64,000 bases of DNA from Candidatus Melainabacteria bacterium 17Bon1m (GTDB taxonomy: Bacteria > Cyanobacteriota > Vampirovibrionia > Obscuribacterales > Obscuribacteraceae), in the NCBI GenBank assembly GCA_032128875.1, contig JAVLKG010000004.1, positions 640,001 to 704,000 of the forward strand. Direction: 5' to 3'. Within the stretch, counting starts at the first letter, position 1. Every line of letters starts with the position of its first letter. This document shows, one piece after another, positions 1-64,000 of the stretch. A program made the translations under genes and the position numbers. The notes under the pieces were generated by a model. That model saw only the letters and a list, made by a program, of their open reading frames with translations, was not told where the DNA came from and searched no databases.

Positions 1-2
1 TG

Positions 3-533
3 GCATCTTTGGGAGAAGCAAAGGCATTCCATCAACATGATCCAAGATTGATGGTCAGCATAGAAAGCCTCACCTGTCTGTACGCCTCGCTTGGACGTTT
101 TGACCAAGCGGAATCTTTTGGCAAACAGTCAGTCGAAATCGCCCTGCAGGCATTCGGCAATGATCATCCTAATCTGGCTCGCTGCCTCAATAATCTTGCT
201 GGACTTTATTATCAGCAAGGCAGATATGCTGAGGCCGAACCAATATGCCGCCGCTTGCTGGCCATCAATGAAAAGAACTATCCTCCTGAACACCCTGATG
301 TCATCACCGCAACGACCAACCTTGCCATGCTCTATCACGTGCAAGGCAAGTACAAATTGGCTGAGCGTCTGTATATCAGACTGATCTCAATGGAAGGCAC
401 CGAGCTGAGCAAGAATCAACATCAGCTCGCAGCCCTCTTGGCTAATTACGCAGAGCTCTTGCAGGCTACTGGTAGGTCAAGCCTAGCCACCGAAGTTAGA
501 AGTCGAGGCAGCAGCTTGTTTCAAACTGCATAA
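3..533 (+). CDS. TPR protein (TPR_12-like), probably 5'-truncated by the window edge
   Basis: Repeats HPNLARCLNNLAGLYYQQGRYAEAEP and HPDVITATTNLAMLYHVQGKYKLAE; the frame is open to the window start. Confidence 0.85.
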   Translation, partial: ASLGEAKAFHQHDPRLMVSIESLTCLYASLGRFDQAESFGKQSVEIALQAFGNDHPNLARCLNNLAGLYYQQGRYAEAEPICRRLLAINEKNYPPEHPDVITATTNLAMLYHVQGKYKLAERLYIRLISMEGTELSKNQHQLAALLANYAELLQATGRSSLATEVRSRGSSLFQTA

Positions 534-607
534 GGTTTGAGCAAGAAAATTGGTCATTCAAACATACATCTATTGTCGATTTGAATGCGCCTCCACCGGC
601 GGTGACG

Positions 608-635
608 AGGGCCGATAATGTATATTATGTTTCAT
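608..635. other. dif: Putative XerCD dif recombination site
   Basis: AGGGCCGATAA-TGTATA-TTATGTTTCAT versus E. coli dif GGTGCGCATAA-TGTATA-TTATGTTAAAT: 22/28 identical, 17 contiguous. Intergenic, between convergent genes. Confidence 0.75.
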
Positions 636-743
636 CGCCATGCGCTGACCACGAAAAGCAGGCGCCCGTCAGCGTTTTCGGGCGCACCCTTTAGGCGGTC
701 ATTAGAGCGATTTTTGTGATCCAGGGTGTGTAATCACAAGGTC

Positions 744-1349
744 TTAATTCTGACGATCCATTTCAAGGGCATGCGTCAATCTCTCGTCGACCCATCCGCG
801 ACGTTCGAGAAGAGATACCAAAGGTTGGTTAAGACTCTTCTGTTCCATCTGTGCGATTAGCACCATGTCCTCACTGACAATGTCCAGAGCAATCAGTCGC
901 CGACCATCCGGATCGGTGCATTGAGAAGGCACATCGATCATCTCTTGACCGAGAAGCAACCCTTCTAACTGAATTGGAGATAAAAACTGTTTGTCTTGCA
1001 GAACTTCTCCCAACGGAATTCCAGAAGCAATTTGCTCCTCAACAGCTTCAGAAAGTTGTTCCATAGATATAAGACCAGAGGCAACGCAGATCTGCCCCAG
1101 GCGCGGATGTGTGTACTTGGTATCACCTGCAGATTCGCCACCAGATATAGGGGCACCGTGAAATCCTGCATCCTTTATCTGTGACATTGCATCAGCCATC
1201 TTAGCGATCGCCTTCTTCGCTAGAGCGCCGTTTTTATCGTCATCTGCCAATAAGTGAAGCGCTGCACTGATACGATCAAAAGCTGCCTGGGCTTCCGCAA
1301 CAGGAGCATTGTCCACCAAACCGAGAATCGCATAGGGACTGATGTCCAC
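744..1349 (-). CDS. Protein with J-domain-like N-terminus and MshEN-like motif pair
   Basis: N-term SPYAILGL (no HPD), then RLGQICVASGLISMEQLSEAVEEQ-x5-PLGEVLQDKQFLSPIQLEGLLLGQ. GTG start at 1349 follows GAGGA; the ORF track starts at 1397. Confidence 0.7.
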   Translation of the reverse strand: MDISPYAILGLVDNAPVAEAQAAFDRISAALHLLADDDKNGALAKKAIAKMADAMSQIKDAGFHGAPISGGESAGDTKYTHPRLGQICVASGLISMEQLSEAVEEQIASGIPLGEVLQDKQFLSPIQLEGLLLGQEMIDVPSQCTDPDGRRLIALDIVSEDMVLIAQMEQKSLNQPLVSLLERRGWVDERLTHALEMDRQN

Positions 1350-1771
1350 GCAAATATCCTCTGGAGATCCCGAGTGCAAAACACTTAAAGGATACATTAT
1401 TGATCTTCCTGAAAGAGTTTTATATCCATTCGAATTGTCGAATTGTCTACTGTCCGAGCACTAACAGCAATACGACAATACGAACTGTGCACAAGTCAAC
1501 AGTACTATTGTATTACTGTTAGAAAAGTGAACATGTCGTCTTATTGAATTTATCAATGTTCAACACTGCGATGGTTTGAACATTACTCCGTTCAGAAATT
1601 CGTCACTTCATAAGGTCGGCATATGGACATGACAAAGGTTCGGACGTCCAAACTGTTCTAAATTCGAACAATTGAAGCTTGAATTAGCAACCTTAAAAGC
1701 TAAAGATGCGACAAGCCGTTAAAGTACCAGATGTCGCAGCCGGCCTCGCGACTTTGAAAAGACGGTGTTGA

Positions 1772-2908
1772 ATGAAGTTCGAAAAGAAGACTCTTGCATA
1801 TCTTGTGATCGGCATACTCTGCCTATCTTTCGCGCTTTCCTACTTCTACAAGCCTCAGCCTCCAGTTCGCGAACTCGTGAGAGCAAGCCAGGAAATGCCT
1901 GCCGGAACACAGTTGCCTGCCACTGGCGCAGCACCAATGGCAAGTCGTGTAGCCAACTCTTTCACACTTGCACTGGTTCTAGTGAAGAGCGAATTTTCTG
2001 AAAAGAACGCCACAGGGCTAGAATACCTGCGCGTTTGGGCGCAAGAAAACTTCCAGAGAGATCCTTCTTTTTTGCGTCCGGTGACGCTGAAAGTCCCGGT
2101 GGAAGTGCATCACAGCATTATCGACTCACTTTTCTTCAACTTATTTGCTGGGCCTGTGTACATTCTTCAGGCTAGAGTAATGGATTTACTCGCATCCCGG
2201 ATAGATGACTTTCATCACAGTCGCGCATACTTGAGCTTTGCAAGCGACTATTACGAAGCATTTGGCATGGATCAAGAATCTGCATCACTGCTGGCCAGAT
2301 ACCAGTCAGAACGAGCAAAATCTTCAGTAAATGTCATTCTTTGTGCTGCTTTTTGGTTGCTGGTAACAACAGGCGGAATTATCTCCGTCTTCGCTTCTCC
2401 GCCTGCGATGCGTAAATCCAGAGGGCAATGGCTTCTTGCATACGGATGGCTTTTAGTTTCATTGCTTTATTTCGTGGTCGGTTGGATGGAAAATCTTGTC
2501 GCAGTAATGGCTTCCTCAGTTATATGCGGCGCAATTGGGCTGTATTTATACAAGCCCTTTAAAATTCAAGTCTCCGAAGATAGTGCACTGAGCTTAAAAC
2601 TCGTCACCCCGAGCCCTCAATTTATTGCAATAGTGGCTTGGATTTCGGTCTCTCTGGTAGCTATCCGTTTAATCACCTGGATCAAAACAGGCACACTCTT
2701 TGCCCCCGATCCGCTCACTTTGCTGGCTTCAAGCTGGTCAGGAGACTTCCTGCACGAGCCTGCCCATGCAAAGAAAAACATCAAGAACTTCGTGGCTTCT
2801 GTTTGGCTTTTATACGGCTTCTGGACAGCGTACTACGTCAGCTATGACCCAAAGACCTCTGCCGAAGTAGAGCGCACGCTCGATTCGCTTCAGCCAATCA
2901 ACAAGTAG
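1772..2908 (+). CDS. Hypothetical multi-pass membrane protein
   Basis: 378-aa ORF with one N-terminal hydrophobic helix and about 5 C-terminal hydrophobic segments. Confidence 0.75.
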   Translation: MKFEKKTLAYLVIGILCLSFALSYFYKPQPPVRELVRASQEMPAGTQLPATGAAPMASRVANSFTLALVLVKSEFSEKNATGLEYLRVWAQENFQRDPSFLRPVTLKVPVEVHHSIIDSLFFNLFAGPVYILQARVMDLLASRIDDFHHSRAYLSFASDYYEAFGMDQESASLLARYQSERAKSSVNVILCAAFWLLVTTGGIISVFASPPAMRKSRGQWLLAYGWLLVSLLYFVVGWMENLVAVMASSVICGAIGLYLYKPFKIQVSEDSALSLKLVTPSPQFIAIVAWISVSLVAIRLITWIKTGTLFAPDPLTLLASSWSGDFLHEPAHAKKNIKNFVASVWLLYGFWTAYYVSYDPKTSAEVERTLDSLQPINK

Positions 2909-2912
2909 CGCT

Positions 2913-3629
2913 CTAAACGGTTCTATCCTGCTCTTCAGCCCTATGACGGACCATTGAAGCCGTCTGGCGGTTATGGATAATGCTCGCGTAGTCGAAATTG
3001 CCCACGGCTCGGCCTGCAGCCACTGCTGCCAGAGCATTACGCACCTTGTCCATCATCGCTCCGACTGCACCTTGCTTTACAGCGCCGTCGGGAAATCCGT
3101 TTAAGTTGCTGTAGGCACTGAGCAATCTGCCCAGGTCACCAGCGTCAGCGGTGCCAACATTGATTTCACCTAGGACGCTGCCAATTTGAGCATCTGCCTC
3201 GTTGAGATATGCCTTCTGCTTCTCTGGCGGCACAGAAGTGGAGCTTGCAATTGCCTCAGACAACATGCGAGCAACATCTTCTGGTTTCGTCTTGAAAGTG
3301 TTTGCGAGATTTTGCAATTGATCACGGTCGGGATGGGCGAAGTCGAGCGAACGCAGGTCGAAAGGACTTTGCAGACCTTGATCAGTTCCCCTCAGGGCGG
3401 CAAATTCCGTCCCCGCCGCACCGGTGAAGGTAACATCATTAAGCCAGCCTATATCGTTTCGAGGAGCGTCATTCTGTTTGCTGAACGAATGACCTTGCAT
3501 AACGTCGGCGAAATTAACCGGAGAATACTGCTCGGAATGATCATCCTCGAGCGCGTTGTCAGTCCCCCCGTTTTGAATGGTCAAATCGGGATTATCTTGC
3601 TGATTGCCATTTTGCTGCTTGAAGCTCAA
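2913..3629 (-). CDS. Hypothetical protein
   Basis: 238-aa ORF with protein-like composition and a TTG start (uncertain); no family recognised. Confidence 0.6.
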   Translation of the reverse strand: MSFKQQNGNQQDNPDLTIQNGGTDNALEDDHSEQYSPVNFADVMQGHSFSKQNDAPRNDIGWLNDVTFTGAAGTEFAALRGTDQGLQSPFDLRSLDFAHPDRDQLQNLANTFKTKPEDVARMLSEAIASSTSVPPEKQKAYLNEADAQIGSVLGEINVGTADAGDLGRLLSAYSNLNGFPDGAVKQGAVGAMMDKVRNALAAVAAGRAVGNFDYASIIHNRQTASMVRHRAEEQDRTV

Positions 3630-3867
3630 GGAAACAACCCTGCATGAGCAAAAGAGAAATGACCAGTCGGACGAAGAGAACTTAGATTCCTAGTAATAAA
3701 ACCAGTATCTATTCTCACCAAGAGCATGTCAATTCGTATTTCTACGTACACGATTTAGCTTCTGTCAATTGCCAAGTCTTTAGAAAGTCACCTCTTGTAC
3801 CGAGACATTGCGTCTCGCAAGGCAATTCAAGTTTAATAAGCCCGGAATGCCTTAAAATATCGCCTAT

Positions 3868-3951
3868 GCCCTTGTGTCGGAACTGGTATACGAGACGCAC
3901 TTAAAATGCGTTGCCCGTAAGGGATTGAGGGTCCGAATCCCTCCAAGGGCA
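3868..3951 (+). tRNA. trnL-UAA: tRNA-Leu(UAA), intronless, CCA not encoded
   Basis: Acceptor stem GCCCTTG/CAAGGGC+A; D-loop with TGG; anticodon arm ACGCA-CTTAAAA-TGCGT; long variable arm CCC-GTAA-GGG; T arm GAGGG-TCCGAAT-CCCTC. Confidence 0.93.
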
Positions 3952-3976
3952 AACTCTTCAATTTGAAAACACAAAT

Positions 3977-4009
3977 AACCCCTGAGAAGTAAATTCGTCA
4001 GGGGTTTTT
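3977..4009 (+). terminator. Intrinsic terminator after the tRNA
   Basis: AACCCCTGA...TCAGGGGTT stem followed by a T run. Confidence 0.75.
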
Positions 4010-4059
4010 CGTTTAGATTTCAAGAAATCGCACAAGCTTCAGAGAGCCTAAGGCAGCTC

Positions 4060-4770
4060 TTAGTCTGTGTCGTCTCTAAATTGAGTCCACGGAATTGCGG
4101 TCGCAGTTCCTTCCTTGCACTTAGCACATGAATCAGGAAGAGCGACTTCGATTGGCACCTGCAGCGCCGCATAGAGCTTCTCTTCCCAGCGTTCTTCCGC
4201 AGAGATGACACCATTGCCGGTGCCTTTTGCAAATACCGCAGCAGCCACTGGTTTACCACCCATTTGTTCTGCAAATGCAGGCAAGCGCTCACCAACACAG
4301 CGTCCATGCTGAGCTACCGGATTGAAAACAAGAACACGATCGCCATTGTTGATATTGCCTTCGACCAGTTTGGAACCAAACCAGCCGGTGGGCAAATACT
4401 CCCAGAATGCGGCTTTCTTCTTGCGGCGGGACACGAGCTCTTTAACAATGCGCACCGCAGATGGTTGCGCAGGTGCAAAGACGACTTCAAATCCGATGTG
4501 GTTGTTGTCTATCCAGGTCTCGATATCATCAACGATCCAGCCAACATACTCAGCATTCTCAGTGATCGGTTCCAAAATAAACAGCGCATCCATGTGGTTG
4601 CCCACGCGATTGCCGTCCGTCTCCGGAAACTGATAGTGTTCGCCGGTGACGTGCACGCCAGGCACGGCAATCAATTCATTGAGCTGATCGGCAGGGAATG
4701 TGTCCGATGCGAATTGAATGCTTTTGGCTTTTGATTTAGTTTTCACAGCTGTTTTATTTGATTGTCGCAT
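4060..4770 (-). CDS. Type I phosphoribosyltransferase-fold protein (PyrE-like, degenerate PRPP loop)
   Basis: TGEHYQF..GNHMD; GDRVLVFNPVAQHGRC at the VLVVDDVxTTG position; C-terminal CAKC. ATG at 4770; the ORF track starts at 4785. Confidence 0.65.
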   Translation of the reverse strand: MRQSNKTAVKTKSKAKSIQFASDTFPADQLNELIAVPGVHVTGEHYQFPETDGNRVGNHMDALFILEPITENAEYVGWIVDDIETWIDNNHIGFEVVFAPAQPSAVRIVKELVSRRKKKAAFWEYLPTGWFGSKLVEGNINNGDRVLVFNPVAQHGRCVGERLPAFAEQMGGKPVAAAVFAKGTGNGVISAEERWEEKLYAALQVPIEVALPDSCAKCKEGTATAIPWTQFRDDTD

Positions 4771-5602
4771 ATTCTTTGCAGCCAACTTTTACTTTGTTTT
4801 CCAGTACACCTAAACCCGAGACTTCCATAGTGACTACGTCACCATCTTTCAGCCAGCCAAACTTGGCCGGTGCTAACTCCTTACCCGTTTGCGGATCAGT
4901 CTTAGCCATAAATTCTGCAATGCAGCCATTTCCTACTGTTCCCGAACCGAGCACATAACCTTCATGAACAGCGATGTTCTGCTTGCCGAGCCAAGCTATA
5001 AGCCTAGGGAAGCTCCAGGCTTGCTTGTTTCCGGTCGTCGGGTGCGTGTGATAGAGCGAATTGTAGTTCGATTTCGCTCTCTCTTCGCCATTAATCTTGA
5101 GAATCATTTCGGCATCTAATACGCCGTTTTCATCCATCTTGACGTCTTTGGCGGGGACGAGTTTTGGTCCGAAGCTTTTGCCTATGATGAACTTGCTGTT
5201 GGTCGGTCCCAAGCCGTCCATGTCTTTCTTTTGAACGTCGCGAGCGGACCAATCATTACAAATCGTCAAGTAGCAATGATCTTTGAAGAATTGAAGCGCT
5301 TCCTTCTCATCGGTGATAAGAGCCGATTTGCCCACTACACAAGCGATTTCGAATTCATAGTCAGGAGCCTTCACGAATTCAGGTATCGAGACTACTTCGC
5401 CAGGTCCAAACAGCTTTTCCGGCGCAAGGTCCAAACTGTAATAGGCTGCATGGTCGTACCAGCCCGGCCAAATGGAAGCACCGCGCTTATCTCGAATTTG
5501 CTTAACGTGTGTTTCGAAGCCTAGAAAATCAATAAAGAACCGCGGTTCGGGAATCTCTGTTCCAAACAGCTTGATTTTCGGCACGCTTCTTTCAAAGAGC
5601 AT
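4754..5602 (-). CDS. Fumarylacetoacetate hydrolase family protein
   Basis: DYEFEIACVVG, NDWSARDVQ, GKSFGP, GSGTVGNG, LKDGDVVTMEVSGLGVLEN. Confidence 0.9.
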   Translation of the reverse strand: MLFERSVPKIKLFGTEIPEPRFFIDFLGFETHVKQIRDKRGASIWPGWYDHAAYYSLDLAPEKLFGPGEVVSIPEFVKAPDYEFEIACVVGKSALITDEKEALQFFKDHCYLTICNDWSARDVQKKDMDGLGPTNSKFIIGKSFGPKLVPAKDVKMDENGVLDAEMILKINGEERAKSNYNSLYHTHPTTGNKQAWSFPRLIAWLGKQNIAVHEGYVLGSGTVGNGCIAEFMAKTDPQTGKELAPAKFGWLKDGDVVTMEVSGLGVLENKVKVGCKEYATIK

Positions 5603-5752
5603 TAGGGCACCCCACAGTCTCTCTATAGGCAACAAGCACGAGCTCTCGCCCGTGCGAAGCGACTATTATGCCACGACTTAACGCTTTGATGACCTTTTTG
5701 AGGGTTGCTGTTATAAATGTCGGCTGAGGACGCCGAGAAGGAATTGGTCTAC

Positions 5753-6163
5753 ATGAAGCATACTAAAGCGTTTGAGAAACTCGTTGCGGACATTAAATCG
5801 CAAGTCCGCGAAATCAGTCCGAAAGAAGTTTTGGAAAAACTCGATCGCAAGGATAATTTTCACTTTGTCGACGTTAGAGAAGATCACGAATGGCTTGAAG
5901 GACACGCAAAAGGCGCATGCCATATCTCTAGAGGCATTATCGAACGCGACATCGAGAAATTGATTCCCAACTACGATGCTCCAATTGTGCTGTACTGCGG
6001 AGGTGGATATCGCTCTGCACTATCTGCAGTGAATATCCAAAAGATGGGCTACACGAATGTTCTGTCAATGGCGGGCGGAATTCGCGATTGGAGAGAACAA
6101 AATTTGCCGGAAGAAAAACCGCCCGAGGGTGTGGCCGCATACGTGTCACCACACGTCAAATGA
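5753..6163 (+). CDS. Single-domain rhodanese / sulfurtransferase
   Basis: VDVREDHEW..GHAKGA; active-site loop YCGGGYRS; SMAGG. ATG at 5753 follows AAGGAA. Confidence 0.92.
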   Translation: MKHTKAFEKLVADIKSQVREISPKEVLEKLDRKDNFHFVDVREDHEWLEGHAKGACHISRGIIERDIEKLIPNYDAPIVLYCGGGYRSALSAVNIQKMGYTNVLSMAGGIRDWREQNLPEEKPPEGVAAYVSPHVK

Positions 6164-6396
6164 AGGCACCAAAACTAGTTCTTCCATCTTTCGCAGCGTT
6201 GTATATCTGCAGTATTTCCAGGGCATATTCAAAGTCACTCGAAGATATATTTACCGAGATGCTTGCACTGCGCACCACAGAGCCAGCCGGCTTTTGGGCG
6301 ATGGTCTGCTGCATCGGTTTGCTCTTTTCTCTAGCCTTCGGATTGATGGCTCTGACGATGGGTTATTACGTCAGACACTGGACTAAGCGCAAATAG
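6160..6396 (+). CDS. Small hypothetical membrane protein
   Basis: ATGA overlap with the rhodanese stop; two hydrophobic stretches; basic C-terminus. Confidence 0.5.
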   Translation: MKAPKLVLPSFAALYICSISRAYSKSLEDIFTEMLALRTTEPAGFWAMVCCIGLLFSLAFGLMALTMGYYVRHWTKRK

Positions 6397-6495
6397 ACGG
6401 CTTTTTCAGGTAGCCAAGCGTTGCCATTATTTGTGATACCACAGATAATGGCACTGTAGTCTATTCATTCACGAAATTACTAGAAAGAGTTTTAC

Positions 6496-6933
6496 ATGAG
6501 CAGCGAGCCGCTTCAAAGTTCAAACAGCAATCCGCTAGACCTCACTGGACTTGAGGATCTGCTTGAGCGAGCGCAGTTGGAAGTAGTTACTTCGGCACCA
6601 GATGTGGAGGCAGAGGTAGTCTCTTCTAAGGAAACCGAAAATTCTCCAACGGAAGCACAATTGGTTTTGGATCTGCTCAATCACTTGATGCAAGTCAATG
6701 AATTGGTTGTAGAAACCAATCGCCGACTAAATCTTGCAACTTCTAGACTGGGTCAATTGGACGAAATGCTTACAGCCCAAAGCGTCTGGCTCGAGCGCCT
6801 GCCCGCCCTGGAAATTAAAGCTGCTCAATTGGAAGAAGTTCAATTAAGGCTTGAGGTAGCCACCACAGAAAATGAATGGCTCAAGAAAAGCTGGATTAAT
6901 AAGTTTCTCTCGGCAATAAAAGACAGAGCATAG
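6496..6933 (+). CDS. Hypothetical coiled-coil protein
   Basis: Leu/Glu heptad-rich; ends in an amphipathic KKSWINKFL motif. Confidence 0.7.
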   Translation: MSSEPLQSSNSNPLDLTGLEDLLERAQLEVVTSAPDVEAEVVSSKETENSPTEAQLVLDLLNHLMQVNELVVETNRRLNLATSRLGQLDEMLTAQSVWLERLPALEIKAAQLEEVQLRLEVATTENEWLKKSWINKFLSAIKDRA

Positions 6934-7053
6934 GCACAAAAGCCATAGAGTTAGCTTTCTGGAGGTCTCGAAAACGGGACCTCCTTTGTTTTTCCTCTAA
7001 AAGCACGCCAGAGAGGCATTATGAGGTATGATCTCCCGCCTGGGGGAGACCAT

Positions 7054-7809
7054 ATGACTAAGAGACACACTCTTGTTGCCCTGGCTGTATCCGGCTTGTT
7101 TTTTTTGACCGGAACAGTTGATGGCAAAGTTTTGCGAGCTGAAATCAACCACAGCGAGGTCGCAGAACCTGTAGAAGCTAAGTTGCTGCCGGGGCAAATT
7201 TTCGATGTCGCTAATCTGCCACCGGGCTCGACCGGTGACGCCAACAATTGGTACAAAATTCCGAAATGGCTGGCTGGCACCTGGCACAAGGAAAGCCAAA
7301 CCAATTCGTATCAATACAACTATTTGACTCGCCAGGAAGATAACACTCAACGCACTGTTGTAGCCAAAGGCAATGGCGTTTGGGGAACTCAAACAGATGC
7401 TCAAGGCGAAATCTGGGAATTTAATCCAGCCCCTTACGTAGATACCGTGGATGGTGGCACCGACACAATCGTTCAATTGATCAGATCATCAGAACCTGTG
7501 GAAATGACGAGCGATCGATTCATCAAAAACACTCTCGACACGCAGTTGCGCGTCGATAAGGCCACCGGACGAATTAAGACCGTACAAACAGCAGAACAAA
7601 TCTCTACCTATACAATCGATTCACCTGGTGTCTTGAAACGAGAGACCTCATCAAAGGTATTCGGTCATGATGGAAAGCCTCTCATGCTCGCGAAGTCTGT
7701 CGCTTTTGAAAACAAAATCGCAGAATATGAGCCGAGAGACACTCTCAATGGCAAAAATCTAAAATCGATGTTTCAGGAATATTTGGATCAAAGTAAAACG
7801 GTCGATTAA
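7054..7809 (+). CDS. Hypothetical exported protein
   Basis: Signal peptide MTKRHTLVALAVSGLFF after a GGGGGAG RBS; beta-rich body with WYKIPKWLAGTW. Confidence 0.75.
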   Translation: MTKRHTLVALAVSGLFFLTGTVDGKVLRAEINHSEVAEPVEAKLLPGQIFDVANLPPGSTGDANNWYKIPKWLAGTWHKESQTNSYQYNYLTRQEDNTQRTVVAKGNGVWGTQTDAQGEIWEFNPAPYVDTVDGGTDTIVQLIRSSEPVEMTSDRFIKNTLDTQLRVDKATGRIKTVQTAEQISTYTIDSPGVLKRETSSKVFGHDGKPLMLAKSVAFENKIAEYEPRDTLNGKNLKSMFQEYLDQSKTVD

Positions 7810-7824
7810 AGAGTGAGGTAACTG

Positions 7825-10512
7825 GTGAAACGTCTCAAAGCCATCTCTTGTTCATTGCTTGCAGCATGTGCTCTTTTAACAGCGTTTCAACCCGGACAGG
7901 GGAAGGTGGCATCGCTTTCTCCGGCTGCTGATTCATTCCGTTTGCCGCGAAGCGTCACACCAGAGAGTTACGACCTTTTTATCGATCCGGACTTAGAGAA
8001 AGGAACGTTCAAAGGAACCGAAAACATCGTCCTTAATGCTGTTCAAACAGTAGACAGAATCTATTTGAACTCACATGGACTATCTATAGAAAGCGCCGAA
8101 CTTACCGCTGAAGGTGACAAAAGATCAGGCAAGTCGGCGGCTTCAGTGACTATCGCCAAAAGCGAGCAAGTGGTCACTTTCTTGCTTTCAAAACCTATTG
8201 AACCTGGTAAGTACACCCTTAAGATTTCCTATTCCGGCCGCATGAATGACAAACTCTGCGGCTTCTACAAAGTCAAAGCCAAGGACGGCGAAGGTCATAC
8301 CGTCACTTTAGGCGCCACTCAGATGGAACCGACGGACGCCCGTCGAATGTTTCCATGTTTTGACGAACCTGATTTCAAAGCTACTTTCAAACTGAAAGTC
8401 ACAGTCGATCAAGGCAACACGGCCATTTCGAACAGTGCCGTTTCTCGAGAAGTCAAACAAAAAGGTTCAAGCAAGAGAATTGTCGAGTTTGCACCGACAC
8501 CAAAAATGTCAACCTATCTTGTTGCGCTCTTGGTCGGACCGTTTTCCTCTACTCCTCCATTAGTCGCAAATTCCATACCTATTCGTGTATGGGCGGTTAA
8601 AGGCTCTGAAAAACTCGGGCTCTTCGCGCGCAACCAAGCGGCAAAGATGATGCCGTACTTTCTGAATTACTTCGCTCAACCATATGCCGGCAACAAGCTA
8701 GATTTGATAGCAATTCCAGAGTTCGAAGCTGGTGCGATGGAAAACTTGGGCGCAATTACCTTCAGAGAAGAAACACTTTTAGTCGACGAGAAGAGTGCCT
8801 CCGTTGCCGCTCAAAAGCGTGTTTCAGAGGTGGTAGCCCATGAAATGGCACACCTCTGGTTCGGCGATTTAGTGACTATGAAATGGTGGGACGATCTTTG
8901 GCTGAACGAGGCTTTCGCCACCTGGATGTCTGAAAAGACTGTCGATTATGTGCGCCCAGACTGGCAAACATGGGAGTTTTTCACATTTGATCGCCTTGGC
9001 GCAATGGAAATTGACGAGTTGATGTCGACTCGCTCCATACACGCTGAAGTCAAAAACCCACTCGAAGCAATAGAAATGTTTGACGGCATCACATACAGCA
9101 AAGGTGCTTCTATTCTGCGAATGCTGGAAATATATTTAGGCGAAAAGGTATTTCAAACCGGCGTGCAAAATTACATGCGCGAACACAAATTCGGCAACGC
9201 GACGACGAGCGATTTGTGGAATTCCCTACAAGCAGCCTCCCAAAAACCTGTCTCCGACATCATGTACGCCTGGGTTCATTCTCCTGGCTTTCCTGTTATC
9301 GATGCTCAAAGGAAGGAGAATGGAACTGCGATTCGCCTCGGACAATCGCGATTTGTAATGGACCCTGCTGCCAGGTTAAAACCGGCGAATGCAAACGCTC
9401 TTTGGGCAATACCGGTTTCCTGGCGTTTGCTGAAAACTGACCAGCCGGCTAATCAAAAGCTTAGTTTTCTTCTCTCTTCAAAGACGGCTCCGATGGTCGA
9501 TCTGCCAAAAGATCAAATACCACTTCTGAATGCCCAAGCATCAGGCTATTATCGGGTCAACTATCCAGAAACTTGGCTTCGCGGCCTACTTTCCGCCGGG
9601 TTGGACAAACTGAGTATTGCTGAGCGCATGACGCTTCTGTCCGATCAATGGACTCTAACGTTTGCAGGAATCTCACCACTCGCTAACTATTTCCAATTGT
9701 TCAACGAATACGAATCCCAAATGGATCCGCAGTTGATCGAGATGAGAGTAGAGTGCCTAGATCGACTTTACGGGCTGCTCGACGCGAAAAGTGTTCCAAG
9801 CTTCGAACGATTCGTGCGAAAGCATTTAAATGCAACGGCAACGAAATTTGGTTGGTCATCCAAACCAAATGAAAGCGATTTGATTCGCTCAGCCAGGGGT
9901 GATGTCCTTCTAGCCCTGGGCACGATAGGGCAGGATCCTGCGACGATTGCCGAAGCGCGCAAGCAGTTTAATGTCTATCTTGCGGATTCGAGGAAAGTAG
10001 AACCAGACCTGCTCGATCCAATTTTCAAAATTGTCGCCTTCAACGGCGACGCCAAAGACTATCAAAAGATGGACAACCTCTGGCGCACAGCCAAAACTCC
10101 TGAAGAACGCGTGCGAAGCATGATGTCCCTGCCGTTTTTCAGAAAGCCTGAACTTATCGATCGCACTTTAAAGTTCAGCATTGGAAATGAAATTCGCCTT
10201 CAAGACTCTCCGAAATTGTTGGGCAATATTCTCATAATGCCTCACGCAAAACAGCCGGGCTTCAAGTTTGTCAGAGAGAACTTTGCGCTTATCAAGAAAC
10301 ATCTGCCAATGCCGACGGTACCGCATGTGGTGTGCTCACTAGAATCCATTTGCACGCCACAAGAGGAGAAGGAATATATTCAATTCCTTGCTGCAAATCC
10401 GATTCCAGCGGGACGTAAGCGCATTCAACAAGCATTAGAAACAGTGCACAATCGGGTTAATTTCCGTAATCGTTCGAGTGCGGAATTAGACAAGATTCTG
10501 AGTGGTTTTTAG
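7825..10512 (+). CDS. pepN: M1 family aminopeptidase (puromycin-sensitive/ERAP1-like), exported
   Basis: GAMEN; HEMAH-x18-E (WLNEAFA); YSKG; ERAP1-like C-terminal region; signal peptide. Confidence 0.95.
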   Translation: MKRLKAISCSLLAACALLTAFQPGQGKVASLSPAADSFRLPRSVTPESYDLFIDPDLEKGTFKGTENIVLNAVQTVDRIYLNSHGLSIESAELTAEGDKRSGKSAASVTIAKSEQVVTFLLSKPIEPGKYTLKISYSGRMNDKLCGFYKVKAKDGEGHTVTLGATQMEPTDARRMFPCFDEPDFKATFKLKVTVDQGNTAISNSAVSREVKQKGSSKRIVEFAPTPKMSTYLVALLVGPFSSTPPLVANSIPIRVWAVKGSEKLGLFARNQAAKMMPYFLNYFAQPYAGNKLDLIAIPEFEAGAMENLGAITFREETLLVDEKSASVAAQKRVSEVVAHEMAHLWFGDLVTMKWWDDLWLNEAFATWMSEKTVDYVRPDWQTWEFFTFDRLGAMEIDELMSTRSIHAEVKNPLEAIEMFDGITYSKGASILRMLEIYLGEKVFQTGVQNYMREHKFGNATTSDLWNSLQAASQKPVSDIMYAWVHSPGFPVIDAQRKENGTAIRLGQSRFVMDPAARLKPANANALWAIPVSWRLLKTDQPANQKLSFLLSSKTAPMVDLPKDQIPLLNAQASGYYRVNYPETWLRGLLSAGLDKLSIAERMTLLSDQWTLTFAGISPLANYFQLFNEYESQMDPQLIEMRVECLDRLYGLLDAKSVPSFERFVRKHLNATATKFGWSSKPNESDLIRSARGDVLLALGTIGQDPATIAEARKQFNVYLADSRKVEPDLLDPIFKIVAFNGDAKDYQKMDNLWRTAKTPEERVRSMMSLPFFRKPELIDRTLKFSIGNEIRLQDSPKLLGNILIMPHAKQPGFKFVRENFALIKKHLPMPTVPHVVCSLESICTPQEEKEYIQFLAANPIPAGRKRIQQALETVHNRVNFRNRSSAELDKILSGF

Positions 10513-10597
10513 ATCATTGCGGCAAGAATGTAATCGTCAGTGCGAATTTGAAACATTTACTCGTGGCGTTCGGAAAGTGTTCCAAGACCATATAAAA

Positions 10598-10618
10598 AAG
10601 GCGGCAACCTGCCGCCTT
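10598..10618 (-). promoter_or_regulatory. Hairpin: candidate SECIS element, may also act as intrinsic terminator
   Basis: Minus strand AAGGCGGCA-GGT-TGCCGCCTT then TTTT; loop begins 21 nt after the in-frame TGA at 10633-10631. Confidence 0.55.
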
Positions 10619-10624
10619 GAAGAA

Positions 10625-11116
10625 CTAGTTTCAGCCACCGCCGCCGCCTCCACCGCCGCCGCCCCAACTGCGACCTCCAGTGGATAAACGCGCAAACAGA
10701 TTGCCTTGACCTGCATAAGTTCGACTGGCTGCGTATCTCTCAACCTGGCTATAGCCAACAGCAGCCAAATATTTCAGCTGCGGATCTTTTGAAAAGCTGG
10801 AGACGACCTGATAGTGCTGAGCGGCCTGAGCCAACTGATTCATATTGTGGAAGCAGTAGGCAATGTAATAGTGCGTTTTGTCTCGACAATATCCATTTCG
10901 ATCCAAGCGATCGAAAATCTCATAAGCATCCTTGTACTTCTTGTCATAGACGAGCCTAACCGCCTTATAAAACTCAGGTGGATAGGTTGCCGCCTTCGAT
11001 GATTTCTTTCCCTTTTTACCCTTAGCTTCGGCGTCATTACCGGAAGGCATGATTCCCTGACTTGCGACAACCACAAGCAACACTGCTGCATAGACAAGCG
11101 AACGATTCTGTTTCAT
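10625..11116 (-). CDS. Exported TPR protein with poly-Gly tail; candidate selenoprotein (...WG10-U-N*)
   Basis: Signal peptide, TPR helices, Gly10, then TGA-AAC-TAG and a SECIS-like hairpin. The CDS ends at 10631 if TGA is a true stop. Confidence 0.8.
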
Positions 11117-11158
11117 TGACTTTCCACTTCGGCAACTTGGTAGCGTTCACATTGAGCC

Positions 11159-11179
11159 CGGGCGGCAACCTGCTGCCCG
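11159..11179 (-). promoter_or_regulatory. Hairpin: candidate SECIS element
   Basis: Minus strand CGGGCAGCA-GGT-TGCCGCCCG with one A-C mismatch and no U-tract; loop begins 23 nt after the in-frame TGA at 11196-11194. Confidence 0.55.
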
Positions 11180-11187
11180 CAAATCAA

Positions 11188-11712
11188 CTACCGTCAGCCA
11201 CGTGGGCCGCAATCTGCGGCACTGGAGCCTCCCCCGCCCCATGGACCTGCTGCGTTGCTGGGTCCTGTAGACATTCGAGCAAAGAGATTTCCCTGCCCCG
11301 CATAAGTGCGATTCTTTGCGTATTTTGCTACCTGCCCATAACCGACTGCAGCTAGATATTTAAGCTGCGGGTCTTTGGAAAAGCTGTATACGACTTGATA
11401 GTGCTGTGCTGCTTCCTGCAGTTGATTCATGTTGTGTTTGCAAAGACCCATGTAATAGTGAGTCTTATCACGGCAAAAACCATTTCGGTCCAGGCGATCG
11501 AATATATCGAAGGCGTCCTTGTATTTCTTCTCGTAGACAACCAGCTTAATAGCGTCGTTGAACTCGGGCGGGTACGGAGGAAGCTTTTTTGCAGCCTGAG
11601 CCTTTCCTTTCTTCGCTTTGGCCTCTGCAATCTGCCCAAAAGGCGAAATGCCCTGATTGACGAAAAGAATCGTCAACATTCCAGCAAGAAGGGACAAATG
11701 ATTGGATTTCAC
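11188..11712 (-). CDS. Exported TPR protein, tandem paralog; candidate selenoprotein (...DCGPRG-U-R*)
   Basis: Shares YPPEF, FDRLDRNG.CRDKTHYY, DPQLKYLAAVGY and RTYAGQGNLFAR with its neighbour; ends GGC-TGA-CGG-TAG plus hairpin. The CDS ends at 11194 if TGA is a true stop. Confidence 0.8.
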
Positions 11713-11819
11713 GTTTTTGGGTGGCCCGAGCTACATCTACCATCTAAGCATATTGCCGAAAAGGGAGTGTTTGTAAACCCCCACCCCTTTCTTTTATTAA
11801 TGTCAGGTAACCTTCGAAA

Positions 11820-13067
11820 CTACTCCAAGATGTTCAGCAGTTCAAGGCAAAGGCTGTTCCAGCTCATGAACTGGGGCGCAAATAATGGTTCTCCCGTATC
11901 TGCGTGATAGTTCTCAAATAAGGTACCTTTCGCTTCAAGTCCGGTCGCTAGGGTGTTAACAACCAACTCTGCGACCTTTTGAGCATCTTTGTTGAACTTT
12001 TCGCGCACCAGCGCGCGAGCAATCAGGGCATTGGGCAAAACCCACATCGGTCCCTGCCAGTTAGAACAGATGACACGCCCATACAATCCGCGCTTTGCCT
12101 GATTGTACAAAGGCTCGGAAGCAGCAACACTTGCAATGCCCGCGCTTCTAAGGAAGTGATCGCTCGACATGATGTTCTTCTCGATTACGGCTTGAGTGCG
12201 TTCGTTATTAGTAGTCCCCATAATCACAGGACAGAGGCCAGTCCATGCTCTCAGACGGCAATGCTGCTTTGTTTTTGGATCATAGTTGTAATAGATTGAA
12301 TCTTCTTGCGACCAGAGCAACGAGTCTATTTTTTCAGCAAGAGCAGTCGCCTTGGCGTCATATTCGGCAGCCAATTTTTCGTTGCCGCCAATTTTTGCCA
12401 GCTCATTCATGGCTCGAAATTCTGCAACCAGATACGCATTTATGTCAGCTGCAAGCAGCCGTCCATCAGGGAAATTGGCGATGTCATCATTCTCGCCTTT
12501 GGCTGCTTCGAGTGGATAGAGCAGCGCCAGATTATCGTCTACACCGCTTTCCAAAACGTTTCGCCAGAAATACAATCCACTCTCGTGCTTGCGTTTTGCA
12601 TCGAAATATTTGAGATAACAATCCAACCCTTCCAAATGTCGATTGTCTATTGATGCAGATTTTGTACTCTGCTTTGCGGCAAAAAGGAGAGTCTGTGCAA
12701 GAAACGGTTTGCACTGGTCGCCGTTGTCCCAAATGCGACTGGGGGAAACAGTGCGCGGAACATGACCATCGCCTTCCTGAAGGCTGAGGAAGTTTTCCAC
12801 TACATCTTGAGCGAGCCCTTCTATACCGGCTTTCACAGATGCCTGTGCAAAAAAGCACGCGTCCCAGTCGTACATCTGCAAATAGTGACCGGTCAAAGAG
12901 CGATCGGAGACTTCACTCGAGTCATCAGCGCCCGCAACCACGTCATAAGATGGTGTCACAAAGCGATGTTTCAGCAAGCCTTTCGGATCATGAATACAGC
13001 TTTTAGCCTTTTCCAGAAAAAATCCCTTCAACTTTTTCGCTTGCGCTGTTGTCGAAGCTGTCGGCAT
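11820..13067 (-). CDS. Trehalase-like (GH63/MGH1-type) glycoside hydrolase
   Basis: MYDWD, KPFLAQ, ESGVDDN, NWQGPMW and ENYHADTG motifs of (alpha/alpha)6 glycosidases. Confidence 0.8.
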   Translation of the reverse strand: MPTASTTAQAKKLKGFFLEKAKSCIHDPKGLLKHRFVTPSYDVVAGADDSSEVSDRSLTGHYLQMYDWDACFFAQASVKAGIEGLAQDVVENFLSLQEGDGHVPRTVSPSRIWDNGDQCKPFLAQTLLFAAKQSTKSASIDNRHLEGLDCYLKYFDAKRKHESGLYFWRNVLESGVDDNLALLYPLEAAKGENDDIANFPDGRLLAADINAYLVAEFRAMNELAKIGGNEKLAAEYDAKATALAEKIDSLLWSQEDSIYYNYDPKTKQHCRLRAWTGLCPVIMGTTNNERTQAVIEKNIMSSDHFLRSAGIASVAASEPLYNQAKRGLYGRVICSNWQGPMWVLPNALIARALVREKFNKDAQKVAELVVNTLATGLEAKGTLFENYHADTGEPLFAPQFMSWNSLCLELLNILE

Positions 13068-13088
13068 TTCGTTCTCCTCTCGTGAAAT

Positions 13089-15893
13089 TTAGCCCGTGCT
13101 TTGCAGTCCTGAAGCCACACCGGTAATGCTCATTAGCACGTAATCTAACAGTGCTTGACGGTCGCAAACATCGGATTTAGCGTCGATTCCTCTGACCTTC
13201 TTCAAAAATTGAACTTGCAGGTAGCTAACCGGATCTACATATGGATTACGCAACTCAATAGACTTTCTTAGATAGAGCGTACTGTCCAGAAGTTCCGACT
13301 GTCTTGAAATTGAAAGGATAGCCTCGCGTGTCCAACTGAATTCTTCTTCAATGCGGCTGAAATACTCATCTTTCAACTTCTTAGACTCAACGAGATTGTC
13401 TGCGTAGTACCGCGCGATTTCAAGGTCGGCTACGGCAAGCGCAGTTTCGATTTTCTTTACTAACCCAGTGAAGAATGGCCAGTCCGAATACATCGCGCGC
13501 ATTGTTTCTAACGCCGCAGGATCACCTTCGGTTACTTGATGATAGGCCGAGCCAAACCCGTACCAGCCAGGCAGCATGAATCGACTTTGTGTCCAGGCAA
13601 AAACCCAAGGAATCGCGCGCAAATCGTCAATTGATTGGCTGCCGGACTTTCTACGTGCTGGACGCGAGCCCATTCGCAACTCTCCAATTTCCGGCAACGG
13701 TGTTGTCTGGTGGAAGAATTCGATGAAATCCTTCGAGCCGTGAACGAGTTCTCTATAGGCTGTAAACGACTTTGCCGAAAGCGACTCCAGAAGTGGCATA
13801 CGCTCTTTGTAAATCGATTCGGATTTCTCGTCAAAACTATCAATACTCGCTTCGATTACTGCAGCAGCCAGCCGGTCGAAGTTTCTCACGGCAATATCAT
13901 TCATCGCGTACTTCGCAGCGATTACTTCGCCCTGCTCAGTTATCTTGATGCGATGATCGACAGTGCCCTCTGGTTGAGCAAGAATGGCTCTGTGAGTAGG
14001 TCCGCCACCACGTCCGATGGTGCCGCCTCGACCATGAAAAAGTCGAAGCTGAATGCCTTCCTTGCGCCCGAATTGAACAAGTGCTCGCTGCGCTTTATAC
14101 AATTCCCAATTCGCAGCCGTAATTCCGCCATTTTTGCCGGAGTCGCTGTACCCAATCATCACTTCCTGAAGATTGGATCTGCTCTTCAAATAATTCTTGT
14201 ATGCGCCAACTTGCAACAGTGCTTCGAACAGCTTCGGTGCGTTCTGCAAGTCTTCGATTGTTTCAAACAGCGGCACCACACTTATCGTGCGATCGCTTTT
14301 TTCCACACTGTACAACCCTGCTTCCTTTGCAAAAAGAAGGATCGCAAGCAAATCACTTTTGCTCTGCGTCATGCTGACTATATAAGTATCAATCGCAGGA
14401 ATGCCAAATTTGTCCTGGAGCGCAGTCATCGTGCGAAAAACTTCGATCGTTTGATTTGTCGACTCGGAAAACTGAGGATGAGCCGGAATTAGAGGTCGGG
14501 GATTTTCGATTTCTTTGGCAAGGAAAGAAACTTTCTCGTCCTCGCTCAGCCCGCGATAGCCGCCTTCAATCAGCTTCAGCGATTTACTGATTTCGTCGAG
14601 GGCATCAAGATGTCGCTCACTGTGCTGGCGTACGTCGAGTTTTGCCAGGTGAAATCCGAAGATATCGACTGCATAAAGCATCTTCTTTAGGCTCGTCAAA
14701 CTAGCAATGCAGCCGTTCGACTCCAGCGCGCCATAAATCATATTGAGTTCACTGCGAAACTCTAAATGGTGCTGATATGCTCCAGGTTCGCCGGATGAAT
14801 TCAAAGCACGACGCAATTTCTCTTGTATAAAGAGCAGCTTCTGTCGGACTTCCTCGAGACGATAGCGATCTCTGTACCTTTCATCAAGCTCTGGGAATAG
14901 AACGCGGTCTTGCTCGAGCGACGCATAGAACTCGTCGTCCATTTTGAGCCAATTTTGTGAGTGGCTCAAGTCGTTGAAGAGCGTTTCCATCTCTTTCATG
15001 TAATGCTTAAGAACCAGCGAGCGCTGGTAATTAAGTGTCTTTACCGTCACTTCCGGAGTGACGAAAGGATTGCCGTCACGGTCGCCGCCGATCCAAGAGC
15101 CAAATGTTATGAACCGCCGACTCTGTAGCGGATTCCACTTTTGCTCACCGGACAATTTGTCCAACTCCAAAACAAGGTCGTGGTGAACATCAAGAATCGC
15201 GCGAATAACAACATTCTCGAAGTGATAGAGCCCATAGCGAACTTCATCCATCACCTGAGGCTTGAAATAAATGACGTGGTCGGTCATCCATAACGATTCG
15301 ATGACCTTTAACAAATCGTCCGTAACAGCTTTCGTTTCTCGACGCGAAAGAGGTGGATGATCACGTCGCTTCAGAAGCCTCGCCAATTCAAGCTGTTTGA
15401 TTAAAACCGTTCGCCGGGTAATTTCAGTTGGGTGAGCAGTGAAAACAACTTGCACGTCCAGTTTGGAAATCGCTTGCTGCAGCTTCTCTTTTCCGTCTTT
15501 GCTGTTTTCCATCCGGTGAAAAACGCTTGTTAGCGAATCAGGCTCGGGACGGTCGTTTGCTTCATGCTCTCTTTGGGTGCGGCGACGCACGCGATGATTT
15601 TGCTCGGCGATGTTGATGAGATCAAAATACGTAAGAAAAGCTTTGATAACCTTTCCAGACGTTTCAACATCAAGACTTTCTACAAGCTCCGACAACTCTT
15701 TTTGTATTTCCGGCGTCGGATTGTTGTGTATTGATTTCGACAGCAGCCTGAATCGCTCGACTACATCAAAGAGCTTGTCGCCTTCGAAACGCCGAATTGT
15801 GTCGCCTAGTAAACTGCCGAGCAGGCGAACATCTTCACGCAGCGGACGATCACGGTCGTCGGTCTTTTCTTTGCTAACGCTAGATGAGCTCAT
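13089..15893 (-). CDS. ppc: Phosphoenolpyruvate carboxylase
   Basis: VFTAHPTE, SWIGGDRDGNP, QEVMIGYSDSGK, FHGRGGTIGRGGG, LRAIPWVFAWTQ. Confidence 0.98.
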   Translation of the reverse strand: MSSSSVSKEKTDDRDRPLREDVRLLGSLLGDTIRRFEGDKLFDVVERFRLLSKSIHNNPTPEIQKELSELVESLDVETSGKVIKAFLTYFDLINIAEQNHRVRRRTQREHEANDRPEPDSLTSVFHRMENSKDGKEKLQQAISKLDVQVVFTAHPTEITRRTVLIKQLELARLLKRRDHPPLSRRETKAVTDDLLKVIESLWMTDHVIYFKPQVMDEVRYGLYHFENVVIRAILDVHHDLVLELDKLSGEQKWNPLQSRRFITFGSWIGGDRDGNPFVTPEVTVKTLNYQRSLVLKHYMKEMETLFNDLSHSQNWLKMDDEFYASLEQDRVLFPELDERYRDRYRLEEVRQKLLFIQEKLRRALNSSGEPGAYQHHLEFRSELNMIYGALESNGCIASLTSLKKMLYAVDIFGFHLAKLDVRQHSERHLDALDEISKSLKLIEGGYRGLSEDEKVSFLAKEIENPRPLIPAHPQFSESTNQTIEVFRTMTALQDKFGIPAIDTYIVSMTQSKSDLLAILLFAKEAGLYSVEKSDRTISVVPLFETIEDLQNAPKLFEALLQVGAYKNYLKSRSNLQEVMIGYSDSGKNGGITAANWELYKAQRALVQFGRKEGIQLRLFHGRGGTIGRGGGPTHRAILAQPEGTVDHRIKITEQGEVIAAKYAMNDIAVRNFDRLAAAVIEASIDSFDEKSESIYKERMPLLESLSAKSFTAYRELVHGSKDFIEFFHQTTPLPEIGELRMGSRPARRKSGSQSIDDLRAIPWVFAWTQSRFMLPGWYGFGSAYHQVTEGDPAALETMRAMYSDWPFFTGLVKKIETALAVADLEIARYYADNLVESKKLKDEYFSRIEEEFSWTREAILSISRQSELLDSTLYLRKSIELRNPYVDPVSYLQVQFLKKVRGIDAKSDVCDRQALLDYVLMSITGVASGLQSTG

Positions 15894-16897
15894 CGCTCTC
15901 CATTCAGACAGTTATCCCAGTCAGATGCGAAATCGAGAATCTTCTCTTTCAAGCTTTTCAAAACGTTGGAGCGTTTCATCGCCCAATTGATTTCTTTCAT
16001 GTTGTCGCCCTTCATTGCGGCGATACCAACCTGTTCGAGAAACGCCAATTCTTTGTCCACATCACCAACAACCTGCATGCACAGGTTTGCAACTTGCTGG
16101 CTGTTCTGCCGGAATTGTTCTGGAATACCGGGCTTTCCACTTCCCTTCGGAGCGGCAGACACTTGCGGGGCTGCACCGCCGCGACGCATCTCAAGGAAGT
16201 CAGCTTCAGACAAAAGCCACTTGCTCTCGTCCGCATCGTAAGAGCGATCAGGATCGATCTGCTCTTCTGCATGCGTTGCAATAGAAAACTCCTCTGTGTC
16301 CGAGGCCTCTTTGCGCGCTACTTTGATCACCTGTCCAAAAATGCGCTTCGCCAACTGACCTATGTTTGCGCTGGAAAGACCGCGGCCTAGCAGCGAACGG
16401 CTGGTGTGACCATCTTCGGTCGTTTCTATAATCTGCATGTACGGCTTGCGATTCGGATCACCCGGTCGAAACCCTATGAGAATGTCGGTCGGAACCACGA
16501 ACACCAGGATTTTGCCCATATACGCCTGAACAACAATTGCCCATTCACGGGTCGAGACGTGACCCTGGAAATATTTGACGTTGTGGGAGAAACGGCTGAA
16601 ATCTTTGAACTCGTACTCGCCTTTTGGGCGCTCGCAGTGAACCTTTAGCGATTCGTGAATAGGATTTTTGTTAAACTCGGCGACATAACGGCTGAGATAG
16701 TCGAATAACAGGTCTACATAGGCGCTGGTACTCAGGTTCTCCGCCTCGGGAGCTGCCTGCAGGTGCAAGGTCTGGTCTGCTTGCAAAGCGCTCGAATCAA
16801 GAACCGACAGCCACTGCCGAGTTTCCTCACTGGCATTGCGATCTTTGACATTGCCCAAAATCATATTTCTAAGATCGCTTTCGCTCGTGTCTGTCAT
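15890..16897 (-). CDS. Hypothetical protein translationally coupled to ppc
   Basis: 335-aa ORF whose stop overlaps the ppc start (ATGA). Confidence 0.75.
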   Translation of the reverse strand: MTDTSESDLRNMILGNVKDRNASEETRQWLSVLDSSALQADQTLHLQAAPEAENLSTSAYVDLLFDYLSRYVAEFNKNPIHESLKVHCERPKGEYEFKDFSRFSHNVKYFQGHVSTREWAIVVQAYMGKILVFVVPTDILIGFRPGDPNRKPYMQIIETTEDGHTSRSLLGRGLSSANIGQLAKRIFGQVIKVARKEASDTEEFSIATHAEEQIDPDRSYDADESKWLLSEADFLEMRRGGAAPQVSAAPKGSGKPGIPEQFRQNSQQVANLCMQVVGDVDKELAFLEQVGIAAMKGDNMKEINWAMKRSNVLKSLKEKILDFASDWDNCLNGER

Positions 16898-16948
16898 CTC
16901 TTAACTTTCTCCGCGTACGACGAGGGTGAATTATATCTCATCACCTAA

Positions 16949-17644
16949 TTACTTTTTGCCTTCCCATTCCTGCAGAAATCTTTCTACAAACTCTTCCACG
17001 TACTTATGCCTTTCTTCCGCTAGAGCGCGAGCAGAGTCGGTGTTGAGGCGGTCTTTCAGCAGGAAAATCTTTTCGTAGAAGTGATTCAAGGTAGTGCCTT
17101 TCGCTTTCTTGTATTCCTCGAACGTTTGATGCATGACCGGTGGTTGGTCGGGATCGTACATTTGACGATCGAACTTGCCGCCATAGGCAAAAGTACGAGC
17201 AATGCCAATGGCGCCCAAAGCGTCCAAACGATCGGCATCTTGAACGACTTTCCCTTCTACTGACTCGGGCGTGGTCGTCACTCCAGCGCCTTTGTAGGAG
17301 ACCTCTTTGATGATCGCTGCTACCTTTTCAATCGTTTCTTTTGACTCACCAAGCGATTGCAGCCACTCGGAAGCTACTCGCGGTCCTACGCTCAAGTCAC
17401 CGTCGTGAAACTTCCAATCAGCTATGTCATGCAGGAGAGCGGCCAGCTCCGCCACATAGACATCTGCGCCCTCTTCTTCAGCCAGACGCACGGCCAGCGC
17501 TCTGACGCGCATGATGTGGAAATAGTCGTGTCCGGACGCTTCTTCACCCAAAGTGTCTTTGACGAGCTGGACAGTCTTTTCGACAGTTTGCGTCTGCTCG
17601 CTAGTAAGAGTTGTTGAGTTCTTCTGAACCTTTGAGCTAGTCAC
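16949..17644 (-). CDS. HD-domain phosphohydrolase (YedJ-like)
   Basis: GHDYFH, ALLHDIAD, VQDADRLDALGAIGIARTF, NHFYEK. Confidence 0.93.
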   Translation of the reverse strand: MTSSKVQKNSTTLTSEQTQTVEKTVQLVKDTLGEEASGHDYFHIMRVRALAVRLAEEEGADVYVAELAALLHDIADWKFHDGDLSVGPRVASEWLQSLGESKETIEKVAAIIKEVSYKGAGVTTTPESVEGKVVQDADRLDALGAIGIARTFAYGGKFDRQMYDPDQPPVMHQTFEEYKKAKGTTLNHFYEKIFLLKDRLNTDSARALAEERHKYVEEFVERFLQEWEGKK

Positions 17645-17693
17645 CCGCTCCTCCTCATGTGTATGAATTTTGTTGTTTTGTCAAAATATTCAA

Positions 17694-18203
17694 TTATTGC
17701 GATCTGGTAAGTTTCAAAATTTCTTTGCTGTAAGTAGGGTATGAAACGAGCAGCTCATCTCGTTTTCCATGCTCGTAATCAGCGAAATCAAACGCGGGAG
17801 CAACCGTGCAGCCGAGCAGTGCAAATGACCCACCTTCAGCTAGACAGGCCGCCTGCCAGCATCCGCCATGCACCACCGCCTGCGGTGCGGTACCGTCCGT
17901 CAAACTTGCACTGAGGACGTTTACTTGCAGCTGCCCATCTTGCTTTATAACGAAAAGCTCCACAGGATCGCCGGCGTAGAAATGCCAAATTTCATCGGAC
18001 GGAAGACGGTGAAAGGCCGAGAAAGTATCGTTGGAAAGCAAGAAATAAATGCAAGTCGAAACTGACTTTTGACTGCCGTGTCCGCTTTCAGCCATTTTTC
18101 TATCCGATCGATATGTCTCACGGAAATAGCCGCCTTCGAGCGGCAGCGGCTTAAGTCCCAGCTTCTCAATTAGCAATTCGGCGTCTTTTTTCGATGTTTT
18201 CAT
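17694..18203 (-). CDS. Cupin_5 (DUF985) family protein
   Basis: EGGYFRETYRS, IYFLL, FHRL.SDEIWHFYAGDP, CTVAPAFDFAD; ATG at 18203. Confidence 0.9.
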   Translation of the reverse strand: MKTSKKDAELLIEKLGLKPLPLEGGYFRETYRSDRKMAESGHGSQKSVSTCIYFLLSNDTFSAFHRLPSDEIWHFYAGDPVELFVIKQDGQLQVNVLSASLTDGTAPQAVVHGGCWQAACLAEGGSFALLGCTVAPAFDFADYEHGKRDELLVSYPTYSKEILKLTRSQ

Positions 18204-18312
18204 TGTGCAAAGAGAACATTCCCGACGCCTCAGGTTACGAAGAGGCAAGGGAAGGATTTGGCTAGTCTGTGTATGATACTTTGGTTCCGGACACATTTCA
18301 GAAATTGGAAAA

Positions 18313-19125
18313 ATGACAGAAAAGCTGACAGCCAAGAATTTAGGCGCTCTCAACGAATCAAACACCCTTTGGGCAAAAGCAAAAGCGTGTCTGCCGCACA
18401 AAGAGCGGATTGAAGCAGAATCGCTTTACAAGCAAGCTATCGACAAACGCATAGCCGCGATTGGCGAAGACGACTACTCTGTGAGCCAGCTACTTGACGA
18501 GCTAGGCGCGCTGTATTTAGAAATGGGTCGCGTTGAGCCGGCCCTGGAGCAATTCAAGAGAGCGGTTGCTCTTCTCGAAAAGAATTTTTATGCAGGTCAT
18601 TACTACCTTGGACCTGTTGTCGAACATCTTGGCGACTGTGCCGCCAAACAAGGCAAATGGGAAGAGGCCGAAACCCAATACAAACGCGCGCTCGATATCT
18701 TTGACAAAACCCTGAGCGGCGACCATCGCTTTGTGTTCATCACGATGCACAAATATGCGACCGCCCTTCGTCATCAGAGCAAATTTACCGAAGCCGAGAC
18801 CGTCGTCAACAAAGCATTGAAGACGATCGATTCTCCGCTCGGACCGGCTGAGGAATTTAGATTCGATCTGGCATTGCTTTACCAGGCACAAGATAAAAAT
18901 CCTGAAGCCGAAGCGCAATACAAGCTGGCTATCGAAGGTTTCCGTCAAAGACGCAACATGCCCAGATTGGGTACGTGCCTCGAGAGTTTTGCCGGGCTTC
19001 TGAAGAAAATGGGCAGAGAGAAAGACGCAAAAGCCATGAACGAGCTTGCCGAAAAATACGTCAAAGTTCAGCATGGTTATGAGGAATCCGAAGCGTTTTT
19101 CCCAAGCACGTTGCTGCGCGCCTGA
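18313..19125 (+). CDS. TPR protein
   Basis: Several TPR_12-like repeats, e.g. LDELGALYLEMGR and EEAETQYKRAL. Confidence 0.88.
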   Translation: MTEKLTAKNLGALNESNTLWAKAKACLPHKERIEAESLYKQAIDKRIAAIGEDDYSVSQLLDELGALYLEMGRVEPALEQFKRAVALLEKNFYAGHYYLGPVVEHLGDCAAKQGKWEEAETQYKRALDIFDKTLSGDHRFVFITMHKYATALRHQSKFTEAETVVNKALKTIDSPLGPAEEFRFDLALLYQAQDKNPEAEAQYKLAIEGFRQRRNMPRLGTCLESFAGLLKKMGREKDAKAMNELAEKYVKVQHGYEESEAFFPSTLLRA

Positions 19126-19454
19126 TAAAAACAGTTCGAATTCTTTCAATACTGCCAGCGACTTATCTGCGACATGCCTTAAGACTGGCAAAGCGGTCAT
19201 CGTTTTGATTTAGCCTATTCAACTCTCGACGCTGCGCGCGTTTGATAGTTTTCTTCAACCTTGCAATTACCTTGTTGAAAAACTGTTGACACCCAAACTA
19301 GACTTAATTTTTTCCGTTTGGCAAAAAACTTTTATTTTCCAAAACCTTTACTGCATGCGCTTTTACGGAAACATGATGCAGAGATTTGGAATTTAGTCCC
19401 CCCGTGGGGTGATTTCTTGGGGCGTCGAAATGGGAGTATGTTGTTAATAAGGGG

Positions 19455-19772
19455 GTGACGAAACTGCGAAGTGCAGAGTCGTCGAGCATCGCTATGGCAA
19501 AAGATTTGAACTTACACGAAAGACTAATTTCCGAACTCGGTGTGGTACTGCAAGAGCGCCGAGCTCGCTTACACATGTCGCAAAGCGACCTTGCAGAATC
19601 AAGTCGTTTTCATCGCTCGTATATAAGTGACGTAGAAAGGGGAGCACGGAATATTTCCGTGAAAAACCTCAGCCGTCTTGCATTGGCTCTAGACATTCCA
19701 GTCTCGACCATCCTGGTGCAAGTAGAAAAACGGCTATCGACGAAGACTGGACGAACTCGAAAACGCGCTTAG
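19455..19772 (+). CDS. XRE-family HTH transcriptional regulator
   Basis: RRARLHMSQSDLAE..HRSYISDVERGARNISVKNL.RLA.AL; alternative start at 19494. Confidence 0.92.
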   Translation: MTKLRSAESSSIAMAKDLNLHERLISELGVVLQERRARLHMSQSDLAESSRFHRSYISDVERGARNISVKNLSRLALALDIPVSTILVQVEKRLSTKTGRTRKRA

Positions 19773-19780
19773 GAAAGACT

Positions 19781-19823
19781 CGAAAAAATATCAGTCGCGA
19801 TTCGGCGATCTGATATTTTTTCG
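19781..19823. terminator. Bidirectional terminator
   Basis: CGAAAAAATATCAG...CTGATATTTTTTCG inverted repeat between convergent genes. Confidence 0.8.
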
Positions 19824-19871
19824 GCAGCATTAGTAACCCGCATTTGCGGTGCCACTGTTCTTAGTGGCAGA

Positions 19872-20987
19872 TCAATATTGTTCGATTGAAAAACTCACAG
19901 GGCTCTCTGCTGCCCTGTAGAGAGCTGATTCAGCATTGTCTGCTGGTTTTAGCAGCCCTGTTGCAACTTGGATCAACTCGCCTGGTCCTATGGACGAGCC
20001 TTTGATATTTGCAGGTCCACTGATTTTCATCGGATCACAGATCTCGACGGCAAAATCTTGCAATCCGGAATTCTTGAAGAAAGCCTCTGCGTTGACCACG
20101 CGAGACATCATGCCGTGCTTCACTGTCACTTTGGCCGGAGGATATGAAACTCCAAGTTTCAACAGTGGCTCCATATCAGCCATGACCCATTTTGCGCTGT
20201 CAAATGCAAGTTGCCCGCAATTTTTGATAAGCGCCAAACCATCATGAAATGCCGCTTCCGTAAGATAAGCCCATTCAACAACTTCTAACGTTCTATCTTT
20301 CGGATCTTGCAGATTCCATATCATGTACCCATCGTCGTGAAGATAAAGTACAAACTGGCGCTCCGGACGTGCTAGTTGGCGCTCCCAGCGAGCAGTGTTT
20401 CGCTCCAAACTCAAATTGGACATTTTTGTCCATCGCTGATGAACAGGCATCAAAGCCTCGTAGTCGCTCAGCTTCACAGGCTTGAACCGGCTGCTCTCGC
20501 CGACTGTAGGAATTGAATCGATTTTCTGCGTTATTTCGTACTGCAAATCAGTGACTGCATATCCCATCTTCTCGTAGAAGGGATATGAGAAAGGCCAGAG
20601 TGCTGAAATCTCGACTTTCTCTTCATTCAACCTTTTCAGCACATCTCGAAGAACCTCACGCACCAAGCCTTTCTTACGCATCGGAGGACTGCAAGCAACG
20701 CCGGCGATACCACCGCATTTGAGCACACGTCCATTGAAATTAATATCGAACATAATGACTGTGGCAAGCGCATGCGGGTAATCATCAACAAAAGCGCCGA
20801 CAGCGAAATCACTCACTTCAAATGCAAAACGCTTCCATCGCTCTTCGTCAGTAAAACCAAACGCCGTTTTCCAAGTTTCGACCGCATACAAAAAATCTCC
20901 CGTCTCGACAGTCCGAATAACGGCGTCAATATCTCCAACGCGTGTAAATTTCGAACCAAGATTTGTCGCCATGGACGGCTTCGTCAT
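19872..20987 (-). CDS. Eis-like GNAT acetyltransferase
   Basis: GGIAGVACSPPMRKKGL, SALWPFSYPFYEKMGY, C-terminal MMSRVVNAE. Confidence 0.88.
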   Translation of the reverse strand: MTKPSMATNLGSKFTRVGDIDAVIRTVETGDFLYAVETWKTAFGFTDEERWKRFAFEVSDFAVGAFVDDYPHALATVIMFDINFNGRVLKCGGIAGVACSPPMRKKGLVREVLRDVLKRLNEEKVEISALWPFSYPFYEKMGYAVTDLQYEITQKIDSIPTVGESSRFKPVKLSDYEALMPVHQRWTKMSNLSLERNTARWERQLARPERQFVLYLHDDGYMIWNLQDPKDRTLEVVEWAYLTEAAFHDGLALIKNCGQLAFDSAKWVMADMEPLLKLGVSYPPAKVTVKHGMMSRVVNAEAFFKNSGLQDFAVEICDPMKISGPANIKGSSIGPGELIQVATGLLKPADNAESALYRAAESPVSFSIEQY

Positions 20988-21082
20988 CAGAACCTCTGGC
21001 TTTACCGATAAAGTTTTAGGACATCATTATATAACCGCCTTCCACCCGGGTATAAAATCGGCGGTTGCACTTGGAGAAATTT

Positions 21083-21814
21083 GTGTCTGACGATAAAAAA
21101 GCAAAAGAAGCGGAGTTTTATCGTCGTATTGCCGAGCTGCGCAGCAAAAACAATCAGTTTCCGTGGACCAGCGGCGAAATTCCCATTTTCGAGCTGCCCA
21201 AAGAGCAAACGAAGCTTCATGCGGACGCTGAAGCCGAAGACAGCCACATGTCCCTCGACGAGATTGAACGGCGAGTGCTGATGGATCTCGTTGCTCCGAC
21301 ATACAACTTTCGAACATTCTACAAAAGACTGAATTACGAACTGAAGCGCGCCAACCGGTACGACCGAGCCCTTTCGCTTCTCGTGGTCGCAATTGATGGA
21401 CTCACCGACATCGGCAAATCCAGAGGCATGGAAGTGCACGACAATATTGTCGCCGCAGGTGCTGCAGTAATGCTCACTTCCATTCGCGATATCGACTTGA
21501 TTGGCCGCTGCAGAGAAGATGCATTCGGCATCATCCTTCCGGAAACCCCACGGTCAGGGGCAGAAGTTGCCGCTGAGCGCATTCGAACCAGACTTGAAAA
21601 TTATGAAGTAGTCATCAAAGGACGCAGCTATTTAGTAAGCGTCAGCATCGGCGTGTCATGTTTTTCAGGAAGACCGCTCGTAGACAGCGGTTATGGACAA
21701 GGTCCATCCGTCGAAGACGTTTTCGCATGTGCCGCCGAAGCAGTCATGTTCCGCATGTCCAACGGTGGCAATGGCATTACATTCGCCGACGAACTCGATA
21801 TGTCGAGACGCTGA
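21083..21814 (+). CDS. Degenerate GGDEF-domain protein with intact RxxD I-site
   Basis: YNFRTF..ELKRANRY; RDID-LIGRC-REDAF replaces RxxD-x5-GGDEF; VSVSIGV. GTG at 21083 follows GGAG. Confidence 0.85.
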   Translation: MSDDKKAKEAEFYRRIAELRSKNNQFPWTSGEIPIFELPKEQTKLHADAEAEDSHMSLDEIERRVLMDLVAPTYNFRTFYKRLNYELKRANRYDRALSLLVVAIDGLTDIGKSRGMEVHDNIVAAGAAVMLTSIRDIDLIGRCREDAFGIILPETPRSGAEVAAERIRTRLENYEVVIKGRSYLVSVSIGVSCFSGRPLVDSGYGQGPSVEDVFACAAEAVMFRMSNGGNGITFADELDMSRR

Positions 21815-21834
21815 GCGAAGGTTCAAAACCTGTG

Positions 21835-24800
21835 CTATTTGCCTATCTCGACTAGCGCTTCTTCAAAGCTCAAGCGTCCACTGCGAACAGCGCCAAGAAC
21901 ATAAATCGCCTGCTCATTTGTCAGATAGCGACTGCGCGTCAGTCCCTGACAGCGAACAACCACATCCAACGTGTCGTCATTGACAAGCCCTAGAGCCATC
22001 AAAAGATCGGGAGCCATCGAAGCATCTTCCAAAGCTTTCTCTAAAGCAGAAGCAATATCTTTCTTGCTGAAGAAACCCGACATGGTGAGAAGCTCAACAA
22101 TTGTGGCGTCCGCTTGGGGTTGCGGAGGAAGGGGCGGTGGAGGCGTGTAAGTTACAGGCGTAGCCGGGGCTCCACGATGTTCGACAATATATGCCAACTC
22201 CGCTTGAGCTTCTGCAATTTCCAGTGGAACAGGCAAGAGATTGCTGACGGATACGGAAACAGCACGCTGCTTGATGGAAGCCATCTTCGATTGCGTGTTG
22301 CTTGCCTTTCCGCCAGGACCGACTGGCATCAACTCACCGATTTGAGCACTGGCATCCAGTCCTGCTTGAGCGGCAGGAACGAGATCTTCGATGAAATCAG
22401 GTACGCCGGCTCCGCCCTTCTTGCCGAACATAGTTGCAGGATGGGCTTGATTCTTTTGAGTAGTCCAAGACGGCATTGCCTCTGCTTCTTTTATGCTCTG
22501 CAAGCCGGTTTGAGATTTTCCAGCTTGTCCTTTCTTGCCCTTTGCAGGTTGCTTGGAAAGTTTGTTTTGTGATTGCGAGGCTTTACTTTTACCCTTCTTA
22601 CCTTTTGCAGGTGCAGCTTCCTTTTTGTCATCAGCCGAATCGCTGTCATCTTCTGCAAGAAGTGTGAGTGCTTCGGAAGGTGTGATCGCAAACAAACGAC
22701 CAGTGTCACTTGGAGCATAGTCGGACTTGAGCGAAATCTTGGTACCTTTTCCAAATCCTGCAATATGCCCAGGACGACCTGTTTCGATCGGCATGGAAAT
22801 AGGCATGGAAATCGGCAAGCCGACTGGCTTCTGTATCGACTTGGTAGCAGGAGCTTCGGCAACTGGCGCAGGGGCTTGTGCTGGAACCGTTTGTTCTTCC
22901 GTTGGTGCTTCTTCAACCTTATCTTGAACTTTTTCTGGTTCTAACTCAGATTTTGCTTCCGCTTCAGCATTTGCTTCTGCATCTACTCTTGTTTCTACTT
23001 TTGCTTCCGATTTTGACTCGGTCTCTAATTGCTCTGTCTTTTCAGACTTCTCGCTCGTCTCGTCCGCGTCATTCCTTAATTGCTCAACGGGCTTGTTGAA
23101 AGGCGCAGGCAATTCGAGATCGAATTCCATTTTGAAATTCGGCTCGTCATCGTCGTCTTCCTCTTCAGCGTCTTTGGCAAGGTCGAGAAGCTCTTTCTCG
23201 GGTGGCATTTCAGCTTCTTCGCGTTGCGACGGCTGGAAGTCATGCGACGGTGCTGCGGGTGAAGCAGTGGACGGCGTTTCTGAAACCGGCGGCGAAGCAA
23301 ATGCAGGGTTTGACTGCTCTGGTTGTGATTCGGGTCCTTTAGATACAGGCAAACTGCCGCCAGGAGTTGACGAACCTGCAGGAGAGCCAGATGGGGCACC
23401 AAATGGATTTCTCATCTCGGAAGATGGTCTAGATGTAGCCGATGTCGAGAGCGGAGCGGCTTCCGGTCTGGATGGAACCAATGGTACCGGCTCCGACTTT
23501 TGCTGAGAAGCTGGTTCTTGCCTTGCGGTGTCAGCCTCAGAGTCCAGCGACGTGATCTGAGGTTGCCCCCACGACAGCTTTCTTGGAGACGGAAGGTCTG
23601 CAGCGGCATCGCCACCTTTCGGAGCGGCCCAACCCAAACGCGATGCCAGTTGAGCAGCCGCATTCTTAAGTTGACCAGGATCTTTGGAAACGTCCTCAGC
23701 TCTGACAGGCTCTAATGCAGGCACAGGCTGTGAGGCTGGAAGCGGCGGAGCGGCAGGAGGAGCCGGGGTTGGGGAAGTAGGAGGTGGGACAGTCGCTGCC
23801 GGTGCGGACGAAGCAGATACTGGAGCTTGAGACGAAGGAAATTCCTGTGCTGCTGAAACTGCATTGTGAACGGTTTCAGCCTGATGCTGATGTTGTGCTT
23901 GAGGGGTTGAGGAAGATGGCGGCGCTGAGTGGTGCGGCACAGGGGCTGCGTGCTGTTGATGAACAGGCTGCTGCGGCGGCGTCTGATGCTGATGCTGCAT
24001 TTGCTGCTGTTGTTGCAGTTGAGCGTGCAAATTTGACGCTTGCTGCGGCATTTGCTGAGGAGGCATCGGAGCATTCTGCGCAGGCATATTCCAATTCGGT
24101 GGCGGTGGCGCACCCTGAGGAGGCATTTGCTGCGGATAGCCGGGAGGAGGAGCGTAGCCTTCGGGAGGCATAGACGGTGGCTGCGGAAAGCCTGGCAATG
24201 GCACTCCCAAGCCATGATGGCGTGGAACACTTCCGTGCCAACTTCCCCAAGGGTCGTCGGGAGCAGGCCCACCGTAGGGCGCATGCCCATAGGGTGTGTT
24301 GTAACCATAAATAGGTGCTGGCATCTGCTGCGGCATTGGTTGCTGCATTTGCGGAGGCATTGGTTGCTGCATTTGCTGAGGCATCGGTTGCTGCATTTGC
24401 GGAGGCATCGGCTGTTGCATTTGCGGCGGCATCGGCTGTTGCATTTGCTGCGGCATTGGCTGCTGCATTTGAGGCGGCATCTGCATCGGTTGAGTTTGCT
24501 GATGCTGCATCGGATGCCCTTGCGGCTGCTGATGATGCTGCTGTTGATCTTGAAAATATTGCTGTTGCAATTGAGCATGCAACTGAGAAGGCTGATGCTG
24601 CGGCGGCGCATGAACAGGAACTTGTTGCGGCGGCTGCTGTTGATAGGGATGAGGATGAGGCTGCTGTTGATGCTGTTGATGTTGTTGCTGGTGGTGCAGC
24701 TGCTGGTGTTGCGGCTGTGGACGAGGACCTTCCAGAGTATCTCTCAGAGTACTCATAACGGACGAAGGTTTGAGCGGCTGCTCTGTCGCGTAGTCAGTAC

Positions 24801-25374
24801 GCTTCATGGCGGCTTCAGCCTTCGACCAAATCTTCATCGCCGCTTTCAATTCTTCGATTGCAGCATCGCGCGGGAGAATTCCGTCACGAATTTGCTCCTG
24901 AGCACGAAGCACAGTGGGCAAAAGCGAGGCGTGGATAATGCCTTGTGTTACGAGCGTGCCGCCAAGAGGAAGCCCAGTTTCAACACTTGCCTTCAAAGCG
25001 GCATTGAGCTGATCGGTACTGATGATATCTGCATCTACCAACAATTCTCCGAGCCTGTTGGTCGAACCCTTGGCTTGGGGATGGCGGTCCATGCGCTTGA
25101 GCGCTTCATGAATCGGCTGGCGGTCGCGTGCTGCAACTGCCAAAGCCTCAATGCCTACATCCGGAGGAACCAGCCCGTCACGAATAATTGACTGTGCTTC
25201 GAGCGCCAACTGGAAGATGTCCGGCGAAATTCTGCCGTCCATGGTCAAAACACGCCCCATCGGCATGCCCAGTCTTCTGGAGACTGCCATGGCTTCTGTC
25301 AGATCGCCCGAAGAAATCAGCCCACTCCTGACCAGCAAGTCGCCGATCATTATGTTCTTTTCGTCGTCAGACAT
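21835..25374 (-). CDS. Large protein with MshEN-like repeats and a Q/P-rich disordered linker
   Basis: IGDLLVRSGLISSGDLTEA, RLGELLVDADIISTDQLNAAL, C-terminal IVELLTMSGFFS; long central low-complexity region. Confidence 0.85.
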   Translation of the reverse strand: MSDDEKNIMIGDLLVRSGLISSGDLTEAMAVSRRLGMPMGRVLTMDGRISPDIFQLALEAQSIIRDGLVPPDVGIEALAVAARDRQPIHEALKRMDRHPQAKGSTNRLGELLVDADIISTDQLNAALKASVETGLPLGGTLVTQGIIHASLLPTVLRAQEQIRDGILPRDAAIEELKAAMKIWSKAEAAMKRTDYATEQPLKPSSVMSTLRDTLEGPRPQPQHQQLHHQQQHQQHQQQPHPHPYQQQPPQQVPVHAPPQHQPSQLHAQLQQQYFQDQQQHHQQPQGHPMQHQQTQPMQMPPQMQQPMPQQMQQPMPPQMQQPMPPQMQQPMPQQMQQPMPPQMQQPMPQQMPAPIYGYNTPYGHAPYGGPAPDDPWGSWHGSVPRHHGLGVPLPGFPQPPSMPPEGYAPPPGYPQQMPPQGAPPPPNWNMPAQNAPMPPQQMPQQASNLHAQLQQQQQMQHQHQTPPQQPVHQQHAAPVPHHSAPPSSSTPQAQHQHQAETVHNAVSAAQEFPSSQAPVSASSAPAATVPPPTSPTPAPPAAPPLPASQPVPALEPVRAEDVSKDPGQLKNAAAQLASRLGWAAPKGGDAAADLPSPRKLSWGQPQITSLDSEADTARQEPASQQKSEPVPLVPSRPEAAPLSTSATSRPSSEMRNPFGAPSGSPAGSSTPGGSLPVSKGPESQPEQSNPAFASPPVSETPSTASPAAPSHDFQPSQREEAEMPPEKELLDLAKDAEEEDDDDEPNFKMEFDLELPAPFNKPVEQLRNDADETSEKSEKTEQLETESKSEAKVETRVDAEANAEAEAKSELEPEKVQDKVEEAPTEEQTVPAQAPAPVAEAPATKSIQKPVGLPISMPISMPIETGRPGHIAGFGKGTKISLKSDYAPSDTGRLFAITPSEALTLLAEDDSDSADDKKEAAPAKGKKGKSKASQSQNKLSKQPAKGKKGQAGKSQTGLQSIKEAEAMPSWTTQKNQAHPATMFGKKGGAGVPDFIEDLVPAAQAGLDASAQIGELMPVGPGGKASNTQSKMASIKQRAVSVSVSNLLPVPLEIAEAQAELAYIVEHRGAPATPVTYTPPPPLPPQPQADATIVELLTMSGFFSKKDIASALEKALEDASMAPDLLMALGLVNDDTLDVVVRCQGLTRSRYLTNEQAIYVLGAVRSGRLSFEEALVEIGK
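24319..24480 (-). repeat. Coding 24-bp tandem repeat, MP[P/Q]QMQQP x6 plus a partial unit
   Basis: Read directly in the DNA and in the protein. Confidence 0.9.
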
Positions 25375-25668
25375 TCGGGTTCCCCTTAAAACAGCGCCGG
25401 AGGTTCAAAACCTCAATTCAGAACAGGACCGCCGCCAGCAGTCTCTCTAATTGTTTGTACCCTTCCTATTCTCTATCTAAATGCTTTTTTTTCCCAATCC
25501 CCCATACGGGTTACGAAAAAGAAAGAAATTCGGGGCGTTGTGCGACGATTGAGCGGATTGCCATAGCCAGTTAAGCATGTATCCAATTGAACACATAAAC
25601 GCCCGACGGAACCATTGATTACTGAGTTCTGCTGATTTATGACAGTCAATGCCACCGCATGCAGTGCA

Positions 25669-26553
25669 TTATCTCAAAATCGAAACACCGCTCAAAAGAA
25701 AATCTATGGCACGGACATCCACAGTATTGCCAGCCAGCTTGAGTTTTGCCTGAGTAGAAAGTTCTTCAGGAAAGGAGAAATCGGATGAAAAACCCATTAA
25801 CGCGACTATTTCTTCAGGCGAAAAACGTCTGATTTGCTGGTCATCGACGGCAATGAAGGTGCCGCTTGATTTAAAGCTCTTCCAGTAGCCACTGGTAAAA
25901 CAAATCGCATACGCGTCTTGATCGCACGGATTGATGATATGCAAGGAAGGGGCATACCTCTCGAAGTCTTTCCGAGAAACGATTAGCTCAGTGTCGTATG
26001 TTTCCCTTATAAAATTAGTGAGGCTTTTTACTTCGACTTTCTGAAGCGCAGGGGGCTCAAAAGTAACACCATCAGTGGTGGCGACGAGATAAAGGCGAGG
26101 ACGGCGCATTTTTAGACCGAAATCAGTCGGGGAAAGCTCTAGAAAATGACTGTGGTAGCCTAATTCGCCTAAGGTTCGCTCCACCAGCCGATGAGCATCT
26201 GAGTCTTTAAATCCAACAACATTTTCCAGCATCAACACTTTGGGTTTATGCTGCCTCAAATGGTCGAAAAGATTGATTAAAGATCGCGCACGTGGGTCTG
26301 CCAGCCCCTTCTGATTGCCTCTTACGGAATAAGGTTGGCACGGAGGACTCATCCACCACATGTCCGCCTGTGGAAGTTCGGACGACACAATCGTGTCTAA
26401 ATTGCGAGATCTTGGCTTCATGCCGTGATTAAGCTCATAGGTGGCATTGGCGCGCGGGTCTTGATCGAAGGCTGCGACTACCTCGATATTGCGCTTAGCG
26501 GCTGCTTCTGCGAATGCTCCAATGCCGGAGAACAACTCTAGCGCTTTGATCAT
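25669..26553 (-). CDS. C5-cytosine methyltransferase, Dnmt2/TRDMT1-like
   Basis: FSGIG, SPPCQPY, ENV, RPRLY; Dnmt2 signature CFTSGY; C-terminal RRFSPEEI..LMGF...F.FP...GN. Confidence 0.88.
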   Translation of the reverse strand: MIKALELFSGIGAFAEAAAKRNIEVVAAFDQDPRANATYELNHGMKPRSRNLDTIVSSELPQADMWWMSPPCQPYSVRGNQKGLADPRARSLINLFDHLRQHKPKVLMLENVVGFKDSDAHRLVERTLGELGYHSHFLELSPTDFGLKMRRPRLYLVATTDGVTFEPPALQKVEVKSLTNFIRETYDTELIVSRKDFERYAPSLHIINPCDQDAYAICFTSGYWKSFKSSGTFIAVDDQQIRRFSPEEIVALMGFSSDFSFPEELSTQAKLKLAGNTVDVRAIDFLLSGVSILR

Positions 26554-26571
26554 TGAAAGTGATTTATTGGC

Positions 26572-27444
26572 TTAAAGAACAATTTTTTCTGGAGAATAAG
26601 TAACTGATGAAGTCTCCTTCAGCAGGTCTTCCATCGTCGGTATCTCAGTCATCGTAGGCTTTTTGCCTTCAGGATAATCGAGGCGGAAAATCTTGGCGTT
26701 GGTAATGGACTTGTCCACGCCTGCATAGACCATCAGATAGACTTTCTTTCCTTCCCATCCGGCACCGAGAGAGCCTCCCGGCCCACCCATGCAATCAATC
26801 CAGCGCAGCGTCTTGCCTTCGACTGCAACCACCGGAAACTTCTTTTTCCATTCGGCGAAAGGCTCTTTACTTGAATAATGCCATTCGCGGCCGATCGTAT
26901 CGTTTTCGATCACATAGTTTTTGAAAACAATCGGCTCCTTAGCTTTCGGGTCCATCAGACCCGTCGCCATCGAACCATAGCAGCACTTCTTCAAGTCGCC
27001 AGCAAACAAAATTTCCGGCTCGTATTTGTAGTAGAGATACACAAAGCCACAGGACTCCCCACCCAGATTTCCGTTGTCGTTGGTCTCCGGATAAGTCATG
27101 TTGGGTGCGTCATTGAAGTTACCCCGGGGTTGCGTATGAAAGCGCAAACCTCCTTTTGTCCAGCCGGACGTAAGAACATTGATTGACTCCACCTTGGAGT
27201 CTTCGCCTACCGGCGGCTTTTTCAACGGCAACTTATTGGTGAATTCTTCCGGCTTCCAACCCTCCCCTTCTGCATCGCTGAAAGGGTGAAACGGTGAAAA
27301 ACGAACCGGTGCTTCTGGTGACGCAAAGTAATCGTCTTTGGTTGTAGCGGTCCTGTCACCGAAGTCGGCGCAGCCGGTAAGAAAAGTGGTGGAAAAAATT
27401 GCAGTGACCAATAATCCGCATAGCTGCACGGGCAATTTTTTCAT
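26572..27444 (-). CDS. Hypothetical lipoprotein
   Basis: Lipobox FLTG-C after a basic and hydrophobic N-terminus; lies 18 bp upstream of the methyltransferase. Confidence 0.75.
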   Translation of the reverse strand: MKKLPVQLCGLLVTAIFSTTFLTGCADFGDRTATTKDDYFASPEAPVRFSPFHPFSDAEGEGWKPEEFTNKLPLKKPPVGEDSKVESINVLTSGWTKGGLRFHTQPRGNFNDAPNMTYPETNDNGNLGGESCGFVYLYYKYEPEILFAGDLKKCCYGSMATGLMDPKAKEPIVFKNYVIENDTIGREWHYSSKEPFAEWKKKFPVVAVEGKTLRWIDCMGGPGGSLGAGWEGKKVYLMVYAGVDKSITNAKIFRLDYPEGKKPTMTEIPTMEDLLKETSSVTYSPEKIVL

Positions 27445-27809
27445 TTAGAACTATCTCCGGAATCGGGATTCTTTTCGGTCACCAGCTAAAGAGATTCCAT
27501 ACTAAGCCAACATGCTAATACTACATAAGATAAGACCAAAGGTGGGCTCATGACTTCTATTCCCTTTCTTCAATTCTTGAAAAGTTTCGAAGATTGGAAG
27601 ATGTGAAGGTTCGGGCGTATATATCCAATTCCATTGCGTAAAGTAACTGTCACCGAATTGACGCTCTTTTGAAGATGAAGACTGGGCTTCCATCGGCGTT
27701 GCAAAGACGATTTAAGCTGCGTGAGCAAAGTTGAATCGACCGATTGGGGCTCCCAAACCCGTTGTCATCATGGATGTGGCGGTAAACTAGGACATAGTGG
27801 AGGGTCTGG

Positions 27810-30356
27810 ATGTCCGTCAATAACCCCCAGTCCACGGGGAGCAGCAAAACTTGCACAGCCTGCGGTCGCCGTTATCAAGGCGATATGACCGTGTGTCCCG
27901 ACGACAACATGCCACTGATGACCGTGCCGGACGAGGATTTAGTCGGCACAGTCCTGGAAAACAAATACGAAATTCTTGAAAAAATTGGCGCAGGCGGCAT
28001 GGGAGCCGTCTACAAAGCCAGACACCAACTTATGCACCGCCAGGTGGCTATCAAGATGGTCTTGGCACAGTTGAGCGCAAATTCGATGACCTTGAAGCGG
28101 TTCACGCAAGAAGCGCGCGCGACCAGTCAGCTCAACCATCCCAACATTCTGACTGTCTTCGATTTCGGGATTTCGCCAAGCAATCAACCTTATCTGGTCA
28201 TGGACTTTTTGGAAGGCGTTAATTTCGGACGCGTTCTGGAAGAAACACGCCAAATACCTGTCCCGAGAGCGATTGGGATATTTTTGCAAGTTTGTGCCGC
28301 ACTCGGTCATGCCCACCAGAAAGGCATTGTCCACAGAGATTTGAAGCCTTCCAACATCATGCTTATCGAGCTTGATGGGCAACCGGATTTTGTCAAAGTT
28401 CTCGATTTCGGAATTGCTAAAGTCCTCTCTTCAGTCGACGGTGAGACAGACAATCTAACTCGCACCGGAGAAGTATTCGGAAGCCCGTTGTACATGAGTC
28501 CGGAGCAATTCCGCGGCAAATCAATGGATGCACGCTCCGACATCTATTCGCTTGGTTGCGTCATGTACCGAAGCTTGGCAGGCATTTGCCCTGTCACCGG
28601 AAAAGATGTACTCGAATGCATGTACAAGCATGTCAACGAAACCATTCCGCCATTTTCAGTCACGGCGCCGGAAGCTGAAATTCCAGAACGCTTAGAGCAA
28701 ATCATCATGAAGGCGCTGGCCAAAAATCCAGACGATCGCTACGCATCGATGAATGATTTGAGAGCTGATTTAGAACAGTGCGCAGAAGAACTGGCTCTTG
28801 GTCCGCTCGGTCCCGCCTTTCTTCGCTCTGGCAACTTTACTGCGTCAGATCCGGCATTGATGGCTTTTCCCAGCGGTACCTATCGTTCTGTTGGTTTGAA
28901 TACACCATTACCATCGCAGATAAATACAGGAAGCGAGACACCTGCAGAACATCAAACAGCGCTGCAAAACGCACACGCAGCTGCAGAAGCCGCTGTTCAA
29001 GCGGCCGCCGACGCTCAAGACGCAGCTCTCGGAAAAACATCGGCTCAGGTGATTCCACCAGGCGGTTCTGTTCCGGAAGTTGAGACTCCAGCAAGCTGGG
29101 TAACTGCTCCTCATCAAATTCCGCAAGGTGCAGCCGAGCCAGTAGGAAATGTTACCGGTAGTATTTCAATTAGCGGTCCTACGGTGCCGGCCGACCAAGT
29201 GCGCAACATTGACTCCGGCGTAGCATCAAACAATCAGTTGGTGATCACTTATTCGCAACCGGTTGCTCAAGAAAAATCCGGGCTCGATAAGCGCATAATC
29301 ATTGCCGGTGCAGCAGTGCTCGTGCTTGGAGTCGGCGGTTTTGTGTTTTCCCAGATGGGTCACAATACTTCCCAGCCTGACCAGCCACATGTCGTTGCTA
29401 ATCCAAAAACATATGAAGACTTCACGTCGAGCGGACTCTCGCATTATTCTGAAGGTCGCTATGCGGACGCTGTCAAAGAGCTGAAGAAAGCTAATGATTT
29501 TGCTCGCAGTTTTGCCGAAACCGATAAACGCAAATTGGAGAGCTGGATCAATTTAGGTGAAGCGCATGTCGCCAACGACGACTACAAAGAAGCTGAAGCT
29601 TGCCTCAATCATGCAGCACTGATTCTGAGGAATACGAATCAAACGCAAGGCAAAGAATTCGCTCGCGTACAACAAGACCTTGGCGAACTGCGCCTTAACT
29701 CCGGCGACCTCAAAGCGGCCGAGACTTGTTTCAAAAAAGCACTCGACGTTCGTATGAAATTGTCCGGCACTGATAAAGAAGATGCCGCCGATTCGCTGCA
29801 AGGGCTCGCATCGATTTCAATTCAAAGACGCAATTACAAGGACGCAATCGCAAAGCTGCACGAAGCGCAGAAGTTGATTGAAACGACTTCCGGAAAAGAA
29901 GATCGTGACTACGTTGCCGTTGTAACCGACTTAGCCAGAGCCGAACAAATGGCTGCCACCAAGAAAGAACAACTTTCGACAATTCAAGCTGAGTACGAGC
30001 AGGCCTTGAGTTTGGGCACAAAAGTTTATCCACCTGACCATCCGCAGATTGGCAAGATCAATCTTGCACTTGCCACTATCCTCTATTCTGAAGACAAATT
30101 GGATGACGCCGAAGCACGCTTCAACGAAGCGATTCGCATCACAACGAAGAATGGCGGTGAGAAGAGCGTGGACATGGCTCAGATGAAAGCGTCTCTAGCT
30201 ATTTTGAACATGAGACAGCAGCGTTATGGTGGCGCCGAACAATTGTTTGCCGATGCTATCAAGATCGGCACGCAAAAGCTGGGCGAGACTAACGATGCTG
30301 TTCGCCGTTGGCAAAAATACAAAGCCGAGTGCGAAAAACTGCGCAGACGCGGCTAA
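27810..30356 (+). CDS. Hanks-type Ser/Thr kinase: Zn-ribbon, kinase, TM helix, TPR sensor
   Basis: CTAC..CPDD; GAGGMG, VAIK, HRDLKPSN, DFG, SPE; TM IIIAGAAVLVLGVGGFVF; C-terminal TPRs. Confidence 0.95.
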   Translation: MSVNNPQSTGSSKTCTACGRRYQGDMTVCPDDNMPLMTVPDEDLVGTVLENKYEILEKIGAGGMGAVYKARHQLMHRQVAIKMVLAQLSANSMTLKRFTQEARATSQLNHPNILTVFDFGISPSNQPYLVMDFLEGVNFGRVLEETRQIPVPRAIGIFLQVCAALGHAHQKGIVHRDLKPSNIMLIELDGQPDFVKVLDFGIAKVLSSVDGETDNLTRTGEVFGSPLYMSPEQFRGKSMDARSDIYSLGCVMYRSLAGICPVTGKDVLECMYKHVNETIPPFSVTAPEAEIPERLEQIIMKALAKNPDDRYASMNDLRADLEQCAEELALGPLGPAFLRSGNFTASDPALMAFPSGTYRSVGLNTPLPSQINTGSETPAEHQTALQNAHAAAEAAVQAAADAQDAALGKTSAQVIPPGGSVPEVETPASWVTAPHQIPQGAAEPVGNVTGSISISGPTVPADQVRNIDSGVASNNQLVITYSQPVAQEKSGLDKRIIIAGAAVLVLGVGGFVFSQMGHNTSQPDQPHVVANPKTYEDFTSSGLSHYSEGRYADAVKELKKANDFARSFAETDKRKLESWINLGEAHVANDDYKEAEACLNHAALILRNTNQTQGKEFARVQQDLGELRLNSGDLKAAETCFKKALDVRMKLSGTDKEDAADSLQGLASISIQRRNYKDAIAKLHEAQKLIETTSGKEDRDYVAVVTDLARAEQMAATKKEQLSTIQAEYEQALSLGTKVYPPDHPQIGKINLALATILYSEDKLDDAEARFNEAIRITTKNGGEKSVDMAQMKASLAILNMRQQRYGGAEQLFADAIKIGTQKLGETNDAVRRWQKYKAECEKLRRRG

Positions 30357-30361
30357 TTTTT

Positions 30362-31786
30362 CTACCTGCCGGTAAGTTCGCTAGGAACAAAGCCTATGTC
30401 CTTTGAGCCCAAAAGGCTCTTGGTCAAGCTTCCTCCTGCTACAACCATTTCGTGCATAGCTTCATCCAAATGGCGATCTCTAACTACAATAGGATCTCCA
30501 TCCGGCGCCGCGAAGAGAGCAGCTTTGCGCATTAGCTCGCCGATAAACGCACCGCTTGCTCCAGCCGTCCGCTTGATGAAGACTTCCATGTTCTCGCACT
30601 TGACGGTCAGTCCTTTGGAGTAAACATCGAAGAGACGTCGGCGACATTCCGCATCCGGAAGCGGCACTTCATAGGCCTGGTCTATGCGTCCAGGACGCGC
30701 AGCCAAAGCAGGTTCTAAAATCTCAGGACGATTAGTTGTGAGAACGAAAAGAACATCTACGTCATCAGACAATCCGTCCATCTCGTTCATCAGTTCTAGA
30801 AGAACGGCTTGATTGCAGCCATTGCTTGTAGTTCGATCTTCGGCGATTAAATCCACGTCTTCAATGATTACCATCGCCGGCTCTAGCCATCGAGCGAAAA
30901 ACGCCGTTCTGGCAATCAACCCCTGACCACGTCCAGTCACTAGAAGGACGGTCCGCTCTTTCATTGCCGAAGCCAGATACATTGAAGTCAATGTCTTGCC
31001 GGTACCTGGTTTGCCGTGCAAAAGAATTCCCCGCTTGAGTTTGCGTCCAGCGTTCTTCAGCGCTTGGCTGTATTGCCCAACATCTACCGTTTGTCTTTCA
31101 ATGCGCTTCAAAAGACCTTCTGGCAAAATAATCTGTTCGCGTGTGATTGCCGGGACGGTATGAAACTTAAGTGTGCCACCACCGCCCATCCCGGCAACTG
31201 AAGCAGGACCTTCAATCACTGAGAGCATCTTGCCGCGATAGACGTTGTTTTTGCCCATGTGACGCTGAATATCTTTGATGAACTTCTCTGCCGACTCACG
31301 ATTTTCCGACATTACGTCAATGACAATCGGCGAGGCGCCCGCAAAATCCATCATCGAGCCCTGGCGTAAAAGCAGAGCCAGTTTAGGATTTCCGGTTATC
31401 AAATACAATCCGCCTTGAACGCATGCGAGTTTGCGCCCGCTGTCGAGTTCCATATTTAGATACTGTACTGTTCCTTCTTTCGCTCCACCCAAACCAACAA
31501 AACTTGCCACTGATTGCGATGCGACAAGATCAGACAGCGATGTTCCAGTCAGGTTGTTCAAAAATCCACCCTGAATTCCCAAAATTGTTGTGCTGCGACC
31601 ATTCTTGGTAGTCAGCTCATCCAGGGCGATCTGAAGGTTCGCCTGATTGTATCTCTCAAACTGTTCGGTAACTATAGAGAGCGTGGCTGGATCCTTGCCC
31701 ATGTGCTCGCAAATTTTGGTCCTTAAATCCTTCGGCATCAGATTGCCCGGAACCAGATCTTTCATGTTGAAACCAGAGAAAGTCAT
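30362..31786 (-). CDS. AAA+ ATPase
   Basis: Walker A GKPGTGKT; Walker B IIEDVD; SRH TTNRPE.LEPAL..RPGRID. ATG at 31786 follows GGAGGA. Confidence 0.92.
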   Translation of the reverse strand: MTFSGFNMKDLVPGNLMPKDLRTKICEHMGKDPATLSIVTEQFERYNQANLQIALDELTTKNGRSTTILGIQGGFLNNLTGTSLSDLVASQSVASFVGLGGAKEGTVQYLNMELDSGRKLACVQGGLYLITGNPKLALLLRQGSMMDFAGASPIVIDVMSENRESAEKFIKDIQRHMGKNNVYRGKMLSVIEGPASVAGMGGGGTLKFHTVPAITREQIILPEGLLKRIERQTVDVGQYSQALKNAGRKLKRGILLHGKPGTGKTLTSMYLASAMKERTVLLVTGRGQGLIARTAFFARWLEPAMVIIEDVDLIAEDRTTSNGCNQAVLLELMNEMDGLSDDVDVLFVLTTNRPEILEPALAARPGRIDQAYEVPLPDAECRRRLFDVYSKGLTVKCENMEVFIKRTAGASGAFIGELMRKAALFAAPDGDPIVVRDRHLDEAMHEMVVAGGSLTKSLLGSKDIGFVPSELTGR

Positions 31787-32065
31787 TCTTTGTCCTCCAG
31801 CTATGCGGCGCAATCACTGCACCTGATTTAGATATCGACGTATGGTCCAGCCTTGCAAATGAAACTACATGCATTCCATTACAAGGCCGAAAGTGACGCA
31901 ATCGAAAGGATGCACTGCTTTTCTTAATTAGCGCAAAATGAGCGCTATTCCGGGCGTTTGGAAAGGGCGCCGGCAGGCAAACACCATATAATTATGGTTC
32001 AATGCCGGGATATCATTTTTTTGGTTATTGCACCGCAAAGGGACATCAATTTGGGACTGGGGACC

Positions 32066-33895
32066 ATGATTCATCAAGCCAAGGGGTGGTTCTACTACCT
32101 CTTTGGACAGTATGACGCCGCAGTCGACCAATTCTCAGAAGCAATCAAAAATGCGCCGGAAAACGCGAGTTGCTGGAAAGGACGAGGACTTTCGCACTTC
32201 AAGGCTCGCAATTTCGACCTTGCACTAAACGATCTCAGCAAATACATCACTCTCGACGACAAGAATTTCAGAGTCTTCATGGCGCGCGCAGACGCTTACG
32301 CCGAAAAGGGAGATTACGACCTGGCCATTCAGGACTATTCTCACGCTCTTACGCACAAACCAGACGAGTTTCCCGCCTATCATATTTATTTAGATCGCGG
32401 CGCAGCTTACATCATGACTCGTGAATTGGATAAAGCCATTGACGACCTGAATAAAGCTGTTTCTGCAAACGAAAAGTCGATCGAAGCACATCAAAGCCGT
32501 GGCATCGCATACCGGCTGAACAATCAGTTAGACAAAGCACTCGCTGATTTCGACAAAGTTCTTTCCATGGACGTCAAATATCATCAGGCGCACTATCAAA
32601 AAGGACTTCTCTTCAATGACATGAACGAATTCGAGCGTGCCGTAGAGTCGCTCACCAAGTCCATTTCTCTCAGTCCAAAATTTCTTGTTGCCTATTTCGA
32701 GCGTGCAAGTGCCTACGTAAGTTTGTGCCAATACGAAAATGCTGTTTGCGATTACAACGTCTGCGTCGACTCAGACCCAAAATCTGCTGTTCCTTATCAC
32801 ATGCGCGGTTTGGCTCATATTCGCATGGGTGAATACGATCTTGCACTTGCTGATCTTGCCAAAGCGCTGACAAGAAAAGAAGGTGATGTTCGCATTCTTA
32901 CAGATCGCGGAATGGCCTTTTTCCACAAGAACTATTTCGATCTTGCACTTAAAGATTTCAATCAGGCTTTGTCCATCGATCCCAAGTATTGGAGAGCTTA
33001 TTCGATGCGTGCGATGGTGCATGGCATGGGTTCGCAAAGAGACTATCAAAAAGCTTTGGCAGATTTTGAGACTGCCATTAAATATGCCCCAATGGAAGCT
33101 GAGAATTACAATCGTCGTGGTCTTGTCCTAGACGAAATGGGTGATTTCGAGAATGCAATTTCCAGCTTTGATGCGGCGCTAAAGCTAGACCCTAAAACGT
33201 TTAACGGCTATTACAACAAAGCGCTGACTCTTCATAAAATGGGCGAACTGGAAGAAGCAAAAAAGAATTATGACCGTGCCGTAAAAGTAAATCCGGCACT
33301 AAAGGCGGTGCACTTGCGACGCGGACAGGTTTTGCACGAGCTTGGCAAACCCAAACAAGCGCTCGAAGATTACAACATATGGGCCGCCGAAAACCCTGAT
33401 GACAAGGAAATCTACGTCCTTCGCGGCAACGCTCTAGCTGACTTGAATAAGACCAAAGAAGCATTGAAAGACTACAACAAGGCAATCGACCAAGATAAAT
33501 ACAACGCGGTCGCAAAAATGCAACGTGGGCATTTAAAATTTAAACTTGGAAAGACAGAAGAAGCTCTTTGCGACTTTGAAGATGCAATAAAATTGAACCC
33601 ATGGCTGAAAGGCGCTCACATCGGCAAAGCCCAGGTTTTTGGCACGAGAGGAAACTTAGAAGGCGAAATGCAGGAATTGGGAGAGGCGATTCGACTGGAT
33701 GGTTCTGATCCGAATCCATTTTTGAGACGTGGCCGTTTGCTTGCAAAAACCGGAAAGCACCGCCGCGCAATTTCGGACCTTATGCACGCGCAAGATTTAT
33801 TGCTCGGGCTCGGCCGACGAGAAGAGGCAGCAGAGCTCGCTCCCGAGATTGGAGAATTGCAGAGAACAGAATCGCAGTCTTCGAAAACCGATTGA
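32066..33895 (+). CDS. Long TPR-repeat protein
   Basis: Continuous 34-aa repeats (RG.AY..A..D..KA) over about 600 aa; the ORF track starts at 31958. Confidence 0.92.
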   Translation: MIHQAKGWFYYLFGQYDAAVDQFSEAIKNAPENASCWKGRGLSHFKARNFDLALNDLSKYITLDDKNFRVFMARADAYAEKGDYDLAIQDYSHALTHKPDEFPAYHIYLDRGAAYIMTRELDKAIDDLNKAVSANEKSIEAHQSRGIAYRLNNQLDKALADFDKVLSMDVKYHQAHYQKGLLFNDMNEFERAVESLTKSISLSPKFLVAYFERASAYVSLCQYENAVCDYNVCVDSDPKSAVPYHMRGLAHIRMGEYDLALADLAKALTRKEGDVRILTDRGMAFFHKNYFDLALKDFNQALSIDPKYWRAYSMRAMVHGMGSQRDYQKALADFETAIKYAPMEAENYNRRGLVLDEMGDFENAISSFDAALKLDPKTFNGYYNKALTLHKMGELEEAKKNYDRAVKVNPALKAVHLRRGQVLHELGKPKQALEDYNIWAAENPDDKEIYVLRGNALADLNKTKEALKDYNKAIDQDKYNAVAKMQRGHLKFKLGKTEEALCDFEDAIKLNPWLKGAHIGKAQVFGTRGNLEGEMQELGEAIRLDGSDPNPFLRRGRLLAKTGKHRRAISDLMHAQDLLLGLGRREEAAELAPEIGELQRTESQSSKTD

Positions 33896-33953
33896 CCTAT
33901 ACAAAAGCCATTAATCGCGTTCAAACCAATTTGCAAATTAAAATGCAAAACAA

Positions 33954-33982
33954 AGAGCGGATCGATTTACCCAATCCGCTCT
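33954..33982. terminator. Probable terminator hairpin between convergent genes
   Basis: AGAGCGGAT...ATCCGCTCT with an A-rich left flank (U-rich on minus). Confidence 0.55.
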
Positions 33983-34014
33983 GTAAATTTGTTGAATACG
34001 CAGGAGAAACTTCT

Positions 34015-34425
34015 CTACATAATTCTGCAAAGTTCAAACAAGAAGAGTGCGAAAACTGAGCCTGTGATGAATGTTGCGACCACAATCATCCAAACCAAAT
34101 GCGCTTGTCTTGGAGTAAAACTTTTCACAACTCCAATTCTGGAAGCAATGAAATACAAAAGTGAAATCAGAAGAAAAAATACAAACCAGGGTCTTAAGGT
34201 GATGCCGTGAGGCATGAATGCGGACGATGCGAGCAACACCGCAGCCAACGGGAAGCTGATAACCGATACGTAGTCTGATCCCCGCAGGCGAGAGCTGTCT
34301 GAATTGCTGGCTGCACGAATGTGCTTAAACGCCGAAGCCAGGTTGCCCCAAAATGAGGCTCTCAAGTGCTTAGGATCTGTTGCTGCGCCGCCGCCCTCAG
34401 GCGCCGTCGTTGGTTCATCAGACAC
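34015..34425 (-). CDS. Hypothetical membrane protein (about 3 TM)
   Basis: GTG start after AGAGGAGG; three hydrophobic segments. Confidence 0.75.
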   Translation of the reverse strand: MSDEPTTAPEGGGAATDPKHLRASFWGNLASAFKHIRAASNSDSSRLRGSDYVSVISFPLAAVLLASSAFMPHGITLRPWFVFFLLISLLYFIASRIGVVKSFTPRQAHLVWMIVVATFITGSVFALFLFELCRIM

Positions 34426-34534
34426 GGAAAATCCTCCTCTAATGGGTGTAGATATTATTCCCAGAAGATGGAAACAATCGCGCCTTGACAGTTTTGACCG
34501 ATAAAATCGATGACGTTCTTTATATAAGTTTTGC

Positions 34535-36010
34535 TCAGCGCTTTTTCAAAAGCCTGACTAGCGTCACTATCAGACTGAAAAATGCAGCGAGAAAGCCGCC
34601 GACAACACCAGCAGCGACACCTGTCTGCCAGTCCTTTTCCAGTTTTGCAGGCTGGTTCACGCCTTCTTTCGAAAGTGCCTCTCTGAAAGTCACTTCATTT
34701 TCCTGGCTCGATTTTAGCGCTCGGATTGCTTGCTCCGGACTCAATCGACCACGTTTTACAAGATTGTGGCAGCGCTCTGCCTGTCGTCGCAGTTCATCAT
34801 TAATCAAGCCGGATTCAACCAGGAAGGTGGCGCTTCTGTGACTGTCTTGCAGCATTACCTGGTACGCTGCCACCAAATTATCTTGGTCCAGAAGATCCGC
34901 AGCGCTAAGAAGATCAATTAGCCTGCCGCCGGGACGATTATGCTTGCTTGGCGGCGGTGTACGCTTTTCTCTTATCGTGGCTTTATCAGCATGAATAACG
35001 TGTCGAGTGCGCATATCACGCCTGTCGCGTTTTTCGTTTTCATTAGCATCTGAAGCATTTGTTTGCTGCCGCGATTCCGAATCCGAAGTTTGTGATTCGC
35101 TATCTGAAACTTGCGATTCCATTGCCGGACTTACATCTGCCTTCTCATCCACTTCGTCACGCGATATTGCGCTTCTAGATAATTCCTCGAGTGCGTTAGC
35201 TATTTCTTCTTGTGCTACCTGGTCCTCATTTTCGACTTGCTCTTCTTGTGCGCGCGGAGTGCTCAACACTTTTGGCTCTGAGTGCCGTTTTTTGTGAGCG
35301 GCAGGCGATTCTCTCAAACTGACGTCCGACTCAAAATCGAAATCCAACTCTTCAATTGTTTTCAATGCGGGCTGATTTGTTCTATCACCAGCCTTCAGCC
35401 AGAGCGTAAAGGCTTCCTTCAGCTCTGTGATCGCTTCTTCATTAGATAACTTGCCGTTGGTCACTTTCTCTTGAATCGCACTTATGGCGGGGAAGAAATC
35501 AGGCGAAAGTGCGCCCTGAAAGACCAACGTGCTGCCCAAGGGAGTCCCATACTCAAAGCTTGTCTTGAGTGCGTCATCAATTTGTTCTTGGCTGACCAAA
35601 TTAGAATCGACCAAGAGGTCGGCTAGGTTGTTCTTCCCTTTTCCGTATTTAGGTCTGAAATTCAGCACCTCAAGCGCTTCTTTAACTGTGCAATTTGTTT
35701 TCTCGATGCGAGAAAGTGCTTTCAAGGCAGATTCTAGGGGGACTTCTCCATCCCTAATAAGCGATTGCAGATCGAGTGCGGCGTGCAAAAGCTTTTCTGT
35801 GACACAGCCTGACGTGATAAGAACGCGACCAATGGGAGTATTTAGACGTTTTGAGACCTGAATAGCTTCCGTAATCTCGGCAGACGAGACTACCCTGGCG
35901 GCAACCAGCATGTCTCCTACGCGAACCATTCTGTTGTCTTTCGGCACGGCTGACCTATGTTTGGCATGGCCTGGCAGCGGATTGGCTATAGCAGCCAGGC
36001 TGCAGATCAT
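34535..36010 (-). CDS. MshEN-like repeat protein with C-terminal membrane anchor; paralog of 21835-25374
   Basis: RVGDMLVAARVVSSAEITEA..PIGRVL, NLADLLVDSNLVSQEQIDDAL..PLGSTL, RLIDLL; C-terminal TM followed by KKR. The true start may be 35947 or 35929. Confidence 0.82.
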   Translation of the reverse strand: MICSLAAIANPLPGHAKHRSAVPKDNRMVRVGDMLVAARVVSSAEITEAIQVSKRLNTPIGRVLITSGCVTEKLLHAALDLQSLIRDGEVPLESALKALSRIEKTNCTVKEALEVLNFRPKYGKGKNNLADLLVDSNLVSQEQIDDALKTSFEYGTPLGSTLVFQGALSPDFFPAISAIQEKVTNGKLSNEEAITELKEAFTLWLKAGDRTNQPALKTIEELDFDFESDVSLRESPAAHKKRHSEPKVLSTPRAQEEQVENEDQVAQEEIANALEELSRSAISRDEVDEKADVSPAMESQVSDSESQTSDSESRQQTNASDANENEKRDRRDMRTRHVIHADKATIREKRTPPPSKHNRPGGRLIDLLSAADLLDQDNLVAAYQVMLQDSHRSATFLVESGLINDELRRQAERCHNLVKRGRLSPEQAIRALKSSQENEVTFREALSKEGVNQPAKLEKDWQTGVAAGVVGGFLAAFFSLIVTLVRLLKKR

Positions 36011-36245
36011 ATCAGTTTTACATCGAACGTATTGATCATTTGCTACCTTACATGAGGGCTGTCAAGGATGCACCATTCTGGCACCAAATGCGGTACTGAA
36101 GTCGATGGCAAACACAGGAAGAGCCGCACGACGCTTATCGAATTCTAATTTCATATTTCGAGCACCTTTCGCAGACTTTGCTGGATGTCATGAGAATTTG
36201 TGCTAATCTAACCGACCAAGCGAAAATCATGGAGTCCCCTCTCAC

Positions 36246-37460
36246 ATGTCATCATCAGGTCAAACTGACAGCGTTTCACACCCTTTTGAAATTTCCAAAC
36301 AAATACTTGCAGATGCCGGTGCCCTCAAGCGTTTCGTTGACGCAAATCTTCTGGCCTTTGTCCGATGTGATGTAAGCGGCCGATATTGGGAAGTGAATCA
36401 AGCGATGGTAGATTTGCTTGGTTACTCAAAGGAAGAACTTGAGTCTGGTGCGGTTAAGTGGAACGACATCACGCCGCAAGAACACTCATTTGTCGACCTG
36501 GGCGCTGTCGCAGAGCTGGCGAAGAATGGTAAAGCCGGTCCATTCCAGAAGGAATTGCTGCACAAGGATGGCAGCAAAGTTCCTGTGGTAGTCGGCGTCG
36601 TCACACTGCCTGAATCAACGGACCAGGTGTTGGCTTATCTAATCGGACTTCAACCAAAGACACTGTACGAGTACCGTCAACTTTTACAAGAAGCGCATTT
36701 CCAGCTGCTTGCCGAAAATATTCCACAGCTCGTTAATGTCTGCGATCCGGAAGGTCGCATCATCTATAGCAACAAACGTTTTGTAGATTACACAGGCTTG
36801 AAGAATAACGAAGAAGAGCCACTGATTTGGAACTCCTGTGTGCATCCCGCGGACGTTCAACTCATGAAAGACCTTGGTGAAAAGTGCAGGAATGATCGAT
36901 CGATTTTTGAATGCGAAGCACGGCTGAGAGCTAAAGACGGCTCATACCGTTGGCATCTAATTCTCTCTGTACCGATTTTCAACCCCGACGGCGCAATTCG
37001 CGAGTGGTTCGGCACCTCCACTGACATCGACGACAAAAAGCGCCAACAAGACGAAATTAGGGAAAGTGAACTGCGCTTTCGCATGCTGGCGGATGCAATT
37101 CCTCAGATTGTCTGGTCTGCCGATGCGAGCGGCAATTTCACTTTCTTCAATCACCGATGGACCGAATTCACCGGTCTTTCAGTTGAGCAAAGCTTGAATG
37201 ATGCATGGACCTTGCTTATTCATCCCGACGATCTGCCTATTTACCTGTCTGAATGGAATAAGGCTCTGTCGTCCGGCGACAGTTATGAAGTGGAGTTTCG
37301 TCTGAAACGGGCAATTGGCGTCGGTAAAGTCTCTGGCAACCCCTATCGGTGGCACTTGGGGCGCGCCGTGGCGCTGAGATCAAGAACAGGCTCGATTGTT
37401 GAGTGGTTCGGAACCTGGACGGAGATAGAACCGCAAAAGCGCCGCAGCGCTGGAAAGTGA
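36246..37460 (+). CDS. Stand-alone triple PAS/PAC sensor protein
   Basis: Three PAS-PAC units (VNQAM..LLGYS..EL; W...VHPAD..YRW; W...IHPDD..YRW) and no output domain. Confidence 0.9.
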   Translation: MSSSGQTDSVSHPFEISKQILADAGALKRFVDANLLAFVRCDVSGRYWEVNQAMVDLLGYSKEELESGAVKWNDITPQEHSFVDLGAVAELAKNGKAGPFQKELLHKDGSKVPVVVGVVTLPESTDQVLAYLIGLQPKTLYEYRQLLQEAHFQLLAENIPQLVNVCDPEGRIIYSNKRFVDYTGLKNNEEEPLIWNSCVHPADVQLMKDLGEKCRNDRSIFECEARLRAKDGSYRWHLILSVPIFNPDGAIREWFGTSTDIDDKKRQQDEIRESELRFRMLADAIPQIVWSADASGNFTFFNHRWTEFTGLSVEQSLNDAWTLLIHPDDLPIYLSEWNKALSSGDSYEVEFRLKRAIGVGKVSGNPYRWHLGRAVALRSRTGSIVEWFGTWTEIEPQKRRSAGK

Positions 37461-37740
37461 TTCCAACCAATTGTTATCTGACGTTTGTTTCTTGTTTAAC
37501 CCTTGAACACTAGGCTGAAAAGCGCCAATTTATTGGGTTTACAACAACTTGTACCGAACCTGTTTAGGTTTATATATTAATAGTGTCGGGAACAACTATG
37601 ACGGCGCTTGTCCGTAGCCTATAAGAGAGTAATGTTTATCGGCGTATTCCGCTCCGGAAACACAAAGCTCTTGGGCAATTCCGCGATAAAGCGCTTTTGG
37701 TACGTCGGTTTTTGGCTTACTAGCCAGTCAGGGTGAAGGG

Positions 37741-40700
37741 ATGTCGTCTATCAGCAAAGAACTTGCTGAGTTGCTCGTGGATAACGGCTTGCTTTCTGAC
37801 GCAGATTTGGAGCAAGTCGAACAAGAGAAGGAAAAAACCGGCGAACCACTCCGAATTATTCTCGAGCGCCTGAACTTGGCGACGGAGAAACAACTCAAGA
37901 ATACGCTCGAACTGCAGTACGGCGTAAATTACTTGGCTTTGCACACAATCAGTCCGGAGCTTCCGGTTGTCGACCTCTTGCCCGCCGATGTCATAAGCGA
38001 GCATGGTGTTGTACCGATTCATATCGACGGCAATCGTCTGACTGTTGCCATGGTTAATCCCGATAATTCGGCAGCCATGAAGGCGATCAAAGCCAACGTT
38101 AGTATGGATATCAAACCGCTGGTTTGCTTTGAAGACGATTTCAAGATTTTCCTCGATCAAATCGAGAAAATGCGTCACATGCCGGACAGACCGGTCGCGC
38201 CGGTGGACGACAGTGAATTTGGTGTCGAGACAGCATCTGACTCTGGTGTTGCCGATGATACCACCGGCGAAGCATTCGAAGAATTGCCTGCAGAAGAATT
38301 CGCCACTGAAGAAGCACCAGCAGAGCAAACGCAAGAAGCTGATGAGGCGCCCACGGTAATCCATGAAGCTGCAGACGCGGTTGATTTCCAAAAGGCAGAA
38401 GAAGAGTTCGCTGCTACTGAATACTCAAATGATGAAGTAACCGCCGACGAAGTCACCAGTGATACTGTTACGGCGGCGCCATCATTGACGTCCGGAACCT
38501 ATTCAGCTCAATACGACACTGGATCACTCGATGCAATCGCTACGCCTTCCGTTCCGACCGAGGAGCTGAATAGTGCTCCTTCTGATAGTTTTGACCGCAG
38601 TCTATTAGATTCAATCCCCAGTCCGAGTTTCGACGCCAGCGCGTTGGATTCAATTCCGACCCCAAAAGCCGAAGCAAGCGAACCACCAGAAAAGCCCACG
38701 CAGTCCGGTGGCATGTCCGCCTTCCTGAAGGGAGGCAATGCGCCGAAAAAGGCGGCAAGTGAACCCACTCAAGAAAGATCGGGTGGTCTTTCAGCCCTTC
38801 GTGGCATGATGGGCGGCAAAAAAGGTGGAAAGAAGAACGAACCGGCTCCGCGCCAGGCCGCACCTCCACCCCCTCCGCCTCCGCCGCCACCGCCCCCGCC
38901 CCCAGCGGCTTCGGACAGTGACGACACTGCTGGTGGTGCGGAAGAGCCGCAAGGCAAATCCGGACTTCTGAGCAGCAAATTAGGTAGTGCGGCACACCAT
39001 CTTTCCGCCGCAAAAAAATTCCTCAAGGAAAAGCGCACGGATTCTCAGCCGATTGCAACTCCGGAGCAAAAAGAAGAAGAAGCTGTTCCTGAGTGGATGA
39101 ATCAAATCGACGAAAACACACCTATAGGTGTGGACGCCGCTGCCGAGCCAACCAGCGAACGGCAAGAAGATGCTGCAGAGCAAGTGCGGTCGCTTTCTGC
39201 TGAAGAACAAGCCGTCAACGACTATTATGCAGAATTTGGATTTGATCCAACGGCAGAAGAATCGCAGGCTGAGGTGGCAAGTGATGAAGCGCCTGAAGCC
39301 ACAAGTGAGACAAGTGCCGAGGTTGAAGCAAGTGAGAATATAGAATCCTCAGAAGTACCTGCGACAGCACCAGACTACGAGATCCCGCCGATGGATCCTG
39401 GCGCTGCAAACTTCATGTCTTGGTCGTCAGAACAAGCTGAATCCGAAGAGCAAGCAGTCAACGATGCATTGGCAGAAGCTTCCGAAGCCTTGGCAGCATC
39501 GACCGCCGCCGTCGAAGAAGCACTTGCTGATGCAGAAGAAGCATGGGAAGAAGCATCTGCCGCTGCAGATGAAGCAGTTGCGGCGGGGGACATCTCCTCC
39601 GATGAATTGCCCGCATTCGTCCAGAATACTGCAGAGCAAGAACAGCCTGCCGAGGAAGCATCGGTGGAAGCTGAAACACCCTCAGACGATTCGCCTCAAG
39701 AAATTGCACAAGAAAAAGCCGCAGTAGAAGAAATCTCTGCTGAAGAATTTGCACTTGAAGAATCAGCACCGGAAGTTCAGGAAGCGCTTTCTCAAGAAGA
39801 ACCATCGGTAGAAGAAATCGCAGCATCCGAAGAATCTGTTCCAACAGCAGCAGAATTAGAAGCAGAAGCAGCTCCAGAAGACACTGCGGCGCTGCTTGAT
39901 GAAATGTCTGCGCTGGCCGATACATTGGCAGATACCGACATACCAGAAGCTCCAGCTCACGAAGAAGTAGCTTCAGAATTAGCTGCTGCGCCTGTCGCTG
40001 AAACGTCCGAGATGCCAGATGACTCCGAGTTTGCGGAAAGCGCAGATTGGGGCGATGCTGCGGCTGAAGAAAGCATTGCCGCCGTTGCGGAAACACCAGA
40101 AGCACCTGTTGCTGAAGCAACCGACGAGCAACCTCTTGTTACGCCTGCCGCTTCGGAAGCGCAACCCGTCGCTGCGGTTGATGATGAATTCAATCTGGAC
40201 GACAGCGAATTCCTGTCCGGTGTTGAAGAGCTCCAAGCAATGGCAGAGCTGTCATTCAACGATCAGACAGGGGAAAAATCAGCAGAAGCCGATGAGTTTG
40301 ACGGAATAACTGACTGGGGAGAGGAAGCACCCGCCGTCGAAAACCTGATGTCCAGTCTCTCTTCTGCAGCAGGTGAGGATAAACCCGCGGAAGAGGCAAG
40401 AGATGCTGGCGAAGCCCCTCCATTTTTACAAGAAGAACTCTTGGTAGAGATGGATGTTATTACAGAAGGACAAATTCCTTCTATAAGAAGAGAACTTTTA
40501 ACGACCGGTCAGAGCTTGAGTGTTGTCTTGGAACGCATGGGCATTGCCGGCGAAATGGAATTGTCCGATGCTTTCGATATGCAATTCGGTGCCGGATATA
40601 TCTCGCTTGCATCGATGTCTATCGACGCTGAAGTATTGAATTTGCTACCCGCAAAGGTTGTTGAACAGAGAAGAGTTCTTCCTGTCGGTAAATCGGGCAA

Positions 40701-43212
40701 TCGCGTGACTGTTGTTATGGTCAACCCCGACGATCTTGCAGCCATGAACGACATCAAGTTCAGGCTAAAAGGCATGGAAATCAAGAAAGCCGTTTGTCTT
40801 GAGGACGACTTTGAGCATTTCTTGCGTACACACCTAGTCCAGTCAAACGGTGAACCGCATTTCGAAACTGCTGCGCCAACACTTCCAGCTGAAACTGTCC
40901 CAGTGAATGGGGCAGCACCGGCCGAGTCGATTGCGGAAGCACCACCTGCAGTGCAAGAGAATATTGAACTCACCCCGGTGGTTGAGGAAACTGCCGAACC
41001 TTCATTTGATGCAGTTCAACAATCGGAAGTTGAACCAGTCACCGCACCAGTCGCCACGACACCTGAAGCAACAGCTGCTGAGGTTCAAGCTGAACCAACT
41101 CCAGCTCCGGCACAGCCTGCTGCTGCTGCTGCTGCTGCTCCTGTTCCTGTTCCTGTTCCAGCACCAGAACCTGCCTCGCCTGCACCGGCACCGGCTCCGG
41201 CTCCAGCTCCAGAACCTCCCTCGCCTGCACCAGCTCCGGCTCCGTCTCCAGCACAAGCTCCTGCTGTTCCTTTTACTCAAGCCCCAGTTCCGACAGCAGC
41301 ACCTCCTACTCCTACTGTCGCGCCTGCGGCTGCGCAAGCCGCACCAACGCCAGCTCTCGCTGTGCCACCATCTCCCGCACCGGTCATTAATCCAGCCGCA
41401 ATTCCTTCTGTTGCGCCCGCGGTCACTACGACGCCCGCAGCACCAGTTGCACCGGCAGCGCCAAGTGCACCAGCTTCAACGTCTGCGCCGGTTCCGCCAG
41501 CGGTCCCACCGGTTCCAGGGATCGCCGCGTTGGCAAAACCACCGCTACCACAGACAGCTGGTGTACCACCTGTAATCAAACCAGCATCAGTCCCCGGAGC
41601 AACTCCTGTTCCGGCGAGGCCATTGCTGCAACCTACACTCCATGAGATCCCCGCGCACAAACCAGTCGCACCTACTCCGAGTACTCCGGCTCCCGCAGCC
41701 CCGACGGCGCAGACACCCTCTGCACCTCCGGCTTTGCCACCAGGTGTCGTTCCGCCAAAACCAATTTCTCCGCAACAAATTCCAAATCTAGCAAACCAAC
41801 CGCGCGTGAATTTACAGGCTCCCGCGCCAGGAGCAATAGCACCAACACCTCCAGCTCCTGCACCTGCGACTTCGACGCCAGCTCCTCAAGTTCAGCCGGG
41901 TCAAGTTCCAGGACAAGCACCACGAGTTCAACCGCCTGGTTTAGTTGCACCGCCCCCACCACAACCACCTGCACCTCCGGCACCTCCGGCACCGCCCGCA
42001 CCGGCACCATCAACTCCAACCATTCCGCCACAGGTTGCCCCGCCGCAGCCAGCTGTAATGCAGCCACTACCAAAAGTTCCACCACAACCGACTCCACCTG
42101 CAACTTCTCCAATGGCACCAACTCCGGCAGCACCTGCTCAGGTAGCTCCAACGCCGACGGCACCTGCACCAGCTCCGACTGTACCGGCTCCAGCATCTCC
42201 GGCTGCAGTCCCGACTCCTGCTCCATCCCCTACCGCACCTGCTCCAGCACCGGTGACAGCAGCTCCGGCACCACAGCTACAGGCAGCACCAGCTCCGCCT
42301 GCGCCGCCAGCTCCAACTCCTGCGTCACCGCAACCGGCTGTATTAGCGCCATTGCCTCAAGTTCCTGTTCAACCAGCACCACCGACAACCACCGCAACTC
42401 CAGTTGTTGCAGCACCTGCAATTCCGCCGCAAGCAGTTCCGCAAGCACCGGTACAACCTGCAGCAAGTGCGTCCGGTGCAAACCCTGCCGTTCCTCCACC
42501 ATCGGCGCCAGGAGCTCCAGGTGCGCCGATGCCTATGCCACGCATAAATCCCAATCAGATACCAGGTGTACGTGCTCAGCAACAGTCCTCTGGCTCAATC
42601 CCAGTTTTACAGCCGCCTCAACCTCCAGCTCCAGCAATTTCAGCGACACCAACAGCTCCAACACCTTCAGCACCTCCTGTAGCGCCTGCACCACAGGCAG
42701 TGCAGCCTGCTGTCACATTACCGCAGCCGTCCGCACCAGCTGCAATACCACCTGCTACTCCAGCGGCTCCTGTTACTCCAGCAGTTCCAGCTGCTCCAAC
42801 ACCTACAGCAGCTCCAGCCGCTCCAGCCGCACCTGCTGCGCCACCAACACCTCCCGGACCACCACCGCTGGATCCAAATCTGCTCTCGCTAGCCAGAGAC
42901 ATAATCAACAAAGCCGCAGACAATGGCTTTTCCGATGTGCACATCGAGCCTCAAGCTGCTGAACTCGAATTGCGCTATTGGTATGACGGAGCGTTAATCG
43001 AATCGACAAAGCTAGAAAAGCATATTCACGGCGAGCTGCTTCGTTGCTACAAATCCATCGCCGGTCTGTCTACCGAAGAAACAAAAAAACCGCAAGACAA
43101 ACGGTTGAAGTGGACTGATACTGGTGCAGAACTCGACATTCGTATCACAACAATTCCGTCGGAACACGGCGAAATGGTCGCCGTGTCAATAAAATTCGAC
43201 GACGAAGAATAA
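37741..43212 (+). CDS. Giant PilB/GspE-like protein: two T2SSE_N/MshEN domains, acidic and Pro/Ala linkers, PilB N2-like domain, no ATPase
   Basis: LLP....H.VVP..LTVAMVNP occurs twice; C-terminal SDVHIEP..RYWYDG..PQD.R..DIRITTIPSEHGE; stops before any Walker A. Confidence 0.85.
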   Translation: MSSISKELAELLVDNGLLSDADLEQVEQEKEKTGEPLRIILERLNLATEKQLKNTLELQYGVNYLALHTISPELPVVDLLPADVISEHGVVPIHIDGNRLTVAMVNPDNSAAMKAIKANVSMDIKPLVCFEDDFKIFLDQIEKMRHMPDRPVAPVDDSEFGVETASDSGVADDTTGEAFEELPAEEFATEEAPAEQTQEADEAPTVIHEAADAVDFQKAEEEFAATEYSNDEVTADEVTSDTVTAAPSLTSGTYSAQYDTGSLDAIATPSVPTEELNSAPSDSFDRSLLDSIPSPSFDASALDSIPTPKAEASEPPEKPTQSGGMSAFLKGGNAPKKAASEPTQERSGGLSALRGMMGGKKGGKKNEPAPRQAAPPPPPPPPPPPPPPAASDSDDTAGGAEEPQGKSGLLSSKLGSAAHHLSAAKKFLKEKRTDSQPIATPEQKEEEAVPEWMNQIDENTPIGVDAAAEPTSERQEDAAEQVRSLSAEEQAVNDYYAEFGFDPTAEESQAEVASDEAPEATSETSAEVEASENIESSEVPATAPDYEIPPMDPGAANFMSWSSEQAESEEQAVNDALAEASEALAASTAAVEEALADAEEAWEEASAAADEAVAAGDISSDELPAFVQNTAEQEQPAEEASVEAETPSDDSPQEIAQEKAAVEEISAEEFALEESAPEVQEALSQEEPSVEEIAASEESVPTAAELEAEAAPEDTAALLDEMSALADTLADTDIPEAPAHEEVASELAAAPVAETSEMPDDSEFAESADWGDAAAEESIAAVAETPEAPVAEATDEQPLVTPAASEAQPVAAVDDEFNLDDSEFLSGVEELQAMAELSFNDQTGEKSAEADEFDGITDWGEEAPAVENLMSSLSSAAGEDKPAEEARDAGEAPPFLQEELLVEMDVITEGQIPSIRRELLTTGQSLSVVLERMGIAGEMELSDAFDMQFGAGYISLASMSIDAEVLNLLPAKVVEQRRVLPVGKSGNRVTVVMVNPDDLAAMNDIKFRLKGMEIKKAVCLEDDFEHFLRTHLVQSNGEPHFETAAPTLPAETVPVNGAAPAESIAEAPPAVQENIELTPVVEETAEPSFDAVQQSEVEPVTAPVATTPEATAAEVQAEPTPAPAQPAAAAAAAPVPVPVPAPEPASPAPAPAPAPAPEPPSPAPAPAPSPAQAPAVPFTQAPVPTAAPPTPTVAPAAAQAAPTPALAVPPSPAPVINPAAIPSVAPAVTTTPAAPVAPAAPSAPASTSAPVPPAVPPVPGIAALAKPPLPQTAGVPPVIKPASVPGATPVPARPLLQPTLHEIPAHKPVAPTPSTPAPAAPTAQTPSAPPALPPGVVPPKPISPQQIPNLANQPRVNLQAPAPGAIAPTPPAPAPATSTPAPQVQPGQVPGQAPRVQPPGLVAPPPPQPPAPPAPPAPPAPAPSTPTIPPQVAPPQPAVMQPLPKVPPQPTPPATSPMAPTPAAPAQVAPTPTAPAPAPTVPAPASPAAVPTPAPSPTAPAPAPVTAAPAPQLQAAPAPPAPPAPTPASPQPAVLAPLPQVPVQPAPPTTTATPVVAAPAIPPQAVPQAPVQPAASASGANPAVPPPSAPGAPGAPMPMPRINPNQIPGVRAQQQSSGSIPVLQPPQPPAPAISATPTAPTPSAPPVAPAPQAVQPAVTLPQPSAPAAIPPATPAAPVTPAVPAAPTPTAAPAAPAAPAAPPTPPGPPPLDPNLLSLARDIINKAADNGFSDVHIEPQAAELELRYWYDGALIESTKLEKHIHGELLRCYKSIAGLSTEETKKPQDKRLKWTDTGAELDIRITTIPSEHGEMVAVSIKFDDEE

Positions 43213-43261
43213 GACGAATCGAACGTGCGAAATGAAAATTTGAACGAGCGAGGCTAAGGTC

Positions 43262-44251
43262 TTAAAGCAAACTCGGTGCGATCATCTGCAATTCGCGTTT
43301 CATTTCGAGAATGTTTTGAAATCTTCTTTCTGGATCTTTTTCCAAAGCGGTCATTACACAATTGTTCAAAACTGCCGGAAAGTCCTTTTGCGTGCAGACT
43401 TGATGCAAAGGTTTGGGCTTTTCTTGTATATGCTTCATGCCGAGTTGTTTTGCATCTGTCGCAGAAAATGGAGCGTGTCCGGTTAGTGCTTTGAATAGGA
43501 CGCATCCAAGTGAATAAATGTCGGATCGTGCATCGACTCGTTTTCCTTGCAAAAGCTCAGGGCTGGGGAATCCGCACCGACGAAACAATCCCGGAGTATC
43601 ATTTGTGTTGTGAACATGCTCGCCCACACGCACACTTTCGTAGAAATCAATCAGCTTTACGCTCACTTCGTTCTTGCTGGGAAAGTTGACCATTATATGA
43701 TTCGGCTTCACAGCCAAATGAACGTATTCCTGTTTGTGGGCGGCATTTAGAGCATCGCACACACGGCTCATTGCGGTTATGATCTCCGCCATTTCAATTT
43801 CTTCTCGCCGCAAAAGCGCATCTAGCGACGAGCCTTCGCAGTATTCACCGACCTGAAAAGGTGCATTGCCAGGCAATAAACCGACGTCGAAAATATTGGC
43901 TATCGCCTCGTCGTTGACTTGGCTAATGATTTTCGCTTCGTAGTTGAATTTCTCGACAAAATCAGCCAACCCTCTCAAATTGGGAAGCAGAATCTTCATC
44001 ACAACAGTTCGATCGAAAAGCTTGTGATGTGCCTTGTATACTGCACTTTTGCCGCCCTTGATGGGACCGGCAACAAGATCATAGCCATTGCCTACAGTGG
44101 TATTGATCTGTGGCAACGTATCATCAACAACAGCCTGGTCTACTTCAACTAAGAATGCGCCGTCTTTAGGACAGGTCACACCAGTTGTTTGCGTTGATGC
44201 CTGGCAATTTGGACACCACTTCACTGGATCTCTCCTCTGGGACTTTCGCAA
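43262..44251 (-). CDS. Zn-ribbon Ser/Thr kinase-like protein, probable pseudokinase
   Basis: CPNC..CPKD and kinase subdomains (SPE, DARSDIYSLG), but HLAVKPNH replaces HRDLKPxN and DFY replaces DFG. Confidence 0.85.
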   Translation of the reverse strand: MRKSQRRDPVKWCPNCQASTQTTGVTCPKDGAFLVEVDQAVVDDTLPQINTTVGNGYDLVAGPIKGGKSAVYKAHHKLFDRTVVMKILLPNLRGLADFVEKFNYEAKIISQVNDEAIANIFDVGLLPGNAPFQVGEYCEGSSLDALLRREEIEMAEIITAMSRVCDALNAAHKQEYVHLAVKPNHIMVNFPSKNEVSVKLIDFYESVRVGEHVHNTNDTPGLFRRCGFPSPELLQGKRVDARSDIYSLGCVLFKALTGHAPFSATDAKQLGMKHIQEKPKPLHQVCTQKDFPAVLNNCVMTALEKDPERRFQNILEMKRELQMIAPSLL

Positions 44252-44413
44252 TCGTTAAGCCAAGTTGGCAGGAGAGCCGATACTCTCCTGATGAAAACCT
44301 TCAGGGATAAAATCCCAGGAAGGCCAGATAAAAGGCTCACTTTCTGTTTTTAGCCCACAGAATGATGCTCAGTAACACCTTAAGGCGTTCGGTTCAGATA
44401 AATTGAGAAAATT

Positions 44414-46186
44414 TCACTGAGAAAGCTCCGACAGGCGGCGTTTTGCCGCCGGCAAGCGGGAGTCGGTTTGAGTTGCAGACTCTATGAACTTTGAAAGCTC
44501 GGTCTTGGCGCCAGACTTATCGCCGAGCTTCTCCAGAGCGCGGCTCAACCCAAAATGACCTTCAGGGTCAGCGGGGTTAATGTTGGTCGCCTCACGGTAA
44601 GCATCTGCCGCACCTTTCAAATCTCCATCACTAAGCAAGGTGGAGCCGAGATTAATGCGAGCAGATGAAAGCTTCGGATTGAGGGTTACTGCCTTCCTGG
44701 CGTGTTCGATTGCCTGCGGCAAAGCGTTTGCACGGAAAAGCGCGACGCTGATCGAGTTGTGCAAATCTGCACTCTCTGGATAGAGCGTAAGCGCTTCTTG
44801 CAAATATCTGATGGAGCCTGTATTGTCGCCAGTTTTAGAAGAAGCCTCCGACATCGCGAGGAGAATATCCTTATCTCGTGGATTGAGGCGATAAGCGAGG
44901 TTCATCACATTCATGTACTCGTCTGGCTTATTGAGCTTTCTCAATGCGCGTGCATAGTTGTATGCAAAGAGTGAATCATGGGGGTTTGCTTTCAATGCGC
45001 GATTGAACATTTCCGCAGCTTCTTCCCAGTTGCCTTTGTAGCCGAGCACTGTGCCGTAATCGCTGAGAACATCAGCATATGTCGGATCTATCTTCAGCGC
45101 TTCCTTATACTCTGCAATCGCATCGTCCATCTTGTTGTTCACTACAAAAGTGTTGGCTTTTATGTAATGCGCCTCGGCTGATAGAAATGCATTAACGCCG
45201 GATGGAATACCAGAAACTTGCTCTGACTGCGGAACACCAAGCACCAAATCATTTCCTGTCCAGTTCGATTTAAGAACAGGCGATTGCTTCTTGCCACCTT
45301 TGCTGTAGTGCGCGGTCTTAAACTCGGTCATTTCCTTTGCTTTCGCAAATGCTTCATTGAGCGGAACAAGACCGTTTTTCGCGCGCAGACACTCAATCAG
45401 GCTCGAGGAAAAATCGTCACCATACGTTTCCTCATTCGGACGACTGGAAGACAGAATAATGTTTCCCTTGCCCATAACCACTTTATCGAGATCGATGTTA
45501 AAGCCGTGGAAGAGCGCTTTTGCACCAGACTCTAAGCTCGCTGCACCGGAATATTTTGATTCCAAAACGAGCACAACTCTATCTGTTTTGACATTCTTCT
45601 TAAGCGTGCTCATCAAGTCTTGCATCGAAAAGCAAGTTCCATAGACATTGGTCAGAGCCGCATCATATGCCGCAAGGAATGTCCCGCCTTCAATCATCGG
45701 AAAGGCTTCGGTAGCCATGAATACGACTACCAAATCGTCCGGTCCAGCTAATTGCCCTAACCACTTATTACCGAGGGTGTTCAAAACATTTGCACGGGTA
45801 GCGCTTGTGTTGACCAATAAGCGCACATGTTCTTTGTCGAAGCGCCCGCCATTTGGATCGATGAGATATTTATAGAAGTTGTGGGCAGCCTTATCCATGA
45901 CGAGATCATCGGCAACCAAGCGCTTTTCGGCGAAGTTGGATATCCCTACGACTACCGCCCACTTCTGTTTTACAGGACGATTTGTTGCCGAGTTGGGATT
46001 GATATCTTGCATCTGGGTAAATTGAATACCCTGCCCAGGCCCTTCAGGGACCGGCATGGATGTTGTATCCGCAGATATCGCAGCAATTGGGAAAGTGAAT
46101 GCAAGCGTCGCCAGTGCCATCAATGACGCCAATGAAACTCTGCTACGTGCCTTGATCTCTTTCGCGTTTTTGTACAAAGCGGTCAT
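44414..46186 (-). CDS. Exported caspase-fold (C14-like) plus TPR protein lacking the catalytic dyad
   Basis: KWAVVVGISNF, ATRANV, DDLVVVFMATEA (expected SxHG), VVLVLESKYSG (expected DACHSG), QSP; C-terminal TPRs. Confidence 0.82.
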   Translation of the reverse strand: MTALYKNAKEIKARSRVSLASLMALATLAFTFPIAAISADTTSMPVPEGPGQGIQFTQMQDINPNSATNRPVKQKWAVVVGISNFAEKRLVADDLVMDKAAHNFYKYLIDPNGGRFDKEHVRLLVNTSATRANVLNTLGNKWLGQLAGPDDLVVVFMATEAFPMIEGGTFLAAYDAALTNVYGTCFSMQDLMSTLKKNVKTDRVVLVLESKYSGAASLESGAKALFHGFNIDLDKVVMGKGNIILSSSRPNEETYGDDFSSSLIECLRAKNGLVPLNEAFAKAKEMTEFKTAHYSKGGKKQSPVLKSNWTGNDLVLGVPQSEQVSGIPSGVNAFLSAEAHYIKANTFVVNNKMDDAIAEYKEALKIDPTYADVLSDYGTVLGYKGNWEEAAEMFNRALKANPHDSLFAYNYARALRKLNKPDEYMNVMNLAYRLNPRDKDILLAMSEASSKTGDNTGSIRYLQEALTLYPESADLHNSISVALFRANALPQAIEHARKAVTLNPKLSSARINLGSTLLSDGDLKGAADAYREATNINPADPEGHFGLSRALEKLGDKSGAKTELSKFIESATQTDSRLPAAKRRLSELSQ

Positions 46187-46240
46187 GAATTACATCCTTT
46201 TATATTGATCGAATTAGACAATCAAAACCGAGACAGCCGT

Positions 46241-47872
46241 CTATTTATGCGCAAGTGCGATGTCTACGGCGAGCATTCCAGCATCAAGACAGACAAGTCT
46301 CGTCACGTTGGTCTTATTCTGGGCGATTGTGGTTGATTCTGCGACGTCGGCAGAAATGATATTAGGCGCTTCAGAATCGAATGAAAGCTTCATTCGCGTA
46401 GGCACTATGTCCTTCGCACCAGTCTCGCCGATATACGCAACTTCAATGCGATCGTTGGTGAACCTCTGCGTGTCTACCTTTTGCTTTGAGAAAACCAGGC
46501 TTAGTTTTTCGATGCCTGGCGTGTTGTCGAATGCCAACCAACCTTCATAAGGAAGCGGATAGTCCACATCAGCTCTCAATATATGGTTTGCCTTTTCCTG
46601 AGGCGGATAGAGCACAGCTTTGCCGCCGCTCGATCCTTGCTTAAGAACAACATACGCATATCCGTCTACTTCTGGAATTACGTGAAAACGAATCTGGTCG
46701 CCTGATTTGAACGCTGTCCGGCTGTTGCAGCGAAATCTCTTGCCGCCGCGTTGCAGTTCGATCCAATAAGCAATGCCGTTGCTTGCTTCGGTTTCTCCAA
46801 CAGCATCAATTGGCGACGACATTGCTATTTGTTCTTGCGGTTTAGCATGATTTCTGTCTTTGTCTTTGCTGGCAATTTGAATGTCGGCAAACTGTGGATT
46901 GTCTTTGTTGGACGCGACTGTATTGGGGGCGCTCATCGCCAGAACCGAATCGGGCAAAGCAGTCACGTTTTTATCAACCCAACTGAGAACATAGCTGACA
47001 ATTTTGTCGTTGAACTGATCGCTTTCGAAGAGCAAGTGTTCAGAACTACCACTAAGTACAAACTGACTGTTGGGCGTTCCAAGAGCTTTTTTGAGAGCAA
47101 AGGTTCCAGCCGGTAAAACAAGATTGTCCTTGCCACCTTGCACGAAGAGAACTGGTGACTTATTCACCAAATGAGCCATGTTTTCGTTTTCACCCATGAA
47201 GTTCTTAAACTGAATCAATTCGTTTGGCGAAAACTCCATTCGAGCCAGCGGGTCGTTTTTCCACTGCTGTCTTAACTTTTCGTCGGTGGTGGCGCGTTTA
47301 ACAACCATCTTGCCTACATTAATGTTGGCATCAAAACCTCGGAAGATTGCGTTCAAACCAATGTGCAATTCGCTGTCTGAGCCCTGATAGCGGTCGCCCG
47401 ATGGGACAGAACAAATCAGACCCGCGACCTTGTCCTGGTTGAGAGCTGCCGCATGAAGTGCGAAAGCCCCACCCATTGACTCACCAGCAAGAATAATCGG
47501 CAGATCCGGATACTTAGTCTTAATCGCCGTCAAGATTGCGTTGCAGTCATTGAGTGCACCTTTCAGGTCAACCTTCTGATACTGCTTGTATTTTTGCCAT
47601 TCGCCAAAACCACGCACATCCATGGCGTAAGTGATGATGCCCTCTTTGGCGAGACGTTTGCCAAAACCTTCATAATTGCCTTTATGCAATCCCAAGCCGT
47701 GAATGCAGAGCATTACTGCTCTTGGAGTTACGTCGGGATCTGCCCAGCTCGAAACAGGAACGTTGACGGAAGGCTGGGAGGCAGAATTCTTAGAGGCTGC
47801 CATAGCTATCGTGTCGGGCAGCGCCAACCCACAAAGGAGTGTAAATGCCAGGCAAGTTGCAATGTGCTTCAT
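46241..47872 (-). CDS. Exported alpha/beta hydrolase (lysophospholipase-like) with a C-terminal DUF4384-like domain
   Basis: HGLG, DVRGFG, GESMGG, GGKD, EHLL; C-terminal FKSGDQIRFHV..DGYAYVV..GSSG...LYP. Confidence 0.85.
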   Translation of the reverse strand: MKHIATCLAFTLLCGLALPDTIAMAASKNSASQPSVNVPVSSWADPDVTPRAVMLCIHGLGLHKGNYEGFGKRLAKEGIITYAMDVRGFGEWQKYKQYQKVDLKGALNDCNAILTAIKTKYPDLPIILAGESMGGAFALHAAALNQDKVAGLICSVPSGDRYQGSDSELHIGLNAIFRGFDANINVGKMVVKRATTDEKLRQQWKNDPLARMEFSPNELIQFKNFMGENENMAHLVNKSPVLFVQGGKDNLVLPAGTFALKKALGTPNSQFVLSGSSEHLLFESDQFNDKIVSYVLSWVDKNVTALPDSVLAMSAPNTVASNKDNPQFADIQIASKDKDRNHAKPQEQIAMSSPIDAVGETEASNGIAYWIELQRGGKRFRCNSRTAFKSGDQIRFHVIPEVDGYAYVVLKQGSSGGKAVLYPPQEKANHILRADVDYPLPYEGWLAFDNTPGIEKLSLVFSKQKVDTQRFTNDRIEVAYIGETGAKDIVPTRMKLSFDSEAPNIISADVAESTTIAQNKTNVTRLVCLDAGMLAVDIALAHK

Positions 47873-47956
47873 CAGTGCTCCGGAATAAGTGATTGTATGG
47901 TCAATCCTGAGGTCTTCTTACCTTCAGATATCTTCCTTACGCGATCCCGGAAAAAA

Positions 47957-48622
47957 TTAGGGGGAACGCTTGAAAGCAGGTATATCGTGCATTGTAGAGC
48001 GCATCCGTCCAGAAACGCGACCCATTACGCATGTTTTTAAATATTCCGCTTCATCAAGGCGACCCATTGCAAGAAGGAGCGCCGCATAGTTTTCAAGAAC
48101 GTTGATTACATCGGGATGTTCGGCACTAAGCTTAATGGTACGAACATCAAGAGCACGCTTGTATAGAGGCTCCGCATCATCGTATAAATTCTGCGTGTGA
48201 TAAAGCATCGCGAGATTTACCGCTATGGTAGCCACATCAAGATGATCCTTGCCGAGAATTCTTTCGTAGATGTTGAGAATCTTAGTGCAAATAGGCACCG
48301 CCTCACGGTATCGGCTTTGCTCGTAGTAGAGACCGGCAAGGTCATTCATTGCATTGGCGACTTCCAGATTGCCTGGTCCGAACTGTTCTGTTTTTAACGT
48401 GATAACTTGTTCGAGCACCTGCTGGGCCTCGGAGAATTTATGCTGGTTGGAAAGTGACTCCCCCAGCTTCGAAAGCATCTGGCAACGACGCTGATCCTTT
48501 GCAGGAAAAGCGGTTTCCGCAATTTGAGCGGCATGGCGATAAGACGCCTCAGCCTGCGCAAAATTTCCCTGCGCCAAGCACTTTTCGGCTTCTTGCCTGG
48601 CTCTATCGAAATCCTGACTCAT
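47957..48622 (-). CDS. TPR protein
   Basis: TPR_12-like repeats VANAMNDLAGLYYEQSRYREA and VATIAVNLAMLYHTQ; similar to the 3-533 protein. Confidence 0.9.
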   Translation of the reverse strand: MSQDFDRARQEAEKCLAQGNFAQAEASYRHAAQIAETAFPAKDQRRCQMLSKLGESLSNQHKFSEAQQVLEQVITLKTEQFGPGNLEVANAMNDLAGLYYEQSRYREAVPICTKILNIYERILGKDHLDVATIAVNLAMLYHTQNLYDDAEPLYKRALDVRTIKLSAEHPDVINVLENYAALLLAMGRLDEAEYLKTCVMGRVSGRMRSTMHDIPAFKRSP

Positions 48623-48909
48623 TGGGTTTATGCCCCCACCTGCATGTACCCTGGCTAAAGCCATCGGCTTCAGCGCACTATTCTATTGTGTTTTGCCCAG
48701 TGAGTCGCCGGTTGCACCTCCAGCTTTCAAAAAATCCATTGCAAATTTCGAAAGTTCTGGTACCGTATTTATGTACGGTAGTCGATTCGAATGCAGGTCA
48801 ATTGGAGGCTCCGCCAGATTCGGTGGGTCTTTGGATGGCTTTGCATAAATTTTGCTTGTAAATCGGCTTACCTAGCGGGAAATCACCTCAACACCTACAA
48901 TGAACGCCT

Positions 48910-51900
48910 ATGGATGTTTCGACGGTAAACTCTCCAGAGCCTCGCTGCGAGGCACTTGATTGGGCACACCCTCTGGTATCAGAGTGGTTTTGCTCCCGCT
49001 TCGGCACACCGACAGAACCACAGATAGCCGGCTGGCCACATATTCTTGCCGGCGAGACAACCCTGATTGCAGCTCCAACAGGTTCGGGAAAAACACTTGC
49101 AGCATTTCTCGTCTGCATAGACAAACTTGTTCGAAAAGCGCTTTCGGGCAATCTTTCAAATAGCACCGAAGTAGTCTACATCTCTCCACTCAAAGCGTTG
49201 AGCAATGACGTGGAGAAAAACCTCCAGAAGCCGCTAAAAGAAATTTTTGATCTGGCAATGGAGAAAAATCTCCTCATGCCGGAAATCAGAACCATGGTGA
49301 GGACGGGAGACACACTCGCGATTGAACGCCGCACAATGTTGAAGCGTCCACCGCACATTCTGGTTACGACACCAGAATCGCTGTACATCATGGTAACGGC
49401 GGAAAAAAGCAGGGCGATTCTACGCGACGTTGAGACAGTTATCGTCGACGAAATTCACGCGCTCGCTGATGACAAACGTGGCGTGCACATGTCGCTTTCG
49501 CTTGAGCGTCTTGAAGCACTGACCTGGAAAAGCCCGAACCGAATTGGACTTTCTGCAACACAAAAGCCAATAGAAATAACTGCTCAATTTCTCTCCGGCA
49601 ACGGTCGGCCGATGCCGCACATAGTAAATGTCGGTCACAAACGCCAGCTCGACATCGCCGTAGAAACTCCCGATTCGCCATTAGGCGCAGTTTGCTCCAA
49701 CGAACTTTGGGACGAAATCTATCAGAAGCTTTTTGGGCTGATCAAAACGCACACATCAACTCTTATTTTTGCCAACACGAGAAAGTTAGCGGAGCGTATT
49801 GCCCACGACTTAGGTGAGATGCTTGCGGAGGACGTCGGCGAAGAAGAAGCCAACAGTCTCATTGTTGCGCACCACGGCAGCCTATCACGCGAACTTCGAC
49901 TGGAAGCAGAAAGACGGCTCAAAGCCGGCGAGCTTAAAGCCCTGGTTGCGACCGCTTCACTTGAATTAGGGATAGATGTCGGTGCAATTGATCTGGTTTG
50001 CCAAATAGGTTCGCCTCGCAATATTGCTGTGGCACTACAACGCATTGGACGCGCCGGTCACTGGCGGGGTGCAATTCCTAAAGGCAGACTGTTTGCTACA
50101 ACCAGGGACGATTTGCTAGAGTGCGCTTCTCTCATCAAATCAATCAATGAGGGTGATCTCGACCGGCTGATCATTCCGAAAAATTCCATTGATGTTCTGT
50201 GCCAGCAATTAATCGCTGCCTGCTCGACACAAGATTGGAAAGAAGACGAGCTGTTCGAATTGGTAAAGCGTGCTTATCCATTTCGCGATTTAGAAAGAAG
50301 CGAATTTGACGATGTTGTGGAAATGCTTTCCACTGGGCTTTCAGACGTACGAGCTAGGTATGGTGCCTTTTTACAACGCGACCGGGTCAACGGAATAATA
50401 AAAGCGAGACGCGGCAGTCTACTCGCTTCGGTCACAAATGCAGGTGCCATTCCAGAGACGGGCATGTTTACTGTGCTGACTGAACCGGAAGGTTTAATGG
50501 TCGGTACTCTAGATGAAGACTTCGCTGTCGAAAGCTCTGCCGGCGATGTTATGTTGCTTGGCACGACATCTTGGATGATCACCAAGATTGAAGGTAAAGG
50601 CGGCAAGGTCTGGGTGGTAGATGCGAACGGAGCCCCGCCGACTGTACCTTTCTGGCGCGGAGAAGCACCAGGAAGAACCAAAGAACTCTCCGATCAGTTA
50701 TCTGGACTTCGAGAAGAAATTAGCAGGCGTGCCTTATCAACGAGCGAAGATGACGACACACCGCCTAGCTCGAAGAAAGCGGAAAAATGGTTGGTGGACG
50801 CTTGCGGCTTGAGCCGTGATGCTGCCTCGCAAGCGGTTTCCTATGTGCTTGAAGGACAAGCATTATTAGGAGGTGTTCCATCGAAAAAGCTAATTATTGC
50901 CGAGCGCTTCTTTGATGAGGCTGGCGGCATGCAATTGGTAATTCATGCACCTTTTGGCAGTCGCATCAACAAAGCGTGGGGAATGGCTCTCACAAAAAAA
51001 TTCTGTCGCAACTTCGACTTGGAGCTTCAAGCTCAAGCTACCGAAAACGGCATTAACATAGCACTTTCAGAAAGGCACAGTTTCCCGCTTGAAGATGTTT
51101 TCCAATTTCTGAGTCTGGAGACAGTAGTAGGCGTATTAGAACAAGCAATTCTTCAGTCGCCATTATTCGCCACGCGTTTTCGCTGGGCGGCGAACAGATC
51201 GCTCGCACTTCTTCGCTTCCAGGGCGGCAAGAAAGTCCCTCCGCAAATTCAACGAATGCGCGCAGAAGATCTGCTCACAGCAGTCTTTCCGAAAGCTGCT
51301 GCGTGTCAGGACAATATTTCCGGCGAAATTGAAATTCCCAATCACCCTCTAATCAAGGAAACCATGAAAGATGCCTTGACCGAAGCGCTTGATTTAGAAG
51401 GGTTTATCGAGCTCTTAACAAGTTTGAAAAACGGAGAGATCGCCACACATGCAATTGACACGCCGGCGCCATCCGTTTTTTCTCACGAAATTTTGAATGC
51501 CAATCCATATGCATATCTTGACGATGCCCCTCTGGAAGAAAGGCGTGCACGCGCAGTCGAATTGAGGCGGGTTTTGCCCGACTCTATTGCATCCACAACT
51601 GGACGCCTAGATGAATATGCGATTTGCCAGGTAAGGATGGAAGCCTGGCCAGACGTAAGAAATCATGACGACTTGCACGATTTCCTTTACACAGTAATTG
51701 GTGCACCACCTCATCTGGCATTGGTTGTTAGAGAGAGTGGCTTGACAGCATGGAGTATTCACTTCCGGGAGTTGATGAAGCAAAGAAGAGCCGGGGTAGC
51801 TACTTTTGCTGGCAATGACTATTGGGTTGCAACCGAGCGCAAAGCAGCCTTTCTCAAAATATTTCCAACGGCAACTTTCGAGGAAGAGCTTCCTGATATT

Positions 51901-53409
51901 CAAGAGAAAGAACTCACCCAAGAAGATGCTATCGACTTCATGGTGAAAGGCTGGATGAATTATCTCGGTCCGGTAACCGCAGCGGCAATCGCCGATTTGC
52001 TTGCTGTGCCGCAATTCGACATCGACTTATCTCTCCTTCGAATAGAATCCCAAGGTTCAATACTGCGTGGAAAGTTTACCGGTTTAGAAGAAGAGTGGTG
52101 CGATCGTCGCTTACTGGCACGCATTCATCGCCTGACTGTTGACGGACTACGCCGTCAAATAAGACCAGTCACCAAAGAAGAATTCATGCTCTTCCTGGCG
52201 AGATGGCAGCATGTCGCACCCGGAACCCAATTGGTCGGCGTTCGTGGACTGCAGCAAGTACTCAGTCAATTACAAGGCTTTGAACTTCCGGCAAATGCTT
52301 GGGAATCCCAAATTTTGTCTAAGCGCGTCAGGAAATATGCTCCTGAAGATTTAGATCAATTATGTATGACTGGTTTTATCGGTTGGGGAAGAATTTCTCC
52401 GCACCCAGCCACGGTAGCAGCTGTAATTCCGCAGCCCAAGCGCTTCTCTTTCAAGCGATATGGCATGCCGATTGCTCGAAATATCAAGCTCAACAGTGAA
52501 GTTACAGAAAAGCAAGGACAGAATCAGGTTGAGTCAAAACCAGTAGAAGCGACAAAGGTTAAAACCGTCGTCATGCTCTCCAGCACAGATCCAAGCATCC
52601 GAGAAGCCGGCGGCAGGCGTGTTATACCCAGCAGCGTTTCACCTATGACTTTCTTCGTTAGACAAGAGTGCGACTGGATTTCTTACTGTAGACGTTCGGC
52701 AGAAGACATCGATCAATATTGTTTGACCAGCAATGCTCGGTTAGTAGTCAAACATCTTAGTGAGCGCGGCGCCTTATTTTTCAACGATCTCACAAGATTT
52801 ACGGGATTGCTTAAGGCAGAAGTTGAAGCTGCATTGTGGGAACTAGTTGCCGCTGGACTTGCCACCGCGGACGGTTTTGACAATTTGCGTGCACTAATAG
52901 ATCCAAAACGCCGAAGTGGACAAGGCAGCGCCAGAGATTTACGACCGAGAAACGCTACTGGACGCTGGTCTGTGCTTGGCGAACTTACTGGTGACGATGA
53001 AAGAGACGCCATCGAGAGCGCTTGCATGACATTGCTGAATCGCTACGGAGTTCTTTTCAAAGACTTACTTACTCGCGAGACAACAGCACCTACATGGCGC
53101 GAAATGCTCACAGTCCTGCGACGAATGGAAGCTCGCGGAGAATTGCGCGGCGGAAGATTTGTAGCAGGTTTTTCCGGCGAGCAATATGCACTTCCGGCAG
53201 CTCTGGAATCATTAAGAGCCAATCGAGATCAATCAACAGATGTGCTGAAATCTATCGAAGTATCGTCAGTTGATCCACTGAATCTGCGAGGCATCATTCT
53301 GCCCGGTGAAAAGGTGCCGGCTATTTCAGGGCGTTTCGTCAACCTTGGCGATGATACAACGCCTTCTTTTGTGCGCGAAGAAGTCGAAACGGAGTACATC
53401 GTTTCGTAG
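48910..53409 (+). CDS. lhr: Full-length Lhr helicase (SF2) with C-terminal extension
   Basis: APTGSGKT, SPLKALSND, TTPES, DEIH, SAT, HHGSLS, QRIGRAGH, PFWRGE, C-terminal RGGRFVAGFSGEQYA. Confidence 0.93.
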   Translation: MDVSTVNSPEPRCEALDWAHPLVSEWFCSRFGTPTEPQIAGWPHILAGETTLIAAPTGSGKTLAAFLVCIDKLVRKALSGNLSNSTEVVYISPLKALSNDVEKNLQKPLKEIFDLAMEKNLLMPEIRTMVRTGDTLAIERRTMLKRPPHILVTTPESLYIMVTAEKSRAILRDVETVIVDEIHALADDKRGVHMSLSLERLEALTWKSPNRIGLSATQKPIEITAQFLSGNGRPMPHIVNVGHKRQLDIAVETPDSPLGAVCSNELWDEIYQKLFGLIKTHTSTLIFANTRKLAERIAHDLGEMLAEDVGEEEANSLIVAHHGSLSRELRLEAERRLKAGELKALVATASLELGIDVGAIDLVCQIGSPRNIAVALQRIGRAGHWRGAIPKGRLFATTRDDLLECASLIKSINEGDLDRLIIPKNSIDVLCQQLIAACSTQDWKEDELFELVKRAYPFRDLERSEFDDVVEMLSTGLSDVRARYGAFLQRDRVNGIIKARRGSLLASVTNAGAIPETGMFTVLTEPEGLMVGTLDEDFAVESSAGDVMLLGTTSWMITKIEGKGGKVWVVDANGAPPTVPFWRGEAPGRTKELSDQLSGLREEISRRALSTSEDDDTPPSSKKAEKWLVDACGLSRDAASQAVSYVLEGQALLGGVPSKKLIIAERFFDEAGGMQLVIHAPFGSRINKAWGMALTKKFCRNFDLELQAQATENGINIALSERHSFPLEDVFQFLSLETVVGVLEQAILQSPLFATRFRWAANRSLALLRFQGGKKVPPQIQRMRAEDLLTAVFPKAAACQDNISGEIEIPNHPLIKETMKDALTEALDLEGFIELLTSLKNGEIATHAIDTPAPSVFSHEILNANPYAYLDDAPLEERRARAVELRRVLPDSIASTTGRLDEYAICQVRMEAWPDVRNHDDLHDFLYTVIGAPPHLALVVRESGLTAWSIHFRELMKQRRAGVATFAGNDYWVATERKAAFLKIFPTATFEEELPDIQEKELTQEDAIDFMVKGWMNYLGPVTAAAIADLLAVPQFDIDLSLLRIESQGSILRGKFTGLEEEWCDRRLLARIHRLTVDGLRRQIRPVTKEEFMLFLARWQHVAPGTQLVGVRGLQQVLSQLQGFELPANAWESQILSKRVRKYAPEDLDQLCMTGFIGWGRISPHPATVAAVIPQPKRFSFKRYGMPIARNIKLNSEVTEKQGQNQVESKPVEATKVKTVVMLSSTDPSIREAGGRRVIPSSVSPMTFFVRQECDWISYCRRSAEDIDQYCLTSNARLVVKHLSERGALFFNDLTRFTGLLKAEVEAALWELVAAGLATADGFDNLRALIDPKRRSGQGSARDLRPRNATGRWSVLGELTGDDERDAIESACMTLLNRYGVLFKDLLTRETTAPTWREMLTVLRRMEARGELRGGRFVAGFSGEQYALPAALESLRANRDQSTDVLKSIEVSSVDPLNLRGIILPGEKVPAISGRFVNLGDDTTPSFVREEVETEYIVS

Positions 53410-53427
53410 CTGCGGTCTTAGTAAAAA

Positions 53428-53961
53428 CTACTTCTTGGCGTGTACGCGTTCGTGTTCGCTGCGAATCTTTCCATACACCATCCAGCTTGGATCGCTGGCA
53501 ACGGTCAGATTTACTTTGTAGTCTTTCGGTACCTTCAGCGCATTTTCCGCGTCATGAGCAACCTTCTCCGATTCGACATAGAAGAGAAACTTGCGAACTC
53601 CATTGTGTGTTTGCACCGCTACAAATTTACCGCTGTCTTTCTGCGCAATCAGCTGATTGAGCTGGTCTTCGACCTCATTGGCTTTTGCGGTTTCGTCCTT
53701 TTCCGGACGGCCGTCTCTAGTTGGATGCAAGAAGTCGATTGCATAAACTGCTCTGAACTGATATTTCGGATCGCCAGGTTTGACTGCCATATTTATACGA
53801 ACAAAAATTGGCTTTCCATTAGCTTCTCCGCGACCAACCGTCCACGACTCGGTTGGATTATTTGCACCAATTGAAGAGAGAGGAAAAGAGATAACTGTCG
53901 CCGCACAGACGGCAGAGAAAATCAGATGTCTAATAAGACCATTTGTTTTTTGCATGTGCAT
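53428..53961 (-). CDS. DUF695-like exported protein
   Basis: Signal peptide; NGKPIFVRIN, DGRP...E, THNGVRKFLFY, DPSW..Y. Confidence 0.7.
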   Translation of the reverse strand: MHMQKTNGLIRHLIFSAVCAATVISFPLSSIGANNPTESWTVGRGEANGKPIFVRINMAVKPGDPKYQFRAVYAIDFLHPTRDGRPEKDETAKANEVEDQLNQLIAQKDSGKFVAVQTHNGVRKFLFYVESEKVAHDAENALKVPKDYKVNLTVASDPSWMVYGKIRSEHERVHAKK

Positions 53962-53988
53962 TGAATCAATTCCCTGTAAGTTCGATAG

Positions 53989-54501
53989 TTATATCAGTTC
54001 TCTTGGTTTCTGAATAATATATAGCCCTGCACAGAAGATTATGACTGCACCAATGACAACGATATAAAAGTGAGGCCCAAAGCCAGTTTGAATAACACAT
54101 TCCTTAGGATTTGAAGGGTCGTAATAGGCTGTAATAGTTGAGCCCAAAGGATGCTCTCTTTTAATGTCGTCATCTTTTGGCCCTAGGGGATCAATTGTCC
54201 AAGTGTAATTTACGCCGGCATAAGTGACACCATTGACGGTGAATTCAAATGCAATCTTCGGACGTCCGAAATAGTCAGGAAGAAATATTTTTGTAAGCAA
54301 TTCATCGATGGCATCGTATTTTGCACCGGCTTCAATGGCGGATTTGAATGTCACCACCTGCGCATCAACAGGCGTCCAAGTTCTACTGCTGTGAGCCTGT
54401 TGTACATATACAAACTGGCTCACCATGAGATAAACTGCGGTCATCATGATCAGTCCACCTAGCAGTGGTCCCCAATCACGAAACAAGTATCTGAAAAACA
54501 A
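53989..54501 (-). CDS. DUF3592-like membrane protein
   Basis: TM, W.PV.A.V, F.VNG..Y, YYDPSNP, TM architecture. Confidence 0.75.
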   Translation of the reverse strand: MFFRYLFRDWGPLLGGLIMMTAVYLMVSQFVYVQQAHSSRTWTPVDAQVVTFKSAIEAGAKYDAIDELLTKIFLPDYFGRPKIAFEFTVNGVTYAGVNYTWTIDPLGPKDDDIKREHPLGSTITAYYDPSNPKECVIQTGFGPHFYIVVIGAVIIFCAGLYIIQKPRELI

Positions 54502-54572
54502 AATTTTGCTCCACGCCCTATGTTAAGCCGCAAGAATCGCAGCTACAGTCAGATTGATCCAGTAAAACAAAT

Positions 54573-55505
54573 TTAGATCGTTCGAGCCGGGAATTCAAGC
54601 CAGATGCTAGATGGCTGTTGCATCATATATCCGCGGTAGTGACGCTCCCAGTTGTGCATGAAATCTTCTTCGGCCATTTCTTTTACGACAGATGAAGGTA
54701 GCTGCATGTCTATCTGCTTTCGCCGACCATCAGTTCGATACATCACTCTGGCGATGCGATTGTTCTGAGAATAATATGCAGCAATTGTGGTCCACGAATT
54801 TCTGATATACGCTTCTAACTTGATGTGAAATTCATCATTGTTGGTTGTCGATTCGTTAATCAAAACCCTGCAACAATCAGCCAGTTGAACCACAGCACCA
54901 ATCGCGTCGCTCAGCTCCTCGGGCTCAAAGATTGCGTTATCTTTGTCTTTGTCTATGTCTTCGATTTCCGGCTCAGCTTGCGCAAGTATTTCTGCGGCTG
55001 CTTTCTTCGTTATTTCCTCTCGGTCGAAAATGATCTTCGGAGCCGGAGCTTCTTCATCAAATGCAGTAGCGGATTCAGCAAAGACGACCTTCGGCATCCT
55101 TACTGCCTCAAGATCGCTTCTTGATTCCCTTCTTGAAAATGAATCCTTCGAATCTTGCGAGTCTCTCGAATGCTTGGCCATAAAGTTGGCGCGATAGACA
55201 TCCTGCTCTTCTTGAGTCGGCAAATAAATTGATGTGCCGGGCTGAATGTATGGTGCGCGAGAACTACCTTCTCCCGTCATTTTGACCATCGTCCTGTTAA
55301 TCGTGACGAGCAGACCGACGAATCTGATATCTCCAAGACTTTTTTCGGCGATCTTTTCCAATGTGTCGCCCGCAAGTACAAAATAACGAGCGCGATTCAG
55401 CCCGTGACTATTTCTCGAAGATGTTTTGCGCTGAGCCCAACCGGTCAGTTTTTGTAGCGCGCCCATATGCAAGCCGAATCGGCCGCTTCCGTTAGTCGAT
55501 GACAT
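54573..55505 (-). CDS. LysM-like domain protein without a signal peptide
   Basis: YFVLAGDTLEKIAEKSLGD...IN....IQPGTSIYLP. Confidence 0.7.
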   Translation of the reverse strand: MSSTNGSGRFGLHMGALQKLTGWAQRKTSSRNSHGLNRARYFVLAGDTLEKIAEKSLGDIRFVGLLVTINRTMVKMTGEGSSRAPYIQPGTSIYLPTQEEQDVYRANFMAKHSRDSQDSKDSFSRRESRSDLEAVRMPKVVFAESATAFDEEAPAPKIIFDREEITKKAAAEILAQAEPEIEDIDKDKDNAIFEPEELSDAIGAVVQLADCCRVLINESTTNNDEFHIKLEAYIRNSWTTIAAYYSQNNRIARVMYRTDGRRKQIDMQLPSSVVKEMAEEDFMHNWERHYRGYMMQQPSSIWLEFPARTI

Positions 55506-55865
55506 GCTGAGGTCCTTGCCGCAAATATATACGCCCTTGTCAAGAAGATATCAGAGCTAGATTATTTTCCAAGTACCAGTTTTCTAATCAAAGACCAAAC
55601 CAGCGCGTCTTTTCGGCGCCTAACTCAAGGTAGTCAAAGCCCCCAGAACGGCTCAGAATCAAGTTTTCAATGCATAAAAGTCAGGTCACACCCGCTTAAA
55701 GCCGCTCGGGACGACCAGCGCCGGGGTGGGGATCTTCCCATCTCAATTTCGAAGGTCAGCCGAAATCTGTCCGGAATTCAAGACAGCTATAGACGGTTTC
55801 CTGGGTTCACAATTAATACCGCCCAAAGTTCATGAAGGACAATCGTTTTACGAAAGTGCAGTTTT

Positions 55866-56357
55866 TTAAGGCAAGTCGATAACGATGATGGGATGCGCGC
55901 TTAACTGGTCGATAGCGATTTCACCGACGCTGTAATGCACTACCTCACCGCCATGCTTGTAGGAGACATTCTCTCGATCCTGCTTAAACTCCTCCAGTGT
56001 GCTCTTTGCCGTTTGCGGGTCGAGTTTTTTAAGCAGTGAAACAGCGTAAAGCCGCCCAGCTGGAGAGGCATTGTGCGTAAGCCAGATAACATCGGACTTT
56101 ACGCCAACTCCTGCCTTGGCTGCCTCCTCGAAAGCCTTTCTCAAGTCGCTTTTCGGGGCATTCGCCGGCACTCTGGAGTCTTCAACCAGCTTGGCAGACT
56201 TCAAAGTCTCCAGAAAAGCAGGCAGTTTTACGGCCGACTCTTCTGCAGCGGGTGTTTGCGGAGTTTGGCTGGTTTCTTCGGCACAAACGCCATTACTTAA
56301 TCCAGACAATAGTAGAAAGCTAATAATTAGTGCGTTACTTGCGGGTTTCATGGGCAT
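55866..56357 (-). CDS. Hypothetical exported protein
   Basis: Signal peptide ending VCA-EE; helical body. Confidence 0.7.
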   Translation of the reverse strand: MPMKPASNALIISFLLLSGLSNGVCAEETSQTPQTPAAEESAVKLPAFLETLKSAKLVEDSRVPANAPKSDLRKAFEEAAKAGVGVKSDVIWLTHNASPAGRLYAVSLLKKLDPQTAKSTLEEFKQDRENVSYKHGGEVVHYSVGEIAIDQLSAHPIIVIDLP

Positions 56358-56519
56358 ATCCAGTTTGTGGACCTTTTGCGTGATTCAATTTAGCACGCTG
56401 CCGCTGGGACACGTATCCAATCTAACCTCTAAGATTGGGCGGTTTCTGCTATCTGCATAGCTACTATTGATGAGAGCAGAGGGCACACCCTCGCTATTAA
56501 AAACTCAACCCTAACCTTC

Positions 56520-57992
56520 GTGAACACAACCTGGGACCAATACAAAGATGCTGCCGAAGCGGCAGCGGCACGTGGCGACTTCGCCACTGCCGAGTCTCTC
56601 TGGACTCAACTTTTGGCCGCAGCCGACCAAGCGGGCCACCATGACGCCCGTTTCGCTCTCGGTCTCGACAGTCTAGGCAAAGTGTACGCTGCTCAAAAAC
56701 GTTTTCCCCAGGCAGAAGCGGCATACGCCAAAGGCATTCAAGTCAAAGAAGCTTTATTCGGTCGCACCAGCATTGAAGTAGCGAAAACCTGCAATTTTCT
56801 AGCGGCCCTTTGTTACGAACAAAACAAATTTGAAAAGACTGAAGCGCTTGGTACCCGAGCGCTTTCGATCTATCAGTCACTGCTCGGCAATGAGCACCCG
56901 GCCGTTGCCACTATGGCCAACAACCTGGCTCGATTGCGTCAAAAAATCGCGCGTCCTGCCACTCCAGCTCCAACTCCTGTCGCTGCCGCGGTTGTCCAAC
57001 CACAGCCAGCCTACTCACAACAAGTCACTCAGGCTCCTGCTCCTGTTGCAGTCGCAGCGCCTCCAGCGCCGCCGCCTCAGACGCAACCAATCCAAGCTCA
57101 GCCAGCGGCTTATGCTCAACAAATAGCGTACGGTCAGTCGCAAACGTCCAACAACAGCCCGCCGCAAGTAGCATATGCGCAGTCGCAAACTTCCGCAAAC
57201 AATCCGCAGCAATCAGCGTATCAGCAGGCACAGAGTGGTAATTATGCACAGCCACAGAACAATGGCGCTGCATATCAGACACCACCACAGAGCACAGCCT
57301 ATTCACCCTCGACAGCGGTCAGCCCGCAAACTCAATCTCAACAAATTCCGGTCGCTCAGTCCGGGCAGTTACCGGGAGTGCAGCACCAGTATCATCAACA
57401 GCAGCAACCGCAAAACCAGCAGCAAATGCAGTCGCAACAGCAGCAACCACCACAACATCAGCAACAGCCACAACATCAGCCGCAATCAGTTCCGCAACCG
57501 GTTCATCAATCGGTTCAACAATCGGTTCCACAACCGGCACTTGCTCAAGCAGTTTCAGCTCCGATGCAACAGGCACCACCGGCAGTTCAACAGCAACCGG
57601 CGCCGCCACCACCTCCTGCTCCTGCACAGCCTGTTTATTCAGCACCACCACAACATTATCAACAACCCGCTCAACCGGTCTATCAGGCACCACCGGTCCA
57701 GCAGCCTGTGTACACGGCACCACCGGTTCAGCAGCATGTTCCCCTGCCACCGCAGCAGCCTGCCGTCGCAGCCCCGCCCCCACCTGATGCTGCACCACCA
57801 CCGGCGCCTAAGCCTCCAACGCCGTCTCAAGCACGCGCAATCGAAGAAAGAAAGGCAAAGCAAGCCGAGCAAGTTTGCGAAGTGTGCGGACGCTTCTATA
57901 GCGGTCCTGGCTGCATGCAATGCACACAATCATTGACTCCGATTGACTTCGGATTTGATTCGCTCAATCCCAAACGAAAAGACCAGCGCTAG
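56520..57992 (+). CDS. TPR + Q/P-rich linker + C-terminal Cys4 zinc-finger protein
   Basis: N-terminal TPRs, about 300 aa of Gln/Pro-rich sequence, then CEVC-x8-CMQC. Confidence 0.85.
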   Translation: MNTTWDQYKDAAEAAAARGDFATAESLWTQLLAAADQAGHHDARFALGLDSLGKVYAAQKRFPQAEAAYAKGIQVKEALFGRTSIEVAKTCNFLAALCYEQNKFEKTEALGTRALSIYQSLLGNEHPAVATMANNLARLRQKIARPATPAPTPVAAAVVQPQPAYSQQVTQAPAPVAVAAPPAPPPQTQPIQAQPAAYAQQIAYGQSQTSNNSPPQVAYAQSQTSANNPQQSAYQQAQSGNYAQPQNNGAAYQTPPQSTAYSPSTAVSPQTQSQQIPVAQSGQLPGVQHQYHQQQQPQNQQQMQSQQQQPPQHQQQPQHQPQSVPQPVHQSVQQSVPQPALAQAVSAPMQQAPPAVQQQPAPPPPPAPAQPVYSAPPQHYQQPAQPVYQAPPVQQPVYTAPPVQQHVPLPPQQPAVAAPPPPDAAPPPAPKPPTPSQARAIEERKAKQAEQVCEVCGRFYSGPGCMQCTQSLTPIDFGFDSLNPKRKDQR

Positions 57993-58633
57993 GATCTAAA
58001 AGCGTCTTCTATAGCAGCTCTTGCAGCCAGCTCGCCCTTCAATGTGTCGAGCAATTGCAATTCTCTTTTAAGCCGTGCCGATGTATCGCAAAGCTCCAGC
58101 AGGTCCTGGCGATCATCTGAAGAATTGAAAAACAGCGATGCTACCCAGAACGAAAGCAATACGGGGTCTGTCGGTAGATCATCAGGAATGATATTTTCTT
58201 TGTGGGTAAGCTTGTTAGCAAGTCTTACGACGTCTCTCAAGGTCTTATCGACTCGATCACCTATTGCAAGTGTGTCAGCGTCAGGTCTAGAGTCATCAAG
58301 CCATTCAACTTTACCGACCAGATACGGAAGCTGTCTTACAATCTCTACTATGCGAAACCGCTGTAGCCCAACGGTCATGATGTTCATACGCCCGTCTTTG
58401 AGTTTTACAACTTCACCAATTTCGGCCGCACAGCCTATGTTCACCGATTTAGAGATTGTCGGATTCCAAAGCAAGACCCCAAACTTTCTATCGCCCTCGA
58501 GCACAGTGTTAATCATCAACCTGTAGCGATCTTCAAATATATGGAGAGGCAGAGGTCGTCCCGGGAACAACACAACGTCCGGCAACGGGAAAAGTGGCAA
58601 CTCGCAAACGGAAACTGATGAGGGTGAAGACAT
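57989..58633 (-). CDS. Stand-alone LON substrate-binding domain protein
   Basis: LPLFPLPDVVLFPG..LPLHIFE.RY..M, DGR..I...G..RFRI. Confidence 0.93.
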   Translation of the reverse strand: MSSPSSVSVCELPLFPLPDVVLFPGRPLPLHIFEDRYRLMINTVLEGDRKFGVLLWNPTISKSVNIGCAAEIGEVVKLKDGRMNIMTVGLQRFRIVEIVRQLPYLVGKVEWLDDSRPDADTLAIGDRVDKTLRDVVRLANKLTHKENIIPDDLPTDPVLLSFWVASLFFNSSDDRQDLLELCDTSARLKRELQLLDTLKGELAARAAIEDAFRS

Positions 58634-58712
58634 TAGGCGCTACTTTACGATAAGACCTTGCGGTCAGGTTATTCCACTTCTTCTATCCTACTCCGCAACG
58701 ACAGATATTGCT

Positions 58713-60716
58713 CTATCGAGCAATCGATTCATTTGCCTCCTTCGATGAGCTGACGGCGTTCAGAAGGTATTTTTGTACGAACATTACCGTTGAGTAAAAC
58801 TGATAGTCGCTGTTCTTTTTCTTTGCAAATCCATGCCCTTCATCTTTAGCAGATAAATACCAAACAGGCACGCCACTCTTTTTAGTGGCATCTACAATTT
58901 GCCGGGCCTCGCTTGCCGGCACACGTGGATCGTTTTCTCCCTGGACCACGAATAGGGGCTTGCTGATTTTGTCCACCTTTTTGAGCGGTGCAATACTTTC
59001 TAGAAATTCGCGCATTTTTGCATCGCGCTCATCTCCGTATTCCACTCTTCTGAGATCGCGGCGATATTCTTGAGTGTGCTCTAAAAAAGTTACCAGGTTA
59101 GACATACCGACAACATCAACCGCGCAAGTTATACGCTCTGGATAAAACGTTGATATCGCCAACGTCATATGACCACCGTAGCTTCCGCCAGTGACCATAA
59201 GACGCTTAGAATCAAGGTCTTTGCGATTAGAAATCCAGTCAAAAAGCGCATCGATGTCTTTATATGAGTCGACACGATTAAAGCCGTTGTCCAGCTTCAA
59301 GAACGTTTTGCCATAGCCAGCCGAACCGCGGACGTTGGGGAAAATTAGAGCTACACCTAACTCGCTCAAGTAATAATTTAGACGACCTAGATATCCTGGG
59401 CGGGACTGACCTTCGGGTCCACCATGTATAACGACAATGACAGGACGCGGTCCAGTGAATTTGGCATCCGGCTTGTAATAAAAACCCGAAATGTCCTTGC
59501 CGTCGAAGCTTTTCCATTTGATCAGTTCAGGCTCTGAAAATTTCTCTGCTGCCACTAGGCCGGTTTCGCATTCCGTCCAACGTTCGACCTTATTTGATTT
59601 CACATCCAAAGAGAAGATGTCGTTTGGCATACGGGCGCTCTGAACTTGGAATGCCAGATCGCGACCATTTCTATGCCAGTCCAGACCATGCACTTCACCA
59701 AGCGGTATGTCTTTTGGTGCCCAATATTTTCCACTGGCAGTATCCATCAAATAGAGCTTGCTAAAGCCGTCTTCGTTGACCACAAAGGCGATCATTTTGC
59801 CATCGTAAGACAGGTCAAATTCTTGAACATCCCACTTAATATCGCTCGTCAAAGGTTTCAACTTTTTGGTAGCAAGATCAAGATAACTCAATGTCATAAA
59901 TTCTGAGCCACTGTCTGTGGTGACATACAGTCCCTTTCCATCCGGGGCAAAACGAATGGACTGATAGCTCGTCTGCTCGCCGGGTTTTCTCTCGGTCAAT
60001 GCCGTCATCTTCCCAGTGGCTACATCTGCCAGCCAAAGATAACTTTCATTGATCGAAACTTCTTCGTTCACTGCAACAGTCTTTCCGTCATACGAAACAT
60101 CACTTACCGAAAAGCCTTCGCCCTTCACCTGCGCCAGGAGACGATCTGTTTTTGGATCTCTAGGATCTACGATATAGATATCGTTGTTTTTTCCATCTCT
60201 GCGACTAGAGTTATATACAATCACTCTGCCATCTTTTGAAAAACGACCGCTTGTATTTCTCGACTTTCCATCTGTGATCAAAGCAACGTCACGCGTAGCA
60301 AGATCGTATTTATAGAATTGGAAAAATTCGTCACCACCTTTATCTTTGGTGAAAACGAAATAGTCTCCATCGACCGGCTGGTAGGCGCCACCGGAAACTC
60401 TATCCGGAAAAAACGTGAGCTGAGTGCGCGCGCCCATGGGCGTCTTTACGACATGCACTTGCTGGGTGTCGCCAAATCTCGTGTTGATGAGCATCTCTCT
60501 TTTCTTTGGATGCCAACTCGCAACAAATGCATTTCTGAAATTGGTATAGCGCTCGCATCCGGACACTATATTCAGTGGCACGGGAGGAACCCCCTCGATG
60601 ATCAGGTTGTCCGGACCTGGCAAAAATTCATCCTTAGCCGCAACAGCCGAAAAGCCTCCAATCAAAAGAGAAAGCGCAATTGACAGAACCAGTGATTTTT
60701 TCGCATTGAAGAGCAT
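58713..60716 (-). CDS. S9 family (acylaminoacyl/dipeptidyl) peptidase, exported
   Basis: HGGPE, NVRGSAGYG, GGSYGG, NDPRV, DEGHGF; beta-propeller N-terminus; signal peptide. Confidence 0.95.
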   Translation of the reverse strand: MLFNAKKSLVLSIALSLLIGGFSAVAAKDEFLPGPDNLIIEGVPPVPLNIVSGCERYTNFRNAFVASWHPKKREMLINTRFGDTQQVHVVKTPMGARTQLTFFPDRVSGGAYQPVDGDYFVFTKDKGGDEFFQFYKYDLATRDVALITDGKSRNTSGRFSKDGRVIVYNSSRRDGKNNDIYIVDPRDPKTDRLLAQVKGEGFSVSDVSYDGKTVAVNEEVSINESYLWLADVATGKMTALTERKPGEQTSYQSIRFAPDGKGLYVTTDSGSEFMTLSYLDLATKKLKPLTSDIKWDVQEFDLSYDGKMIAFVVNEDGFSKLYLMDTASGKYWAPKDIPLGEVHGLDWHRNGRDLAFQVQSARMPNDIFSLDVKSNKVERWTECETGLVAAEKFSEPELIKWKSFDGKDISGFYYKPDAKFTGPRPVIVVIHGGPEGQSRPGYLGRLNYYLSELGVALIFPNVRGSAGYGKTFLKLDNGFNRVDSYKDIDALFDWISNRKDLDSKRLMVTGGSYGGHMTLAISTFYPERITCAVDVVGMSNLVTFLEHTQEYRRDLRRVEYGDERDAKMREFLESIAPLKKVDKISKPLFVVQGENDPRVPASEARQIVDATKKSGVPVWYLSAKDEGHGFAKKKNSDYQFYSTVMFVQKYLLNAVSSSKEANESIAR

Positions 60717-60741
60717 TTTTCTTCCTCTTTTGGTGATGAAA

Positions 60742-62103
60742 CTAAGTTTCGATTCGCGTGCCTTTTTTCAAAAGTTTTTCACTGAAGAATGACAGCAGTC
60801 CGGCAAGAATAAGTGAAGCAGCCATTGTATAAAGCCCATAGTGAAAACTGCCGGTAGATTGCTTGATGGCGCCAACAATGTATGGTCCGACAAAGCCGCC
60901 GAGATTTCCCGTGGAATTGACAAAACCAATACCGGCAGCCTTGATTCGAGCAGGCAAAAGAGAAGTACCGAGAGACCAGAAAGGACCTACGGTGCCCCAA
61001 ATACCGAAGGCAGTGATACTGAGTGTGACAAGGGACAACCAAGGATTGTCGATCAAACTCGTAAGAACAAATCCTGCCGCCGCAATAAACGCAGATGTGG
61101 CCACATGCAGCCGCCGCTCACCAGTGCGCTCGGCACTTTTGGCGATGAAGATCATGCCAACGGCCTGAAAAATTGCCGGCAAAACAGTAACTAACGCAGT
61201 TTGACCATCACTCAGTCCACCAAAACCTTTGATGATTTTGGGCAGCCAGAGCTGAAATCCGTACATGCCGAGCGTCAATGAAAAATAGAGAAGTGAAAGT
61301 AAAACCAACGAGCCTGTTGTTTCGCTGTTGAAAAGTTTTACCGAGTCTTTCGATGCGGCAGCCTTTAAGCGATCTTTTTCCACTTCGGCTTTTAGCCAAA
61401 TTTTTTCCTCATCGGTCAACCACTTCGCATTCTCCGGCTTATCGGTCAAGAAAAATAGCGTGATGATGCCCATCAATACAGATGGAAAACCCGTGATTAA
61501 AAACAACCACTTCCAGCCCGGCAATCCCATGATGCCACCCATCTCGAGAATCTTCGATGAAATGAGTCCGCCAAGGACACCAGCCGCCGGTATCGCCGCC
61601 ATGAATTTTGCGACCGCAACGCCTCTCTGTCTTTCAGGAAACCAATAAGTAAGATAAAGAATCATTCCTGGGAAAAAGCCTGCTTCGGCTGCGCCAAGAA
61701 AGAAGCGAAGCACATAAAAGGAGTGAATAGAATTCGCCAGAGCAAGCGCCATTGTTATCGCACCCCAGACGACCATAATTACGGAAATCCACTTGCGAGC
61801 GCCGAGTTTCTCCATAGCCAGATTGCCCGGAGCTCCGAAAAGAAAATAACCAATGAAGAAAATCGCCAAACCGAATCCAAAAGCTTCATCGGTCATTTTC
61901 AAGTCTGTGTACATCTGCAATCCGGCAAACGACACATTGATTCGATCAAGGTAGGAAAGAATGTAGAGCGAAAACATGTACGGAATGAGGCGATTAGTCA
62001 CCTTCTTCAACGTCTTTTCGCCGGCGGCATCGGCAGGAGAATTCTGCGGAAGCTCGCTTCTGATATCGCTCGTTATGTTATCGGCATTCATTCGTTGCCG
62101 CAA
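60742..62103 (-). CDS. MFS transporter, anion:cation symporter family
   Basis: YLDRINV.FA, RFFLGAAEAGFFPG..LYLTYWFP, GWKWLFL..G.P, NSTGNLGGFVGP. Confidence 0.93.
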   Translation of the reverse strand: MRQRMNADNITSDIRSELPQNSPADAAGEKTLKKVTNRLIPYMFSLYILSYLDRINVSFAGLQMYTDLKMTDEAFGFGLAIFFIGYFLFGAPGNLAMEKLGARKWISVIMVVWGAITMALALANSIHSFYVLRFFLGAAEAGFFPGMILYLTYWFPERQRGVAVAKFMAAIPAAGVLGGLISSKILEMGGIMGLPGWKWLFLITGFPSVLMGIITLFFLTDKPENAKWLTDEEKIWLKAEVEKDRLKAAASKDSVKLFNSETTGSLVLLSLLYFSLTLGMYGFQLWLPKIIKGFGGLSDGQTALVTVLPAIFQAVGMIFIAKSAERTGERRLHVATSAFIAAAGFVLTSLIDNPWLSLVTLSITAFGIWGTVGPFWSLGTSLLPARIKAAGIGFVNSTGNLGGFVGPYIVGAIKQSTGSFHYGLYTMAASLILAGLLSFFSEKLLKKGTRIET

Positions 62104-62117
62104 ACTCTCTTTATGAA

Positions 62118-63515
62118 TTATGGAAATCCAAAAACAGCGCCGCCCGGCACGCCACCCATGCCGTAACCACCCATACCGTAACCGCCCATCGGCATACCAT
62201 ATCCGCCGCCGTACATTCCGCCGGACATCATGCTGGTGCCGACCATAGAGCCAACCTCACCGAGAGCTTTCGCCAAGCCACGAAAGAATGGATGACCGTG
62301 ATTCTTTTGCGTGCTGTTCGATGCTTGAGTCTGCTGATTATAGGCCGGTTGCTGTGCGTATTGACTGCTGTAGCCCTGAGATTGAGTATACGAAGGTTGG
62401 CTCTGCCCGTAGGCTTGCGGCTGCTGTTGCTGCGGGCGATAACTGGCCGAATAGTTTTGCGCCGGAGCTGGTGCGCTATCGTCTTCAAACTCGCGCTGAA
62501 GGTCGGAATTGTAATTGTTGTGTCTTGCGTAAGCAGTCTGTGGAGCCTGCTGTTGCCGATACTGTTGTTGTTGATACTGCTGCTGTTGCTGCGGGTTTTG
62601 GACAAGGGGCGCAATATTCAATTCTTGATCGCCTGCAGCTTGACCTGCTTGCTGTTTGTGCAAGAGCTCAACTGCGCTCATCAGCATATTTACTTGCTCA
62701 GGAATCGATGCGTGAATGTCGGTCGGATCCGTAGGAAACATCGCCTTTTCGAGCGGACGCAATCTTTCAATCATCGGTTTTTGCGGAAAAGCTTGACCTT
62801 CAATCTGCGTCTCCAACCAGGCAACTTTCTGTTCGATACTTCCGTTTCTTGGCTCGGTTTGATAGAACGCCGAATTTTGACTGCCGTTGAATTTCTTGTC
62901 CGCGTACTGAGCAATTCTGTCGACACGGTCAGCAAGATCTTCATTCGAGTGTGTTTTGCCGAACGCTTTGAGTTCTAGCTGGTCCAACCTATGCTTAATC
63001 GGCTCGCCTTTATAAGGTTTTCCAAGAAGCACGGTCTCAAGCTCAGTTACCCGCGGGTAATCAGTGCCGCTTGCGGTGTCGGAATCATCCGCTTGCCCAC
63101 CGGCATTCGAACCGTCATTTGACTGAGCCTGGCTGGTCTGATTGTTTTGCCCACCTTGCCCAGGCGACTGAGACTGTCCGGAATCATCGCTCTTTTGAGC
63201 GGGCACGGCATTAACAAGTTGCTGAAGGCGGCTCTGGTCATCACCGGTGCGCGCTTCGCCAAAGACCATCTTCTCTAGCCTTGTCAATCTATCTTCCGTT
63301 GTGTCCTGAGGATAGGTGTGCTCAAAAAAGCGAGTTTCGAGCGCATTTAAATCAGGCGAACCACCTGCCATGGAGGCAGGTGCGAATGCGAGAAAGGCAA
63401 AGGTAACTACAGCAAGCATCATCCAGACGAAATCGGATGCCCGAAATTCGGCGGCACGGCTATACGGACTCGATTTGCCACCCGCGAGGGCGGCGAGCAA
63501 ACGCGCGGTCTTCAT
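62118..63515 (-). CDS. Exported hypothetical protein with three 'LE...RL..LE..F' repeats and Gln- and Gly/Met/Tyr-rich tails
   Basis: LETRFF..DRLTRLEKMVFG, LETVLL..HRLDQLELKAFG, LETQIE..ERLRPLEKAMF; alternative start at 63422. Confidence 0.8.
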   Translation of the reverse strand: MKTARLLAALAGGKSSPYSRAAEFRASDFVWMMLAVVTFAFLAFAPASMAGGSPDLNALETRFFEHTYPQDTTEDRLTRLEKMVFGEARTGDDQSRLQQLVNAVPAQKSDDSGQSQSPGQGGQNNQTSQAQSNDGSNAGGQADDSDTASGTDYPRVTELETVLLGKPYKGEPIKHRLDQLELKAFGKTHSNEDLADRVDRIAQYADKKFNGSQNSAFYQTEPRNGSIEQKVAWLETQIEGQAFPQKPMIERLRPLEKAMFPTDPTDIHASIPEQVNMLMSAVELLHKQQAGQAAGDQELNIAPLVQNPQQQQQYQQQQYRQQQAPQTAYARHNNYNSDLQREFEDDSAPAPAQNYSASYRPQQQQPQAYGQSQPSYTQSQGYSSQYAQQPAYNQQTQASNSTQKNHGHPFFRGLAKALGEVGSMVGTSMMSGGMYGGGYGMPMGGYGMGGYGMGGVPGGAVFGFP

Positions 63516-63663
63516 CGCACAGATTATAGCCGCACCAAAAAAGCATAATCAAATAAGCATTAGAAGAACTCATAAGGATGGTCAAGCAGTAAAAGTACAT
63601 GAGCACTCGTATAGAATTGAAATCGGGGTCTTTTATCAAAAGCGCTAAGAAAAGCCTGGTGGC

Positions 63664-64000
63664 ATGGATATCGACAATCTAGATTGGGGACCGGATGAGG
63701 TCCAGGTCTTGATCGCGGATGCGGATAAAGCCGTAGCCGCGCAACGCTATGCCGATGCTGAACAGCTTTTAACCAGGGCTATTGGACTACTGGAAACTCC
63801 GCAGGGCTCGCTCGACCCTGACATGGCTAATTGCCTACAAAAATTGAGCGAAGTTTATTGCGCTCTTGATGACTTCGAAAGGGCTGCGCCCGTTTTCGAG
63901 AAGTTACTGCACCTTGGCGAAAAGATGCTGGGCAGACATGACCCTGACATGATCGTCATCTCCTACAGGCTAGCCACTGCCTATGAGCTTCTCGGTCGCT
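63664..64000 (+). CDS. TPR protein, 3'-truncated by the window edge
   Basis: Translated by hand: MDIDNLDWGP...RYADAEQLLTRAI..DPDMANCLQKLSEVY..HDPDMIVISYRLATAY; open to the end of the window. Confidence 0.8.
   Translation, partial: MDIDNLDWGPDEVQVLIADADKAVAAQRYADAEQLLTRAIGLLETPQGSLDPDMANCLQKLSEVYCALDDFERAAPVFEKLLHLGEKMLGRHDPDMIVISYRLATAYELLGR

Follow-up and report, generated by a model that had tools for sequence, protein, structure and literature searches.

Organization of the locus

The window, a stretch of 64,000 nucleotides from an Obscuribacteraceae MAG (7.55 Mb), carries on its minus strand two neighbouring paralogs, referred to as gene A and gene B, which share the same architecture and whose proteins are 63% identical. 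Gene A starts with GTG at position 11712 and gene B with ATG at position 11116. Both frames contain a TGA that is followed by a single codon and a second stop. The 3' end of gene A reads GAT TGC GGC CCA CGT GGC TGA CGG TAG TT and that of gene B GGC GGT GGC TGA AAC TAG TT. For the coordinates of all features see Table 1.

Table 1. Features of genes A and B and of their 3' ends (window coordinates)
Feature	Position	Strand	Remarks
Gene A, read through	11188..11712	minus	174 codons, then TAG; translated with TGA as U
Gene A in-frame TGA, read as predicted Sec-173 (penultimate residue)	11194..11196	minus	TGA kept in 95/97 short-tail homolog contexts, which are kin by descent
Gene A codon CGG after TGA	11193-11191	minus	
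Gene A second stop TAG	11190-11188	minus	
Gene A SECIS-like hairpin	11159..11179	minus	C-GGGCAGCA-GGT-TGCCGCCC-G
Gene B, read through	10625..11116	minus	163 codons, ATG ... GGGGGGGGGG-U-N, then TAG
Gene B in-frame TGA, read as predicted Sec-162 (penultimate residue)	10631..10633	minus	
Gene B codon AAC after TGA	10630-10628	minus	
Gene B second stop TAG	10627-10625	minus	
Gene B SECIS-like hairpin and T-run	10594..10618	minus	AAGGCGGCA-GGT-TGCCGCCTT at 10618-10598

A hairpin follows each second stop. In gene A it comprises an 8-bp stem with one A.C mismatch, an outer C-G pair and a GGU loop (11170-11168) at a distance of 23 nt from the TGA. It lies entirely in the 3' untranslated region, within the 77-nt spacer upstream of gene B. 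It has no T-tract, since the next bases are gggctcaatg, and a terminator check gave no terminator-like flag. The hairpin of gene B has a perfect 9-bp stem and a GGU loop 21 nt from the TGA. It is followed by TTTT, reaching position 10594, and this combination of a GC-rich stem and a T-run was flagged as terminator-like. The exact A/B hairpin was found only at these two sites of the genome and is therefore no dispersed repeat.

A sequence-only reading of this DNA had described both genes as ending in GGC-TGA-NNN-TAG, followed by a GGU-loop hairpin at 23 nt (A) and 21 nt (B), and had noted that the upstream copy has no U-tract. This description is exact, and the bases 3' of the gene A stem bear out the latter point. 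The tails that it gave for the two proteins, PSNAAGPWGGGGSSAADCGPRG and GRSWGGGGGGGGGG, read the same on re-translation. It expected standard annotation to truncate both proteins by two residues; all public gene calls stop them at the TGA.

Three RNA-labelled runs were considered as a source of transcription evidence. Their contigs (13-124 kb) cover the whole stretch evenly, and the runs are therefore uninformative on transcription, operon structure and 3' ends. DNA nearly identical to this stretch was encountered in drinking-water and aquifer habitats. The genes adjoining family members vary among loci (MGH1-like glycosidase, acyltransferase, peptidase C26, TPR proteins, Ile-tRNA ligase). The neighbourhoods compared share no partner gene, and gene context therefore gives no functional hint.

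Conservation of the 3' ends

A census of 111 distinct homolog 3' contexts from four sources contained 97 short-tail members. In 95 of these 97 a TGA is followed by 1-7 codons and then by a stop, a count that overstates the number of independent observations because the contexts are kin by descent. It is composed of 93 contexts counted by script and two (L066 and L094) added by eye; the detailed counts refer to the 93. The second stop is TAG in 34, TAA in 31 and TGA in 28 contexts, which suggests that the true stop drifts across homologs while the first TGA stays fixed. The extension after the TGA amounts to one codon in 46 contexts, two in 34, three in 7 and four to seven in 6, which would place Sec 1-3 residues from the C-terminus in 87/93.

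The residue before the putative Sec (U) is mostly Gly (G 78, S 7, A 4, C 3, T 1) and the one after it mostly Arg or Gly (R 51, G 23, N 7, Q 5, K 3, H 2, A 1, P 1). Among 44 aligned contexts, the codons after the TGA include CGG (8), CGC (7), CGT (5), CGA (5), AAT (4), AAC (3) and GGN-GGC (7). Variation is mostly at the third position (CGN, AAY, GGN) and the residue classes (R, G, N, Q) are conserved, which is suggestive over a length of just 1-7 codons. Judging by the residues encoded after the UGA, T does not occur as the next base in any of the 93 contexts. Free divergence is seen in the tail sequences that link the domain to the TGA, but not in the TGA itself, the spacing or the loop.

Comparative analysis of the hairpin

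Pairing in 44 aligned hairpin sequences was 91.4% versus 71.6% in shuffled ones. The covariation score was 0.645, compared with 0.262 for shuffled alignments (0/500 shuffles reached the observed score) and 0.13-0.19 for slid controls. Double changes occur at all 8 inner stem pairs. Of the 93 contexts, 62 have a GGT loop and 12 a GTT loop, and in 89 the loop follows the TGA at a distance of 17-25 nt, irrespective of the length of the extension. A T-rich tail follows the hairpin in only 15/93. The same arrangement is present in homologs down to about 30-40% identity and, taking the model matches alone, in at least 17 genera. The stems of distant homologs have a wholly different sequence with the pairing retained.

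It is this comparison, rather than the folding of single sequences, that argues for a hairpin above chance. By single-sequence folding, the gene A hairpin does not exceed its shuffles in stability (z 0.17), and that of gene B (-15.8 kcal/mol, z -2.07) does so modestly. A covariance model of the element (R1), which includes the GGC-TGA-CGN-stop flank, matched gene A with 46.4 bits (E 1.3e-6) and gene B with 49.6 bits (E 2.6e-7). In 104 family genomes all of its 56 matches (56/56) belong to genes of the family. R1 found no other selenoprotein gene in the genome and gave no score to E. coli fdhF; it is therefore specific to the family and no independent SECIS detector. A search of Rfam with positions 10540-11260 (E up to 10) returned no SECIS family, just a chance match of 13.7 bits.

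Selenocysteine machinery and stop codon use

The genome encodes selA (497 bits), selB (286 bits) and selD (370 bits), all above curated cut-offs. A tRNA-Sec was detected with 67.5 bits, and ARAGORN reports it as tRNA-SeC with anticodon tca. TGA terminates 1197 of 4472 long frames (27%) and is still an ordinary stop, which rules out genome-wide reassignment. A stop exactly one codon after the TGA occurs in only 2.9% of the TGA-ended long frames.

The sequence-only reading had suggested a scan of the genome for further copies. With R1, the sites of genes A and B were the only ones obtained. The next match (contig C12, 23 bits, E 0.18) was rejected, as its frame context does not fit. When all six frames were scanned for long-flanked in-frame TGA codons, 3924 candidates resulted, and this approach was dropped as far too noisy. 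A motif-restricted scan yielded 26 candidates, of which only a WUGPCK thioredoxin on contig C2 was convincing; with the motif used, it gave no Sec-type formate dehydrogenase. Hairpins with an AGGTT loop and a stem of 7 bp or more, located 17-27 nt downstream of an in-frame TGA, were found at five sites of the genome in a strict scan. Gene B is among them; gene A was missed because of its stem mismatch.

As far as searched, the family is confined to Obscuribacteraceae (Melainabacteria / Vampirovibrionia). The element is present in 50 of the 104 family genomes, 49 of which also contain a marker of Sec synthesis (tRNA-Sec in 44, selA in 5 more). The remaining one (G259), with neither tRNA-Sec nor selA, is 65% complete. 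Four element genomes gave no selA match; selB, selD and tRNA-Sec are all present in them. In one family genome, G024 (91% complete), selA, selB and tRNA-Sec all stayed below cut-off. Its family member reads TGG-...-TAG with the tail ...GWQRCQPN and has no comparable hairpin, and it is the one DNA example of hairpin absence without Sec. In another, G058, neither tRNA-Sec nor selA was found, and its members are thioredoxin fusions with TGT only (WCGPC, WCGVC).

Protein architecture

In the gene A protein, a predicted signal peptide precedes a TPR-like helical domain (about residues 49-133), which is followed by a disordered, Gly-rich tail with the predicted ending CGPRG-U-R. The signal peptide assignment is based on a basic N-terminus, a hydrophobic stretch and AEA before KAKK, and members of the family are accordingly predicted to be exported. 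An AF2 model places five helices in residues 49-133, where pLDDT exceeds 90; for residues 136-174 it is below 50. The top matches of the domain in a Foldseek search against the PDB (FKBP51, LapB, SycD, MamA and YbgF) are all TPR domains, yet they are weak (E 0.017-0.09, none at or below 0.001). Pfam TPR models stayed below their gathering scores (TPR_1 13.9-15.6 bits, cut-off 27.8; ANAPC3 15.4 bits, cut-off 27.2). The conserved motifs of the domain are HYY-x-x-LC and RTY-x-GQGN. One Cys is common to all members compared, C91 of gene A, located in the motif LC.

Cys forms and thioredoxin fusions

Among 148 protein representatives, 8 have Cys 1-3 residues before the C-terminus (...GCGG, ...GCH, ...GCQ, ...CGRR and the like), judged on predicted proteins whose low-complexity tails were aligned by position from the C-terminus. 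These endings mirror the putative Sec endings GUGG, (C)UH, GUQ and UGR/URR. For one Cys form (P0057), the relatives found in 401 genomes of the class all have at most 46% identity, and all are Sec forms as predicted from the TGA.

Clear Sec/Cys pairs were observed in the branch in which the same domain is fused to thioredoxin. The fusion is of the WCGPC type in 20 representatives and is cut at ...FYxDW, corresponding to WUGPC, in 6. The genome analysed here has its own WUGPCK fusion (G000, C2:5996-6679). Fusions and short-tail members share the N-terminal signal peptide and the helical domain with HYY-x-x-LC and, in many, RTY-x-GQG; a single profile finds both, and both have Sec or Cys at the presumed redox site. 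The fusions differ by a full thioredoxin domain after a linker in place of the bare, Sec-ended tail, and their SECIS would lie inside the coding region. Thioredoxin (PF00085) is a listed selenoprotein family in the table of a 2026 review (PMC13188914).

Comparison with known systems

The sequence-only reading knew of no described family with this architecture. This stands insofar as the family is absent from the list of the review (PMC13188914) and has no NCBIfam match, a comparison outside which Haft and Tolstoy 2025 lies. What does not stand is the novelty of the kind, because C-terminal Sec is already known. The table in section 7 of the review lists bacterial families whose Sec precedes the stop by one to three residues (UXX-star, GUXX-star and KCU-star), namely UXX-star family 1 (NF041114), UXX-star family 2 (NF041211, motif GxGU), a HUGP/GUXX-star fusion (NF041212) and KCU-star (NF033934), as well as Cys-Sec-COOH SaoC (NF040734). 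It proposes a metal ligand or a redox centre as the role of Sec in the star families. As in these families, the predicted Sec lies one to three residues from the C-terminus and in many cases follows a Gly, and a position so close to the end places the SECIS at or beyond the stop codon. On comparison by HMM and with the table of the review, the Obscuribacteraceae family differs by its signal peptide, its TPR-like domain and its long, disordered Gly-rich tail. The star-family models of NCBIfam gave no match to P0001 and P0002 (E up to 1) or to 8 further members (E up to 10). In our reading, the family is new but belongs to the known C-terminal-Sec ('star') kind.

The apex of the E. coli fdhF SECIS, which the sequence-only reading had used for comparison, was checked in K-12 and is correct: the loop GGTC in the apex GCA-GGTC-TGC lies 18 nt after the TGA. 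Genes A and B have GCA-GGT-TGC at 21-23 nt. In both systems the hairpin is located just 3' of the UGA, and its loop begins with GGU and is closed by C-A...U-G. The fdhF element lies within the coding region and has a 4-nt loop and a bulged U, whereas those of genes A and B lie in the 3' untranslated region and combine a 3-nt loop with a plain helix of 8-9 bp.

Mammalian thioredoxin reductase has the tail Gly-Cys-Sec-Gly, and in SelS and SelK, too, the Sec is penultimate or near-terminal and sits on a flexible tail that contains glycine. Some family members likewise appear to have adjacent Cys and Sec (C before U in 3/93, e.g. ...GGGC-U-H). However, the family is bacterial and predicted to be exported, has no flavoprotein domain and mostly has Gly before the Sec position. 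It also uses a bacterial-type hairpin adjoining the UGA instead of a eukaryotic SECIS. The likeness to thioredoxin reductase, SelS and SelK would thus be an analogy of design and not membership.

Proposed mechanism and alternatives

From the anatomy of the 3' ends, their conservation, the covariation of the hairpin and the co-occurrence with the Sec machinery we infer that Sec is inserted at the UGA, and we consider it highly probable that genes A and B are members of a previously unlisted selenoprotein family. The sequence-only reading had already proposed this decoding. It had named three kinds of counter-evidence: a genome without Sec machinery, homologs with other stops at this position and no Cys variants, and a hairpin that acts as a common terminator or repeat. 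We found instead all four machinery genes, a conserved first TGA together with Cys forms, and a hairpin that occurs only after family genes and seldom has a T-rich tail.

We propose that the protein is composed of a signal peptide, a TPR-like helical domain, a disordered glycine-rich tail and the UGA-encoded Sec, which would be separated from the real stop by one or a few residues, mostly basic ones or glycine. SelB carrying Sec-tRNA(Sec) would bind the 8-bp hairpin with its GGU apical loop; counted from the UGA, the stem begins at about 12-15 nt and the loop at about 21 nt. Because coding would end one codon past the UGA, the SECIS would be located in the 3' untranslated region. The gene B hairpin with its U-run would probably also end transcription and double as the intrinsic terminator of the A-B pair. 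The gene A hairpin would not terminate, and the two genes are therefore probably co-transcribed.

If the TGA were a real stop, the proteins would end in Gly, the hairpin would be a conserved terminator or an mRNA-stabilising stem-loop, and the second stop a back-up 'tandem stop'. The perfect GC-rich stem and T-run of gene B, the T-rich tails of 15 of the 93 hairpins and the public gene calls agree with such an arrangement, but the other 78 hairpins have no T-rich tail, including the one of gene A in front of gene B. Nor does a terminator need a conserved loop or a fixed spacing (17-25 nt) relative to a particular codon. Almost throughout the related short-tail contexts, moreover, TGA is the first stop, against a background of 27%, while the second is evenly spread; the triplet after the TGA varies mostly at the third position, and the element occurs only alongside Sec markers (49/50 genomes). 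Taken together, this makes a real stop very improbable. A functionless likeness of the two 3' ends, left by a recent tandem duplication or gene conversion, would fit two adjacent paralogs of 63% identity and an exact hairpin at only two genomic sites. Such an origin is scarcely credible given the same arrangement at 30-40% identity in at least 17 genera, with different but paired stems, and given tails that diverged freely around a retained TGA, spacing and loop.

The UGA might also be read through without Sec, by near-cognate tRNA-Trp or by hairpin-stimulated suppression, to give a mixture of short products and products extended by 1-7 residues. UGA-C is a leaky context in E. coli, and none of the 93 contexts has T as the base 3' of the UGA. 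The member of G024, a genome without Sec markers, has TGG aligned with the TGA, its frame continuing as QRCQPN, and this Trp codon equally fits an ancestral read-through of the Trp type. However, the usual replacement is Cys and not Trp (8/148 representatives, and WCGPC versus WUGPC in the fusions). Genomes with the element also have tRNA-Sec or selA (49/50), its loop and spacing correspond to the SelB-binding type of E. coli fdhF, and it is not obvious what a protein would gain from one added Arg or Asn unless the recoded residue itself is important. We regard this kind of read-through as very improbable, and Sec insertion as the preferred reading.

For the predicted Sec-containing proteins, the most likely function is that of a redox-active or metal- or selenium-binding selenol on the flexible arm of a periplasmic, client-binding TPR scaffold. 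In function, the Sec tail would then correspond to the thioredoxin domain (WCGPC or WUGPC) that takes its place in paralogs with the same N-terminal domain. Possible partners of the selenol are C91 of gene A or a Cys of the tail (CGPRGU; GGGCU).

A more far-reaching and rather improbable proposal is that, among natural 'swing-arm' selenoenzymes, these proteins are the smallest and consist of a periplasmic TPR clamp with a Sec tether. The clamp would hold a client protein or peptide, and the selenol at the tip of a disordered glycine tether of 30-40 residues would carry out disulfide/selenenylsulfide exchange, reduce peroxide, or capture a soft metal or selenium itself. In evolution, the tether and a single Sec would have replaced the whole thioredoxin domain of the paralogs. 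The hairpin in the 3' untranslated region would act as SECIS and terminator at once, and the ratio of Gly-ended to Sec-ended product would report the selenium supply to the cell envelope.

Implications

If Sec is inserted, about a hundred public Obscuribacteraceae genes are annotated two or more residues short, and current annotations omit the only likely catalytic residue of these proteins. The 2026 review counts 119 prokaryotic selenoprotein families (PMC13188914), to which this one would add an exported entry of non-thioredoxin fold. It would also provide a natural set of bacterial SECIS elements located wholly in the 3' untranslated region, which may be relevant to the engineering of C-terminal Sec tags. 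The same applies to gene finders that depend on Cys homologs or on coding sequence after the UGA; according to the deep-Sep paper, such methods miss selenoproteins without Cys homologs (PMC12013277). Within the family, the paired architectures, a Sec-tipped tail and a thioredoxin domain on one scaffold, would offer a direct handle on the role of the selenol.

Genes A and B and their 3' ends

Genes A and B are paralogs arranged head to tail on the minus strand of the window. The gene ends described in the sequence-only reading, TGA-NNN-TAG with a hairpin behind it, were all found as described. The two proteins are 63% identical and their tails differ beyond the motif RTYAGQGNLFAR. For coordinates see the table.

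Coordinates of genes A and B, their 3' elements and the neighbouring genes in the window
Feature	Position	Strand	Description
Gene A, start	11712	minus	GTG; 172 residues before the TGA
Gene A, TGA	11196-11194	minus	end GGC TGA CGG TAG
Gene A, hairpin	11179-11159	minus	C-GGGCAGCA-GGT-TGCCGCCC-G; one A.C mismatch; loop 23 nt from TGA; T-tract absent downstream
Gene B, start	11116	minus	ATG; 161 residues before the TGA
Gene B, TGA	10633-10631	minus	end GGC TGA AAC TAG
Gene B, hairpin	10618-10598	minus	AAGGCGGCA-GGT-TGCCGCCTT; stem perfect; loop 21 nt from TGA; T-run downstream
Neighbour gene	7825-10512	plus	895-aa exported protein; M1-type aminopeptidase by reading of the sequence
Neighbour gene	11820-13067	minus	MGH1-like/trehalase-like glycoside hydrolase (Pfam PF22422, E 2e-37)
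Neighbour gene	13089-15893	minus	934 aa; looks like phosphoenolpyruvate carboxylase by reading of the sequence

The exact A/B hairpin has no further copy in the 7.55-Mb source assembly (G000). A pattern scanner flagged the hairpin of gene B, and not that of gene A, as terminator-like. In single-sequence folding the gene B hairpin was modestly better than its shuffles (z -2.07) and that of gene A no better (z 0.17). The meaning of these 3' ends must be judged by comparison with homologs. No conserved flanking genes were found: the window neighbours do not recur beside homologs at other loci. Three libraries recorded as transcriptomic RNA-Seq (X3-X5) yielded contigs of 13-124 kb with even cover of the locus. 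They behave like DNA libraries or contain much genomic DNA, and with contigs of this length they are uninformative on transcripts.

Protein domain and tail

Pfam and NCBIfam searches returned TPR-type matches, all of them sub-threshold. An AlphaFold2 model from an 18-sequence alignment predicts five confident helices (residues 49-133, pLDDT above 90) and a disordered tail (residues 136-174, pLDDT about 40). The best PDB matches were all TPR domains (FKBP51, LapB, SycD, MamA, YbgF; E 0.017-0.09), with no PDB match at E <=0.001. The N-terminus, MKSNHLSLLAGMLTILFVNQGISPFGQIAEA followed by KAKK, resembles a signal peptide of the Sec type. Cys80, His85, Cys91 and His93 are among the residues invariant in the close alignment; in the wider family only the second cysteine is retained, in the motif HYY-x-x-LC. 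In public annotation these proteins end at the TGA and go by the names 'hypothetical' or 'TPR repeat protein'.

Conservation of the TGA codon

Homolog DNA was collected from 41 related genomes, GTDB genome contigs (34 loci), metagenome contigs (16 loci) and a 401-genome sample of the class, from which 63 more regions were cut. In each tblastn match the conserved Y-x-G-x-G motif fixed the frame, which was followed as far as its first stop codon, and 111 contexts remained after identical ones had been dropped. They comprise 95 short-tail members whose first stop is TGA, followed by 1-7 codons and a second stop, two short-tail members with another first stop, and 14 thioredoxin fusions or other longer relatives. 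The TGA is the first stop in 95 of 97 short-tail contexts. In the other two it is replaced by TAA at L093:700, a third paralog type with the tail ...SCNGRNW, and by TAG at L056, where the tail is ...GWQRCQPN. A script tallied 93 of the 95, L066 and L094 being assigned by eye, and the feature counts below use the 93.

The second stop is TAG in 34, TAA in 31 and TGA in 28 contexts. The extension between the stops is very short, with one codon in 46 cases, two in 34, three in seven, four in one, five in two and seven in three. The TGA is preceded by Gly (78), Ser (7), Ala (4), Cys (3) or Thr (1) and followed by Arg (51), Gly (23), Asn (7), Gln (5), Lys (3), His (2), Ala (1) or Pro (1). In an alignment of 44 distinct TGA contexts (A2) the following triplets are CGG (8), CGC (7), CGT (5), CGA (5), AAT (4), AAC (3), GGC-GGC (4), GGA-GGC (2), GGT-GGC (1) and a few others; this bias of the variation towards third positions is the pattern of translated codons. 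The first stop is constant, whereas the use of TAG, TAA and TGA as second stop is roughly that expected from the genome at large. We regard this contrast as the strongest single argument against the TGA being a stop. Common descent makes the contexts non-independent; they reach down to about 30% protein identity, span at least 17 genera and come mostly from incomplete metagenome-assembled genomes.

The third paralog type was seen at about 600-700 of L093 (genome G002), adjoining a Sec-type copy. The L093 copy has a TAA stop and no GGU-loop hairpin. The type, which includes the proteins P0027 and P0029, has endings of the form ...SCNGRNW, ...NTCGW or ...NSYGW, and appears to be a Sec-free branch beside the Sec-type copy of the same genome. 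At L159, L183 and L186 (genomes G291, G137 and G224) the seven-codon extension reads U-QRKTGCP or U-QRRG(L/M)CP, where U is Sec, with a cysteine five or six residues beyond the Sec and the loop 31-32 nt from the TGA. Such a tail would represent a U-x(n)-C variant whose SECIS is displaced.

The hairpin

The loop is constant while the stems differ, as in GGGAGGCA-GGT-TGCCTCCC, GAGCGTCA-GGT-TGGCGCTC, GAAGAGTA-GGT-TGCTCTTC and GGGTGCTA-GTT-TAGTACCC. Nine pairs were counted in A2, eight inner and one outer. Standard pairs fill 91.4% of the cells compared with 71.6% after shuffling, and two-sided changes occur at all eight inner pairs. The covariation score of 0.645 (shuffled 0.262) was reached by none of 500 shuffles and fell to 0.13-0.19 when the partner was slid by 1-3 columns. 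The outer ninth pair is poor, being unpaired in 24 of 44 sequences. Of the 93 contexts, 62 have the loop GGT and 12 have GTT, and the loop starts 17-25 nt from the TGA in 89, for 1-codon as for 5-codon extensions. A contiguous stem of at least 7 bp is present in 79, the remainder mostly having one internal mismatch like gene A, and only 15 have a T-rich tail. By these comparisons the anatomy of the hairpin is that of a putative bacterial SECIS element and not of a terminator.

Rfam gave no match at the hairpin region of the window. A covariance model built from A2 found only the two window sites in the source assembly, 22 sites in 17 of the 41 relatives and, among 104 genomes of the family Obscuribacteraceae, 56 sites spread over 50 genomes. 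A coordinate check placed each of the 56 immediately 3' of a member gene of the same protein family. The model includes the GGC-TGA-CGN flank and leaves E. coli fdhF unscored, so it detects the 3' end of this family and not SECIS elements generally.

On contig C7 of the source assembly (minus strand, offset 345421 on the reverse complement) an unrelated 64-codon frame (...SRERPRRSTP) runs into an in-frame TGA, behind which come three codons, a second TGA and a hairpin of the same 3' design, AAGGGCA-GGT-TGCCCTT, 18 nt downstream. This could be a coincidence or a further small Sec gene. The palindrome GGCGGCA-NNNN-TGCCGCC occurs in 98 copies over both strands of this assembly, compared with 10 for the version with a 3-nt loop, and may represent a GC-rich terminator or a repeated hairpin that is common in this genome.

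Co-occurrence with the selenocysteine machinery

The source assembly (35 contigs, 93% complete) contains all four markers sought, each over its curated cut-off: selA (497 bits), selB (286 bits, covering model positions 3-579 of 581), selD (370 bits) and one tRNA-Sec (67.5 bits), called by ARAGORN as tRNA-SeC (anticodon tca). The organism is thus equipped for selenoprotein synthesis. TGA is still an ordinary stop in this genome and the rarest of the three: 4472 frames of at least 250 codons end in TAA (1698), TAG (1577) or TGA (1197, 27%).

In the sample of 41 genomes, selA is present in 23 and the TGA-plus-hairpin element in 17; all four element-bearing genomes without a selA match have selB, selD and tRNA-Sec. 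In the family, 87 of 104 genomes have tRNA-Sec. Among its 50 element-bearing genomes 44 have tRNA-Sec, five more have selA (G008, G015, G226, G145, G286), and the fiftieth, G259, is a genome of 65% completeness.

Two genomes serve as Sec-less counter-examples. In G024 (91% complete, 10 contigs) there is no selA, and neither selB nor tRNA-Sec scored above cut-off. Its sole short-tail member reads ...PPG-TGG-CAG...(W-Q-R-C-Q-P-N)-TAG without a comparable hairpin. MAFFT aligned this Trp with the U of relatives ending U-QRKTGCP and U-QRRGLCP, a correspondence that is only suggestive in so short and low-complexity a tail. In G058 (93% complete) neither tRNA-Sec nor selA was found, and its family members are of the thioredoxin-fusion type only, their active sites (WCGPC, WCGVC) being encoded with TGT. 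With P0057 as query, the protein family was found in 78 of 401 genomes of the class, i.e. the source genome and 77 of the 103 other Obscuribacteraceae, and in none of 297 genomes of eleven other families.

Cysteine forms and thioredoxin fusions

Among 1.84 billion representatives, a profile search gave 237 relatives at E up to 0.001, and the tails of 148 sequences, from the best 150 of these, were inspected. Fifty-six end in Gly. Eight short representatives carry a cysteine within one to three residues of the C-terminus: P0057 (...GGGGCGG), P0111, P0121 and P0180 (...GCH), P0128 (...GGCQ), P0131 (...CGRH), P0134 (...CGRR) and P0176 (...RCQPN). These endings, from predicted proteins and matched by C-terminal distance, mirror the Sec forms G-U-GG, (C)-U-H, G-U-Q and U-GR or U-RR. 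By the same measure, the ending ...GGGC of two inspected sequences fits the Cys-Sec DNA forms ...GGGC-U-H (L145, L163).

Twenty of the 148 are fusions of the same N-terminal domain to a thioredoxin with W-C/S-x-x-C. Six representatives stop at ...EFYxDW, where the DNA reads W-TGA-GGN-CCN-TG(T/C), i.e. WUGPC. Thioredoxin is an established selenoprotein family (table of PMC13188914), so the WUGPC fusions, as read from DNA, demonstrably place Sec on this scaffold in the lineage.

The source genome has such a fusion outside the window (C2:5996-6679, minus strand, TGA 6224-6226, ...EFYADW-U-GPCKKF...), its third member of the domain family, with signal peptide, TPR-like and thioredoxin domains. If a gene call halted at this TGA, the frame would have 151 codons and end in Trp.

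Comparison with known systems and proposed mechanism

The recoding mechanism of the A/B family would be the ordinary bacterial one. In E. coli K-12 fdhF the loop GGTC lies 18 nt from the TGA within the apex GCA-GGTC-TGC, in agreement with the apex and approximate spacing given in the earlier reading. The review PMC13188914 places bacterial SECIS elements inside coding regions. Its table nevertheless lists families with Sec adjoining the C-terminus (UXX-star 1 and 2, HUGP/GUXX-star, KCU-star, SaoC), and a term search of its 119 families gave no TPR, Melainabacteria or Cyanobacteria entry. The NCBIfam models of UXX-star, HUGP/GUXX-star, KCU-star and SaoC matched none of ten family members. The nine new families of deep-Sep in the retrieved text of PMC12013277 do not include this one. 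Full-text searches on Melainabacteria selenoproteins, new bacterial families, UXX-star and penultimate bacterial Sec brought up no description, the Melainabacteria papers dealing with gut or nutrition as judged from titles and abstracts, though the family may have been mentioned before. In the literature searched, the claim that no such family had been described stands for the A/B family itself and not for the type, which the table of PMC13188914 already covers. On these grounds we class the A/B family as a candidate new selenoprotein family of the known C-terminal-Sec type.

Sequence comparison documents a conserved UGA, a SECIS-like hairpin at a spacing compatible with SelB, the Sec machinery and the Sec-less counter-examples. 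We propose that the GGU-loop hairpin would be bound by SelB with Sec-tRNA(Sec) while the UGA occupies the ribosomal A site. Sec would be inserted, one to a few residues added, and the chain released at the next stop. Because Sec codons usually face competition by RF2, the short Gly-ended form is probably produced too. The gene A hairpin has no U-run and lies 40-odd nt upstream of the gene B start, which makes a single transcript for both genes probable; the gene B hairpin with its U-run should double as transcription terminator.

A tentative proposal for the function draws on three points: thioredoxin domains can take the place of the tail, Cys-Sec or C-x4-U pairs (CGPRGU) are present in occasional members, and terminal Sec has its general chemistry. 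The proteins could have an envelope redox or a soft-metal/selenium-binding activity, in which a client would sit in the TPR groove and the tethered selenol would react.
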